Shown piece after piece: positions 1 through 64,000 of a stretch of DNA of 64,000 nt (within the stretch, counting starts at the first letter, position 1; each line of letters starts with the position of its first letter). The notes beneath the pieces are model-generated. The model made no database searches, was not told the DNA's origin, and saw only the letters and a program-made list of their open reading frames with translations. The stretch covers positions 19,468,001-19,532,000 of the forward strand of contig OX597814.1 in the NCBI GenBank assembly GCA_951406725.2, in the 5' to 3' direction. Made by a program: the position numbers and the translations under genes. This stretch comes from Octopus vulgaris. Taxonomy: Eukaryota.

Positions 1-283
1 GAGGTAACTAGAATGTGGAATCTGAAAACAGAAACAATTCCTATCATAGTAGGTGCATTAGGCATGATAAAAAAATATTCAGACAAATGCATAACAAAAA
101 CACCAGGACTTACAAACACATATAACATACAGAAAATTGCACTACTAGGCACTGCACACATCCTACGCAGAACACTTTCCATACAATAACCATCAGAGCA
201 TCACAACAAATCACAGCACATACCTAAGGCACACAAAGCTGCGCTCGGTAGTGAAGTGAAAGCACGCTATAAAAATTAAACTA

Positions 284-335
<52 letters not shown>
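1..335 (+). mobile_element. 3' end of a Dong/R4-clade non-LTR retrotransposon ending in (TAA)n
   Basis: Frame 1 (1-189) reads EVTRMWNLKTETIPIIVGALGMIKKYSDKCITKTPGLTNTYNIQKIALLGTAHILRRTLSIQ*. This matches the R4/Dong RLE C-terminus (IPIIVGALG...IQK.ALLGTAHILR). A short 3' UTR follows, then (AAT)n at 287-335, the known Dong target repeat. Confidence 0.85.
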
Positions 336-677
336 GCGACTCGGTATTGACATAGCATGACTCCGCCATCCCCTTTGAAGCTGACACTGCGTATTCATGA
401 TTTCAATGCCTTGCTCGGGGATGCTGATATATGGTTTTTGTCTCTAGATATGCGTGATTCCACTGCTAAATTTCCTATTGATGCAAACCGTTGTCGTACT
501 TCAGTCAAAGGTTAGACTCATGATCTTATATGTGTTAGTAAAAATATCGGAAATTAGCTGTTGCACTAACTGTGGTATTGTCTGCATACCGCAGTTCAGT
601 AATGGTCCAGCATAGCCGCAATGAAATGACTGAAACAAAATAAAAGTATAAAAGAATATACATCCATATACATACAT

Positions 678-729
<52 letters not shown>

Positions 730-731
<2 letters not shown>

Positions 732-917
732 CGGAGATGTACTCGCATAGCAAGTAATTTGATCTGAGATCGTGTGCTGAAACGAAAACAATTGCAGCGT
801 GGGAGGTGTTTATAAGCCATTTAAGAAACACACAAAAGCCGTTCGATTCACTCCAACATTTAAGTTTAATTTGTCAAAATATTTTCGTCGCTAAAATCCG
901 CGACCTGTTCATGACAA

Positions 918-920
<3 letters not shown>
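730..920 (-). mobile_element. PLE-like pseudo-LTR remnant with hammerhead-like fold, between (TA)n tracts
   Basis: Unique 190 bp flanked by (TA)n. Minus strand 870-918 reads TTTGTCA-TGAACA-G-GTCGC(GGATTTTA)GCGAC-GAAA-ATAT-TT-TGACAAA. Confidence 0.55.
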
Positions 921-964
<44 letters not shown>

Positions 965-987
965 TCATCATCATCATTATCATCATC

Positions 988-1028
<41 letters not shown>

Positions 1029-1166
1029 CACATACATACGTACGTACATACATACATACATACATACATACATACATACATACATACATACATACATACA
1101 TACATACATACATACATACATACATACATACATACATACATACGTATGTACGTACGTATGTACGTA

Positions 1167-1430
1167 CGTAGTCTGTAAATGCGATAATGAGACTTTTTAG
1201 TAAGAATTCCTATTTATAATTAAACTACTAATCAAATGTGTCTCCTTGAAAATATTTTCTTTGGGAAGTCACACAGCAGTGCAAGAACTCAGAAACCGGA
1301 ATCGCCTGAAGCTGGTCGGTTACAGCTATTTTTACGTTTTCCAACATGCCAAAATGATGTATTTAGAGATGAAATTTCAATCTCGAGAACAGAAAGATGT
1401 CACAGGCGGAAAAGCATCCCTGTTGTCCCT
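1167..1430 (-). mobile_element. Degenerate mariner transposase 3' end with TIR
   Basis: Minus strand gives PCDIFLFSRLKFHL*IHHFGMLENVKIAVTDQLQAIPVSEFLHC..CVTSQRKYFQGD, a mariner C-terminus. The end TA-CGTAGTCTGTAAATGCGATAATGAGAC is TIR-like. Confidence 0.7.
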
Positions 1431-2193
1431 GCGTACCTCCAAACGTTAGAAGACAAGTTTGGATTTCAGGTTCATAAATCTCCAATTAAGGGCTGTGTCG
1501 GTTGAGCAGGTTCTAAGCTGAGTTTTTCCGGTAGTTAGTGAGATTCTTCTGTACTTGTTGCCATCTGATTTGGGTACCTTCTTTAAAATGGTAGTAACTG
1601 TTATTAATCTAAGCACAGGACCTGCAATTTTCGAAGGATCATATAAGTAGTCTATTAAATCTATTCTAGTGCCAGACTGGTACCTTATTATATGAAACCG
1701 GAAGAATGAGAGGCAATATTGCATTTGGCAAAATTTGAGACTTATTTGTAGAGAGACGGAATATCGATTTTGCCAGGTGGCTATCCTTGAAGGTGGTATT
1801 AATAAATGCAATTCTAAAGTAACCCTGATATCTCTTCTCATGCGTGTATGTGTGTATATGTGTGTACACGCATGTTTTCATGCACATTTGTATGCGTACG
1901 CATATGATTTTCTTTGTTCGTTTGTGTATGTTTGTGTGCATTTGGATAGAAAAATAGATCGAAAATTTAACATTTGATACATATATGCATTAATTTTCGC
2001 TTTGTATACTTTACATTTCTTTATCTACGTAATTTGAGATGTTTTCTATATTTTTTTCATCAATAAATGATAGGGTAACAATAAATTGAATTCAATTTAA
2101 TTAAGTTGAACTGAACTGGTTAAAAATCATTTTCTCTCAGTTTCACTTGGAAATAATATATGTTATAAAAATAATGTCCATATTATGTATTAA

Positions 2194-2195
<2 letters not shown>

Positions 2196-2271
<76 letters not shown>

Positions 2272-2323
2272 GGGCTGACAGACAGACAGATACACAGTTA
2301 GATAGATGAATCGACAGACAAAC

Positions 2324-2385
<62 letters not shown>

Positions 2386-2398
2386 GTAGGTAGGTAGG

Positions 2399-2435
<37 letters not shown>

Positions 2436-2436
2436 T

Positions 2437-2489
<53 letters not shown>

Positions 2490-2510
2490 GTAGGTAGTTA
2501 GGTAGGTAGG

Positions 2511-2590
<80 letters not shown>
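2196..2590. repeat. (TAGA)n/(TAGG)n compound microsatellite
   Basis: Direct reading. Similar arrays occur near 6795-6880, 30096-30170, 31896-31968, 32508-32610 and 44640-44825. Confidence 0.97.
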
Positions 2591-2591
<1 letters not shown>

Positions 2592-3222
2592 TACATTAAA
2601 TTTACTATTCATGCGAAAAAATATCTGCTTCACTTCCGCATGCTTTACAATTATTTTTAAAGCGAGTATCAGATGAAATACACATTTTTTATTGTTGATT
2701 TTAACATGGAAGTATGTTTTACCTGACATCCAGATTGATAACATCGAATAAGTGACAACGTGTCAGTTGACAGACATGGTCGTCTTGACATTGCATTGGA
2801 TTCTATATTATATACTCCAAAACTCGAATTTCATAGTATGAATTAATAACATGTAAATTACATTAATATCATGTAAATTGATGAATAGTTATTTTTATGG
2901 TTGCAGTTGTTGTTGGGGCTAATGTTGTTGTTGTTATTGTTTGTAGTTGTTTTTGTTGGGGGTTGTTATTTTTTGTGGGTTTTCTGATCATTCTTTTTCC
3001 AGCACATTCAGGCTAAAAAAATGTATCAGATGTAACCCCCCGGTTTTTACTCCAGCACAATTCACCTACGCCGAATTAGCAAACCTGCTTTTTCTCCTAA
3101 AACTGCAATATGCGACTTGAAGTAGATTTGATTGTTATTTCTAATGTAAAACAACTAGCATAAATTATTAAATGCTAGAAGGTATTGTCAGACAAATAGA
3201 AGATATTGTCAAACGATTACGA

Positions 3223-3452
3223 GCGGCGAGCTGGCAGAATCGTTAGCACGCCGGGCGAAATGCTTATCGGTATTTCGTCTGCCGCTACGTTCTGAGTTCA
3301 AATTCCGCCGAGGTCGACTTTGCCTTTCATCCTTTCGGGGTCGATTAAATAAGTACCAGTTACGTACTGGGGTCGATATAATCGACTTAATCTGTTTGTC
3401 TGTCATTGTTTGTCCTCTCTGTGTTTAGCCCCTTGTGGGTAGTAAAGAAAGA
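3223..3452 (+). mobile_element. SINE family A (tRNA-like head plus Nin/Deu-like core)
   Basis: Head GGCGAGCTGGCAGAA...GAGTTCAAATTCC (A/B boxes), core GCCTTTCATCCTTTCGGGGTCGAT, TSD GATTACGA at 3215-3222 and 3453-3460. Confidence 0.85.
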
Positions 3453-3563
3453 GATTACGAAGCGCTTTTGATCAACGAGAAAACATGGTCCAGCAAATAG
3501 GAGACAGCGTCAAACAACAGAAGACTTTAGCGAACAGACGTAGGAGTGGATGTGTGGTAAGTG

Positions 3564-3741
3564 GGTGCAGGAGTGGCTGTGTGGTAAGTAGCTTGCTTAC
3601 CAACCACATGGTTCCGGGTTCAGTCCCACTGCGTGGCACCTTGGGCAAATGTCTTCTACTATAGCCTCGGGCCGACCAAAGCCTTGTGAGTGGATTTGGT
3701 AGACAGAAATCGAAAGAAGCCCGTTGTATATATGTATATAC

Positions 3742-3773
<32 letters not shown>

Positions 3774-3959
3774 TTGTGTGTCTGTGTTTGTCCCCCAACA
3801 TCACTTGATAACCGTAACTTAGCGGCTCGGCAAAAAGAGACCGATAGAATAAGTACTAGGCTTACAAAGAATAAGTCCTGGGGTTGATTTGCTCGACTAA
3901 AAGCGGTGCTCCAGCATGGCCACAGTCAAATGACTGGAAGAAGTTAAAGGATAAAAGAG
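3564..3959 (+). mobile_element. SINE family B (tRNA-like head, internal (TA)n(TG)n, AAAGAG tail)
   Basis: GCAGGAGTGGCTGTGTGGTAAG...GGGTTCAGTCCC...CCTTGGGCAAGTGTCTT...CAAATGACTG. About 20 copies in the window. The head is partly duplicated at 3536-3562. Confidence 0.85.
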
Positions 3960-4332
3960 AACAACCGGAAGGCATTGTTAAACGAAAAGGTGACATTGAC
4001 TCAAAGGTAGAAGATACTGTTGAATACCAGGAGACTTTGGTAATCCACTAGCAGACATTGTCAAACATGTAGGTGGCATTATTGAGCAACTAGGCTGCGT
4101 TATCAACACAGCACAGCAGAGTGTTCAGAACCGATAAACTGTAAAACAAGCGTTGACTATTTCCGATGTTAGCCTAAAACTTTGCTAATCTATTGAAAAG
4201 GAAAATCAAAGTCTTCGTTGACAAAGTAAAAATGAAAATATATACACCATTTGAGTGTATGTTGTACATTTGAAAGTATGCTATGCAGTATGGTATGTAC
4301 GTTGATATATATATATATAAATATATATATTC

Positions 4333-4550
4333 TCTTATTCTTTTATTTGCTTCAGTCATTTTGAGTGCGGCCATGCTGGAGGACCGCCTATAGTCGAGCA
4401 AATCGAACCCAGGACTTACTTTTTGCAAGCCTAGTACTTATTCTATCGTTCTCTTTTGCCTAACCTCTAAATTACGGGGATGTAAACACACCAACATCGG
4501 TTGCCAAGCGATGATGAGGAGACAAACACAGACACACAAACATATACACA

Positions 4551-4555
<5 letters not shown>
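4333..4555 (-). mobile_element. SINE family B, 3' half
   Basis: Reverse complement of the family B tail up to the internal microsatellite. Confidence 0.8.
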
Positions 4556-4586
<31 letters not shown>

Positions 4587-4589
<3 letters not shown>

Positions 4590-4815
4590 GGTTCACCACA
4601 TACCGAAATTAGAAGTAAATTTTAAAATACTTTAATCTCGAAACGCGTATATAGTTAATCCTGGTCGTGCATTCATTGTTTTCTCTTTCCCTTCGTAAAA
4701 AAATGTATGTTACCGTCATGGAGATTCTTATAGGAGTAGAAAGGAATTTTAACTCCTATTTATAAATTCGGTATGTGGTGAAACAATTAGCTGAACCCTT
4801 ATTATAATTATGTTT
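4587..4815 (+). mobile_element. PLE-like remnant with short inverted ends and the 3' half of a hammerhead
   Basis: AATTGGTTCACCACATACCGAA is inverted as TTCGGTATGTGGTGAAACAATT. Contains CTC-GAAA-CGCG-TA at 4637-4649 and abuts (TA)n. Confidence 0.5.
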
Positions 4816-4818
4816 ATA

Positions 4819-4995
4819 GGCGACGGAGTAGCAGTGTGGTAAGTAGCTTGCTTATCAACCACATGGTTCCGGGTTCAGTCCCACTGCGTGGCACTTTGGG
4901 CAAGTGTCTTCTACTATAGCCTCGGGCCGACCAAAGCCTTGTGAGTGAATTTGGTAGACGGAAACTGAAAGAAGTCCGTCGTATATATGTATATA

Positions 4996-5057
<62 letters not shown>

Positions 5058-5200
5058 CGTGTGTGTGTGTGTGTGTGTGTGTTTGTGTGTCTGTAACTTA
5101 TCGGTTCGGCTAAAGAATAAGTCCTGGGTCATTTTGCTCGACTAAAGGTGGTGCTCCAGCATGGCCACAGTCAAATGACAGAAACAAGTAAAAGAGTAAA
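4819..5200 (+). mobile_element. SINE family B
   Basis: Head-to-tail similarity to the 3564 copy. Confidence 0.85.
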
Positions 5201-5331
5201 ACTATAAAATTTTTGTATAATTTTACCTATGAAGGTTATTTTAACGTACCGATCTACTTGGTGAAATTATTAATTAGTCGATTGATTGATTAATTAATTT
5301 GATTGATAAATTTTACCCTTTTGTTATTAAT

Positions 5332-5381
<50 letters not shown>

Positions 5382-5520
5382 TATATATTTACATATGTTG
5401 AAACAACAGCATTACAAAGCAATCGTTCCTCTTTAGATTCAAGAAACCCTTTAGTGGTTCATTTACTAAAAAACTTATTTCGATTAATGTATATGCATAC
5501 ATATAAACGTGAGTGTGTGC

Positions 5521-5555
<35 letters not shown>

Positions 5556-5556
<1 letters not shown>

Positions 5557-5950
5557 TAGCAGTATCGCCCGGCGTTGCTCGGGTTTGTAAGGGAAATAAC
5601 TATATAAGCATTTTTAGAGAGTTATAGCCAAAAAATAGCAAAAAAATGCATTAAAAATGGAAAACAAATGATGGTAAATTTTTTTTTAAATCGTTGACTC
5701 ATCGTAGACATTTTTAGAGAATTACTTCCCTTATATAATAGCGAAAAATGCATTAAAATGGAAAAAATGATGGTAATTTTTTTTTTAATCGTAGACTCAT
5801 CGTAGACGCGCGCTAATACCCAGAAGGGCTCGATATGAATCACGACTATAAGATACCCGGTTTTGGTGAAACTGCACTGCAAAATGTGGGAGTAGTTAGG
5901 AATCTAAATCGTAGGAGACAGACACACAACTTCTCTTTTATATATAAAGA
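5556..5950 (-). mobile_element. Non-autonomous Helitron
   Basis: Minus strand starts A|TCTTTATATATAAA and ends with hairpin CCCGAGCAACGCCGGG then CTAG|T. No TSD. Confidence 0.85.
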
Positions 5951-5964
5951 TATATATATATATA

Positions 5965-6348
5965 TCTCTATATATAAACGGCAGTTTGTCTGTGCGTGTT
6001 TCTGTGTGTCTGTTTTCTCGTACCCTCACCCTGACCACGGCTTTCAACCGATTCTGATGAAACTTGACACACACATAGCCCAATGTCATAATTCAAAACT
6101 AACGCAGCGAAAATTTTGAAAAGTTAACCCCAGTTCTGAAAAAATCGATAAATTCGACATGGGGTCGAGAATCAAAAAAAACAAACCACAGACTGTCTAG
6201 GGGACGCAACTCAACCTTTTTTTACTCTCAAAAAAAAATTTACCATAATTTTTTTTCCATTTTTTTGCTATTTTTTGGCTATAACTCTCTAAAAATGCTT
6301 TATAGTTATTTCCTTACAAACCTGAGCAACGCCGGGCGATACTGCTAG
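5965..6348 (+). mobile_element. Non-autonomous Helitron
   Basis: Starts A|TCTCTATATATAAA and ends CCTGAGCAACGCCGGGCGATACTGCTAG|T. Shares about 95 bp of 3' end with the left copy. Confidence 0.85.
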
Positions 6349-6794
6349 TATATATATATATATATACATATATGTATACATATATTATAGATGTGTGTGT
6401 CTATATAGGTGTATATATATGTATATATAGATATATAATATATATATATTTTATATTATGCATGTATGCAGGTATGTATGTGTATATATGTATGCATGTA
6501 TTTATATGTGTATGGCGACTCCCTGTGCTTCAGGACACCTAGATTCACTACCTGGAAAACTGTTGCGCCTTGGCAATTCTTTTTATCTAAATATACATCC
6601 TGCATGTGTTTCCTTCTTCAATTCGCTGATGGTGGCCATGTGGAAAGTAAGATGTGTCTTGCGTTCAGTAACAAACTATGTCTGTGTGAATCCACAGCGT
6701 TAGTTTGGTGCTATATATCTCGACTTGCAAAAGTTGAATGTCAATTTGGCTTCTATGGGATGTGAACCACGAAAGCGGAACAAATACCTCAATC

Positions 6795-6876
<82 letters not shown>

Positions 6877-6977
6877 GGATGGATAGGGAGTGGGAGAGAA
6901 AGAGAAACATAGGGCGGCGAGAGAGTGATGGACAGACAGGCAAACAGATAGATATGTAGACAGATAGATAGGTAGAT

Positions 6978-7012
<35 letters not shown>

Positions 7013-7096
7013 GAGACAGAGAAAGAGATACATACATACATACATACATACGTACATACATACATACATACATACATACATACATACAAGCACATC

Positions 7097-7159
<63 letters not shown>

Positions 7160-7369
7160 AGTGAGAGAAATGATGATGGAGAAATGATGATGGAGAAATG
7201 AAGAGACGGATGGATGAACGGATTCGTGGATGGCTCCAAAGGGTGAGGGGAAACATGAAAAAAGAAGAACAAAAAAATTTTCAAAACTGGAAAAATGTAT
7301 AAATGTTATCATGGAAGCACACTGATCAGCATTCATTGTACGATACAAGAGGAGTGGCAGCTGCTTTTG

Positions 7370-8477
<1,108 letters not shown>

Positions 8478-9108
8478 ATTGAATCATTCTGATCAGCTTC
8501 GATTCTTTTGATACATGAATAATTGCTGCTTATGTGTATTCTTACGTAAAGGCATTGGCTTCTTGCTTGGAACGTCATTTGGCATCTTGTCAAAAGCGGA
8601 GGTAAAGAAAGAAGCGAGATTATTCCATGATTGGTGGAGGGAAACGTAAAAGTTACCTTGACTGGCCTGTGAGATTCTGTGAGATAGAAGGATAGACATA
8701 CAAGTAAAGAAACGGTGTGTGAGCGTGTATAGCGAGGAGGAGGAGAGAAGACCGAACCGAAAGAGAGAGAGAGAGAGAAAAAACAACAATAACGAAAGAA
8801 ACTAATTGCTAACCATCCTTGTCAAACATCTGCATTTGCTTTTTATGGTTGTCTTTGCTGTTGCTGTTGTTGTTGCTGTTGTTGTTGTTGTTGTTGTTGT
8901 GGTTGTGCTTGTTATTGTCATTTTTTTTTTTTTTTTTTTTTTTTTGCATTGAATGCAACGCCGGTTTTCGACGCAGACAAGCATAACAGCAATATTTGAA
9001 CCGGCATTGACAACTGAGAAAAAGGGGATATTTTTTGTTTACTTCGTATTATTTCACATTATATATATATATATATATTTCTTTATTGTTTTTGTATATA
9101 TACATATA

Positions 9109-9171
<63 letters not shown>

Positions 9172-9264
9172 GTGTGTGTGTCCTTTCTTACAGCATCAAA
9201 TGTAATTCCTCAGGACTTACTCTCCCCAAGCTGAATATGGAATTCAGAAATTGTATGTTGTTGT

Positions 9265-9318
<54 letters not shown>

Positions 9319-9336
9319 AGGTGATGATGATGATGG

Positions 9337-9367
<31 letters not shown>

Positions 9368-9673
9368 GATGATGACGACGACGACGACGACGATGACGAT
9401 GATAGTTTCGAGGAGGAAAACAATCCGTTGTTCTCGTTCTTGAAGTGGTTAGTTGTTGTTGTTGCTGCTATTGCTGCTGCTCTTGTTGTTCTTCTTCACA
9501 GGTCGGAGTGACTGACGTCAAGTAGACCTATGATTGATCAAATGCAATCCAGCCATGACTGTGTATCTTTTTTTTTTTAGGCATAATATATCAAAGACTA
9601 CATTCATCAATGAGTTCCTTCATTTTATTAAGACGACTAGGGAAGTTCATGAAGGTAATTGGCTGCTATTTCT

Positions 9674-10085
9674 TATTTCTTTATTGCCCACAAGGGGCTA
9701 AAAATAGAGGGGACAAACAAGGACAGACAAACGGATTAAGTCGATTACAGCGACCCCAGTGCGTAACTGGTACTTAATTTATCGACCCCGAAAGGATGAA
9801 AGGCAAAGTCGACCTCGGCGGGATTTGAACTCAGAACGTAACGGCAGACGAAATACCTATTTCTTTACTACCCACAAGGGGTTAAACACATAGGGGACAA
9901 ACAAGGACAGACAAACGGATTAAGTTAATTACATCGACCCCAGTGCGTAACTGGTACTTAATTTATCGACCCCGAAATGATGAAATGCAAAGGTCGACCC
10001 CGGCGGAATTTGAACTCACAACGTTGCGACAGACGAAATAGCACTAAGCATTTCGCCCGGCGTGCTAACGTTTCTGCCAGCTCGC
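9674..10085 (-). mobile_element. SINE family A with duplicated body and 40-bp flanking duplication
   Basis: One head and two bodies. Flanks 9634-9673 and 10086-10125 are near-identical. Confidence 0.85.
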
Positions 10086-10685
10086 CGACTAGGGTAGTTC
10101 ATGAAGGGAATTGGCTGCTATTTCTAACAAGTCGAACATCCACTTAGAGGCCTCTTTGTTGTTTTTGAATGTGTAGTTAAAAAGGTTATATTGTTTCTAT
10201 AGTGTTGGTATCGACGGTAGAAATGGTGGTATCGTTGAGGTAACAGTTGTCATTTGATCAGAAAAGTATCGATGTTATTTTTGTTCTTGCTTATGGTGAT
10301 GCGAAACCGAAAGTCAGCTCAAGAATAAATTATATTAAATTAATATAAAGGCCATCATAAGGCGGCGAGCTGGGAGCATTGATAACTTTTCGCCCGTCTT
10401 TACATTCTGAGTTCAAATTCCACCAAGGTCCACATTGCCTTTCATCATTTCGGAGTTCGATAAAATAAGTACAACTTGAGCACTAAGGTCGATGAAATCG
10501 ACTTAAGCCCCTCCATCGAAATTGCTGGACGACTGTCAAGATTTGAAGCCAATATAATAGTCATCTTCTGCAATAATTAAGTCAGAGTAAACAATGGAAT
10601 TATTGATGACCCAACGAGAGGAGCCCTTATGTCAGGAGTCGAGGAACATTTTTAACCAATTGCTCCAAAATATATTCATTTATAC

Positions 10686-10975
10686 GTGGAGGCACATGGC
10701 CTAGTGTTTAGACATTGATCGAGAGATCGCGGGTTCGAATCTCAGACTGGGCGATGTGTGCGTTTATGAGCGAAACACCTAAGCTCCATGCGGCTACGGC
10801 AAAAGGTAATGGCGAACTTCTGTTGACTCTTTCGCCACAACATTCTCTCACTCTTTCCTCCTGCATTTTCCAGCTCACCTACGACGGACCGGCATCCCGT
10901 CCAGGTGAGGAACCTACACGCCAAGGAAACCGGGAAACCGGTTTTTATGAGCCAAGCGTGGCTCGAGAAGGAATA
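10686..10975 (+). mobile_element. SINE family C (diverged)
   Basis: GTGGAGGCACATGGCCTAGTG...GGGTTCGAATCTC head and GGAAACCGGGAAACCGG tail. Confidence 0.75.
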
Positions 10976-11544
10976 AAGAAGATATTCATTTACGCCGATA
11001 TCACCCCACTTGGTTTGAAAGAAAGAAAATCATAGATTCTTTGAATTAAAATGGTTTGTTGAATCTATTTATATGAATCTACTCATCCATTATACATCCA
11101 TTACATTTGGCAGATGAAGTGTTACCGGAAGAAAAGATTTCTGTCATAACAAGGAACACGTTTTTTTTTTGTTATGTAATTTTACTTATGCCTAATAAGT
11201 CCTCATTACCCCCAAGAATTTCATTATTACCCCCAAGAATTTCCTTTTTACCCCACGCTGGGTAATTTACACCGGTTCGCCGACCCCTGCCTTGTGTGAT
11301 CACACGATTTCAGCAAAACAAGCAACGAAATTTTTCTCGGACCACATCTTACCTTCTTAAGAAAACGAAGGACATATTAGAAAAAAAAACTAATGTTTAA
11401 AAAGTAAAAGACGATAAGGTCACTGTTATAATCCATGGCCATAGATCTACCCGATCAGGAATGATTGCTGCTAAACAAGACCAATAACTAGCACCAAATC
11501 GGAATTAAGGCACAACTTTTATATGGTAATTCAATGCGCTAGAT

Positions 11545-12203
11545 CACTGGTTCTCAACCATATTTTTACCTATAGACACCTTCCACTCCTATTTTACTCA
11601 AGTGGGCCCGCATAGCCATTCAATGTTTAAAAGATCCTATCATATTTTTATGATTAAATATTATTGGGATTTGTCTTTTCAAAAATGTTAACATATTTTG
11701 TGTATTATCGAAGTATAACGAATTTAATCTTTTATTCTATTATTCTTTTTTTTCTTTTACTTGTATCAGTCATTTGACTGCGGTCATGCTGGAGCACCGC
11801 CATTTTTAGTCGAATAAATCACCCCCAGGACTTACTCATTCTATTGGTACTTATTCTATTGGACCCTTTTGCCGAACCACTAGATTACGGAGACGTAAAC
11901 ACACCAACATCGGTTGTCAAGCGATGGGAAGGGGTGGAGACAAACACACGCAAATATACACACATAAATATATATGTAAATACATATAGGACGAGCTTCT
12001 TTCAGTTTCCTTCTGCCAAATCAGCTCACAAGGTTTTGGTGGTCCGAGGCTATAGTAAAAGACACTTGCCCAAGGTGATACGCAGTGAGACTGAACACAG
12101 AACCATGCGGTTGGGAGGCAGGCTTCTTAGCACACAGCTACGCCTGAAACAAAATCTTATAAAGACACCGAGGAGTCACACAGACCGTTGTGGAAAACCA
12201 CTG
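11545..12203. mobile_element. hAT-like MITE interrupted by a family B SINE (about 11735-12145, minus)
   Basis: Ends CACTGGTTCTCAAC and GGAAAACCACTG, with 8-bp TSD CGCTAGAT/AGCTAGAT. Confidence 0.6.
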
Positions 12204-12528
12204 AGCTAGATATAACACATTCCATAAAAATAGAAGCGCACATTATACTTTGATAATTTAGTCCTACATACAAATGTATTAGAAAAAGACGAGGCGATCA
12301 TGTCCAGGACGCCCTTAGTCATAAATCTGCTTTTATTGGAGACCTGCTAAACAGAATTATTTAACTTCCATCAGGAAATTAGTTTTGCAAACCTTTGACT
12401 AGGAACGAGGTAAGCGTTAAGAGTTATTGAATGAAGTCGTTAATAGAATTCATCTCAACCTATACGTGGAGGCTATGAGACACACTGGCGCAGCTGTTTT
12501 GGTGCTGCCTTTATAGCGTCGCTGATTC

Positions 12529-12765
12529 GACGGCGAGCTGGCAGAAACGTTAGCACGCCGGGCGAAATGCGTAGCCGTATTTCGTCTGTCGTTACGTTGT
12601 GGGTTCAAATTCCGCCGAGGTCGACTTTGCCTTTCATCCTTTCGGGGTCGATAAATTAAGTACCAGTTACACACTGGGGTCGATGTAATCGACTTAATAC
12701 CTATGTCTGTCCTTGTTTGTCCCCTCTGTGTTTAGCCCCTTGTGGGTAATAAAGAAATAGGTATC
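12529..12765 (+). mobile_element. SINE family A
   Basis: Near-identical to the 3223 copy. Confidence 0.85.
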
Positions 12766-12782
12766 TTATTTTACATCTGACG

Positions 12783-12846
<64 letters not shown>

Positions 12847-12889
12847 TTCTCAGTTTATGTGTGTATGTGTGTACGCATCTAGTTATATC

Positions 12890-12946
<57 letters not shown>

Positions 12947-13711
12947 ATAATACTATACTTCTTCCACGACCTCGCGTTGTTGTGTTTTCTCTTTGTGTTT
13001 TCATATATTTATATATGCAGATATAACTAGATGCGTACACACATAAACATATATATGTGTGTGTGTGTGTGTGTTGCTGTTTGTTCCTTCTCGAGTCATG
13101 CTTGGCACCTAAGGGCCGGTTTCTCTAGCGTAGTTTCTCTGAACGGGACGCCGCTCCGTGGCAGAGTTGCTCATTTTAACCAGATAGGTGGACTGGAGTT
13201 ACATGAACAGAATTGTTTTGCTCAAGAACACAACGCATCTCCCTATCCAAGAATTGAAATCGCAACCTACTTACTCTCACCAAAACATGTAGAATGTCCA
13301 GTAAGCCGTGTCAAAATGTCAACATCCAAACAACCACACCCAACAGTCTCATTCCGATAAGTGGAACATTTATATCGATTCCTAAGAAATAAAGTCAACA
13401 AAATAATAATGCACCAAAAGTGATTGAAATTCATAGAGATTTTACTTCTTAAAGCTTTTAATTCGTTTCGTTGGCGTTTCTTTCAAAATGACAAGCTAAT
13501 CATTAAAAGTATTATTGTGAGATATAAACAAGGCACAGGCGTTGCTGTGTGGTTAGAAAATTGCCTCCAAATCACACGGTTCCGGATTCGGTCCCACTGC
13601 GGGACACCTTGGTTGAGTGAGTGTTTTCTGCTATAACATCTGGCCAGCCAAAGCCTTCTGATTAGGTTTGGTAGATTAAAACTGAAAGAAGTCCGTCGTG
13701 GATGTGTATAT

Positions 13712-14040
13712 ACAATTATAAATAAGGGCAAAAGAAAAAATTTCTATGCCAATATGCTGAAAAATTAAACTTTATCTTGTCTAGCCACATACAATATTTC
13801 ACTTTAAATACATGTTAGTTTGCTATCTTCGATTCAGTACGCTGTGTATTTATAGGGAAATATTGTATGTGGTTAGACATTGTAAAGTCTTTTTTTTTTT
13901 TTCAGCATATTGGCATAGAAATTTTTTCTTTTGCCCTTATTTATAATTGTTTATAATTTTCACCTTAAAAGGTACTTTAATATGCTGGCAACTGATAAGA
14001 TTTTTAAAAAAAATTTATCCATATAATAGAAGTAAATATA
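13712..14040. mobile_element. Fold-back PLE-like remnant (arms about 13712-13812 and 13843-13950)
   Basis: ACAATTATAAATAAGGGCAAAAGAAAAAATTTCTATGCCAATATGCTGAAAAA is exactly inverted at the right arm. One side carries an extension. Confidence 0.6.
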
Positions 14041-14089
14041 TATATCCTTATATTTGAAGTAAATTTATTATATATATATATATATATAC

Positions 14090-14430
14090 ATATCTCACAT
14101 TTATTTTCTTTATTTCCTCCACCACACTATCTATTTTATATCTTATCTAAATTAACCGTCCTCTCAAACCGCCTCCGATGAAGGGATATGATAAATATCC
14201 TGGAAACAGCTGTAAGACCTATCTATTCTAAAATCTTCACAGCATTTAGTTTTTTATCTCATTACGAAATAAAATTTTTATATACACACGCTGACATATG
14301 ACCAACGTTGAACCCCTTATTCGCATAATCACCGAACCTGGAACTTAACTGCGGTCCATCTATAGGATTTATTCAGCATTACCTGACACCTTTGGGTCCC
14401 AATGATACCGTTACCTCTCGTAACCTCCTA
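14090..14430 (+). mobile_element. PLE-like pseudo-LTR with hammerhead motif (14171-14218)
   Basis: GCCT-CCGATGA-A-GGGATAT(GATAA)ATATCCT-G-GAAA-CAGCTG-TA-AGAC, flanked by (TA)n. Confidence 0.7.
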
Positions 14431-14452
14431 TATATATATATATATATATATA

Positions 14453-14509
<57 letters not shown>

Positions 14510-14869
14510 TGTGTGTGTGTGTGTGTGTGATTGTCCTCCACCACCGCATGATAACCGTTGTTGGTTTGTTTACGTCCGGGAACTTAGCGGTTCGGCAAAG
14601 GGGGTGATAGAATAAATGCCAGACTAATTAAATACTGGGATCGATTCATTGTACTCTTTTAACGATAATTTAGAAAAGTTATTTCTCAAAAATATGTTTC
14701 TCTGCTGTTTATCTATTAAATGAATTTAATCGTTAGATTGGAAGGACAATTAATTTTTGTTTTTACCAGTTCGTCGATGAAAAGAATAGGTTTTTAATGC
14801 AGGTACACTGTTGCATAGAAGGGGTATGGGCGATTACATCGTCACCAGTACTGGCCTGGTATTTTATCT

Positions 14870-15555
14870 GTTCCAGGTTCAGTCTCACTCCGTCACACCT
14901 TGGGCAACAGTTTTTTCATGTATCCTCGGGCTGACCAAAGCTTTCTGAGTGGATTTGGTAGACAGAAACTGAAAGAAGCCCGCCGTGTATGTGTGTGTGT
15001 CTGTGATTGCTCCCCCCTCCCACACACACACACACCGCTTGACAACTAGTGTTGGTGTGTTTACATTCCCGTAATCTAGAGGTTTGGTAAAAGATACCGA
15101 TAGAATAAGCATTAAAGTTTTTAAAAAAATAAGTCCAGAGCTCGATTTATTCGACTTACCAGCCTCATGGTTCCGGGTTCATTCCCACTGCGTGGCACCT
15201 TGGGCAAGTGTCTTCTACTATAGCCTCGGGCCGACCAAAGCCTTGTGAGTGCATTTGGTAGACGGAAACTGAAAGAAGCCCATCGTATATACGTATATGT
15301 GTGTGTGTGTGTGTGTCTGTGTCTGTGTGTGTGTGTGTATTTTTGTATGTCTGTGTTTGTCCCCCTTACCCCCAACATCGATAACAACCGATGCTGCTGC
15401 GTTTACGTCCCCGTAAGTTAGCAGTTCGGCAAAAGAGACCGATAGAATAAGTACTAGGCTTACAAAGAATAGGTCCTGGGGTCGATTTGCTCGACTAAAT
15501 ACGGTGCTCCTGCATGGTCACATTCAAATAACTGAAGCAAAGAGTAAAAGAGTAA
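14870..15555 (+). mobile_element. Two adjacent 5'-truncated family B SINEs
   Basis: Two successive GGTTCAGTC/GGTTCATTCC...GAAACTGAAAGAAGCCC...GATAGAATAAG units. Confidence 0.75.
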
Positions 15556-18520
15556 GGCGGTATCCCAGCATAGTTGCAATCAAATAAACGAAACAAGTAG
15601 ACGAAGTATGAAACAAAAAAATTGACAACTCCCCTAATTTGAATTTAGATGTATAAAGGGACACAAATTGGATTCAAATTTTGACACAACGCCACCAATT
15701 TTTGAGGAGGTTGTAAGTCGGTTACATCGACTTCAGTACTCAACTTATTCTTATTTTATCGACCCCGAAGAGTTGAAAGGCAAAATCGACATCGCAGAAA
15801 TTTGAACTCAGAACGTAAAATGAAGGGGCATAATTTAAAACTACAATTAATATTCATTTCAAATTTTCGCACAAAACACGAAATTTCAGGGAATGGAGTA
15901 AGTTTATTACTTTCATCCCTGTACTCAACTGATACTTATTTTATCGATCCCGAAAGGATGAAAATCAAAGTCAACATCGGTGGATTTTGGACTCGGAACG
16001 TAAAGACGAAATGCGAAGCATTTTTCCCGGCACAGTAACGATTCTGCTTGCTCACCACCTTATAAAAGAGCAAGGCAAGTAAGTCTGACGGGAGAAGTTA
16101 GTCGATAACATTTTATTTATACTTTATTTTATCGACCCCCACCCCCCTCAAAAAAAGATGAAGAGCAAATTTGGCCTCAGCGGAATTTTGATTCAAAACG
16201 AAAAGCGCTCTACCAAACTGCAGTCATAATTATAACAATAATCCCGAGAACGTAGATTAGTGTTGCTCAACCGGTTCTTTCGCTCCAGCGCCTTGATTTG
16301 ACCTTGTAAAATCGTTAAGGCCACCCGACCCAAGTTAAGCAGTTTTTCTCCCTTCATCTGTATTATTGCTATCTGACCTTTGAAATTCACCCGCCCTACC
16401 CACTAAATTTTCTATAACAACCTCTTTTAAGAAAATTTGTCGTAGATATAGCTAACGCTATGTATATGAATATTAGTTTCAAATTTTAGCATAAGATCTG
16501 TACTTTTGTTCAAATGGTACTTCGAATATCAACCCCCGAAATATTGACAGGATACTGAATGGTGCTTGGTAAATGACTAGACTATAATATTATCATGTTG
16601 AAATCGAAGTTGCTCCAGTGATGGTTAGTTTTGTTTAGCCCAAATTCAGCCTAAATCTAGATGATGCATGATCAATGATGTCGGAGCTGTGACCGACTTG
16701 TCTTTTAGAGATATTTCGAACAACATTACTCAACGTGTCCTTTCTTTATCTAAGACAATAGAAGGAAATTTGAAGGAAATGTGACTGCTGTTTCTAACCA
16801 GTGGAGCAAAGGTAGTTGCTGGCAGATGTAATGAACTACTACTGTGTATGATCAAGAAACAGATAGCATCGCTAAAATGGAAAATCACTTCTAACGGTTA
16901 TGTTTTAAATTTCCCGCTTTTAAATATAGACAAACATTGATTTTATTACTAAAACATGCTAACGTCTCTCCTATGAGTCACATATAATGTTCTAAAGAAG
17001 CCTGCCTTTAGATATGAGCATAAAAATAATGCACGCTATAGATAATGTTCAGAGAAGTTTGGCAGCGTAACTTATCAACTGATTTAGCGAAATTGAATTC
17101 TATTTTTTCTATACTGGCATTCTTTTAGCTATTGAAAGTGGCGGATTAAAGAAACAATGCATTATAACATTTGTAAGGCACCTCTAACATACAATAGAAA
17201 ACTGGTTAGGTAAACAAGTAAAGGAAGAAAGATAACCCACGCGAGTCTAGCAAATCCTTCCTTACGTAAAAAAACATGAATGAATGAATAAATAATAAAC
17301 AATAAAAATAAAAATAAAATAAGTAAATAAATATATAAATATCATATGATAAGAAGTTACGAAATAAACTGAGAATGGTGAAATATATCTTAAATTCCTT
17401 AAAACGGTGAATATCCACGTTACATAATAGCCTTAAGAAGGTGATGGAAAAGATCTAATAAGACTACACATTCGATAAGTTTTCATTTTTTTATAATGAA
17501 GTAAAAATAGAAATAGAGAAGATAACCACAAAAGAATTAAAACCGCGATTGTAGCCTATTGTCTCTCTTATTTCTTTTTCAGACACGTTATTACAGCAAA
17601 AATTCGATTTTCGTCATTGGTATAAAATCAGACGCTTATAGGGAATGCTATAGCCTATAGAACTCATACAATCCGGTATTTATTTTATTGAATCTAGAAA
17701 GAAGAATGCACAAAGTTTTTGTGAGAACTTAATACAAACTACTAGACAGGGACAACAAACACGGACACCACTAATTCTGTAATTAAATACCTATATAATA
17801 CCAGAAATAATACCCGGATGATTGTACTAAAGAAATACGAATCGAAAACAAGTGCACAAATTACTACATTTGATGTGAAAGGAGCACTAAAGATAGTCTC
17901 TTAGTGGAAAATCCATGAAACAGTTAAAAATTATATGTGGTCCTTCTCAGTAAAGTCATGCTGTATCCTCTTAACCAATCATGAAAAATGAACTGGATGT
18001 ATCTCGATATCATATAATTGGGTGAGATTGTGTTGGTCCCAAGAAGGAGTCAAGAAGCTACCGACTGTTTTTATTAATATATATATATACATACATATAT
18101 ACATTCATATATACATTCATATATACATATATATATATATATATATATGCACATATACAACGGGTTTCTTTCAATTTCCCTCTACCAAATCCAAACTCAA
18201 AGTTATAGTTGGACCAAGGCTATAAAAGACACTTGTTCAAGATGTCATGCAGAGGGACTGAACCCGGAACAATGCAGTTAGAAGCAAAATTCTTACCACA
18301 GAGACACTCCTCCAGAAGATGACAAGTAAAGTCCACTACCTATTGCAGTGGTGGTGAGGTTATCTGCTCTACCCGTTTAGGGTACTGTTGGATAGGGTAC
18401 TCTGGATGCGAGTGAACACGGGTAGGTGGATTGACTCAAGGCTTAAACAGGCTAGAGAGCAAACATGTGCCTATAACAATAGTGGATTGAATATTCTATG
18501 CCACGCTTGTGATATATATG

Positions 18521-18555
<35 letters not shown>

Positions 18556-18556
<1 letters not shown>

Positions 18557-18760
18557 ACCGCGTGTGTACCGTTGGCGATTTTTTTCCTCTGTCTTCCCTT
18601 CTCTGGATCTTTCCTTCTCCTATGTTTCCGACGAAGAGCTCCGCTCGAAACGTTTAACCCTCCTTCTTTCCTTCTTTCCTGAGCGTCCAATAATACTATA
18701 TTTGTTCCACGTCCTCGCGTTGTTGAGTTTTTTTGTGCCTTCATGTTTGGATTAACTACA
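18556..18760 (+). mobile_element. PLE-like pseudo-LTR with hammerhead motif (18624-18658)
   Basis: GTTT-CCGACGA-A-GAGC(TCC)GCTC-GAAA-CG-TT-TAAC. The tail CAATAATACTATA..TTCCACG.CCTCGCGTTGTTG recurs at 12945-13010. Confidence 0.65.
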
Positions 18761-19037
18761 GATATAAATATATATATATATGTACAGAATGAGGGAGATT
18801 CATACATGCACACATACATATAATAAGAATATTCATTTAAATCTACCAATATACCTACAGCGGTAACGAGAAAAATATTCTACGAGGAATTCCATTGGTT
18901 AATCAATTTGATAATGGGCGTGTCACGTGAGTGATTGAGGTCAACTCGGTACAATCGATAGAAGAATGTTGAGTCAATATAAAATGAGAGGCGAATTATG
19001 ACAAGAAAAACAAACTGTAAATAAGATCTCTACACAA

Positions 19038-19078
<41 letters not shown>

Positions 19079-19187
19079 TGTAAAACAAGTTTAAGGAGTA
19101 TATAAATATACAGCTTTGTAGGTGTTAAAAATACAAATTGCAACGTAAAGAAATGCGTAGGTGTCACAGACATCTATACATACATAC

Positions 19188-19234
<47 letters not shown>

Positions 19235-19261
19235 CATACATACATACATACATACATACAT

Positions 19262-19760
19262 TATGGCTGCCCCCTCGTTATCGAGTATGACCATTGCATG
19301 AAGCTTAACTGTTACTGGTGCTGTGATCGAATGTGACTTTTTAACCCAGCCAAAGATCTACAATGTCTTGTACAAAATTGGCAACTAAAACCTTTACTGG
19401 TAATAGCCGGCTGTAGTTGTAACTGGGCTTCATGTACTTTTGCATGTCGTTTAAGTCCCCCTGCCGAATTACACTCTCTTCCACATGTCCGACAGATATG
19501 ATTAGTATGGTGTATTACACCACCAGCAGTGGCCAGGTTGTCACTCATCTGTCTCGTTTAATGATTACGAAGATGCCTTTTGAGTCCAGCTTTACTGAGG
19601 CAGGGTCTTGCACAGACATTGCATGTCAGCATCAAAGGAAGACCCTTCTCTTCTGGAAGTGTAACAACGATGCCCTTCCTGACATCCCTCCTTACTTTCT
19701 CATGTGCAACTCGAGATTTCTCAAAAGTGGCTGTCCCCTCATGCACAATCCTTCTCCACC
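19262..19760 (-). mobile_element. RTE-clade LINE 3' end with three C2H2 zinc fingers
   Basis: ORFs 19558-19746 and 19312-19548 give GTATFEKSRVAHEKVRRDVRK..CNVCARPCLSKAGLKRHLRNH, CRTCGRECNSAGGLKRHAKVH and CQFCTRHCRSLAGLKSHIRSQH. A short 3' UTR runs into (ATGT)n. Confidence 0.8.
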
Positions 19761-20076
19761 AGAGTTCAGTCCCACTGTGTGGTAACTTGGCGTGTGTCTT
19801 CTGCTATAGCCTCAGACCAACCAAAGCCTTGTCAGTGGATTTTGTAGACAGAAACTGAAAGAAATCAATTGTATGTAAATGTATGTATATATGTAAGTCT
19901 ATGCGTGTGCCTTTTTGTTTCTCCCTCATCACTGCTTCACAACTGGTGTTCGTTTATTTACATTGCAATAACTTACTGGTTTCACAAGAAGAAACTGATA
20001 GAATAAGTACCGGGCTTATCAAAAGCACTATGCAGTGTTTTTGTTTGCCCACTTAGTTGTATCTATCAATTTATCT

Positions 20077-20127
<51 letters not shown>

Positions 20128-20309
20128 CATGTATACATACATATATATATATGTATATATATATATATATGGATTTCGTGGACGGGAACTGAAACAAATC
20201 AATCGTATGTATGTATATCTCAAAGTATAAAAAAGCACTACGCAGTGTCTCATATTTTTGTTTGCCCACTCAGTTGTATCTATCAATTTATCTTTGTGTG
20301 CGTGTGTGT

Positions 20310-20362
<53 letters not shown>

Positions 20363-20368
<6 letters not shown>

Positions 20369-20920
20369 GTCAGGTCACTTTTGAGTGCTACTGGTAACAT
20401 GTAACCCAGTACAACCTGTTGCATGGTCGGTCGTCGGTGACTAAACCGGCAACCCCACCAACCTTGCTTGGTGAGAAGGGTGTTTATTGGACAACCTGCG
20501 GGATGAAAAACAAAACCCGTCAAAGGGCGGAGGAACTCTTGAGAGTCAACGGCCATCCAATAAATGTCTTAAGGTTGTATCATGCGCGGGGACATAGAAA
20601 TAATCGGACTGAATACCCGATCGCGCGGGTTAACCATTGGGAGTGAAAGACTCCTAGCCTTTATTAGGGCATCCTTCTAGGAGAAGGTAACTCAGATAAC
20701 TGGAATGACACCGACATAAAACCTGCGGCTCAGTGGTTACCGATGATGTTGACTTGTTCTTTTCGGATTATGGCTGCTGTTGCTTAGTGAGTGGGATTGA
20801 CTCAGTGCACAACCTTTCCTCACTTAAAAAAAAATCTTCTTGCACAGGCATTGCACGATAACAACATTGATTAAGCTTCGTGCAATGGCCATACTCGATA
20901 ACGAGGAGGCATCCACCATA
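20363..20920 (+). mobile_element. Non-autonomous RTE derivative (5' UTR-like segment fused to 3' UTR)
   Basis: The end TTAAGCTTCGTGCAATGGCCATACTCGATAACGAGG matches the 3' UTR of the 19262 element. The upstream 500 bp is non-coding and resembles an RTE 5' UTR. Confidence 0.65.
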
Positions 20921-21009
20921 TATAAATATATATATGGATTTCGCGGACAGGAACTGAAACAAATCAATCGTATATATATGTATGTATATATGTAAGTGTA
21001 TGTGTTTTA

Positions 21010-21212
21010 GTATTAACACATTCTTTGCCAACAAGACATCCCACAAGGCATCTTGGAGACATTCAAGATCTCACCACTGGCATCAGCTGGATCTCATCAT
21101 TACACAAAGATTCTTTCTGAATTCTGTTCAACTGACCCGTAGCTACCACAGCGCGGATTGTGACACAGATCATTCGCTAATAAGAAGCAGGGTGAGGATT
21201 CTGCCTAAACAA
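21010..21212 (+). pseudogene. LINE (RTE) AP-endonuclease fragment
   Basis: INTFFANKTSHKASWRHSRSHHWHQLDLIITQRFFLNSVQLTRSYHSADCDTDHSLI, the C-terminal APE motifs. Confidence 0.9.
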
Positions 21213-21786
21213 TATGGGAATGTAGAAAGCAAGAATAGTTGGAAAAAATATGAGATATATATTATGATCTTACATAGATTATTAATAAAATGATTTTTAA
21301 ACAAAATATTTTATAATGCAAAAGTAAAATATTATAAAAGTGGAACTGTCATTTTTTTTTTTACATTTCTTATGAAACAAAATGTTTGCGTATCAAAAGC
21401 ACTACAATAATGCAAATGGGGTGAAAGCGGCAAGCTGACCGAAACGTTGCAGTCTGGCAACATGCTTAGCAGCTTTTTGTCCATATTTACGTGCTGAGTT
21501 CAAATCGACTTTGTCTTTCGACGACTTTGGCCTTTCATTTTTCCAGAGTCGATAAAATAAGTACAAGTTGAACAGTGGGATCGATAAAGTATGTACCAGT
21601 TGAACATGGGGTCGCTGCAATACCCGAAATTCCTGGCCTTGTGCTAAAATATGAAGCCACTATTACAAATAACCATAGTGATAAATTTTAAAATATAGAT
21701 ATGGAAACTAACTTCCAGTATTTATCTTCAACTGAAAACATGTACGGGAATATTTTATTACGACTGTACGTTTTCCCAACACATTG

Positions 21787-21854
<68 letters not shown>

Positions 21855-21889
21855 TAGACCGGTTAATTAATATTGAAAATTTCATCTGT

Positions 21890-22165
21890 TACTTTTTACG
21901 TGTTTCAGTTCTAATATTACGGCCATGCTGGGGCACCGCCTTGAAGAATTTTAGTCGGAGAAATTGACCACAATACTTATTTTTGTAACACGCGCATACA
22001 CACATACATATATAAATGTGTGTGTGTGTTTTCGTCTGCCAAATCGAGCCACAGGGGTTTTGGTGGCCCGTGGTTATAGAAGAAGACACTAGCCCAAGGT
22101 GATAGGAAGTGGGACTGAACCCAGAACCATGTAGTTGGGAAGCAAACTTCTTACCGCACAGTCCC
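21890..22165 (-). mobile_element. SINE family B (diverged)
   Basis: Reverse-complement tail and head motifs. Confidence 0.7.
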
Positions 22166-22264
22166 ACCAACAGTTTTGATGTAAATATGATAAAATATCG
22201 TTGTTCCTTCATGAAAAGGGGTTCCTTGCAGTGAACACATCCTGTTGTGTATACTATCGTATAT

Positions 22265-22566
22265 GTGGAAGCACAATGGCCCAGTGGTTAGGGCAGCAGA
22301 CTCGCAGTTGGAGGATCGCGGTTTCAATTCCCAGAAAGGGCATTGTGTGTGTCTATTGAGCGAAAACACCTAAAACTCCACGAGTCTCCAGCAGGGGTTG
22401 GGTGACCCCTGTTGTACTCTTTCGCCCCAACTTTCTCTCATTCTCTCTTCCTGTTTCTTGAGTAACGCTGCGATGAACTGGCGTCCCGTCTACCTGGAGG
22501 GAACACATATGCCAGAGAAACCGGGAAACCGTTCCCATGAGCCTGGCTAGACTTGAAAAGGGCGCA

Positions 22567-22570
<4 letters not shown>
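22265..22570 (+). mobile_element. SINE family C, tail type 1
   Basis: GTGGAAGCACAATGGCCCAGTGGTTAGGGCAGC head, CTGCGATGAACTGGCGTCCCGTC body, (TAAA)n end. Confidence 0.85.
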
Positions 22571-22597
<27 letters not shown>

Positions 22598-22598
22598 A

Positions 22599-22991
22599 GC
22601 AGGAGTGGCTGTGTGGTAAGTAGCTTGCTAACCAACCACATGGTTCCGGGTTCAGTCCCACTGCGTGGCATCTTGGGCAAGTGTCTTCTGCTATAGCTCC
22701 GGGCCGACCAATGCCTTGTGAGTGGATTTGGTAGACGGAAACTGAAAGAAGCCTGTCGTATATATGTATATATATATGTGTGTGTGTTTGTGTGTCTGTG
22801 TTTGTCCCCCTAGCATTGCTTGACAACCGATGCTGGTGTGTTTACGTCCCCGTCACTTAGCGGTTCGGCAAAAGAGACCGATAGAATAAGTACTGGGCTT
22901 ACAAAGAATAAGCTCTTGGGTCGATTTGCTCGACTAAAAGGCGGTGCTCCAGCATGGCCGCAGTCAAATGACTGAAACAAGTAAAAGAGTA
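22599..22991 (+). mobile_element. SINE family B (young)
   Basis: Near-identical to the 30618 copy. Confidence 0.88.
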
Positions 22992-24616
22992 AATAAATAC
23001 TATTGTGTATATCTGTTTACAATACTTAAATTCTAAGGTACGTAAGGGATGGTACCTTAAAATCTTTCCAAAGCTGCCACTATTATTATTTCCAACATCC
23101 ATTTTTTTTTATATAGTTTCCTTTTCCCCTCGTTTACTTTTTATTCATTTTGCCACTGTCTCTTTCTCTCTTTCAGCAAAACATGGAGGTCAATTGCAAT
23201 CCTAAATCCTAGAAGATCTTCGAAACGACACCTATTTACACATTGTGTCATCATATATATATATATATGTGTGTGTGTGGGTGTGCGTGTATGCTCGTGC
23301 GTGTGTGTTGCGTTGTGAAAAATGTTATTCAAGGACAACACGTTAAATATCGAATTGTTTCCCTCCGAATGTTAAACATACTCTAAGTTCCCACTCTTTT
23401 AGTAACCATTACTAACCAGTGTTATTTACATATATAAAGCTAACATCTGTTAAGTAACAAGTAATAAACTTGCGCTTCGTTTTTATGCAAACTATCTCAC
23501 GACAGATTTCTTGGTTTTTATGAAGCAGTACCCTTTGGTTAATGTTGGTTATGAATTCCCGAGGGAAACTTCTGTCAGATATTCAATTCAACTCTCAATA
23601 TAATAGATATTTTTTTTTTCTATTTTCTCTTCTCTACTTTTACTAGTTATTTTTTACACTTTCTCTCACCGTTCAATATTACGACTTGTAAAATGTCTAC
23701 GCTGTTGTTGCTTTTTTATGTACACGTATATCTTTCTTCTTCGTTCTTGTGATACATTTCAACAAAATAAGAATTGGTTTTAAAGAAGTAAAAAGTCTTT
23801 GATGCAATTCGGACACAATAAAACGGAAGAGTTTTACTGAACTAAGATAAAAGAGATTTTTTTTTTTACACAGTTTCAACATTCCTGATAATGTATGTAC
23901 GTGTTTCTATATTTGTGTATATATGTATGTGTATATCCCTCTTCTAATCTATTCTACGTACGAAGATATGAAAGAAAGTATGTATACGCATGCATATCTA
24001 TGTTGGCATCCAATTATGTATACATATATATACATGTATACATGTGTGTGTGCCTGTGCATGTTTTTATGTATGCATGTATACCTATGCATGTATGAGTG
24101 TGTATAGTGTCGCATTATACTGGTGTTCTTTGCAATAAAGACCCATTCTCTACAGAAAATGACAAAGGACTTTTGTTGCAGTTAAGACAATGTCACACAT
24201 TTTGCATGCATGCTGCGTGTTTATGCATCTGTGTATATACTGATGCTCATACTGGGGTAGGGAAGGATACGGAGAATAATAGGGTGAAAGTAGATGAAGG
24301 TATTCGTGCAGATGAAGGAAGCATGTATGTTTGAAAATGAATGTGGAATGTATGATATTTGTCATGAAGACTTTAAGACATATATGGCTATAGGAGAAAT
24401 GTAAAGATTTTACACTAAAAGTTGGACTACCGAGTTGATGCTTATATTTTCTATGTAGGGTTTTAATATATTATTATTTGAGAAAGTTTCTTGTAACAAT
24501 TGTTGTAAAAATATTAAGTGGAAAAAGTTGATTAATTATTTATATGTGCACGTAACTATATGCATATGTGTAGTACGTGTGTGTGTATATAATTATTATG
24601 TGGGTACGTATGTACG

Positions 24617-24905
24617 CGTGGAGGCGCAGTGGCCCAGTGGTTAGGGCAGCGGACTCGCGGTTTCGATTCCCAGACCGGGAATGTTGTGTGTGTTTATTGA
24701 GCGAAAACATCTAAAGCTCCACGAGGCTCCGGCAGGGCTTGGTGGCGATCCCTGTTGTACTCTTTCGCCCCAACTTTCTCTCACTCTTTCGTCCTGTTTC
24801 TTGGGTAACACTGCGATGGACTGGCGTCCCGTCCAGCTGGGGGGAACACATACGTCACAGAAACCGGGAAACCGGGCCCATTAGCCTGGCTAGGGCGCAT
24901 AAATA
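24617..24905 (+). mobile_element. SINE family C, tail type 1
   Basis: Same head and tail as 22265 and 35068. Confidence 0.85.
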
Positions 24906-25077
24906 ATAATATGTACGTGTGTGTGCGTGTGAATGTGTGTGTGTTTGTAGGCCCGTGGCCTAGTGCTTAAGCGTGTTCTGCTTACGATCCTGTGATCGTG
25001 GTTTCCATTCCCAGACCGGTTGCACATGGTGGCCTTGAGCAAAAAACTTATTTTCTAGTTCACTGAGTTGTATATAT

Positions 25078-25309
25078 ATTTCTTTACTACCCACAAGGGG
25101 CTAAACACAGAGAGGACAAACAAGGACAGACAAACGGATTAAGTCGATTACATCGACCCCAGTGCGCAACTGGTACTTAATTTATCGACCCCGAAAGGAT
25201 GAAAGGCTAAGTCGACCTCGGCAGAATTTGAACTCAGAACGTAACGGCAGACGAAATACGGCCACGCATTTCACCCGGCGTGCTAACGATTCTGCCAGCT
25301 CGCCGCCTT
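25078..25309 (-). mobile_element. SINE family A nested in an older family C-like SINE (24949-25470)
   Basis: 15-bp TSD ACTGAGTTGTATATA (25062-25076) and ACTCAGTTGTATATA (25310-25324). Confidence 0.85.
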
Positions 25310-26202
25310 ACTCAGTTGTATATAAATGATCCTGCGACGGAACAGACTTCCGATCAGGGGCATATTGGCCTGTTCACCCAGCCAGCGGAGTCGCAGCTTT
25401 CGAAAGCTAAAAGCGATGCTAAGCGCATTGTTATCAGTGATGTCTAACAACATAAGTCGATTACGTGATGCATACACACGCACATATGTGTGTGTCCTTC
25501 GCCCAATTTAAGGCTGCTCCGTAGCACTTTGGGTGATTTTTAGGGACTCTTCTCTTTCACAAGTACCTGAATTCTTTCTGGAGGAGGGTTTCAACCAGTC
25601 TCTTACGAATGACAAGAAATTCAGATGGGTGACCTTTGAGAGTTGAAAACAAAAATAATGTGAAGTATTAGTTATTTTCTTTTGATTTTTTGTTTTTGTG
25701 TGATTTTTAGCAGTTATTCCTTCATGAATTACATTCGACGTATGAAAAATACTTAAACCATAAGTAGACTAAGAAAGAGCCTCTACGTTGTTACACTCCC
25801 TGCTGGAAATAGCAGTAAATACTTCTCAAAATAAACACATTAGCGTCGTTTAAATATAGAGTCTGAGTAAAAGTATATTTAAAAAGATGTGATGGTCGTT
25901 CACGGCCACAATAGCCAACCCGGGAGCAAACATTCTTTCATAACGAATGAATGAAGGATTATCAGTAATATAACCAACAGTAATAAATGGAAGTAAGTCA
26001 CATCAATTATTACTGGAAAAGTAAGACAATGAGATAACCCTGCGTTACTTTTAAACAAACAAGTGCAGCGACCATAATCACGGCCGACAATAGTAGTTGT
26101 TTTATCAATAATGAATTGAGTTGGATACCTTGATTTATGTTGATATAAGAGTAACTATAATAAGTTTCATTGAATCGACACCACCCATGTTAGTCATGCT
26201 CA

Positions 26203-26588
26203 GTGGAGGCGCAATGGCCCAGTGGTTAGGGCAGCGGACTCGCGGTCATAGGATCGCGGTTTCGATTCCCAGACCGGGCGTTGTGAGTGTTTATTGAGCG
26301 AAAACACCTAAAAGCTCCACGAGGCTCCGGCAGGGGATGGTGGTGATTCCTGCTGTTCTCTTTCGTCACAACTTTCTCTCACTCTTACTTCCTGTTTCTG
26401 TTGTACCTGTATTTCAAGGGGCCGGCCTTGTCACTCTCTGTGTCACGCTGAATATCCCCGAGAACTACGTTAAGGGTACACGTGTCTGTGGAGTGCTCAG
26501 CCACTTACACGTTAATTTCACGAGCAGGCTGTTCCGTTGATTCGGATCAACCGGAACCCTCATCGTCGTAACCGACGGAGTGCTTCCA
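26203..26588 (+). mobile_element. SINE family C, tail type 2
   Basis: Family C head with a different 3' half. Perfect TSD TAGTCATGCTCA at 26191-26202 and 26589-26600. Confidence 0.88.
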
Positions 26589-27385
26589 TAGTCATGCTCA
26601 AAATTAAGTTTTCAATAACAAAGCAATAACAATCCATTTTATAGTTTATCTTGCAGGCTATAAGATAATTTACACGAAGGGCTTTAAATTTCTGATTACA
26701 TAACATGTCTTCTGGTTATATAACGAACTTAGAATGCTTTCTGTTTGTCCAAATCCATCTTATACCAATTGCTATTACAAAACTGTCTATGCTAGCAAAC
26801 GGAGTAGCAAGTACGCGCTCGACTGACCTTAGTGAAATGGCAGTCAAATTTCCCTCTCTGTCTTAAATATTACAAAGAGAGAGGAGTTCAATAGTCATTG
26901 ATAAATAAAAAGGGGATGATAATGACTGGAATGCCATTGGCCGTAGTGGTTGCTCAATCTTGGTCCACTTATGGTAGGATAACAATAACAGCCTAGTTAT
27001 CTATACTTCTTTAAGCATATACATGCACACAGGTGAAAGCAAACGCAGTCAATTTATCTGTCTAATATTACTAAATGTAAGTGAACTGAACACAATGCAT
27101 ATTTCAAAATGTATCTATATTTTACTGGAGAAAGTTGCTTGTTAATTAGGTACGTAACAGTTATCAAAAGAAAGTAATTATTAAAGGCTTGACCGTCTGG
27201 AATTTTTTTATTTTATAAATTCGTTTTCCAAGAAATTTCCTGTAATTTCGATTTCTGAAGTTCATTCAATATTTGAACTACAAGTTTTTAATTTAAATAT
27301 TCGTTGTATTCACTGCGGAGCAGATTTTAATGTTTAATAAAGAATATTCGTTGCAGGCGAAATTTTCTGTTTTCATTTGTAACAG

Positions 27386-27466
<81 letters not shown>

Positions 27467-27710
27467 TTTCTTTCTATTTTCATTAATGATAATTTAATAT
27501 ATATTCATTTCAATGTTTTCATTTCAAGTTTTAATTCGCTATTTCCATAACCCACAGTTTATTCTATAAACGTAATGTAAAAAAAATTATTTATTGACTG
27601 AATGAATGTTATTAAACAAAATAGCTATATGTGAATCTGATTTGGTAATTTTGTATATAAGAATGTATTTACGTAGGGGCATTTTTATGCGTATGTATGT
27701 ACATACAATA

Positions 27711-27876
27711 GGCGCAGGAGTGGCTGTGTGGTAAGTAGCTTGCTTACTAACCACATGGCTCCGGGTTCAGTCCCACTGCGTGGCACCTTGGGCAAGTGTC
27801 TTCTACTAAAGCCTCGGGTCTACCAAAACCTTGTGGGTGGATTTGGTAGTTGGAAACTGAAAGAAGCCCATCGTAA

Positions 27877-27924
<48 letters not shown>

Positions 27925-28108
27925 TTGTGTGTCTGAGTTTGTCCTCCCAACATCGCTTGGTGTGTTTACGTCCTCGGTTCAGCAAAAGAGACCGATAGAA
28001 AAAGTACTAGGCTTACAAAGAATAAGTCCTGGGGTCGATTTGCTCGATTAAAGGCGGTGCTCCAGCATGGCTGCAGTCAAATGACTGAAAGAAATAAAAG
28101 AGTAAAAG
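27711..28108 (+). mobile_element. SINE family B
   Basis: Full head-to-tail match. Confidence 0.88.
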
Positions 28109-28440
28109 CGAGAGATAAGCATAAATGTAGATTTTTCAGAGTCGCGTAAAATTTTCTCTTTCGCATTTGGTTTTCAACATTTTACACTGCCACAAAATAA
28201 GTCGTTTCATATTTTACGTTTTCATGTGAAAGTTTACGTTCTTTGTGATTTATTTTTCATTATATATCAACATAAACGTAGTTCTTCATACAAACTTCCT
28301 TTCTTTTACGACCTTTACTTTTTTTTCCAACTATTGTTAACCTTTTTTCATTCTTTTCATAGAACTTTTTGCTTCCTAATACATACATACACACATACAT
28401 ACATACATACATACGTACATACATACATACATACATACAC

Positions 28441-28543
<103 letters not shown>

Positions 28544-28607
28544 TATATATTTATGTACGTATATATCATAAACTTCTTGTTCCATCTCAGCATTAGTCTT
28601 ATAGACT

Positions 28608-28712
<105 letters not shown>

Positions 28713-29398
28713 CTTTCAAAATTTATTCATGTTGCCTCTATTATCAGCTATACTATACCTGCATTGACTCGCTCGCATTTTCCGTAATCTGAATTCATCT
28801 GATATAGCACTCTACACAAATATTATTTTTATATATATTTTCCAAAAACATTCTTTCAGGTTTGTTTTTTACAATTTCTTTTACAGAATGTTTATTTGTT
28901 TTTTTTTTTTTTTTTTTTTTTTCGTTTCGTTTTCGGGAACAATCTGATTTTTTAAAACACACTTTTTATAATACATATTTACTTCTTTTTCTTTCTCGTA
29001 TTTTTTTTCAAAAATTTTGTTACTCCATTTTTATAAAACATACAGTATGATATATCTTATTTACCTTTCTTTTTTTCATTTATAGTTCGCCATCATAATA
29101 ACTGTCTTTCAATACAATATATTTTCTCTTCGTTCCATTCAGCAACGAAATACAAATGCCCCGTCTACACAACATACACATACACACACGTCTGCAATTG
29201 TTTATAACTTTTTATCAGCTTCACTATTTTTTTTCATTGATTTACCTGGTTTAAATTTCTTTTTTCTGTATTATTCTCATTCAGTCCGCCAGACTATATT
29301 TCATTTTCTTTTCAAAACTACGTCTGTTGAATAGTTTATATATACATACATGACATACATACATACATACATACATACACATATATATATATACGTAT

Positions 29399-29460
<62 letters not shown>

Positions 29461-29618
29461 ATAAATGTATATGTGTGTATATATATGCAAACATAAATAT
29501 ATGTATTTAAGAAAATATAGAAGTAATAAATACATATATATTTTATGTACATTTTATATTTTATATACATATATCTATATACACTAACATTGTACATACA
29601 CGTATATATGTATGTATG

Positions 29619-29683
<65 letters not shown>

Positions 29684-29991
29684 TATACACATATATCGTA
29701 AAATTATATATCTGTATGTATGTGAGCGTGTGTATGAATTATGTGGTTTCCTTGAGGCATTGCGAAATATAATAAAACTACGATTTAGAAGGTCAGAGCA
29801 AGGCAGGAGGGAAGAGATCAAATATATAATGATAACGACTATTAATGTTTTACTTTAAAAAATATTTAGTAACTCTGTTATTTCGGGCAAAATTCTCTGT
29901 CATAGCGTGAGAACAAAGAGTAATTTCAGACCAACAAACCTACATTCATACAAATGTACGTAAAATATGCATCTATATCTACATGTACTTA

Positions 29992-30171
<180 letters not shown>

Positions 30172-30349
30172 TAGATATATATATGTGTGTGTGTATACGT
30201 ATGTGCACACACTCGCGGTCGCGCACCCTAGCACACACATAAACAAACATAGGTGGCACATTAACCAACAAGACGTCTTCCACAAAGCCAGTCTCAAGAC
30301 AATATGAGGTTATTCACTAAAAGACTGTCTAATGTCAACCTATTTAGTA

Positions 30350-30600
30350 AAGCGTAAGATTAGTGGAATCGAGAGCTTCCTAATGAAGTCGTTATGGCGC
30401 TCGGCTGGCCATGTCGTCGGAATGTGTGACGAAAGAATGCCCAAAGTTTTCACGTATGGTTGACCGTGGCTCAGATATATGGAAAACCTTGAGAGTAATT
30501 CCTCAGCATTCAACATATCTCACAACTCTTTCGAGCAAACAGCTTTGGAGCGAGCAAAATGGAGAACGTCGTGTCAGAAGTGGTACAAGAGACTTTGTTT
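30350..30600 (+). pseudogene. RTE LINE ORF C-terminal remnant
   Basis: GIESFLMKSLWRSAGHVVGMCDERMPKVFTYG...SFEQTALERAKWR resembles LRWAGHVVRM.DERLPK..FYGEL...WE.LA.DR..WR. Confidence 0.75.
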
Positions 30601-30617
30601 GAACTAACATTAACATA

Positions 30618-31040
30618 GGCGCAGGAGTGGCTGTGTGGTAAGTAGCTTGCTAACCAACCACATGGTTCCGGGTTCAGTCCCACTGCGTGGCATCTTGGGC
30701 AAGTGTCTTCTGCTATAGCCCAGGGCCGACCAATGCCTTGTGAGTGGATTTGGTAGACGGAAACTGAAAGAAGCCTGTCGTATATATGTATATATATATA
30801 TATATGTGTGTGCGTGTTTGTGTGTCTGTGTTTGTCCCCCTAGCATTGCTTGACAACCGATGCTGGTGTATTTACGTCCCCGTCACCTAGCGGTTCGGCA
30901 ATAGAGACCGATAGAATAAGTACTAGGCTTACAAAAAATAAGTCCCGGGGTCGATTTGCTCGACTAAAGGCGGTGCTCGACTAAAGGCATGGCTACAGTC
31001 AAATGACTGAAACAAGTAAAAGAATAAAAGAGTAAAAGAG
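30618..31040 (+). mobile_element. SINE family B (young)
   Basis: Full head-to-tail match. Confidence 0.88.
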
Positions 31041-31585
31041 GCTTAGAGATGCAAGGCAAAAGAGAAAAGCAGTTGAAAATATACTGCATGCACTGACCCG
31101 TAATCCTTATATATATATCGTGAGTTCGGTTCCCAGACCGGGCGTCGCGTTGTGTTCTTCAGCAAAGCACTTCGTTTCACGTTATACTCTACGATCATTT
31201 CGTCATCTGACATGTAACACCCAGTTGCACCTGTACAGGTATTGTCGATTTTATGGAGGTAGTGAGCTTATGTGCACACAGATATTTGATCACTGTAAAC
31301 AAATCATCTGTGTGGTTATCCGGCAACAAACACACTGACGAACCCTCATAGGTCGTCTAAGGACGGGAGAGCCCATGATGATGATGATGATGATGATGAT
31401 GTATCTGATTGTGTGTGTGCGCGCGCGTGTGTGTATATGTATATATATATATGATTATATATATACGTGTGTGTGTGCGTGTGTATGTGTGTATATATAT
31501 AGATATATATATATATTATATTTATATGTATATGTATGTATACATATTTATGTTTATATATTGTAGATATATATATATGTATATA

Positions 31586-31640
<55 letters not shown>

Positions 31641-31657
31641 TACATATATATATATAT

Positions 31658-31718
<61 letters not shown>

Positions 31719-31895
31719 TAGGTAGCTGTAGGCTTGGACATATAGATAAGTTTGGTTTCTAACCACATGGTTCTGGGCTTTGTCCCATTGTTTGGAACAT
31801 TGGGCAAGTGTCTTCTAGCATAACAGCTAATCCCTTGTAAGTAGATTTGGGAGAACGAAATTGAAAGAAGACTGTTATATACATACATACATATG

Positions 31896-31968
<73 letters not shown>

Positions 31969-32507
31969 TTCTTTATTAGCCACACAGGGCTGCACACAGA
32001 CAGGACAAAATTACAAGGTAGAGCTTTTCTTTTGGGGGTAAAAGAAGGGGGTTTGGTTTTCGATCAAAAGGGATCGTAAATGGAAAGAAAGAGGACAAAA
32101 AGGGGGGGGGGATAAAATAAAATTTAAAAAAAAAAGGGGGAGGTAAGGAAAAAGAAGGGGAGGTGAGGAAAAAAGGGAAAGGAAAGGAAAAACATTGATC
32201 AATAGGGATCGTTATCACAGAAATGTCAATATGAAGTGTAAAGGGGAGGACAGGTGAGGTTTACCCGTGGAAAGAAAATCCTACGGAAAAGACCACGGTA
32301 ACCTCGGTCTATGAAGTCACATGTTATATTTCTTCTTTTTTTTTTTGCAAATAAGCAACTCTCTGTATTAATTTTTACGGTTCATAGAATCATAGTCAAG
32401 GTGGCTTCGTCATTCATACGTGCCATCCTTGCTACATTCACCCATCTTTTTTTAAAACATTCACCAGACAAAACTTGCCTCTCTACTCTCACTTTCCTCT
32501 TCAAGTG
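31969..32507 (-). mobile_element. 5'-truncated Tx1/L1-like LINE inserted in (GATA)n
   Basis: Minus 32507-32382 reads HLKRKVRVERQVLSGECFKKRWVNVARMARMNDEATLTMIL*. A pyrimidine-rich 3' UTR ends AATAAAGAA and runs into (ATCT)n. The same repeat lies on both sides. Confidence 0.65.
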
Positions 32508-32585
<78 letters not shown>

Positions 32586-32604
32586 CTATCTATCTATCTA
32601 TCTA

Positions 32605-32830
32605 TCTATACAACATCGAGCGATGAGAGCCATCGAAGCTGTATCATTCTGAATCAAATTGTACTTTTCTTCCCAGTTAACACTCATCTCACTCATGTCT
32701 CTCTGCACAGCCCGTTTCCTCGAGTCCACCGGCCTGCTTCCTGGTCGCATTCTCCCCTCCACTATACACTTGACAACTGTCCTTGTCAGTCTCTCCAACG
32801 GTAAGCACAACATATAGCCAAGTAACTTTT
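32605..32830 (-). pseudogene. RTE-like LINE C-terminal remnant
   Basis: ORF 32598-32813: ERLTRTVVKCIVEGRMRPGSRPVDSRKRAVQRDMSEMSVNWEEKYNLIQN resembles EGRRRRGRP..TW.R.V..D...W.E...AQ. Confidence 0.65.
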
Positions 32831-33188
32831 CGTCTAATCGTAATGGTGTCTTGCAGTTTATGTAGGTAATCGTTTGTGATGTAGTCTGTTCTCGGTTATA
32901 ACATTAACAAAAGAAGAAAATGGAGAGATTTGTCATTTTGTGCTTTAGTGAGTTAGGTGGCAACTGGAAATTAGGAATATGAGATATTTGTTTCAGTCAT
33001 CAGATTGCAGCTGTGCCGGGGCACCATCTTGAAAAATTTTTAGTCTCAAGAATCGACCCCAGTACTTTTTTTAAAGCCTAGTACTTATTCTATCGATCCC
33101 TCCTTGTCGAATCGATAAGTTCACGGACATAAACACACCAACACTGCTTGTCAAGCTGTGGTGGGGGACAAACACAGACACATAAGCA

Positions 33189-33253
<65 letters not shown>

Positions 33254-33453
33254 GTTTAAATATTTGTTGTGCAAGATTTTTTATGTGAAGTCGTGTGTTG
33301 AAACAGATATTGTTATATTTCGGAATGGTCATATTGCCAGTTTAGCCAATAAAAACACACGCACTATATATTTGGTGTTATTTTGCTTCAGTGATATTTA
33401 TTTTTTTTTTTTTTTTATTTTTTTTTTTTTTACATTAATCTTAATCTTATTTT

Positions 33454-33498
33454 GGCCAAAGTTCTTTCGTCACACTCCTGTGACCGCATCAGTGGTCC
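33454..33498 (-). ncRNA. Minimal type I hammerhead-like ribozyme motif (left arm)
   Basis: GGACCA-CTGATGC-G-GTCACA(GGAG)TGTGAC-GAAA-GAAC-TT-TGGCC. Confidence 0.7.
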
Positions 33499-34128
33499 TT
33501 TGTTTTCTTCTCACTTACTTGTGTCTCTCCTTACTAACCGTCAGCCATTTTGTATTTCTATTGTATGTCTTCATTTGCGCATGCTTATATCTCTATGTGC
33601 GTCTATGTTTATTTAGTGTGTGGGGGGGGATGTCTGTAATATTTGTATCTTCTGGTTATATACATTCTTGTAATTTGTATTTTGTTTTTGTTGTTGTTGC
33701 TTTTGTTCTAATTTTGTTCATGTGTTTACATCCACCCATTATTATCATTACATATGCTTGTATGTATGTATAACAACAATATTAGTAATAATAATAATAA
33801 ATCTAATCGAGAAAAAAAAAAAAAAGAAAAAAAAAAGAATATACATATACATATATATATATACATACATATACATATACATATATATATATACATATAT
33901 ACACACACATATACACATATACATATACATATATATACACATATACATACATATAGATATTCATTTCTATTTCTTTAATTACCTGTGTATTTATTATGTT
34001 TGCAGGATCCACTATTGTCATATGTTGTGGTGTGCGCTATTGCTCCATTCTAGTTTTCTATTCAGGCTAGGTTTATTTTCTATTATATGTGTAGCTTCTG
34101 TAATTTGTCTAATTTGTCTAATTGTTGC

Positions 34129-34320
34129 TCATCGATTCTGTACCAACACGCCGAACAAGAACACGGGGGATCAATCAATAACATAGAGATTAAGATATTG
34201 TCCACACATAGAACAGATGCAACAATTAGACAAATTACAGAAGCTACACATATAATAGAAAATAAACCTAGCCTGAATAGAAAACTAGAATGGAGCAATA
34301 GCGCACACCACAACATATGA
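34129..34320 (+). pseudogene. PLE GIY-YIG endonuclease C-terminus
   Basis: [57 protein letters not shown] fits S.L..H....H...IL......RQI.EA..I....P.LNRK.EW. Confidence 0.8.
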
Positions 34321-34845
34321 CAATAGTGGATCCTGCAAACATAATAAATACACAGGTAATTAAAGAAATAGAAATGAATATCTATATGTATGTATATGTG
34401 TATATATATGTATATGTATATGTGTATATGTGTGTGTATATATGTATATATATATATGTATATGTATATGTATGTATATATATATATATGTATATGTATA
34501 TTCTTTTTTTTTTCTTTTTTTCTTTTTTTTTTTCTCGATTAGATTTATTATTATTATTACTAATATTGTTGTTATACATACATACAAGCATATGTAATGA
34601 TAATAATGGGTGGATGTAAACACATGAACAAAATTAGAACAAAAGCAACAACAACAAAAACAAAATACAAATTACAAGAATGTATATAACCAGAAGATAC
34701 AAATATTACAGACATCCCCCCCACACACTAAATAAACATAGACGCACATAGAGATATAAGCATGCGCAAATGAAGACATACAATAGAAATACAAAATGGC
34801 TGACGGTTAGTAAGGAGAGACACAAGTAAGTGAGAAGAAAACAAA

Positions 34846-34890
34846 GGACCACTGATGCGGTCACAGGAGTGTGACGAAAGAACTTTGGCC
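34846..34890 (+). ncRNA. Minimal type I hammerhead-like ribozyme motif (right arm)
   Basis: Identical to the left-arm motif, on the opposite strand. Confidence 0.7.
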
Positions 34891-34909
34891 AAAATAAGAT
34901 TAAGATTAA

Positions 34910-34946
<37 letters not shown>

Positions 34947-35030
34947 AATATCACTGAAGCAAAATAACACCAAATATATAGTGCGTGTGTTTTTATTGGC
35001 TAAACTGGCAATATGACCATTCCGAAATAT

Positions 35031-35067
<37 letters not shown>

Positions 35068-35068
<1 letters not shown>

Positions 35069-35365
35069 TGGAGGTGCTATGGCCCAGTGGTTAGGGCAGC
35101 GGACTCGCGGTCGGAGGATCGCGGTTTTGATTCCTAGACCGGGCGTTGTGTGTGTTTATTGACCGAAAACGCCTAAAAGCTCCACGAGGCTCCGGCAGGG
35201 GGTGGTGGCAACCCCTGTTGTACTCTTTCGCCCCAACTTTCTCTCACTCTCTCTTCCTGTTTCTTGAGCAACGCTGCGATGGACTGGGGGGTGGGGACAC
35301 GCCATAAAAACAGGGAAATTGGCTCCATGAGCCTGGCTAGGCTTGAAAAGGGCGCATAAATAAAA
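35068..35365 (+). mobile_element. SINE family C, tail type 1
   Basis: Head and tail match 22265. Confidence 0.85.
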
Positions 35366-35534
35366 AAAATAATAAATATATATATATACGTGTATGACGG
35401 GCTACTTTCAGTTTCCGCCTACCAAATCCAGTGACAAATCTTTCGTTAGCCCGGTGCTATATTAGAAGAAAACCATCTTATTTTCGGTGTATATAAGATA
35501 TGGCTATTTTTTCAAGACTCTGACAAATAGGTGC

Positions 35535-35878
35535 AAGAATGGTTCCGGGCTCAGTTCCACTGCATGGCACCTTGGGCAAGTGTCTTCTACTAATAACATC
35601 GAGCCAAACAAAGCCTTGTGAGTGGATTTAGTAGACAGAAACTGAAAGAAGCCTACTGTGTGTGTGTGTGTTTGTGTTTGTCCCCCAACGTCCCTTGACA
35701 ACCGATGCTGGTGTGTTTACGTCCCCGTAACTTAGCGGTTAGGCAAAAGTGACCGAAGAATACGTACTAGGCTTTCAAAGAATAAGTCCTGAGGTCAATT
35801 TGTTCACTAAAGGCGGTGCTCCAGCATGGCCGCACTCAAATGACTGAAACAAGTAAAGGAATAAAAGAATAAAAGAAT
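35535..35878 (+). mobile_element. SINE family B (5'-truncated)
   Basis: B-box region to AAAGAAT tail. Confidence 0.8.
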
Positions 35879-36033
35879 ATGATTTGAGCAGGATTTGACT
35901 ACTATTTTGGGGGCCTCGAACGATCACGTATAGGCTCTTTTCATTAGCTCCAATTATTGTATGTTTATACAACTTCGAATGATCATATACATATGCAAAG
36001 ACATTCCTGTCAAGGCCATTCTGTCGTTCTTGC

Positions 36034-36106
<73 letters not shown>

Positions 36107-36348
36107 ATGGTAGTGGTGGTGGTGGTGGTGGTCGTCGTCGTCGTCGTCGTGTTCGTTGTGGTGGTGGTGGTGGTAGTATGAGGTGAGGGGGGAGAGGAGG
36201 AAGAGGAGGAAGAGGAGAAGGAAGAAGAGGAGGAGGAAGTGGAGGAAGAGGTAAAGGAGGAAGAGGAGGAAGATGAGAATGAGGAGGAAGAGGAGGCGGA
36301 GTGATGGTGATGGTGTTGGAGGTGGTGGTACTAGTAGTTGTTGTAGAT

Positions 36349-36387
<39 letters not shown>

Positions 36388-36470
36388 ATAGTAGTAGTAG
36401 TAGTAGTGGCAGCAGTAGCGGCGGCAGCAGCAGTAGTAGTAGTAGTAGTAGCAGCAGCAGTAGTAGTTGT
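36034..36470. repeat. (TAG)n/(GGT)n/(GAG)n trinucleotide block
   Basis: Direct reading. Confidence 0.95.
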
Positions 36471-37215
36471 AAGGTGACCAAATCTGTGTCAGGTTAAGCT
36501 CAGTGAATACCGATGCAATGGCTGAAAACGCATTGTATTGCGGTACATATTATATGATAATGTTGTTATTGTCGTTCCCTATTGTCCCTATAACTATTAT
36601 TGTTAACAATATTATTAATATTATTGAGGTCCTTGTTCTTGTTGTTGTACTTTATGTTGTTCCTATTCATATCAATATATATCTCACATTTCACGCCGTA
36701 GCATTGTTCCTCACAATACAGCAAAGTAGGAAAAAAGGAAATATTTCTTCTCATACCTTCAAGGCAATCATGAATTTTTTTTTTATGGCTCTGTTTAAAG
36801 ACGCCATGGAAGTAGGGATAAGTCTGTGCATATACGTACAGGTATATATATATATATATATATATACGTGCATGCACATATATACCTATATATACCTATA
36901 TGTATATATATATACGTGTATGCACATATATCCGTGTACACAGATGCACACCCATACACGGCATTACACATACACATACACGTGCACACACACACATACA
37001 CATATATGAACTTGTGTCTGTATATATACTCACAGATGACATGCATATGTATGTATATACATATACATACATACACACATACATAAGTACATATGCATCA
37101 TAAACTTTGCTTCATATATTGGACACCTTTTCTCTTGTTTGTAAATCTCAACGTGTGTGTGTGTTTTTTTGTGTGTGTGTGTGTTTGTTTGTGAGTGTGC
37201 GTGTGTGTATGTGCG

Positions 37216-37247
<32 letters not shown>

Positions 37248-37887
37248 TTATTTTTTTCTAGCGTACGGATTACAGCAACATAAATTTGAAAAAATTCAAT
37301 ATACAAATTGTATTCCTATATTGAAAACATTTATGCATTCTTACAGTAAAATTACGTTCACGAAATATTCACCAAGTTCTCAGCTGCATGGGGTGAGCAT
37401 GGAATTTTCTTTCAACAAACTTGTGCCAATTGCCCACCGGCTTAGAAACATACTAGCTTCTTGTATAGTCGCAAACTTTCAGAGTTTACTCGAGAGACGA
37501 AATTAGAAGTGCAAACGCTCATTTGGTATTTGTATATTCCCTAAGAGTTTCATTTCACAGCAAGCCTATTAATTTTAAGCATGTAGATATATTTAACAAA
37601 CGCCGAGTTGTCAACAAGTATTGGTATAACAGTAAGATCTCAAACTTTTGGTAATGCAAGACGACTATACATGAAATCAAAACCTGTCATCAACAACATG
37701 TTTTTTCTCTACACTTATGCGTTCCAACTCTTTAACGCCAAGTGCAGGATTTAGACAAAAGTGCATTCTGCAAAGTATTTTATATAAATCCTTTTTATTA
37801 ATTCAAAGAAAGTTATAGTAAACGCTGGAAGAAAAAATACATATACTTACGAAATAGAAAAGTGTATTCTCCGAATTGGGAAAAGTA

Positions 37888-39172
37888 TTAGATCGTCAAT
37901 TATGAAATTTGTAGAAAAGAAAAAAAAAAGTTTTGCTAATATTTTATAAATACAAGGAATAGTTTAATCCATCAAAGTATGCATTCATATTGTCAGTACA
38001 CTTTTGCCATTTCAGCGGTAGCTTGTCCAGCCAGGAACTGTAAAATCCTGACAGTCAATGAAATCTTGGAAGGCCTGTTTTATAGCAGCATCAGTATTAA
38101 CTTTATTTTTCTTATCAAAAAGAAATTCTGGAAAAAGTGGTAGTCAGTGGAGGCAAGATCAGGTGAGCATGGTGGATGATGGGGGACTTCCAACTCCAAC
38201 CCTTGTAGTTTCACCAATGTCATTTTTGCGATGTGTGGACTGGCGTTGTCTTGCAATAAAATAGGAGTAGATCTATTGACTAATCTAGGCTTTATTTGCA
38301 AGTTTCTGCATCTTTTGGTCCAGTTGTAAGTTTTTGCATCATTTGGCCCCAGTTCGGCCGAGATTGATGAGCCATGTTTAATGAAATCATAATGGATCAC
38401 ACCTGCGCCAGACCACCAAACACACACCATCAGCTTCTTTTAAAGAATATTGCTTTTGGACTGTGCTTTGGTGGCTCGTCTTTGACCAACTATTGTGCTG
38501 AACATTTACGGTTGTTGTATTGGATCCATTTCTCATCCCATGTTACAATTCGGTTCAAAAATGATTCATTTTTGTGACTAGAAAGTAGCATAATGCAGGC
38601 TTCCAAACTTTGCTGTTTCTGATTTTCATTGAGTTCATGTGAAACCCACATCCGACTTTTCACTTTCCCGATTTGAACTAGGTGAGTCAATATTGTTTGC
38701 TTGCTGACACCAAACAACAATAATTCACGGGTACTTTGAGATGGATCTGACTCGACGGTGGCTTTCCGTTCGTCATTGTACACCTTTGTTTCTGGTCGAC
38801 TGCGTTGCTCATTTGTGAGGTCAAAGTTACCAGAACGAAATTTTGCAAACCAATTTGATACTGTATGCAGTGTAATAACATTAAAATGAAATACTTCTTT
38901 AACATTCGGAGCTGCCTGTGTTGCTGTATTTCTAAGAAAAAACTCATATTTCAAAACTGTACAAATTTCCGACTTATTCATCTCTTAACAAAAATAGCAA
39001 AAAACGTTTTATAAATACTTTATAAAGCGCAAAATGAGCTAGAATAAAGAAATAGATGTGTCAACTTTCTAATAAAAATAATGATTGTCAAAATATAATA
39101 ATGGCACAAAATGAGCAGCTGGCAAAATTTACCATATATACCTTATTACAAATTTCGTACTTGACGACCTAA
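37888..39172 (-). mobile_element. Full-length (about 1.29 kb) degenerate mariner DD34D transposon
   Basis: TIRs TTAGATCGTCAATTATGAAATTTGTA and TACAAATTTCGTACTTGACGACCTAA with TA TSD. Broken transposase in ORFs 38490-38981 (WVSHEL, VTWDEKW) and 38080-38430 (LLQDNA, PPCSPDLASTDYHFF). Confidence 0.93.
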
Positions 39173-39667
39173 TATATAATTCTATTATGTTTAAAAAATT
39201 CTCTCGCAAACAGAATTTCATGTAATTTCAGTTCTCAAGCTAGAAGTCTTCTTTGCTATTTGGTTTGGCCTTATATACATTGCAAAGGGCGTTCACCAGA
39301 TAGAGTGTAATACTGTTTCATGAGACCGATGTCTATAGTAATCCTTTTGATCCACTTATTACTTCTCTGATGAGTGAATTTCGTTTTCAGTCCTGTCCTA
39401 AACTTCTGCACGAGGAAATTTCTTCGTTATATCTTTTATCGCTTACTTGTTTCAGTAATTGGACTGCGGCCATACTGGGGTACCGCTTTGAAGGGCTTAG
39501 TTAATCAAGCAAATCGACATCAGAACTTATTTTAAAGTATTTTGCTTATTCTGCCAGTCTCTTTTGACGAACCAATTTGTAATGGAGACGTAAACAAACC
39601 AACAGTGATTGTCAACCGGTGGTGGGGTGCAAAAACAAAAACACATATAAGATTATGTATGTATATG

Positions 39668-39698
<31 letters not shown>

Positions 39699-39744
39699 GG
39701 CGGTGCATCAGCATGGCCGCAGCTCTGAGATGAAACTAGAAAAA

Positions 39745-39781
<37 letters not shown>

Positions 39782-40224
39782 ACTTGCTTTTGTGCTTTCA
39801 CACAGTTTCCGTCAGTTAACTCCACATACAAGTGGAGTTTGGCCGGCACGAGACTGTACTAGAAGACACTTGTGCAAAGTGCCGCGCGGTGGGACCGAAC
39901 CCCAAATTATATAGTTAGGAATGAAACTTCTTACCACAGAACCATGCCTATCTACGAAATATTTATCTTTACCAGTAACATTGTTGTACCTACAGTCTGA
40001 TTTTATTTATTAATGTTTGACTCTATAGGCAGAGTAACTACAACTGTTAAGATTTTACCTATGGATAATATTTCAATTTTCTTGAAATTTTCAGGTAACC
40101 CCAAATAATTGAATGGGCTTGAAATATTATGATAAAGCCAGCGTGTATAAAAATAACAAAAAAGACAGTAACGCTCTGATTATGTCCAGTATATCATCAG
40201 CTGACGAACGCTAGTTACGTATAT

Positions 40225-40516
40225 CACGTGATCACGTGACCGACCAGACCATCAGATGTTCCACATCGCTGGTCACAATGCGTTCGCATTGTTTTAGCCT
40301 TTGAATGACGCCACCCCGCTGGCTAAGCGAGCAGGCCAACAGAAGAAAGAGTGGTGAAAGAGTACAGCAGGGATCACCACCCCCTGCCGGAGCGTCGTGG
40401 AGCATTTTTAGGTGTTTTCGTTCGATAAACACTCACAACGCCCGGTCTGGGAATCGAAACCACGATCCTACGATCGCGAGTCCGCTGCCCTAACCACTGG
40501 GCTATTGCGCCTCCAC
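40225..40516 (-). mobile_element. SINE family C, tail type 3
   Basis: Ends GGTCACGTGATCACGTG. TSD AGTTACGTATAT at 40213-40224 and 40517-40528. Confidence 0.88.
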
Positions 40517-40601
40517 AGTTACGTATATATAATTTCTAACTCCACATTTTTGCTAGAAATATGGACGCTTGTACACATAAAGAATGTATAAACTGACATA
40601 T

Positions 40602-40966
40602 ACTTTCTAACAAAAATTAAGATTGTCAAAATATAATAATGGCACAAAGTGAGCAGCTGTCAAAATTTACCAACTATATACCTTACAACAAATTTTGTAC
40701 TTGATGACCTAATATATAATTCTATTATGTTTGATAAATTCTCTCGCTAACAGAATTTCCTATTTATTGCAGTTCTCGAGCTAGAAGTCTTCTTTGCTAT
40801 CTGGTTTGGCCTTATATGCATTGGAAAGGGCGTTCACCATATTGGGTATAATACTGTTTCATTAGACCGCTGTCTATATTAATCCCTTTCATTCACTTAT
40901 TAGTTCTCTGATGAGTGAATTTCGTTTTAATTGAGTCCTGACCTAAACTTCTGCACGAGGAAATTT
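40602..40966 (+). repeat. Diverged direct duplicate of 39064-39421 (mariner end plus flank)
   Basis: Colinear match over about 360 bp, ACTTTCTAA...CACGAGGAAATT. Confidence 0.9.
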
Positions 40967-40991
40967 AAGCACTATAGGCTTAAAACATGTC

Positions 40992-41530
40992 GGTTAATAT
41001 CTAGATCCGCACCCGGTGGGAAAAATGAGATCCGCACCCGGTGGGAAAAATGGAAACGAAAATGTGTAACAGTTGTAAGACATCGTATATTGAAGGAATA
41101 TGACGAAAAAAAAGCGCGCTGACAAACGGGGGGGGGGGAGGGGCTCGGAAAATTGCCTACGATTTAAAGAAAAATTTACCATCAATTTTCACCATTGTGT
41201 TTCTGATTCGCGACCCCATGTCGAATTTATCGATTTTTTTCAGAACTGGGGGAACTTTTCAAAATTTTCGCTGCGTTAGTTTTGAATTATGACATTGGGC
41301 TATGTGTGTGAAATGCGTTTAAACACCTGTTACACATATTTTTTTCCATTTTTGCCTCTACGGTTGATCCTGGGAATTTCCCGAGCCCCCCCCCGTTTGT
41401 CAGCGCGCTTTTTTCCCGTCTTATTCCGTCAATATACGATGCCTTACAACTGTTACACATTTTCGTTTCCAATTTTCCCACCGGGTGCGGATCTCATTTT
41501 TCCCACCGGGTGCGGATCTAGATATTAACC
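40992..41530. mobile_element. MITE with about 160-bp TIRs and 8-bp TSD (Merlin-like)
   Basis: Ends GGTTAATATCTAGATCCGCACCCGGTGGGAAAA and its reverse complement, each with an internal tandem repeat. TSD AACATGTC at 40984-40991 and 41531-41538. Confidence 0.85.
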
Positions 41531-41751
41531 AACATGTCTAATATTAAAGCATGAGCTGAATGCTTATTTTACAGTATGCATATTAATTTTATTATATGTA
41601 CCTTCATTTTTTTCTCACTTCATCATGGTTAGTATTAACAATATGCAGGTCCTTTTTATAGAAAGAGACTGATTGATGCCGGTGTACATTCTAGTATGCA
41701 GTTCCAGGTTTAACCATTACATTACTGTGTTGACATCTTTCCTCGTCTAAG

Positions 41752-42545
41752 ACGGCGAGCTGGAAGAAACGTTAGCACGCCGGGCTAAATGCTTAGCGGT
41801 ATTTCGTCTGCCGTTACGTTCTGAGTTCAAATTCCGCCGAGGTCGACTTTGCCTTTCATCCTTTCGAGGTCGATAAATTAAGTACCAGTTACGCACTGGG
41901 GTCGATATAATCGACTTAATCCGTTTGTCTGTCATTGTGTGTCCCTTCTGTGTTTAGCCCTTTGTGGGTAGTAAAGAAATAGGTATTTCGTCTGTCTTTA
42001 CGTTCTGAGTTCAAATTCCTCCGAGGTCAACTCTGCTTTTCATCCTTTCGGAATCGATAGATTAATTACTAGTTACGTACTGTGGTCGATGTAATCGACT
42101 GACCTCATCCTAAAAAATTTCGGGCCTTCTGCCTAGAGTAAAGATTATTATTCTATAGGAAGACGTTAGCGCGCCGGGCGAAATGCTTATCGGCATTTTC
42201 GCCTGCCGTTACGTTCTGAGTTCAAATTCCGCCGAGATCGACTTTGCCTTTCATCCTTTCGGGGTCGATTAAATAAGTGCCAGTTACGCACTGGGGTCGA
42301 TATATTCGACTTAATCCGTTTCTCTGTTCTTCTTTGTCCCCTCTGTGTTTAACCACTTGTGAGTAGTAAAGAAATAGGTATTTCGTCTGTCTTTATGTTC
42401 TTAGTTCAAATTCCTGCGAGGTCGACTTTCCCTTTCATCCTTTCGGAGTCGACAAATTAAGTACAGGTCGCGTACTGGAGTCAATGTAATCGACTGGCGC
42501 ACTCCTCAAAAATTTCGGGCCTTGTGCCTAGAGTAGAATAGAATA
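41752..42545 (+). mobile_element. Tandem array of family A SINE units (four cores)
   Basis: Two head-body-body units. Each second body restarts at GGTATTTCGTCTG. Confidence 0.85.
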
Positions 42546-42975
42546 TTTTTCTTCATCTACAAAGAAACACTACTAACTTCTCCAGGATCAACTTTTCAAA
42601 TGACAAAGATTTGATTTGGCTCCTATCCTTTCGCCTGCCTAGTTTGTGGTTGAATATAATAGGAGCTTGTCTCTGTCTAATACAGCCTGATGGGTCAATG
42701 AAATACATAAGATATTCCACTACAGTAGGGTACGAAATTTTGCATTCTAAAACTGTATATACTCAAAAAATTGTACGACTGTCGAAATGGCTAATACTTG
42801 AGAATGCTTCTGTTTCTATGGTAGAGGTACAAGCAATTTTAAGCGCAAGATAAATTCTCAAATTTAATGACGTGTGTGCTTCATTTTATTTAATTTCCCT
42901 TGGTTTCGTTGTCTTTAATTTCCTGCAGAATTTGAAGAACTAAGATAATATTCCTTCATTTTTCTGACTAATATT

Positions 42976-43063
<88 letters not shown>

Positions 43064-43087
43064 ATTTATGTATATATGTATATATAT

Positions 43088-43265
43088 AACGGGAAGCTTT
43101 ATGAAAATAAACAAAAGACGAAGGCAGGTGGAAAACAAACGAACAATTGTATTAGTATGGCGCTCAGGAAATATAAATAAAACAAGTCTTTAACGTTTCG
43201 AGCCTACGCTCTTCAACAGAAAGATACACAGCAGAGAGAAAAACACAGAAAGAAGGAGAGAAAAC
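43088..43265 (-). mobile_element. PLE-like pseudo-LTR with hammerhead-like motif (43187-43224)
   Basis: TCTTT-CTGTTGA-A-GAGC(GTAG)GCTC-GAAA-CG-TT-AAAGA, in (TA)n. Second copy at 63135-63292, related tail at 58088-58160. Confidence 0.65.
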
Positions 43266-43313
43266 ATATATATATATATATACATATGCATATATATATA
43301 TACACATATATAC

Positions 43314-43407
<94 letters not shown>

Positions 43408-43433
43408 ATATAAATATACATATATACATATAC

Positions 43434-43489
<56 letters not shown>

Positions 43490-43494
43490 ATATA

Positions 43495-43797
43495 GGAATG
43501 GCATCATTAAAATACCATCACAAGTGGTAAGCGAATTATTAGCTGTACAGGCAAATTAATAAAATATATACATACAATATTAGATATGTACATATATACA
43601 AAAGGAACTTACATGAATACCTATATCGCTAATTATGGAAGTCAAAAAAATACTTCTGTACCACCGAAAAGTCACAAATCTATTGCAGACAAGATAGGAA
43701 AAAATATCAGTGAACAATAATAATGTCTTACCTCAAATGGGTCAACTCGGTACCGGTTTCGAAAATTAGCGCCACCTAGACGCGTGATTTCTCATCA

Positions 43798-43800
<3 letters not shown>
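43495..43800 (-). mobile_element. PLE-like pseudo-LTR beginning at a canonical hammerhead core (43749-43800)
   Basis: GG-CTGATGA-GAAA...TTTC-GAAA-CCGG-TA-CC, flanked by (TA)n. Confidence 0.7.
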
Positions 43801-43894
<94 letters not shown>

Positions 43895-44507
43895 ATGTAT
43901 ACATACTCATGTAAGTGTGTATTCTTATATATGTCTGTATGCATATACATGTACGGCGGCGGAGTCGCAGGCGGAGGCACCGAAGGCCGTGGAGGCAGTG
44001 GGGCTGGCGGAGGCGGTAGTGGCTGTAGTTGTGGTGGTGGTGTTGGTGGTGGTGGTGATGGTGGGGTTCTCCGTACACTAACAGTAAAGCAAATGATAAT
44101 ACGAAAATTAATTTGGAAGAGATCGGGTAAATATGGTTTTTGTATGTTGTGAAATGTAGAAAAACAGAGAAAAAACCAGAGAAATAGGGAAGGAGAAAGT
44201 AAGATGGAAGAACGAACAAGAAAAGAAGCATTGCAAAGAGAAACACAAGTGTGTTTGTGTGGTGTGTATGTGCGTGTGTTGTAGGTGTGAGGTGGAAGAA
44301 ACAAAATGAGATGCGGGTGGTCCATTGGAAGGTATATATAGTCATAAGAAAATGTTCAATCTCTTATTAATACCTGACGCTTAATTAGAAGTTTTCTTTG
44401 GATTTCAACAACAAAATTTGCTGTGGTGTTATTTGTGTTAATAGTGCTGGTGGCGGTCATAGTTTTGTGGGTACTGCTAGTGGTAGTGTTGGCGGAACTG
44501 ATAATGA

Positions 44508-44539
<32 letters not shown>

Positions 44540-44649
44540 AATTAAGAGAAAAATTGATGTTTTTCTCTTATGAGTTTTTTCACGCTAACTGCTTGATTAA
44601 TTCGTATAAAGATTTTATCCTATTTTTAAATTGCATACATAGATAGATG

Positions 44650-44726
<77 letters not shown>

Positions 44727-44739
44727 TTAGATAGATAGT

Positions 44740-44824
<85 letters not shown>

Positions 44825-44854
44825 TGATTGATATACATATACATATATGCATAT

Positions 44855-45480
44855 ATGGGTACAGGACGTCACCAACTGTGCAAACAACATGAAATATGTA
44901 AACAACAAGAGAAAGTAATGGAAAACAAGACATGTAAACAAAGAGAAAGGACCCTTCAGCGGCTGTCGGCTAACTATCTACTCCTCATTTCGAGGTTTCA
45001 ACAGCAAAATTAGTTTTCAAAGACAGTTGCTACCACAAATTCCAAAATAAAATTTTAGTATTTATGGAAAGGTCAATGTTGGGAACAAAAATAGGACAGT
45101 GGAGACATACCAGGAAATCGAACGAAGAGAAACATGGAGGTTCGTTAAACCGGAACGAGACGAAAATAGTGAAAGATGGGGGAAATATTTTGTTTGAAAG
45201 AAGAAAAGATAGAAGAGAGAAAAAAACGTCCAGTCTTTTGAACGTCCGTGCAGGAAAAGAAAGATGGTCACGTGAGAAAAAGAAAAATGGACGGTGGTCA
45301 CGTGTGAGCAACGAGAGAGAAAAAAGAGAAAGAAGAAAGACAGATAGAAAATGGTGAAAGAGGGAGAGGTAGTAAAAGGGAATTAGAGAAGGATGGAGGA
45401 AGCAAACAGTATAGAGTCGTAGCAAAAAGGTGAAAATAAATTTACTTGAAAATTGATGCGTCGCGTTCAATTAAATAATG
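44855..45480 (-). mobile_element. Unclassified microsatellite-embedded repeat (PLE-like?)
   Basis: Pyrimidine-rich on the minus strand. The terminus ATGGGTACAG is shared with the element starting about 45532. No clear ribozyme or ORF. Confidence 0.35.
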
Positions 45481-45527
<47 letters not shown>

Positions 45528-45698
45528 GAATATGGGTACAGCGAGTAGCCACATCAAATTGACAGATTGAATGCTACTATTAGTTTAACCCCAGGCGGAT
45601 TCTCTGCCAGCTGGTTTTCGGTGCAAGCTCTGCACCGTTTATATGCATTGCATTGCTAGCAAGGAGAGCGAACCCCTACTACCCTCCAACAGCTGACA

Positions 45699-45753
45699 GG
45701 ATCGTGGACCGGTCGGTTTCGAGTTATTTGGCTCGCGTCAGCCTCGCGCATCC
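45699..45753 (-). ncRNA. Type I hammerhead-like motif with extended bulged stem I
   Basis: GGAT-GCG-CGAGG-CTGACGC-GAG(CCAAATAA)CTC-GAAA-CCG(AC)CGG-TC-CACG-ATCC. Confidence 0.6.
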
Positions 45754-46975
45754 GTGCAGTGGAGTGTAGCCAAGATCCGCTTCTGCCAGCGATATATTGT
45801 TAAAAAATTGACCATCGGTCACTGATTTGCAAAGAGCAAAATAACTAGTAATACAATTTCAAGAGGAGATGGAGTAGTAACGTATATTAAACTAGTAATG
45901 TATACTAAACTACTCTATCTTTTCTTGCGATTTTATATTTCTAATTTGTATTAGTTTATTTTTCTTTTTATATCACATTGTTCTTTGTGGGAGAAGTTTC
46001 TTCGTTTTAGAGATATTGTTTTCTTTTAAATTTCATTTTGCGCTATAAGTTAATGCTATTTTATATTCGATGTTTCTGTTTTAATAATAAACAAGTATTA
46101 GTGCCACGAGCACATTATGCTAATATTTTGGTCCTGCTGCCACTCAATAGTTTTCCAGACAGCCTTTGTGTTTTTAAAGCTATTGACACTGCTGGATTGA
46201 ATGGTCCTGCCCGGGTGTCGAAACCATAGTTTTATGCGTCGTGCAGCTGAAGATGGGAATCGATGTTTGATATGCTTGTTTGTGAATCTTTTATACCTTG
46301 GGGTCTCGATATTCTGAATTAACCTCAATTCTGGTAAGGTTGAACATGCTTTTGAGTACAAGATTTATCCTGATTACATATATAAATATTGCTTCATTGA
46401 CTTCGTAGATAATCTTAATTGATGGTTTCTAGCTTTTGGAGGTTTTGTAGCATATAAATATACATACATATATTCATAAATACATACATACATTTATGTA
46501 TGTATATATGTATGTATGTGTGTATGTATGAGTGAATGTATGTATGTGTGTGTATGTACATATATATATATGTATAGACGGATGTACGAACGTATGTACA
46601 TTTGTAAGTATGTATGAGGGGTATACAAACAGCAATATATGAAGGAAAAACCGATGACATGAACTTTGACGGGGTACGAACACCGAACATGTTGCATTCT
46701 GAGGGACTGTGTTATATATTACATCAGACAGATCTTGTCTGAAAGATTTATATTTTAACGTTGCCAACTTCGCTGTAACCGCACCTAGCGTAAGTAAAAA
46801 AAATACATATATTTTATGACATGAAAGAAAATATTACCAACTTACCATATTTTGCCATCTACGCACCTATACAAAACAAAACATTTTGTCCTATTCTGAG
46901 AACATATTAAATCGCAATTCAGAACCCATAATTTTCGAGAGTATTATGACTTAATTATTATACAAAATGTGTATA

Positions 46976-47544
46976 TTGGGTTGTCCGGAAAGTTCGTGCC
47001 GATTTTTAAAGGAACGAAAAGGGTCAATAAATACTTGCCATTACATTTTAATCAACCAAATATCAACCATTTTTTTTTGCACAATGCGTCTTCATCTTTC
47101 CTTTAACTTGAAAATACCCTCTTCCCAGAATTGAGGTGGGTACATGTCAAAGAATTCATCAAGGTATCTTTTTACGTCATCCAAGGAAGTAAATCTTTTT
47201 TACCATTAAGACTATTCTGCAGAGACCTGAATAAGCGGAAATCTGAAGGAGCAATATCTGGTGAATATGGAGGGTGGGGTAACACATTATAATCGAGCTG
47301 AGGCAATTTTTGTCTGGTTCCCAAAGCATCAAGTGCTGAAAATGAACTTTCTTCTCTTCCATTTTAAAGGGTTACAGAATTAACACAGGTTATAGGAATA
47401 TAAACCTTCTTCCCCCAAAAGATAGCTTAAACTATGCTCTAAACAGAGGTGTAGTCAAATCGTATTTTATGAACTCAACACGTTCTAATATAAGTCGAAA
47501 AGGAAAGCTTCTGTAAATCGGCACGAACTTTCCGGACAACCCAA
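46976..47544 (-). mobile_element. Internally deleted mariner (non-autonomous, 569 bp)
   Basis: TIR TTGGGTTGTCCGGAAAGTTCGTGCCGATTT at both ends with TA TSD. MEEKKVHFQHLMLW is fused to ...LPHPPYSPDIAPSDF. Confidence 0.93.
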
Positions 47545-48039
47545 TACATACACTCTGTCTATTACTCCTTATGAATATCATTGAAGAAAATTAACCCTGG
47601 ATGTAATATTCATTGATCCATAGGCCGTAAGCCCTAATATCGCATACATTCAATCCTAATATGCAATACTAATATCGCATTTATATTGTTCAAACACACC
47701 ATTTTCAGTACATCACAACGCTGCATCAAACCCTTCTTTCTCTTCCATTCACACAAAATAAAACACTAACCTAAACACACCAAGTAGCACACGACATTTC
47801 ATATTTTGCTGTCCTTTCTGAATGAGTCTATTTGTGACCAATCCATTATACATTTTTTTATAAACTATTTCTGTGAATATAAGTTCTATGAATATACACT
47901 ATAGGCATAAGACGGACATCTGAGTCGCCCAAGCGATTGTTCAGCTTCAATTAAACGATATGTATATATACAGAGAGAGAGAGAGAGAGAGGGGGAAGTG
48001 AGAGAGACGTATATACATACATGCATACACACGCACATA

Positions 48040-48450
48040 TACTCTTTTACCCTTTTACTCTTTTTCTTGTTTCAGTCATTTGACTGCGGCCATGCTGGAG
48101 CACCGCCTTTAATCGAGCAACTCGACCCCGGGACTTATTCTTTTGTAAGCCCAGTACTTATTCTATCGGTCTGTTTTGCCGAAACGCTAAGTAACGGGGA
48201 CATAAACACACCAGCATTGGTTGTCAAGCAATGCTAGGGGGACAAACACAGACACACATACATACACGCACACATATACATATATATACATATATACGAC
48301 GGGATTCTTTTCAGTTTCCGTCTACCAAATCCACTCACAAGGCTTTGGTTGGCTCGAGGCTATAGTAGAAGACACTTGCCCAAGGTGCCACGCAGTGGGA
48401 CTGAACCCGGAACCATGTGGTTGGTAAACAAGCTACTTACCACACAGCCA
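48040..48450 (-). mobile_element. SINE family B
   Basis: Reverse-complement full match. Confidence 0.85.
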
Positions 48451-48540
48451 ATGTATAATGTTCATGTGTGTGTCTGTGTACATACATACATATATATGCG
48501 TGTGCGTGCATATATATATATATGTATACGTGTGTCTATG

Positions 48541-48581
<41 letters not shown>

Positions 48582-49576
48582 GCATATACGTACCCCCTAC
48601 ATACACACACATATCGGTGTCGCTTTCTCCCTTTAGTTTTCTTTTTCTTTCTGTCTTTCTACCCCATCTTCGTTATTTTCCTACTTTATCCTTTCCTTGT
48701 TTTCTCTCTCTTTTCCTGTACCTCTACGCCGTTCTCTATTGCCGTCTTTACGCATATATTCATGTATAGTTCTCTCTTTTTGCATTCATTTTCATCTATT
48801 CTTCCTCCTATCAACATCTTCTTGTACACTATGTTTTCTATTAGCCGTATACCCCTTATTCTTTTCATTTTCTCTTCTCTTTATATTCTTTTGCTCTCTC
48901 TCTCTTTCTCTCTCATTTTGTCACTCTTTCCCTCTTTCCTATATTCACACATAAACACAAAATATGTAGGAAAATTTCTAAATAAATACATGCATACATA
49001 AATATATACATACATATGTGCATACATGTATAAATAAGCCCAGAGTATACTTTATAATGATGCTTTTATTATAACGATTTTCTCACAGCGTGGCGCTTGA
49101 TCTCGAGGCGAAAGTCTCATATTGATAGCTTTAAATATACAAAGATCATGCCCTCCCTCACACACACACATACATGCATATACGTACATATATATATACC
49201 TGTGATGTAACGATCACGTGATACTTGATTTATGTAAACAACTTCCTGCGATTCTCTCGGACTAGTGTGTGCTTGTGTGTTTATGTGAGGGAATGCGTAT
49301 GAGAGACTGAATGGTAGAGAGAAGGAAAAAAGTAGGAGAGAGGAAGAGAGGGAGAGGGAGAAGGAGAGAGAGAGAGAAAGAGGGGTAGAAAGAGAGAGAG
49401 AGAGAGAGAGAGAATCAAAATAGTTTAGAAACGCTACACACGTATCCCGTATTCACAAGTTTGCATTCAGTATTCAATATGAAAAGAAAGGAAGAACGTG
49501 AAGGCTAAAGAGAAAACAAAAGCAAATACAGTCGTATGTGTGAGTATGTGATGTGGGTGTGTATTTATGTACATGC

Positions 49577-49626
<50 letters not shown>

Positions 49627-49642
49627 AATATGATATATAAAC

Positions 49643-49709
<67 letters not shown>

Positions 49710-49863
49710 TATACATGTTTATATATCATATTAGATATATTATATATCTATATTTATATTGCATATATATTACATGTATGTATATGTGTAAGTATATGTG
49801 TGTGTATATGTATTTATACATACACTTATATATATTTATATATACACACACACATTCACACAC

Positions 49864-49925
<62 letters not shown>

Positions 49926-50635
49926 GGTAGAATGACGGAAAATATGATATAGTGAGATGGAGGGGGGATTGCATAGAAATAGATAAAAATGGAGTGACAG
50001 ACAAGCAGGAATCTTTGAAAAAACAAACAAAAAGGAAAGCTAAAGGAATAAAAATTGAGAGGTGGTTAGAGAAAGTTAGAAAACAAGATAGATCTTGTTG
50101 TCAATACATATGCCCAGGGGCAAAGCGATTATGTCAAATAGAGCATAAATGAAAATTACTGACACCTCGACTCGTGTATTTATTTTTTACATTTATGTAT
50201 TTCTTATATATGTATTTTTATAGATGTTTTACGTTTATGTACTTATTTATTTATATTTATCTTATATTTATTTCTATTATTTCTTATGTATGTGTTCAGC
50301 TTTGTCAGCCAAAGATAAAAAGAAAAACAGAAAGAAAGACAGAGAGAGAAATGCGTGCATTTGTTTAGTTCTGTGTGTCCACACGTGCAGTTTCTTCTCC
50401 GTATTTGTGTTTTACCCTCTGCAACGTTTTATGCTTCTTTAAATTAGTAATCTGCGTACTGACTTCACCCAAACCCACCCGGTACGCCATCCGCTTCTAC
50501 TCATCTCGTCTCACTGGCATATATAATCACTGGCATATATATATATATATAAATATATAAAGTAACATGTATATCTAAAGATATGCATGCATAATGCAAT
50601 GCATATAAAATGATATATATATATATCTGTGTATA

Positions 50636-50672
<37 letters not shown>

Positions 50673-50676
<4 letters not shown>

Positions 50677-50925
50677 AGGCGTGTGGCTTAGTGGTTAGGG
50701 TGTCAGCATCATGATCGTAAGATTGTGGTTTCGATTCCTGAACCAGGCGACGCATTGCGTTCTTGAGCAAAACACTTCATTTCACGTTGCTCCAGTCCAC
50801 TCAGCTGGCAAAAATGAGTAACACGCTGCGATGGACTGGCTTTTCGTCCAGCTGGGGAACACATACGTCATAGAAACCGGGAAACCGGGTCCATGAGCCT
50901 GGCTAGGCTTTGAAAGGGCGCATTT
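50673..50925 (+). mobile_element. Family C-related SINE (different head, tail type 1)
   Basis: GTGGAGGCGTGTGGCTTAGTGGTTAGG head and CTGCGATGGACTGGC...GAAACCGGGAAACCGGG tail. Confidence 0.8.
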
Positions 50926-50938
50926 ATTATTTACTATA

Positions 50939-50971
<33 letters not shown>

Positions 50972-51348
50972 AGTGTGTGTGTATGCATGTATTTATGTAT
51001 GTATGTGTGTATGTGTGTGTATATGTGTGTGTGCGTGTGTGTGTGTGTGTATAAAGGTGGCGAGCTAGCAGAATCTTTAACATGTAGAGTAAAATGCTTA
51101 GCGGACTTTGTCCACCTTTATGCTCTGAGTTCAAATTCTGCAGAGATCAGCTTTACCATTCATACTTTCGAGGTCGAAAAAATAAGTACCAGTTGAACAC
51201 TGGGGTCGATGTAATCGAATTACCACTGCCCTCGAAATTTCTGTCCTAGTGCCAAAAAGTGAAAGTAATACATATATGTACATAATATTGCATATTTACT
51301 TTATATATAATATTTAAATTTAATGATATGAAAATGAACAGTATATGT

Positions 51349-52160
51349 ATAACGAAGCGTCTAGGCACAGATTGACATTGAACCCTGCTGTGCATGCGCA
51401 CTAAGTTTTAACGTTTTAGCTCACTTCCGCTGTTTACAGCAGTGCTTGGAAGGAAGATGTGTAGCATGTGATCGTCGCATTGACCATGATAAAGGAAGTT
51501 GTCATGGTGATAACTGCTCAGAGGCTTACGCAAAGTTTCAGAAAGTGCATGGAGAGGTATATGTGAGTAGCACACAAGTGTACGAGTGGTTCAGACGAAA
51601 CACTGTCGATAGTGACGAAAGTTCTGGAAGCCCCACAACCAACAGAACTGAGAAAAACATCGCAGATGTCTGTGTGCAGCTGTGAGGGGAAATCGTAAAA
51701 TCACCATCCGTGAATTATCAGAGGATGCACGGAGTAGTTACGGTTCAGTTCAGTCTGTTATCACTGAAAATATGGGTGGGAGATGCGTGTCTGCCAAGTT
51801 TGAGTCAAAACTGCTTTCAGATGACCAAAAAGACACTCGAGTTTCTGTAGCACAAGATCTCCTTGATAGTGTCAAGAACGATGAAAACTTTTTGAAAACT
51901 TTGAGTAGTCCTGTGGGCAGGTATCGCCAAGCTTTTGGCAAAATTTGATGCAGATTCTCTGCACAGCTTTCTCTGTCATGTGACGAACACATTTTCTTTC
52001 CAAGCACTGCTGTAAACAGCGGAAGTGAGCCAGAACGTTAAAACTTAGTGCGCATGCACAGCAGAGTTCAAGGTCAATCTGTGCCAACCGGGTCTACTCT
52101 CTGTACTGTAGCTTCGTTACTATAGCAACAGTCGTCCGGATACTTATAGATCAGACCACG
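51349..52160. mobile_element. Mariner derivative made of two inverted 5' ends
   Basis: 51364-51470 is inverted at about 51990-52085. Plus strand: VSSTQVYEWF...NRKITIRELSED...LLSDDQKDTRV. Minus strand: MTEKAVQRICIKFCQKLGDTC. Right TIR GTCCGGATACTTATAGATCAGACCACG-TA. Confidence 0.85.
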
Positions 52161-52184
52161 TATGTGTATGTGTGTGTGTTTGTT

Positions 52185-52224
<40 letters not shown>

Positions 52225-52262
52225 TCAAACATACAGTAGTTTGCAAAATAGAAAACTATAAC

Positions 52263-52490
52263 TGTCACTAAATGCGACTAGGATGTAAGAACCACCTACA
52301 TTGCTAGAAATAAGAGTTAAAATGCTCTAATGTTCTAGTCAATGCACATAATTGTGTACAGGTGTACATATATATTTCCTGTCTGCATATATGTACACAA
52401 TTATGTGCGTTCACTACAGCATTGGAGCGTTTTAACTCTTATTTCTAGCAATTTAGATGTTTCTAACACCCTTGTCGTATTTAGTGACAA
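52263..52490. repeat. Fold-back element, about 100-bp arms with 30-bp loop
   Basis: TGTCACTAAATGCGAC...CATAATTGTGTACA pairs with TGTACACAATTATG...GTCGTATTTAGTGACA. Confidence 0.8.
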
Positions 52491-52747
52491 TAATATATAT
52501 AAAGGATAAAGCCCCTATCCCGAGGCATATAGTCTCATACAGCCAGTTTCTCGGCTTCTGTGGAGTAGATATTATCTCCTGGACAGGACCCAAGAATGCT
52601 CATTTTGCTAGGAGAGTGGACTGGAGGGATGTGAAATGAAGTGTTTTGTTCAAAAAACGCAACGCATCACCCGGTCCAAGAATCGAAACAACAACCTAAA
52701 GACCATGAATCCAACATACTAACCCCTCGACCACGCGCATTCATATG

Positions 52748-52980
52748 CAGGATGCGACAGAAAAGTTGCCCCGGTTTCAAAGGTTAATAAAAAAAAGAAA
52801 GGCGTGAAGATGCATGAAAAAAACTTTGCATTTCTATAAAGTTCATTAAATGCCATTTTCTTGTTTCGGGTAGTACGCACCATGGCCTTGAATGTAGAGC
52901 ACCGTTTTTTTTTTGTATCTTCATGTGCTTGTTTTTTTTACTAACCTTTATAATCGGGGCAACCTTTCTATTGCACCTTG
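52748..52980. mobile_element. Tc1/mariner MITE with about 80-bp TIRs
   Basis: CAGGATGCGACAGAAAAGTTGCCCCG and CGGGGCAACCTTTCTATTGCACCTTG-TA. Confidence 0.75.
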
Positions 52981-53256
52981 TATGTGTGTGCGTGTCTGTG
53001 TATGCGTGCGTGCGTGTGTGCGTATGCGTGCGTGTGTGTGTGTGTGTGTTTGTGTGTCTGTGTTTCTCACCCCACCATCGCTTGACAACCAATGTAACTT
53101 AGCGGTTCGGCAAAATAGACCGATAGAATAGGTACTAGGCTTACAAAGAATAAGTCCTGGGGTCGATTTGTTCGACTTAAGGCCGGTGCTACAGCATGGC
53201 CGCAGTCAAATGACTGAAACAAATAAAAGAATAAAAGAATATACACATATATAATT

Positions 53257-53340
<84 letters not shown>

Positions 53341-53344
<4 letters not shown>

Positions 53345-53825
53345 CAGTGTACATGTAAATACATTAAGAGGTTTCCATCATAGGACTCCCTTATGCTAAA
53401 AGGAACAGCTAAAGTCCAAACCACTAATTAGGGATAAATTCTCGAAGGGAATCAAAAATAAAAACGTTTACCATCTATTTCCTGGACCGTGGTTTCTGAT
53501 TTAATTTAGGAAATAAAATAATTTGCCAGGCGAAGTCTTCGTCAACAGGTACGCCAAGATTAAACGTATAAACACGAGGCCAATCCAGCATTTGCCTCTT
53601 GCTTATACATTTTAAGTTTTTCAAATCCACCGCGCAAGCGCAGTTTCTTCGAAGGAATCTTCCAGAATTCATTATACATAATTAATAATGACTATATATT
53701 ATTCATATAAAATACATAATTAATAATGTATTTCATATGAATAATATATAGTCTATTGACTAATTTTTCTACACGCTAGGCCACTGGTAGTAAAAATTTC
53801 TAAAATCTTTATTACCCTGATATTA

Positions 53826-53830
<5 letters not shown>
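53341..53830 (-). mobile_element. PLE-like remnant with hammerhead motif (53481-53549) and inversion junction
   Basis: CCTG-TTGACGA-A-GACTT...AAATC-A-GAAA-CC(AC)GG-TC-CAGG. A 28-bp inverted repeat lies at about 53690-53755, and (TA)n on both sides. Confidence 0.65.
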
Positions 53831-53913
<83 letters not shown>

Positions 53914-53916
53914 TAC

Positions 53917-54026
<110 letters not shown>

Positions 54027-54479
54027 GTATATGTATATATGTATGCATATGTATATATTCACAGAGAGACACATAGTTTATGTCCGCAAAACATCTGTAG
54101 CGCTTACTAGAGAATATAGCAGGTGTTCTATAGTGTAATAATTGCACTATAAAACACCTGTTATATCGATAACGCAGTCGACCGGTATGCCATAATTTGC
54201 GTTGGTACATGTTTTGGTGTCTTTGCCACAGGGCTTGTTAGAAATTTCCTCTCTCAAATTAGTACTTAGAATGAGAAAACTGAAAGAGGGGGTGGGAGAG
54301 AGGGGAAGGCAGAGAGAGAAAAAAAGAAAGAAAGAATGTAAAAGAAGAGGTATAGGAATGTGAAAGGAGAAAGGTATAAATAAGAAATAAATTGAATGAT
54401 TAAAAGAGAAGATGATGGTGGGGGGGAGAATTAAAAAAGAAATATGATGCTAAGCATAAGGAAAGAAAATTTGATTTTC

Positions 54480-55280
54480 AAAGTTTGGAACAGCACCAGC
54501 AATTTCGAGGGAGTGTGTACTTATTTTATCGACCCGAAAGGTTAAAGGTAAAGTTTGGCTCCGGTGGAATTTGAACACAGAACGTAAACATGGATGAAAT
54601 GCCGATAACCGTTTTCCCAGCGTGCCAACGTTTTTGCAAGCTCGCCCCCTTAAACAAATGAATTACTGATTTCAAAAAAAAAAATTATAGCACCAAGGAA
54701 ACAAGCTTAGGGGAAGATTAAGTCGATTACATCGAGCCCAGTGGTCAACTGGTATTCTTTTTTATCTACCCCGAAAGCTAAAGTCGACCTCGGTGGAATT
54801 TGAACCAGGAAAGTAATGACGGACGAGATGCTGCTGAACCTTTTGCCCAGCGTGCTAATGATTCTGCCAGCGCACCGCCTTAATGAAATAAAGTATTAAA
54901 ATCACTTTACTGCCTTAATAATAGTTTCAAATTTTTTCCACAACGGCAGCCATTTTGGGGGAGGAGATAAACTAATTTATCGAACCTGAGAGGATGAAAG
55001 GTAAAGTCAACCTTGGCGGAATTTGAACTCTGAGCGTAGCGACGGGGGAAATACCGTATTTATAATAATATGGAAGAATAATTCAAATTCGTTACATGGT
55101 AAAAAACCAGAAACACCTCCGAGAAAATGATCAAGTAATGTGAACCCTGGTAACTTACTGGTACTTATTTTATTCATATGAGAAAGAGGAACGACAAGAT
55201 CAACTTCTGAACGTAAAAGAATGAGATGAAATACTGTAAAACAAATTTTCAACGCTCAACCGATTCAGTCATTTCACCGC
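54480..55280 (-). mobile_element. Cluster of old family A-like SINE fragments
   Basis: Repeated TTATTTTATCGACCC..GAAAGG..AAAGTCGACCTCGG..GAATTTGAAC. Similar clusters at 15670-16200 and 60258-60580. Confidence 0.7.
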
Positions 55281-56028
55281 CGCTATCCATCTCCGAAGCA
55301 TTTGAACGTAACTCATTAATGTAAGGCATGTGGACCGGTGCGCTCTCTTTTCTTACAAGAACAGCAATTATAAGTCTGGAAGAAAATAATTTATATTAAC
55401 TGGCTTCAATTATTAACAATATCGGCTGATTGGTATTTTTGATATAATTATTGTTTTGTTGGTTGTAATTAATTTGGCGACGGCAAGAACAATGAAAAAT
55501 CATGATGACAGTAGTATTCCTGTTGTTGTCGGTGATTGTTGTGGCTGTGGTGGTGGTGCTGCTGGCGAATATGACAGTGATAATTTGTACTGCTACTACT
55601 CGAGAAGTTTATAAATTCATATAATGTTGGCAATATACTATTCCCGCTGGTAAGACTAAAGTTTCTAACATGGATGAAGAAATTCGAAGGGTTACGCTGG
55701 TCGATCGGTAGAACGCTTGTTATGTTTGCAGAAGATATAGGTTCGCGTCTCACTGGTATCTTTCGACTTATTCTATCTATAGCATTTTATAACCCAATAT
55801 TCGCTATTTTTTTTTGTAGTCCTGTCTGCTTCACCATTCTAAAAATGAATTATTTTACGTTCTCTCGCAGTTTATAACTCGTTATAACGATGACTGTACA
55901 CACACATGCACACACACATACATACATACATATACATATATACATACATGCATGCATGCATGCATGCATGCATGCATGCATGCATGCATGCATACATACA
56001 TACATACATACATACATACATACATACA

Positions 56029-56062
<34 letters not shown>

Positions 56063-56291
56063 CATACATATTTGTGTGTGAGCGCGCTTGATATTTATAA
56101 ATTGTGTTGTTTTCTTTACAGAATTCATGCCTCTGAACGGGTTCTTTGTTTGAGTCTAACCATTTTCAGAGTTTTCTGAATACGTGAGTAGGAATTGATA
56201 TGTGAATACATGTACATGTGTGTATATGTGAATATTTTTGCCCCTGTATAATGGGCGAGCACCTCTATTTCACGAGATCGTATATTTAGTT

Positions 56292-56745
56292 TTAAATATA
56301 CATGTATAGCGGCTGAAAGATGATGGAACTCCACAGATAATATCATGGAAGATCCTAAAAAATCCAGGCCCCTTTATAAACAAGACCAAGAGTTGTAAAC
56401 TTTGCATAGACGAACGGATGAGGATATTAAAGGACAGCCTCGACTCGGTAAACATCCTTTACTCCAGGACGGGGGTTTTCGGACCCTGCTCGCACTTCAG
56501 GAAATGTCTGCTGACGTCCTAAAGTTCACACAGCAACAAAGTCAATTATAAATAGCGGTTAAAGTGAGACAATACTTTGTTGTTGATAGATAGCGAAATC
56601 TTTTCTTCTCCACTTTCTAGAGAGGGCACTTGCTAGAGAAGCCATAGGTCAACGGGTTTAGAGCCTGAAGAAACGCTGTAAAACTAAGCGCTTTATGAAC
56701 TTGAAACCCAGGGTAACTCCCATAGATCGGCCATAACCATTTTTA
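56292..56745 (+). mobile_element. PLE 3' end: GIY-YIG C-terminus plus hammerhead (56661-56719)
   Basis: 56292-56522 reads LNIHV*RLKDDGTPQIISWKILKNPGPFINKTKSCKLCIDERMRIL...NILYSRTGVFGPCSHFRKCLL*. Downstream is GAGC-CTGAAGA-...-GAAA-CCC(A)GGG-TA-ACTC. Confidence 0.8.
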
Positions 56746-57174
56746 TCTATATATCTGTCTATCTCTCTGTATGTTTGTCCATCTGTTTATCTATCTAGCT
56801 AACTAGCTTGCCAGTTAGCTAGCTAGCCATCTATAGATACTTTGAAGTGGTATACATATTCTACGTATCAAGAAAACGGAAGTACTCAGGATATGGATAA
56901 AAATTGTTGTCATGAATGTCTTCTTATGTGTGAAGGATGGCGAGAGTAAAAGTTCAAATATTGGTGTCTGTCAGAATCTTTAGCTCGCTGCCCAGAATGC
57001 TTAGCAGCATTTCGTCTGTCTTTAAGTTCTGAGTTCAAATTGCGCCGGGGACGACTTTACCTTTTATCCTTCGAAGTCGATAAAATGTTACCCGTTAAGC
57101 GCTGGTGTCGATGTAATCAACTTACCCATCTCCCAAATTGCTGGCCTTACTCCAAAATGTGAAACCAATATTTG

Positions 57175-57330
57175 TAGATCATCACTTGATTCTTCCCAAA
57201 AGATAAAGCGGTCATTGAGGAAGCATTTCCACTTTTCGATGGCATATTTCTCGAAATTTTCGTCTAAAGTTTTCTCTCCTGTCTTGTATAGATTTTCTTC
57301 TGAAAATCCCATCACCAGGTTCGCATATAT
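57175..57330 (-). pseudogene. PLE reverse-transcriptase fragment
   Basis: YANLVMGFSEENLY...EKWKCFLNDRFIFW resembles PLE RT YANL.MGY.E..LY...W.RYLDD.FIFW. Confidence 0.8.
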
Positions 57331-57449
57331 CCGTCATTATGTTCTGCATTATTTTACTCTGCAGCTACTTGGGAAAGTTCTTTTTGTTTTTGATTTATAT
57401 GGAGGTAGCTTTCAAAGTGGAGTGTCATAAAGTTGTCTGTACTCTATGT

Positions 57450-57617
57450 CAGTGCCCAGCAACACTTTTTCATTTATATTCTTTTCAAAATTCGGCGGCA
57501 CATCTGAACTAAAAATATAACTAAAAGTATAGGTGAAAAAATTATATCTAGGTTACACTGCGGCACACCTAGCATCATCTCGTGAGACACAAGTGTGCAT
57601 ACCGGTAACGGGCACTG
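57450..57617. mobile_element. Small hAT-like MITE
   Basis: CAGTGCCC...GGGCACTG ends, CGGCACAC-type subterminal motifs, degenerate 8-bp TSD CTCTATGT/CTTTATGC. Confidence 0.45.
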
Positions 57618-57999
57618 CTTTATGCCAAGGTTTTGGTATCATTTACTCTCTCTATGGATTGCGTGTGTTTCAAGTACTCATGCACTAACTTCTTAGTATA
57701 CAGTATCAATCTCTCTATGTAGGTATCGATCAGTTTGACCATATATTTATCGACGTATATGTAGCATTCGCATGCATCGTTCTGTTAATATGTTCATTCC
57801 AGAAATCACCATTGAAGAATCGTTGAAATGTGAATATCTTTACTGAAAATATTAATATATGTATGAATGTATGTATGTATGTATGTATGTATGTATGTAT
57901 GTATGTATGTATGTATGTATGTATGTATGTATGTATGTATGCATGCATGCATGCATGTATGTATGTATGTATGTGTGTGTGTGTATGTATGTATGTATG

Positions 58000-58030
<31 letters not shown>

Positions 58031-58682
58031 GTATGTATGTATGCATGTATGTCCGCTTGCATGTATGTATGTATGTAAGTATCGAAAACTAATACACCTG
58101 TTTGTTGTTTACACACCTGTCTTCGTCTTTTGTTTTTTGGGGTTTTTTTGTAAATTCCAAATATGTATGGATGTATGTATGTATGTATGTGCATGTGTGC
58201 ATATGTGTAGATGGATGAATGGATGGATGGATGGATGGATGGATGGATGGATGGATGGATGGATGGATAGGCGGGTGGGTGGATGGATGGATGGATGGAT
58301 GGATGGATGGATGGATGGACGGACGGACGGACGGACGGACGGACGAGTGGGCATACTTATATGCAACGGTCAACAAGTTGAATAGATGCTTTTACATATT
58401 TCATTTGTTTGGCCGCAGCGATCCGCTTAAACATTTCGAATTTGTTGATTGCTAACGATCCATTAAGTACTATAGATATCAACATTATCATCATCATCAT
58501 CACCATCATCACTGCTACTACCTTCATCATCATCATCATCATCATCTTCCTTGTCGTCGTCAACATCAGCACTAACATCCTCATCACTAACGTTACCACC
58601 ACTACCAAACATCACTAACACGACCACAACCACAATAATCACCATGACCATCATCATCGTCATCATCATCGTCATCTTTATC

Positions 58683-58717
<35 letters not shown>

Positions 58718-59110
58718 TAATCACCAACATTATCAACGCCGTCACCATCGCAGCCGCAGTCATAGATATACACATTGTAAACATCATGAGTGCCAAAATC
58801 ACATTCGTCATCATCGTAATTAACCATCATCAACAGAGTGAAAGAGAAAAAGAGAACTCATTCCTACGAATTCTGAGATCGATATATATATATATATATA
58901 CACACAAAACGATTTTGCAGATACTATACTAATTGGCAGAAATAGACAAAGAACTAGGGTGTAGCAGGTGTATTATGTAACTAAGATGATAAAAGCGAAC
59001 AGCAGAATGAATATGCCTTTTAGCAGAACTGCAATATGGCATTGATTCTTTCTCAATGCAATCAGATCAAAAGAAATATTTTGGTTTAGCCGTTCAGTGT
59101 TAATTATGTG

Positions 59111-59247
<137 letters not shown>

Positions 59248-59542
59248 ACTTTAAGAGTCCCTCCTAGCGTGCGGCATTTATGTGTAATAATGCCCTCTAT
59301 ATAATATAAATAAATATATTTAAGTGAAAAAATTGATGGATTTTTTTCTCATATGAGGTTTTTCACGCTAACTACTTGATAAATTCTTATGAAGATTTTA
59401 TCCTATTTTTAAACTATTTTTAAACTATATATATATTTGCATCTAAATTCAGACATGTGTACACACATATGTACAAGCTTACAAGTATGTGTATAGGATG
59501 ATTAATCAGAGAATGAACAAATATGAAAATACTGTACATATA

Positions 59543-60258
59543 TAGGGTGCGATGAATAAATTGCCACCATTTGATACTTTTAATTTCCTGCATGCGCATA
59601 GTTTGTTTTTGATTTTGTCGACGACATAATATAGTAGGGTCAGTTGGGCACCCCGTCTGTGAGAAATACAGCACCATGACGCAATTCACTCAGTCCGAAA
59701 TTTGTAAACGACATGCTGTACTCCTTGGCATTCTGGCCGGAAGCTCCGACGCAAACATATGGTGAACACACAGAACAACCGTTGGCTTGCCGTGACCTCA
59801 AAGCATGGACCGAGAGTGATAAAAATCAAACATCCAGTCATAGTGTTTGGAGTGATCACTAGTGATAGCAACGTCATGCCTCCCTTCATCTTCCCTCACA
59901 TCTTCACACTCAGCGCGGTGGCCTACATCAAGCGCCTGAAGGAGGTAGTGCTGCCTTGGGTCAAGAGAGTGGCTGCTAAGAGACCCTATGTCTGGCAACA
60001 GTACTCTGCACCATGCAACGCAAGCAAGAGAACCCAGTCATAGCTGTCAGACAATTTCTTCGACCACGTCATCCCTGATATCTGGCCACCTAACTCCCCA
60101 GACTGCAACCCGCTTGATTATTATGTGTGGACGCAGTTGAGTGAGAGACCAGTAAAACTCTTTGCAACAACAAAGTTGAACTGAAGGCAAGGATTATGGT
60201 AAATATATCTGATACAATGAAATGGCAGTGTTATTTTCATTTTTGCGTAATTTAGACG
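59543..60258 (+). mobile_element. Internally deleted DD37D (maT)-type Tc1/mariner element
   Basis: NTQNNRWLA..KHPVIVFGVITSD..MPPFIF..YVWQQYSAPCN...WPPNSPDCNPLDYYVW. Left TIR-like AGGGTGCGATGAATAAATTGCCACC. Confidence 0.85.
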
Positions 60259-60938
60259 CACGAAATGCCGCTAAACATTTTTTTCCTGCGCGCTAACTGT
60301 TCTGCCAGCTCGCCACCTTAACATACGCAAATAATGATTTCAAATTTTGGCACAAGGCCAGAAATTTCGGGGGAGAGAGGAAAGTCGATTACATCGACCC
60401 CAATACTCAACTAGTATTTATTTTATCGACCCCAATACTCAACTAGTATTTATTTTATCGACCCCTAAAGGATGAAAGGCAGAGTCGACCTTGGCAGAAT
60501 TAGAACTCAGAACATGAAGGCGAACGAAATGCCACCAAGTATTCCGCCCAGGTGCTAACGATTCTCCCAGCTCGACGCTTGACATAAACAAATAATGTGC
60601 ATCATTTTCATACGCTACCAATTCGGCTGTCCAGTGACTATTATTATTTTTTGCCCTAACCGTAGCTTTAGTACTTGTGTCGGTTGTCATGTAGAGTTAC
60701 AGGAAATTTCTTCATAAACATTTTTGCCGTAGGGAAATTCGCCGTCAGAAATTTCGTTTTAAATAACTTCATCACGTTTTTTGCTTTAATGTCTGACGTT
60801 GAATAATTAATGATTTAACGATTTTATAAAAGCCTTTTATTATTCCTTTTTATTAAAAAAAAATGTTCATATAATACTCTTTACTATTGTCCATACGGCA
60901 GATTTGTATAAACGGCGAATGGTCCGGACAAGGTCATA

Positions 60939-61014
<76 letters not shown>

Positions 61015-61236
61015 TGTAGTAGTAGTAGTAGTCGTTGTTGTTGTTGTTGTTGTCGTGTAGCTGGTGGCGGTGTAGTAGTGGTGATGGTGGTGGTACCAGA
61101 GAGGGGAAACAATTAGCTAATTGACTTAAAAATAACCAAGAAAATACTCGCAGGCATAAATATCTGTTTCTTTCATAGGCACAAGGCCAGGAATATGATT
61201 GTTGGAGACTATACCGATCCCAGTACTTGGCTTGTA

Positions 61237-61804
61237 TTGGGTTGTCCGGAAAGTTCGTGCCGATTTTTAAAGGAAAGGAAAAGGTCAATAAATACTTGCC
61301 ATTACATTTTTAATCAACCAAATATCAACCATTTTGTTGCACAATGCATCTCCATCTTTCCTTTTTAACTTGAAAATACCCTCTTCCCAGAATTGAGGTG
61401 GTTTCATGCCAAAGAATTCATTAAGGTATCTTTTTACGTCATCCAAGGAATTGGAATTTTTACCATTAAGACTATTCTGCAGAGACCTGAATAAGTGGAA
61501 ATCCGTAGGAGCAATATCTGGTGAATATGGAGGGTGGGGTAACACATCCCAGCCGAGCTGCAGCAATTTTTGTCTGGATCCCAAAGCATCAAGTGCCGAA
61601 AATGAACTTTCTTATCTTCCATTTTAAAGGGTTACAGAATTAACACAGGTTATAGGAACATAAATCTTCTTCCACGAAAAGATAGCTTAAAATGTGTTCT
61701 AAATGGAGGTGTAGTCAAATCCTATTTTCTGAACTCAACCATGTTCTAAAATAAGTCGAAAGGAAAGCTACTATAAATCGGCACGAACTTTCCGGACAAC
61801 CCAA
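61237..61804 (-). mobile_element. Second copy of the internally deleted mariner (568 bp)
   Basis: Same TIRs, TA TSD and deletion junction as 46976-47544. ORF 61285-61584 contains WDVLPHPPYSPDIAPTDFHLFRSLQN. Confidence 0.93.
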
Positions 61805-63009
61805 TAGTTTATTTTAACAAGAATAGAACAAAAAGTTGGCATGAGAGGGATTTGAACTCAGAATCTAAAGAGCTAGAAGAAACAGCGAAAGGAATTTGTC
61901 CGATGCTCCAACGATTCCGTCATACGAATAAATGAATCGACAAAAATAGCTGCAACAAGAATAAGAACAACAAATTAATGTAAAGAATGTGCGTATATAT
62001 ATTTTAGTATAAGTGTGCGTGCGTGCGTGCGTGCGAATGCGCATGTGCTGATTCGTGTTCGTGTGAATGTGTTGCTTTGTACAAATATGTTTGTATACGT
62101 GTCTGTATATGCGTGTAAATAAATGTATGTCTTTTTTTGTATGCTTTATTTCCCCCCTTTTTTGCTCCTTTTTATTTTAAAACATGATCTCGATATATTC
62201 GGCAGCTGCTGATCCTCTTCAAAATTGTTCTGCACATCTTTTTTTTTTTTTTTCACTATATCTCAAGGTTGAATAATGTTGAATAACCAACAACAACAAA
62301 AAAAAAAACGTTGTCGTAAGCATGCACCAATATGGATTTATATCATTCATTCACCATTTCTTCACTACTCGCACTTTCTTTCTCATACACATTGCTTATT
62401 TTTTTTCATTCGTCTTTTCTTTCTAATCTATTCTTTCCTTCTTACATTATTGTACCCACTCACCTTATCGTTCTTTCTCACCTATTCTTTGGTTCTTGAC
62501 TCCATATTTCATTATCTGTTTCTCAATTTACTCTCTCACTCTTTCTCCCCCTCCTCCTCCTCCTCTTCCCTTCTCACTCTCTCTACCTCTAAGTTAGATT
62601 TTTGCTTTCTCTCTCAAATTTCATTAACTCTCTATTTCTCTGTCTGTCTGTCTATCTCTTGCTTCTCCCTCTATATACATATATATTTCATACAACACAC
62701 ACACACACACACACGTATGTACGTTTATGCACATTGACTTCACACATGAAATTACGCATATAATAGGACTTTTGCACCGAAAGGGTCTTCATGCATATGA
62801 AACCTCAGTGCCTATTTCAGTCTGGAATATATTTTCACAAACTGCAAAGTTACATTTTCAAAGTAAAGAAGGGCAACTAGACACAAGTTTCGTACCGAAT
62901 TACACAAATATGCCAGTAGGCACAGGCTTGGTTGCGTGGTTAAGAAACTCGCGTTGAAATTAGATGGTTTCAGAGTGAATTTAGCAAACGAGAACTGTGT
63001 AAGAGCCCG

Positions 63010-63326
<317 letters not shown>

Positions 63327-63346
63327 GTGTATGTGTGTGTGTCTGT

Positions 63347-63620
63347 GTGGAGGCGCAATGGCCCAGTGGTTAGGGCAGCGGACTCGCGGTTTCGATTCCC
63401 AGACCGGGCGTTGTGAGTGTTTATTGAGCGAAAACACCTAAAAAGCTCCACGACGCTCCAGCAGGGGGTGGTGATCCTTGATGTACTCTTCCGCCACTCT
63501 TCCTTCTGTTGGCCTGCTCGCTTAGCCAGCGGGGTGGCGTCATTCGAAGACTAAAACAATGCGAACGCATTGTGACCAGCGATGTGTAACAACATCTTAT
63601 GGTCTGGTCGGTCACGTGAT

Positions 63621-63628
<8 letters not shown>
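63347..63628 (+). mobile_element. SINE family C, tail type 3
   Basis: Same as the 40225 copy, opposite strand. Confidence 0.88.
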
Positions 63629-63653
<25 letters not shown>

Positions 63654-63659
63654 CTACCC

Positions 63660-63856
63660 TTATATTTGTTTCAGTCATTTGACTGCAGCTATGCTGGAGC
63701 ACCGCCTTTAGTCGAGCAAATTGCATCCAGGACTTATTCTTTCTAAGCCTACTTCTTATTCTATCGGTCTCTTTTGTCAAAGGCTACAGTTATGGGGGCG
63801 TTAACACACCAACATCGCTTGTCAAACGATGTGGGGAGACAAACACTGGCACACAA

Positions 63857-63906
<50 letters not shown>

Positions 63907-64000
63907 GCGACAGGCCTCTTTCAGTTTCCGCCTACCAAATCCACTCTACTAAATCCGAGGCTATAGTAGAAGACAGTGCCCAATGTGACACGCAGTGGGA
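63660..64000 (-). mobile_element. SINE family B, running off the window end
   Basis: Reverse-complement tail, (TA)n, then head region. Confidence 0.8.

Follow-up and report, generated by a model that had tools for sequence, protein, structure and literature searches.

Organization of the locus

In the window, i.e., the stretch of 64,000 nucleotides of Octopus vulgaris contig OX597814.1 analyzed here, positions 33253-35038 are occupied by a palindromic unit (Table 1). A first-pass annotation of the same DNA had described a palindrome of 1.7 kb with near-identical arms of about 820 bp, including their microsatellites. Both the structure and the close match of the arms were recovered, while the whole unit measures 1786 bp. 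Global alignment of 33307-34128 with the reverse complement of 34219-35038 yielded 811 matches in 812 aligned bases, with the sole mismatch (33417) lying within a poly-T run, and 18 gap columns, nine of which fall in homopolymer or microsatellite runs and nine of which represent a duplication of TAATTTGTC. The arms are unequal in their homopolymer lengths. Among the 163 inverted self-matches kept in the window the palindrome had the top score, followed by six SINE copies (78-91% alike) and one microsatellite match (69%) in the next seven ranks. No further copy of the element was found within the window, where its other matches were of low complexity, and no palindrome is present at the centre of the unit.

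Table 1. Features of the palindromic unit and its flanks (window coordinates; a dot marks features without strand).
Feature	Positions	Strand	Basis
Host SINE-like repeat, 3′ half, running into its own (TA)n	33051-33222	-	78.5% to window copy 30781-30956
(TA)n tract, 59 bp, left half of target	33194-33252	.	sequence
PLE tail, 54 nt, inverted copy only, extends ATG frame	33253-33306	-	sequence and run depth
Putative ORF start of the element, ATG at 33332 (26 nt in arm, 80 nt with tail)	33253-33332	-	open frame; same arrangement in PMC3846280
Left arm, inverted 5′-truncated copy, 822 bp	33307-34128	-	arm alignment
Type I minimal hammerhead motif, left copy, CUGAUGC core at 33492	33454-33498	-	descriptor match
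9-nt tandem duplication at TAATT micro-repeat	34101-34118	.	sequence
2-nt GC microhomology at inversion junction	34127-34128	.	X9 contig ends at 34127, arm match to 34128
Spacer, 90 bp, extra 5′ sequence of direct copy, endonuclease coding	34129-34218	+	in frame with right arm
C-terminal 63 codons of PLE GIY-YIG endonuclease, TGA at 34318-34320	34129-34320	+	homologue alignment
Right arm, direct 5′-truncated copy, tail-less, 820 bp, ATG at 35013	34219-35038	+	arm alignment
Putative intron-like stretch (GT donor, microsatellite, polypyrimidine-AG)	34356-34542	+	motif scan
Type I minimal hammerhead motif, right copy, C3 at 34852	34846-34890	+	descriptor match
(TA)n tract, 29 bp, right half of target	35035-35063	.	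sequence
Separate dispersed repeat in the same (TA)n tract, not PLE	35064-35372	+	8 other window matches, 72-90%
Host SINE-like repeat, 5′ half, collinear with left half	35372-35469	-	80% to window copy 30706-30805

The two copies are not mirror images in every respect. The inverted copy has a tail and the 9-nt duplication, and the direct copy reaches 90 nt further into the endonuclease frame. The tail, previously noted as a left-only extension, was confirmed, with an inner boundary that is ambiguous by 4 nt since ATAT is common to the tail and the right (TA)n tract. The duplication had been placed at the inversion junction; it is present, but its position is 10 nt into the left arm, at a site where two TAATT units of the element are spaced 9 nt apart. 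As such a pair is the usual setting for polymerase slippage, the duplication likely arose in this way. The ATG found in both arms (33332 and 35013) may well be the true ORF start. A motif scan additionally revealed donor- and acceptor-like signals at 34356 and 34542, such as a retained spliceosomal intron of an EN+ PLE might show, in a repeat-rich stretch most of which was skipped by the read comparison described below. The product is without RT and cannot move by itself.

Compared with another copy in the window, the two flanking SINE halves share the minus orientation and adjoin each other at the (TA)n tract. This collinearity implies that the palindrome and the second repeat at 35064-35372 split one host element. 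The (TA)n sequence at the target masks any target-site duplication. The SINE-like repeat with its central (TA)n tract has 24 matches in the window, and (TA)n tracts of at least 12 bp make up 4% of it. Presumably, this repeat resembles octopus SINEs.

Next to these repeats, the window contains mariner-type transposase fragments (PF01359 and PF17906) at 38083-38984(-) and 51365-51682(+) as well as two decayed stretches at 19315-19750(-) and 32601-32903(-), which resemble LINE C-termini. The first of these contains C2H2 fingers and was rejected as a host exon, as a stop lies between the fingers. The 124 frames of at least 75 residues yielded only three transposase matches and one C2H2 match and thus no host gene, although short exons would escape such a search. 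ARAGORN reported zero genes.

Coding remnant and assignment to Penelope-like elements

Spacer and right arm together form 63 open codons on the plus strand. A phmmer search of the peptide against 1.84 billion representatives yielded 37 proteins at E ≤ 1e-3, 16 of which were taken into an alignment. According to this alignment, the peptide spans the C-terminal end of the GIY-YIG domain, including the His pair, R-Q-x-x-E-A and L-N-x-K-x-E-W, and the stop codon follows eight codons past the conserved EW. Pfam applied to the peptide itself gave no GIY-YIG match and only a weak unrelated one (E 0.11), while the Pfam GIY-YIG family was found in six of twelve scanned proteins, three times above the curated cut-off. 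Two of the twelve (P0006 and P0037) were unrelated repeat proteins with repeat-driven matches and were dropped. The first-pass annotation had called the spacer in-frame GIY-YIG coding sequence and had named a missing GIY-YIG profile match as evidence against its reading. The frame is as claimed, the encoded portion being the C-terminal part of the endonuclease without the GIY-YIG motif itself. The Pfam match is literally missing; the reading is not thereby refuted, because most of the fragment falls outside the region recognized by Pfam in the homologues. The spacer scored 32.7 bits against a profile (best of 1000 shuffles: 7.9 bits), a value that is circular since the 16 profile sequences had been found with the peptide.

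Proteins P0039-P0093 are RT plus GIY-YIG proteins, mostly of 800-1,200 residues, with a TDKSG motif and a short Cys linker, and most of them are unnamed. Of 55 long relatives, 48 match the peptide, in all 48 cases C-terminal to the YxDD motif, and 48 contain a CX2-8CxxC linker when a relaxed pattern is used; the linker region is absent from the truncated copy. The order in the relatives is RT motif, Cys linker, and GIY-YIG with CCHH at the C-terminus. None of six long relatives examined with Pfam contained a family at E ≤ 0.01. A word-indexed search with a 55-residue peptide for longer proteins that might represent the parent ORF gave nine candidates, none of them at E ≤ 1e-3. The frame of the tail bears a weak likeness to the N-terminus of P0039, which was reached by 2 of 2000 shuffles against P0039 alone. 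The likeness was spotted by eye, is not significant over 55 proteins (499 of 2000 shuffles), and is not counted as support.

In the light of these data the element is very probably a Penelope-like element (PLE). Its C-terminal GIY-YIG endonuclease, recognized from the sequences of homologues rather than by a direct Pfam match, would place it among the EN+ PLEs. This is in line with the pLTR structure of the 5′-truncated copies and the one-sided tail extending the putative ORF start. PLE-type RT can be judged from the relatives only, where YxDD lies upstream in all 48 that match, since the copy is truncated. On the testable features, the insertion is thus an EN+ PLE insertion. The earlier description as an inverted 5′-truncated PLE copy with tail and hammerheads is supported by the homologues, the alignment, and published PLE features. 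Naiad and Chlamys, which have an N-terminal endonuclease and no canonical hammerhead, were considered and rejected, as the endonuclease ends here in a stop followed by UTR and a hammerhead. With Neptune and Nematis, which combine a C-terminal GIY-YIG with a CX2-5CxxC linker, the relatives share the order of RT motif, Cys linker, and GIY-YIG. Their linker is short and, by eye, nearer to that of Nematis than to that of Neptune (PMC8557442, text of Fig. S2), whereas most relatives have TDKS(G/S) in contrast to DK(G/R)G in the Nematis rows, a comparison made via the relatives.

Occurrence of the family in public sequencing runs

Parts of the stretch are contained in 20 of 24 listed runs from ten studies, one of which may be the source of the window itself. 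Four runs were compared with 32700-34300 at 90% likeness; uncovered bins in this comparison are mostly skipped repeats and uninformative. The summed depth of covered element bins was mostly 10^5-10^6 in X1-X3, compared to 46-48 on the unique flank (X2, X3), which shows that the element family is very abundant, although summed depth is not a copy number. Among the listed runs that contain part of the stretch, none is on record as RNA; X9 is only guessed to be RNA, and its coverage reflects the family and is not attributable to this locus.

In all four runs the depth of the tail was approximately 1/9 to 1/5 of that of the next bin. Loose contig ends at 33307 read (TA)n in at least 20 contigs of X1 and at least 23 of X2. 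Both observations indicate that the tail-less end is a recurrent terminus of the family and (TA)n its usual target. At the other end of the arm, at least six X9 contigs depart from the window at 34127; together with the arm match up to 34128, this points to a 2-nt GC overlap of two truncated copies. Among the matches listed, five of the six frequent family variants in the endonuclease frame are synonymous, and one frequent variant in the putative ORF start falls on a third codon position. At all 13 family-variable sites the two arms agree in carrying the window allele, which in several cases is a minority allele (at four of the 13 sites in X1). This indicates that both arms derive from one locus or one molecule.

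These data also bear on the possibility of a fold-back chimera formed during library preparation or, as considered in the first-pass annotation, during assembly. Such structures are known to trouble assemblies (PMC8557442), and among the matches listed for 32700-34300 no contig spans the inversion junction or the junction between tail and flank, with flank contigs ending at the SINE. However, a fold-back chimera should have mirrored one of the flanks, whereas these are not mirrored and instead make up a single SINE in two collinear halves. In addition, private sequence occurs in each arm, and the arm end coincides with the recurrent end of the family. Since the SINE is split at (TA)n and an abundant family ends at the same base beside (TA)n, we consider an artefact highly improbable.

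Hammerhead motifs and read-through RNA

An identical hammerhead with a CUGAUGC core had been reported for both arms, and it was found at 34852(+) and 33492(-). A descriptor search yielded six sites in the window and none in any of 20 block-shuffled windows. The right copy has C at position 9 (34858), a 6-bp helix II, and a helix III of G-AA-C, and its cut is predicted after 34885 (CUU). Helices I and II form in the MFE structure of the motif, with z of only -1.1 to -1.7. As in EN+ PLEs, the hammerhead lies within the pLTR, although with a variant core: the canonical CUGANGA is replaced in both arms by the form with C at position 9, and instead of palindromic positions 15.2-16.2 with loop 3, through which a dimer could form, there is G-AA-C, the 6-nt core of which gives a self-duplex of +1.4 kcal/mol.

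Compared to the minimal type I hammerheads of PMC4209133, the motif is alike in its short helix I, the 6-bp helix II, the extra base between positions 9 and 10.1, the G10.1-C11.1 pair, and the tiny helix III. The extra base after position 9 and G10.1-C11.1 are traits of min-HHRs. It differs by C instead of A at position 9, the non-palindromic helix III, and the CUU site. The Rfam hammerhead models did not match at gathering score or at E ≤ 10, and a scan of the whole window with Rfam gave nothing at gathering and two chance matches near the motif. The string CUGAUGC had zero matches in the extracted text of supplement file 2 of PMC4209133, and a search of titles revealed no report of an A9C variant, with the likeliest place, PMC5785218, lying outside its scope. 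Among the matches listed in four runs, no variant of at least 10% occurred within 33455-33498. C at position 9 therefore appears to be shared by the whole family, as far as contigs of at least 90% likeness are concerned, the absence of a listed variant being no proof. If the variant core cleaves, hammerhead descriptors would have to be widened, as Rfam misses it.

The first-pass annotation had further proposed that read-through of the palindrome gives about 800 bp of dsRNA, which could be trimmed by the ribozyme of the sense strand. The predicted fold of the full 1786-nt RNA contains 806 arm-to-arm pairs and is in agreement with the first part of this proposal, to which the lack of any host exon found has to be added. 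If transcribed, such hairpins would be dsRNA substrates. A literature search by title provided nothing on point regarding the editing of PLE hairpins. The second part is not supported by the model. All 45 hammerhead bases are paired in the full fold, with the five that were checked all pairing with the opposite arm, and the hammerhead in a read-through hairpin is thus predicted to be buried in duplex. In a nascent RNA ending just past the motif, imposing the hammerhead fold costs approximately 82 kcal/mol. The read-through transcript contains a single sense hammerhead, which emerges after its antisense partner. A single min-HHR showed no detectable cleavage (PMC4209133), and cleavage was reported only in the presence of protein in PMC11167929. 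On these grounds, trimming of the hairpin appears unlikely, in accordance also with the non-canonical core and helix III.

Further hammerhead-like motifs lie elsewhere in the window. Positions 43219(-) and 63265(-) each contain a copy of a different hammerhead-like repeat, whose core is CUGUUGA, i.e., with U where A6 is expected, and which has a 4-bp helix II and a 5-bp helix I; it is likely the end of a different PLE family. A further hammerhead-like motif at 43798(-) has the canonical CUGAUGA core and a palindromic CCGG helix III and lies 2 nt from a (TA)n tract.

Age and origin of the insertion

With zero to one substitution in 812 arm sites, the 95% upper bound on arm divergence is 0.4-0.6%. 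At the octopus rate implied in PMC13282606 (JC 0.09 = 25 My), this corresponds to a bound of approximately 0.5-0.8 million years, which holds only for an octopus host and arms that have not been homogenised. As the same paper lists 336 Penelope-like insertions with recent activity in Octopus vulgaris, young copies are to be expected. The recent activity assumed earlier is therefore likely as judged from the arms, with homogenisation of the arms remaining as an alternative.

This alternative would involve two separate insertions, or an older inverted pair homogenised by gene conversion or assembly polishing, so that the youth is apparent only. PLEs often insert beside earlier copies (PMC6765202), the same (TA)n tract did receive a further insertion, and the minority alleles at four of the 13 sites in X1 could be accommodated as well. 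Nevertheless, neither TA nor target sequence separates the arms, the junction lies within element sequence and shows microhomology, the 63-codon frame is intact, and the homopolymer lengths of the arms differ. We regard this explanation as very unlikely.

Head-to-head inverted 5′-truncated copies are well documented for PLEs. Published insertions show an adjacent inverted 5′-truncated copy and a tail of 30-40 bp at one end (PMC8557442), and in Adineta the first 12 codons lie within the pLTR and are extended to 22 by the tail (PMC3846280). The first-pass annotation was thus right to regard inverted 5′ pseudo-LTRs as typical of PLEs. With Penelope of Drosophila virilis and Pen2a_Av of Adineta vaga (PMC3846280, PMC2377424, PMC8557442), the locus shares the inverted copy, the tail at one end, a pLTR with the first ORF codons extended by the tail, microhomology at the 5′ junction, and one hammerhead per pLTR. 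In contrast to these elements, the repeats enclose no ORF body apart from 90 bp, there is no central palindrome, the arms are approximately 820 bp instead of approximately 200 bp as in Adineta, the tail is 54 nt instead of 30-40, and a target duplication is not discernible in (TA)n. Similar to PAc Poseidon of Anolis (PMC11167929), the target is AT-rich and the tail is bounded by two recurrent ends within the ORF start. In PAc, RT begins 111-118 nt downstream of the ORF start, and hammerhead and start codon overlap, whereas here the ends lie at 26 and 80 nt and the hammerhead approximately 120 nt upstream. Previous work on PLEs already describes the inverted 5′-truncated copy, the one-sided tail into the ORF start, hammerheads, and the targeting of (TA)n.

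On balance we favour, with some reservation, the view that the locus represents a doubly 5′-truncated, head-to-head EN+ PLE insertion in the (TA)n of an older SINE, likely recent and likely formed in one event primed from nicks in both strands. As to the route, we lean slightly towards twin priming. In such a scenario the RT-endonuclease would nick both strands of the AT-rich target, and both cDNAs would copy RNA from the same source locus. One cDNA would begin at the tail-less site and run for approximately 910 nt, while the other would begin 54 nt deeper into the ORF, extend over approximately 876 nt, and suffer the 9-nt slip near its end. The two cDNA ends would then join via the 2-nt GC microhomology. 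The PLE protein studied in PMC11167929 cuts and extends both strands, with two RT start sites bounding the tail; linking this both-strand extension to inverted insertions is an inference on our part. Literature searches by title provided nothing on point regarding palindromes or twin priming in PLEs.

Simple fold-back of a cDNA anchored at the target would not leave each arm with sequence absent from its counterpart, namely the tail on the shorter arm and the spacer on the longer one, and was therefore rejected. A more elaborate form of self-priming is somewhat unlikely but deserves consideration: an antisense strand ending at 34127 would have folded back on GC and copied itself through the tail, which was then trimmed from the other end at endonuclease resolution. 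The minus strand shows exactly the order expected from fold-back, and the 9-nt slip lies 10-19 nt past the start of priming, where instability of a primer of just 2 nt is to be expected. That the arms do not differ at any of the 13 variable sites is no less compatible with fold-back than with twin priming. Moreover, self-priming on an antisense template has been proposed (PMC3846280), the tail has been ascribed to endonuclease resolution (PMC8557442), and twin priming with free choice of start sites alone would not explain why tails are usually one-sided. On the other hand, self-priming presupposes that a hairpin intermediate exists in free form and that the template arm loses its tail, the ends of the tail equal RT start sites seen in vitro (PMC11167929), and just 2 nt of microhomology and no central palindrome are available for the fold.

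As a typical PLE footprint, the single locus matters little. Since both cDNA ends, the microhomology, and the slip are readable, it nevertheless is a clean specimen with respect to the origin of PLE inverted repeats and one-sided tails, which is still open according to the discussion of PMC8557442, and the abundance of the family would permit a genome-wide test. More speculatively, and rather unlikely in this full form, the locus could belong to a hugely amplified, recently active PLE lineage with TDKSG elements of approximately 1,000 residues that maybe fall outside the named clades, a family-wide C9, non-palindromic hammerhead cutting with the help of protein, and young 0.8-kb hairpins across the genome. 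In that case, a comparison of many copies for their arm haplotypes and tail patterns would distinguish twin priming from fold-back. Among the matches listed, one X1 contig joins 33491 to 34153, linking the endonuclease frame to a point immediately beyond the hammerhead core on the antisense arm, and this joint probably marks the centre of inversion in a shorter palindromic copy at another site.
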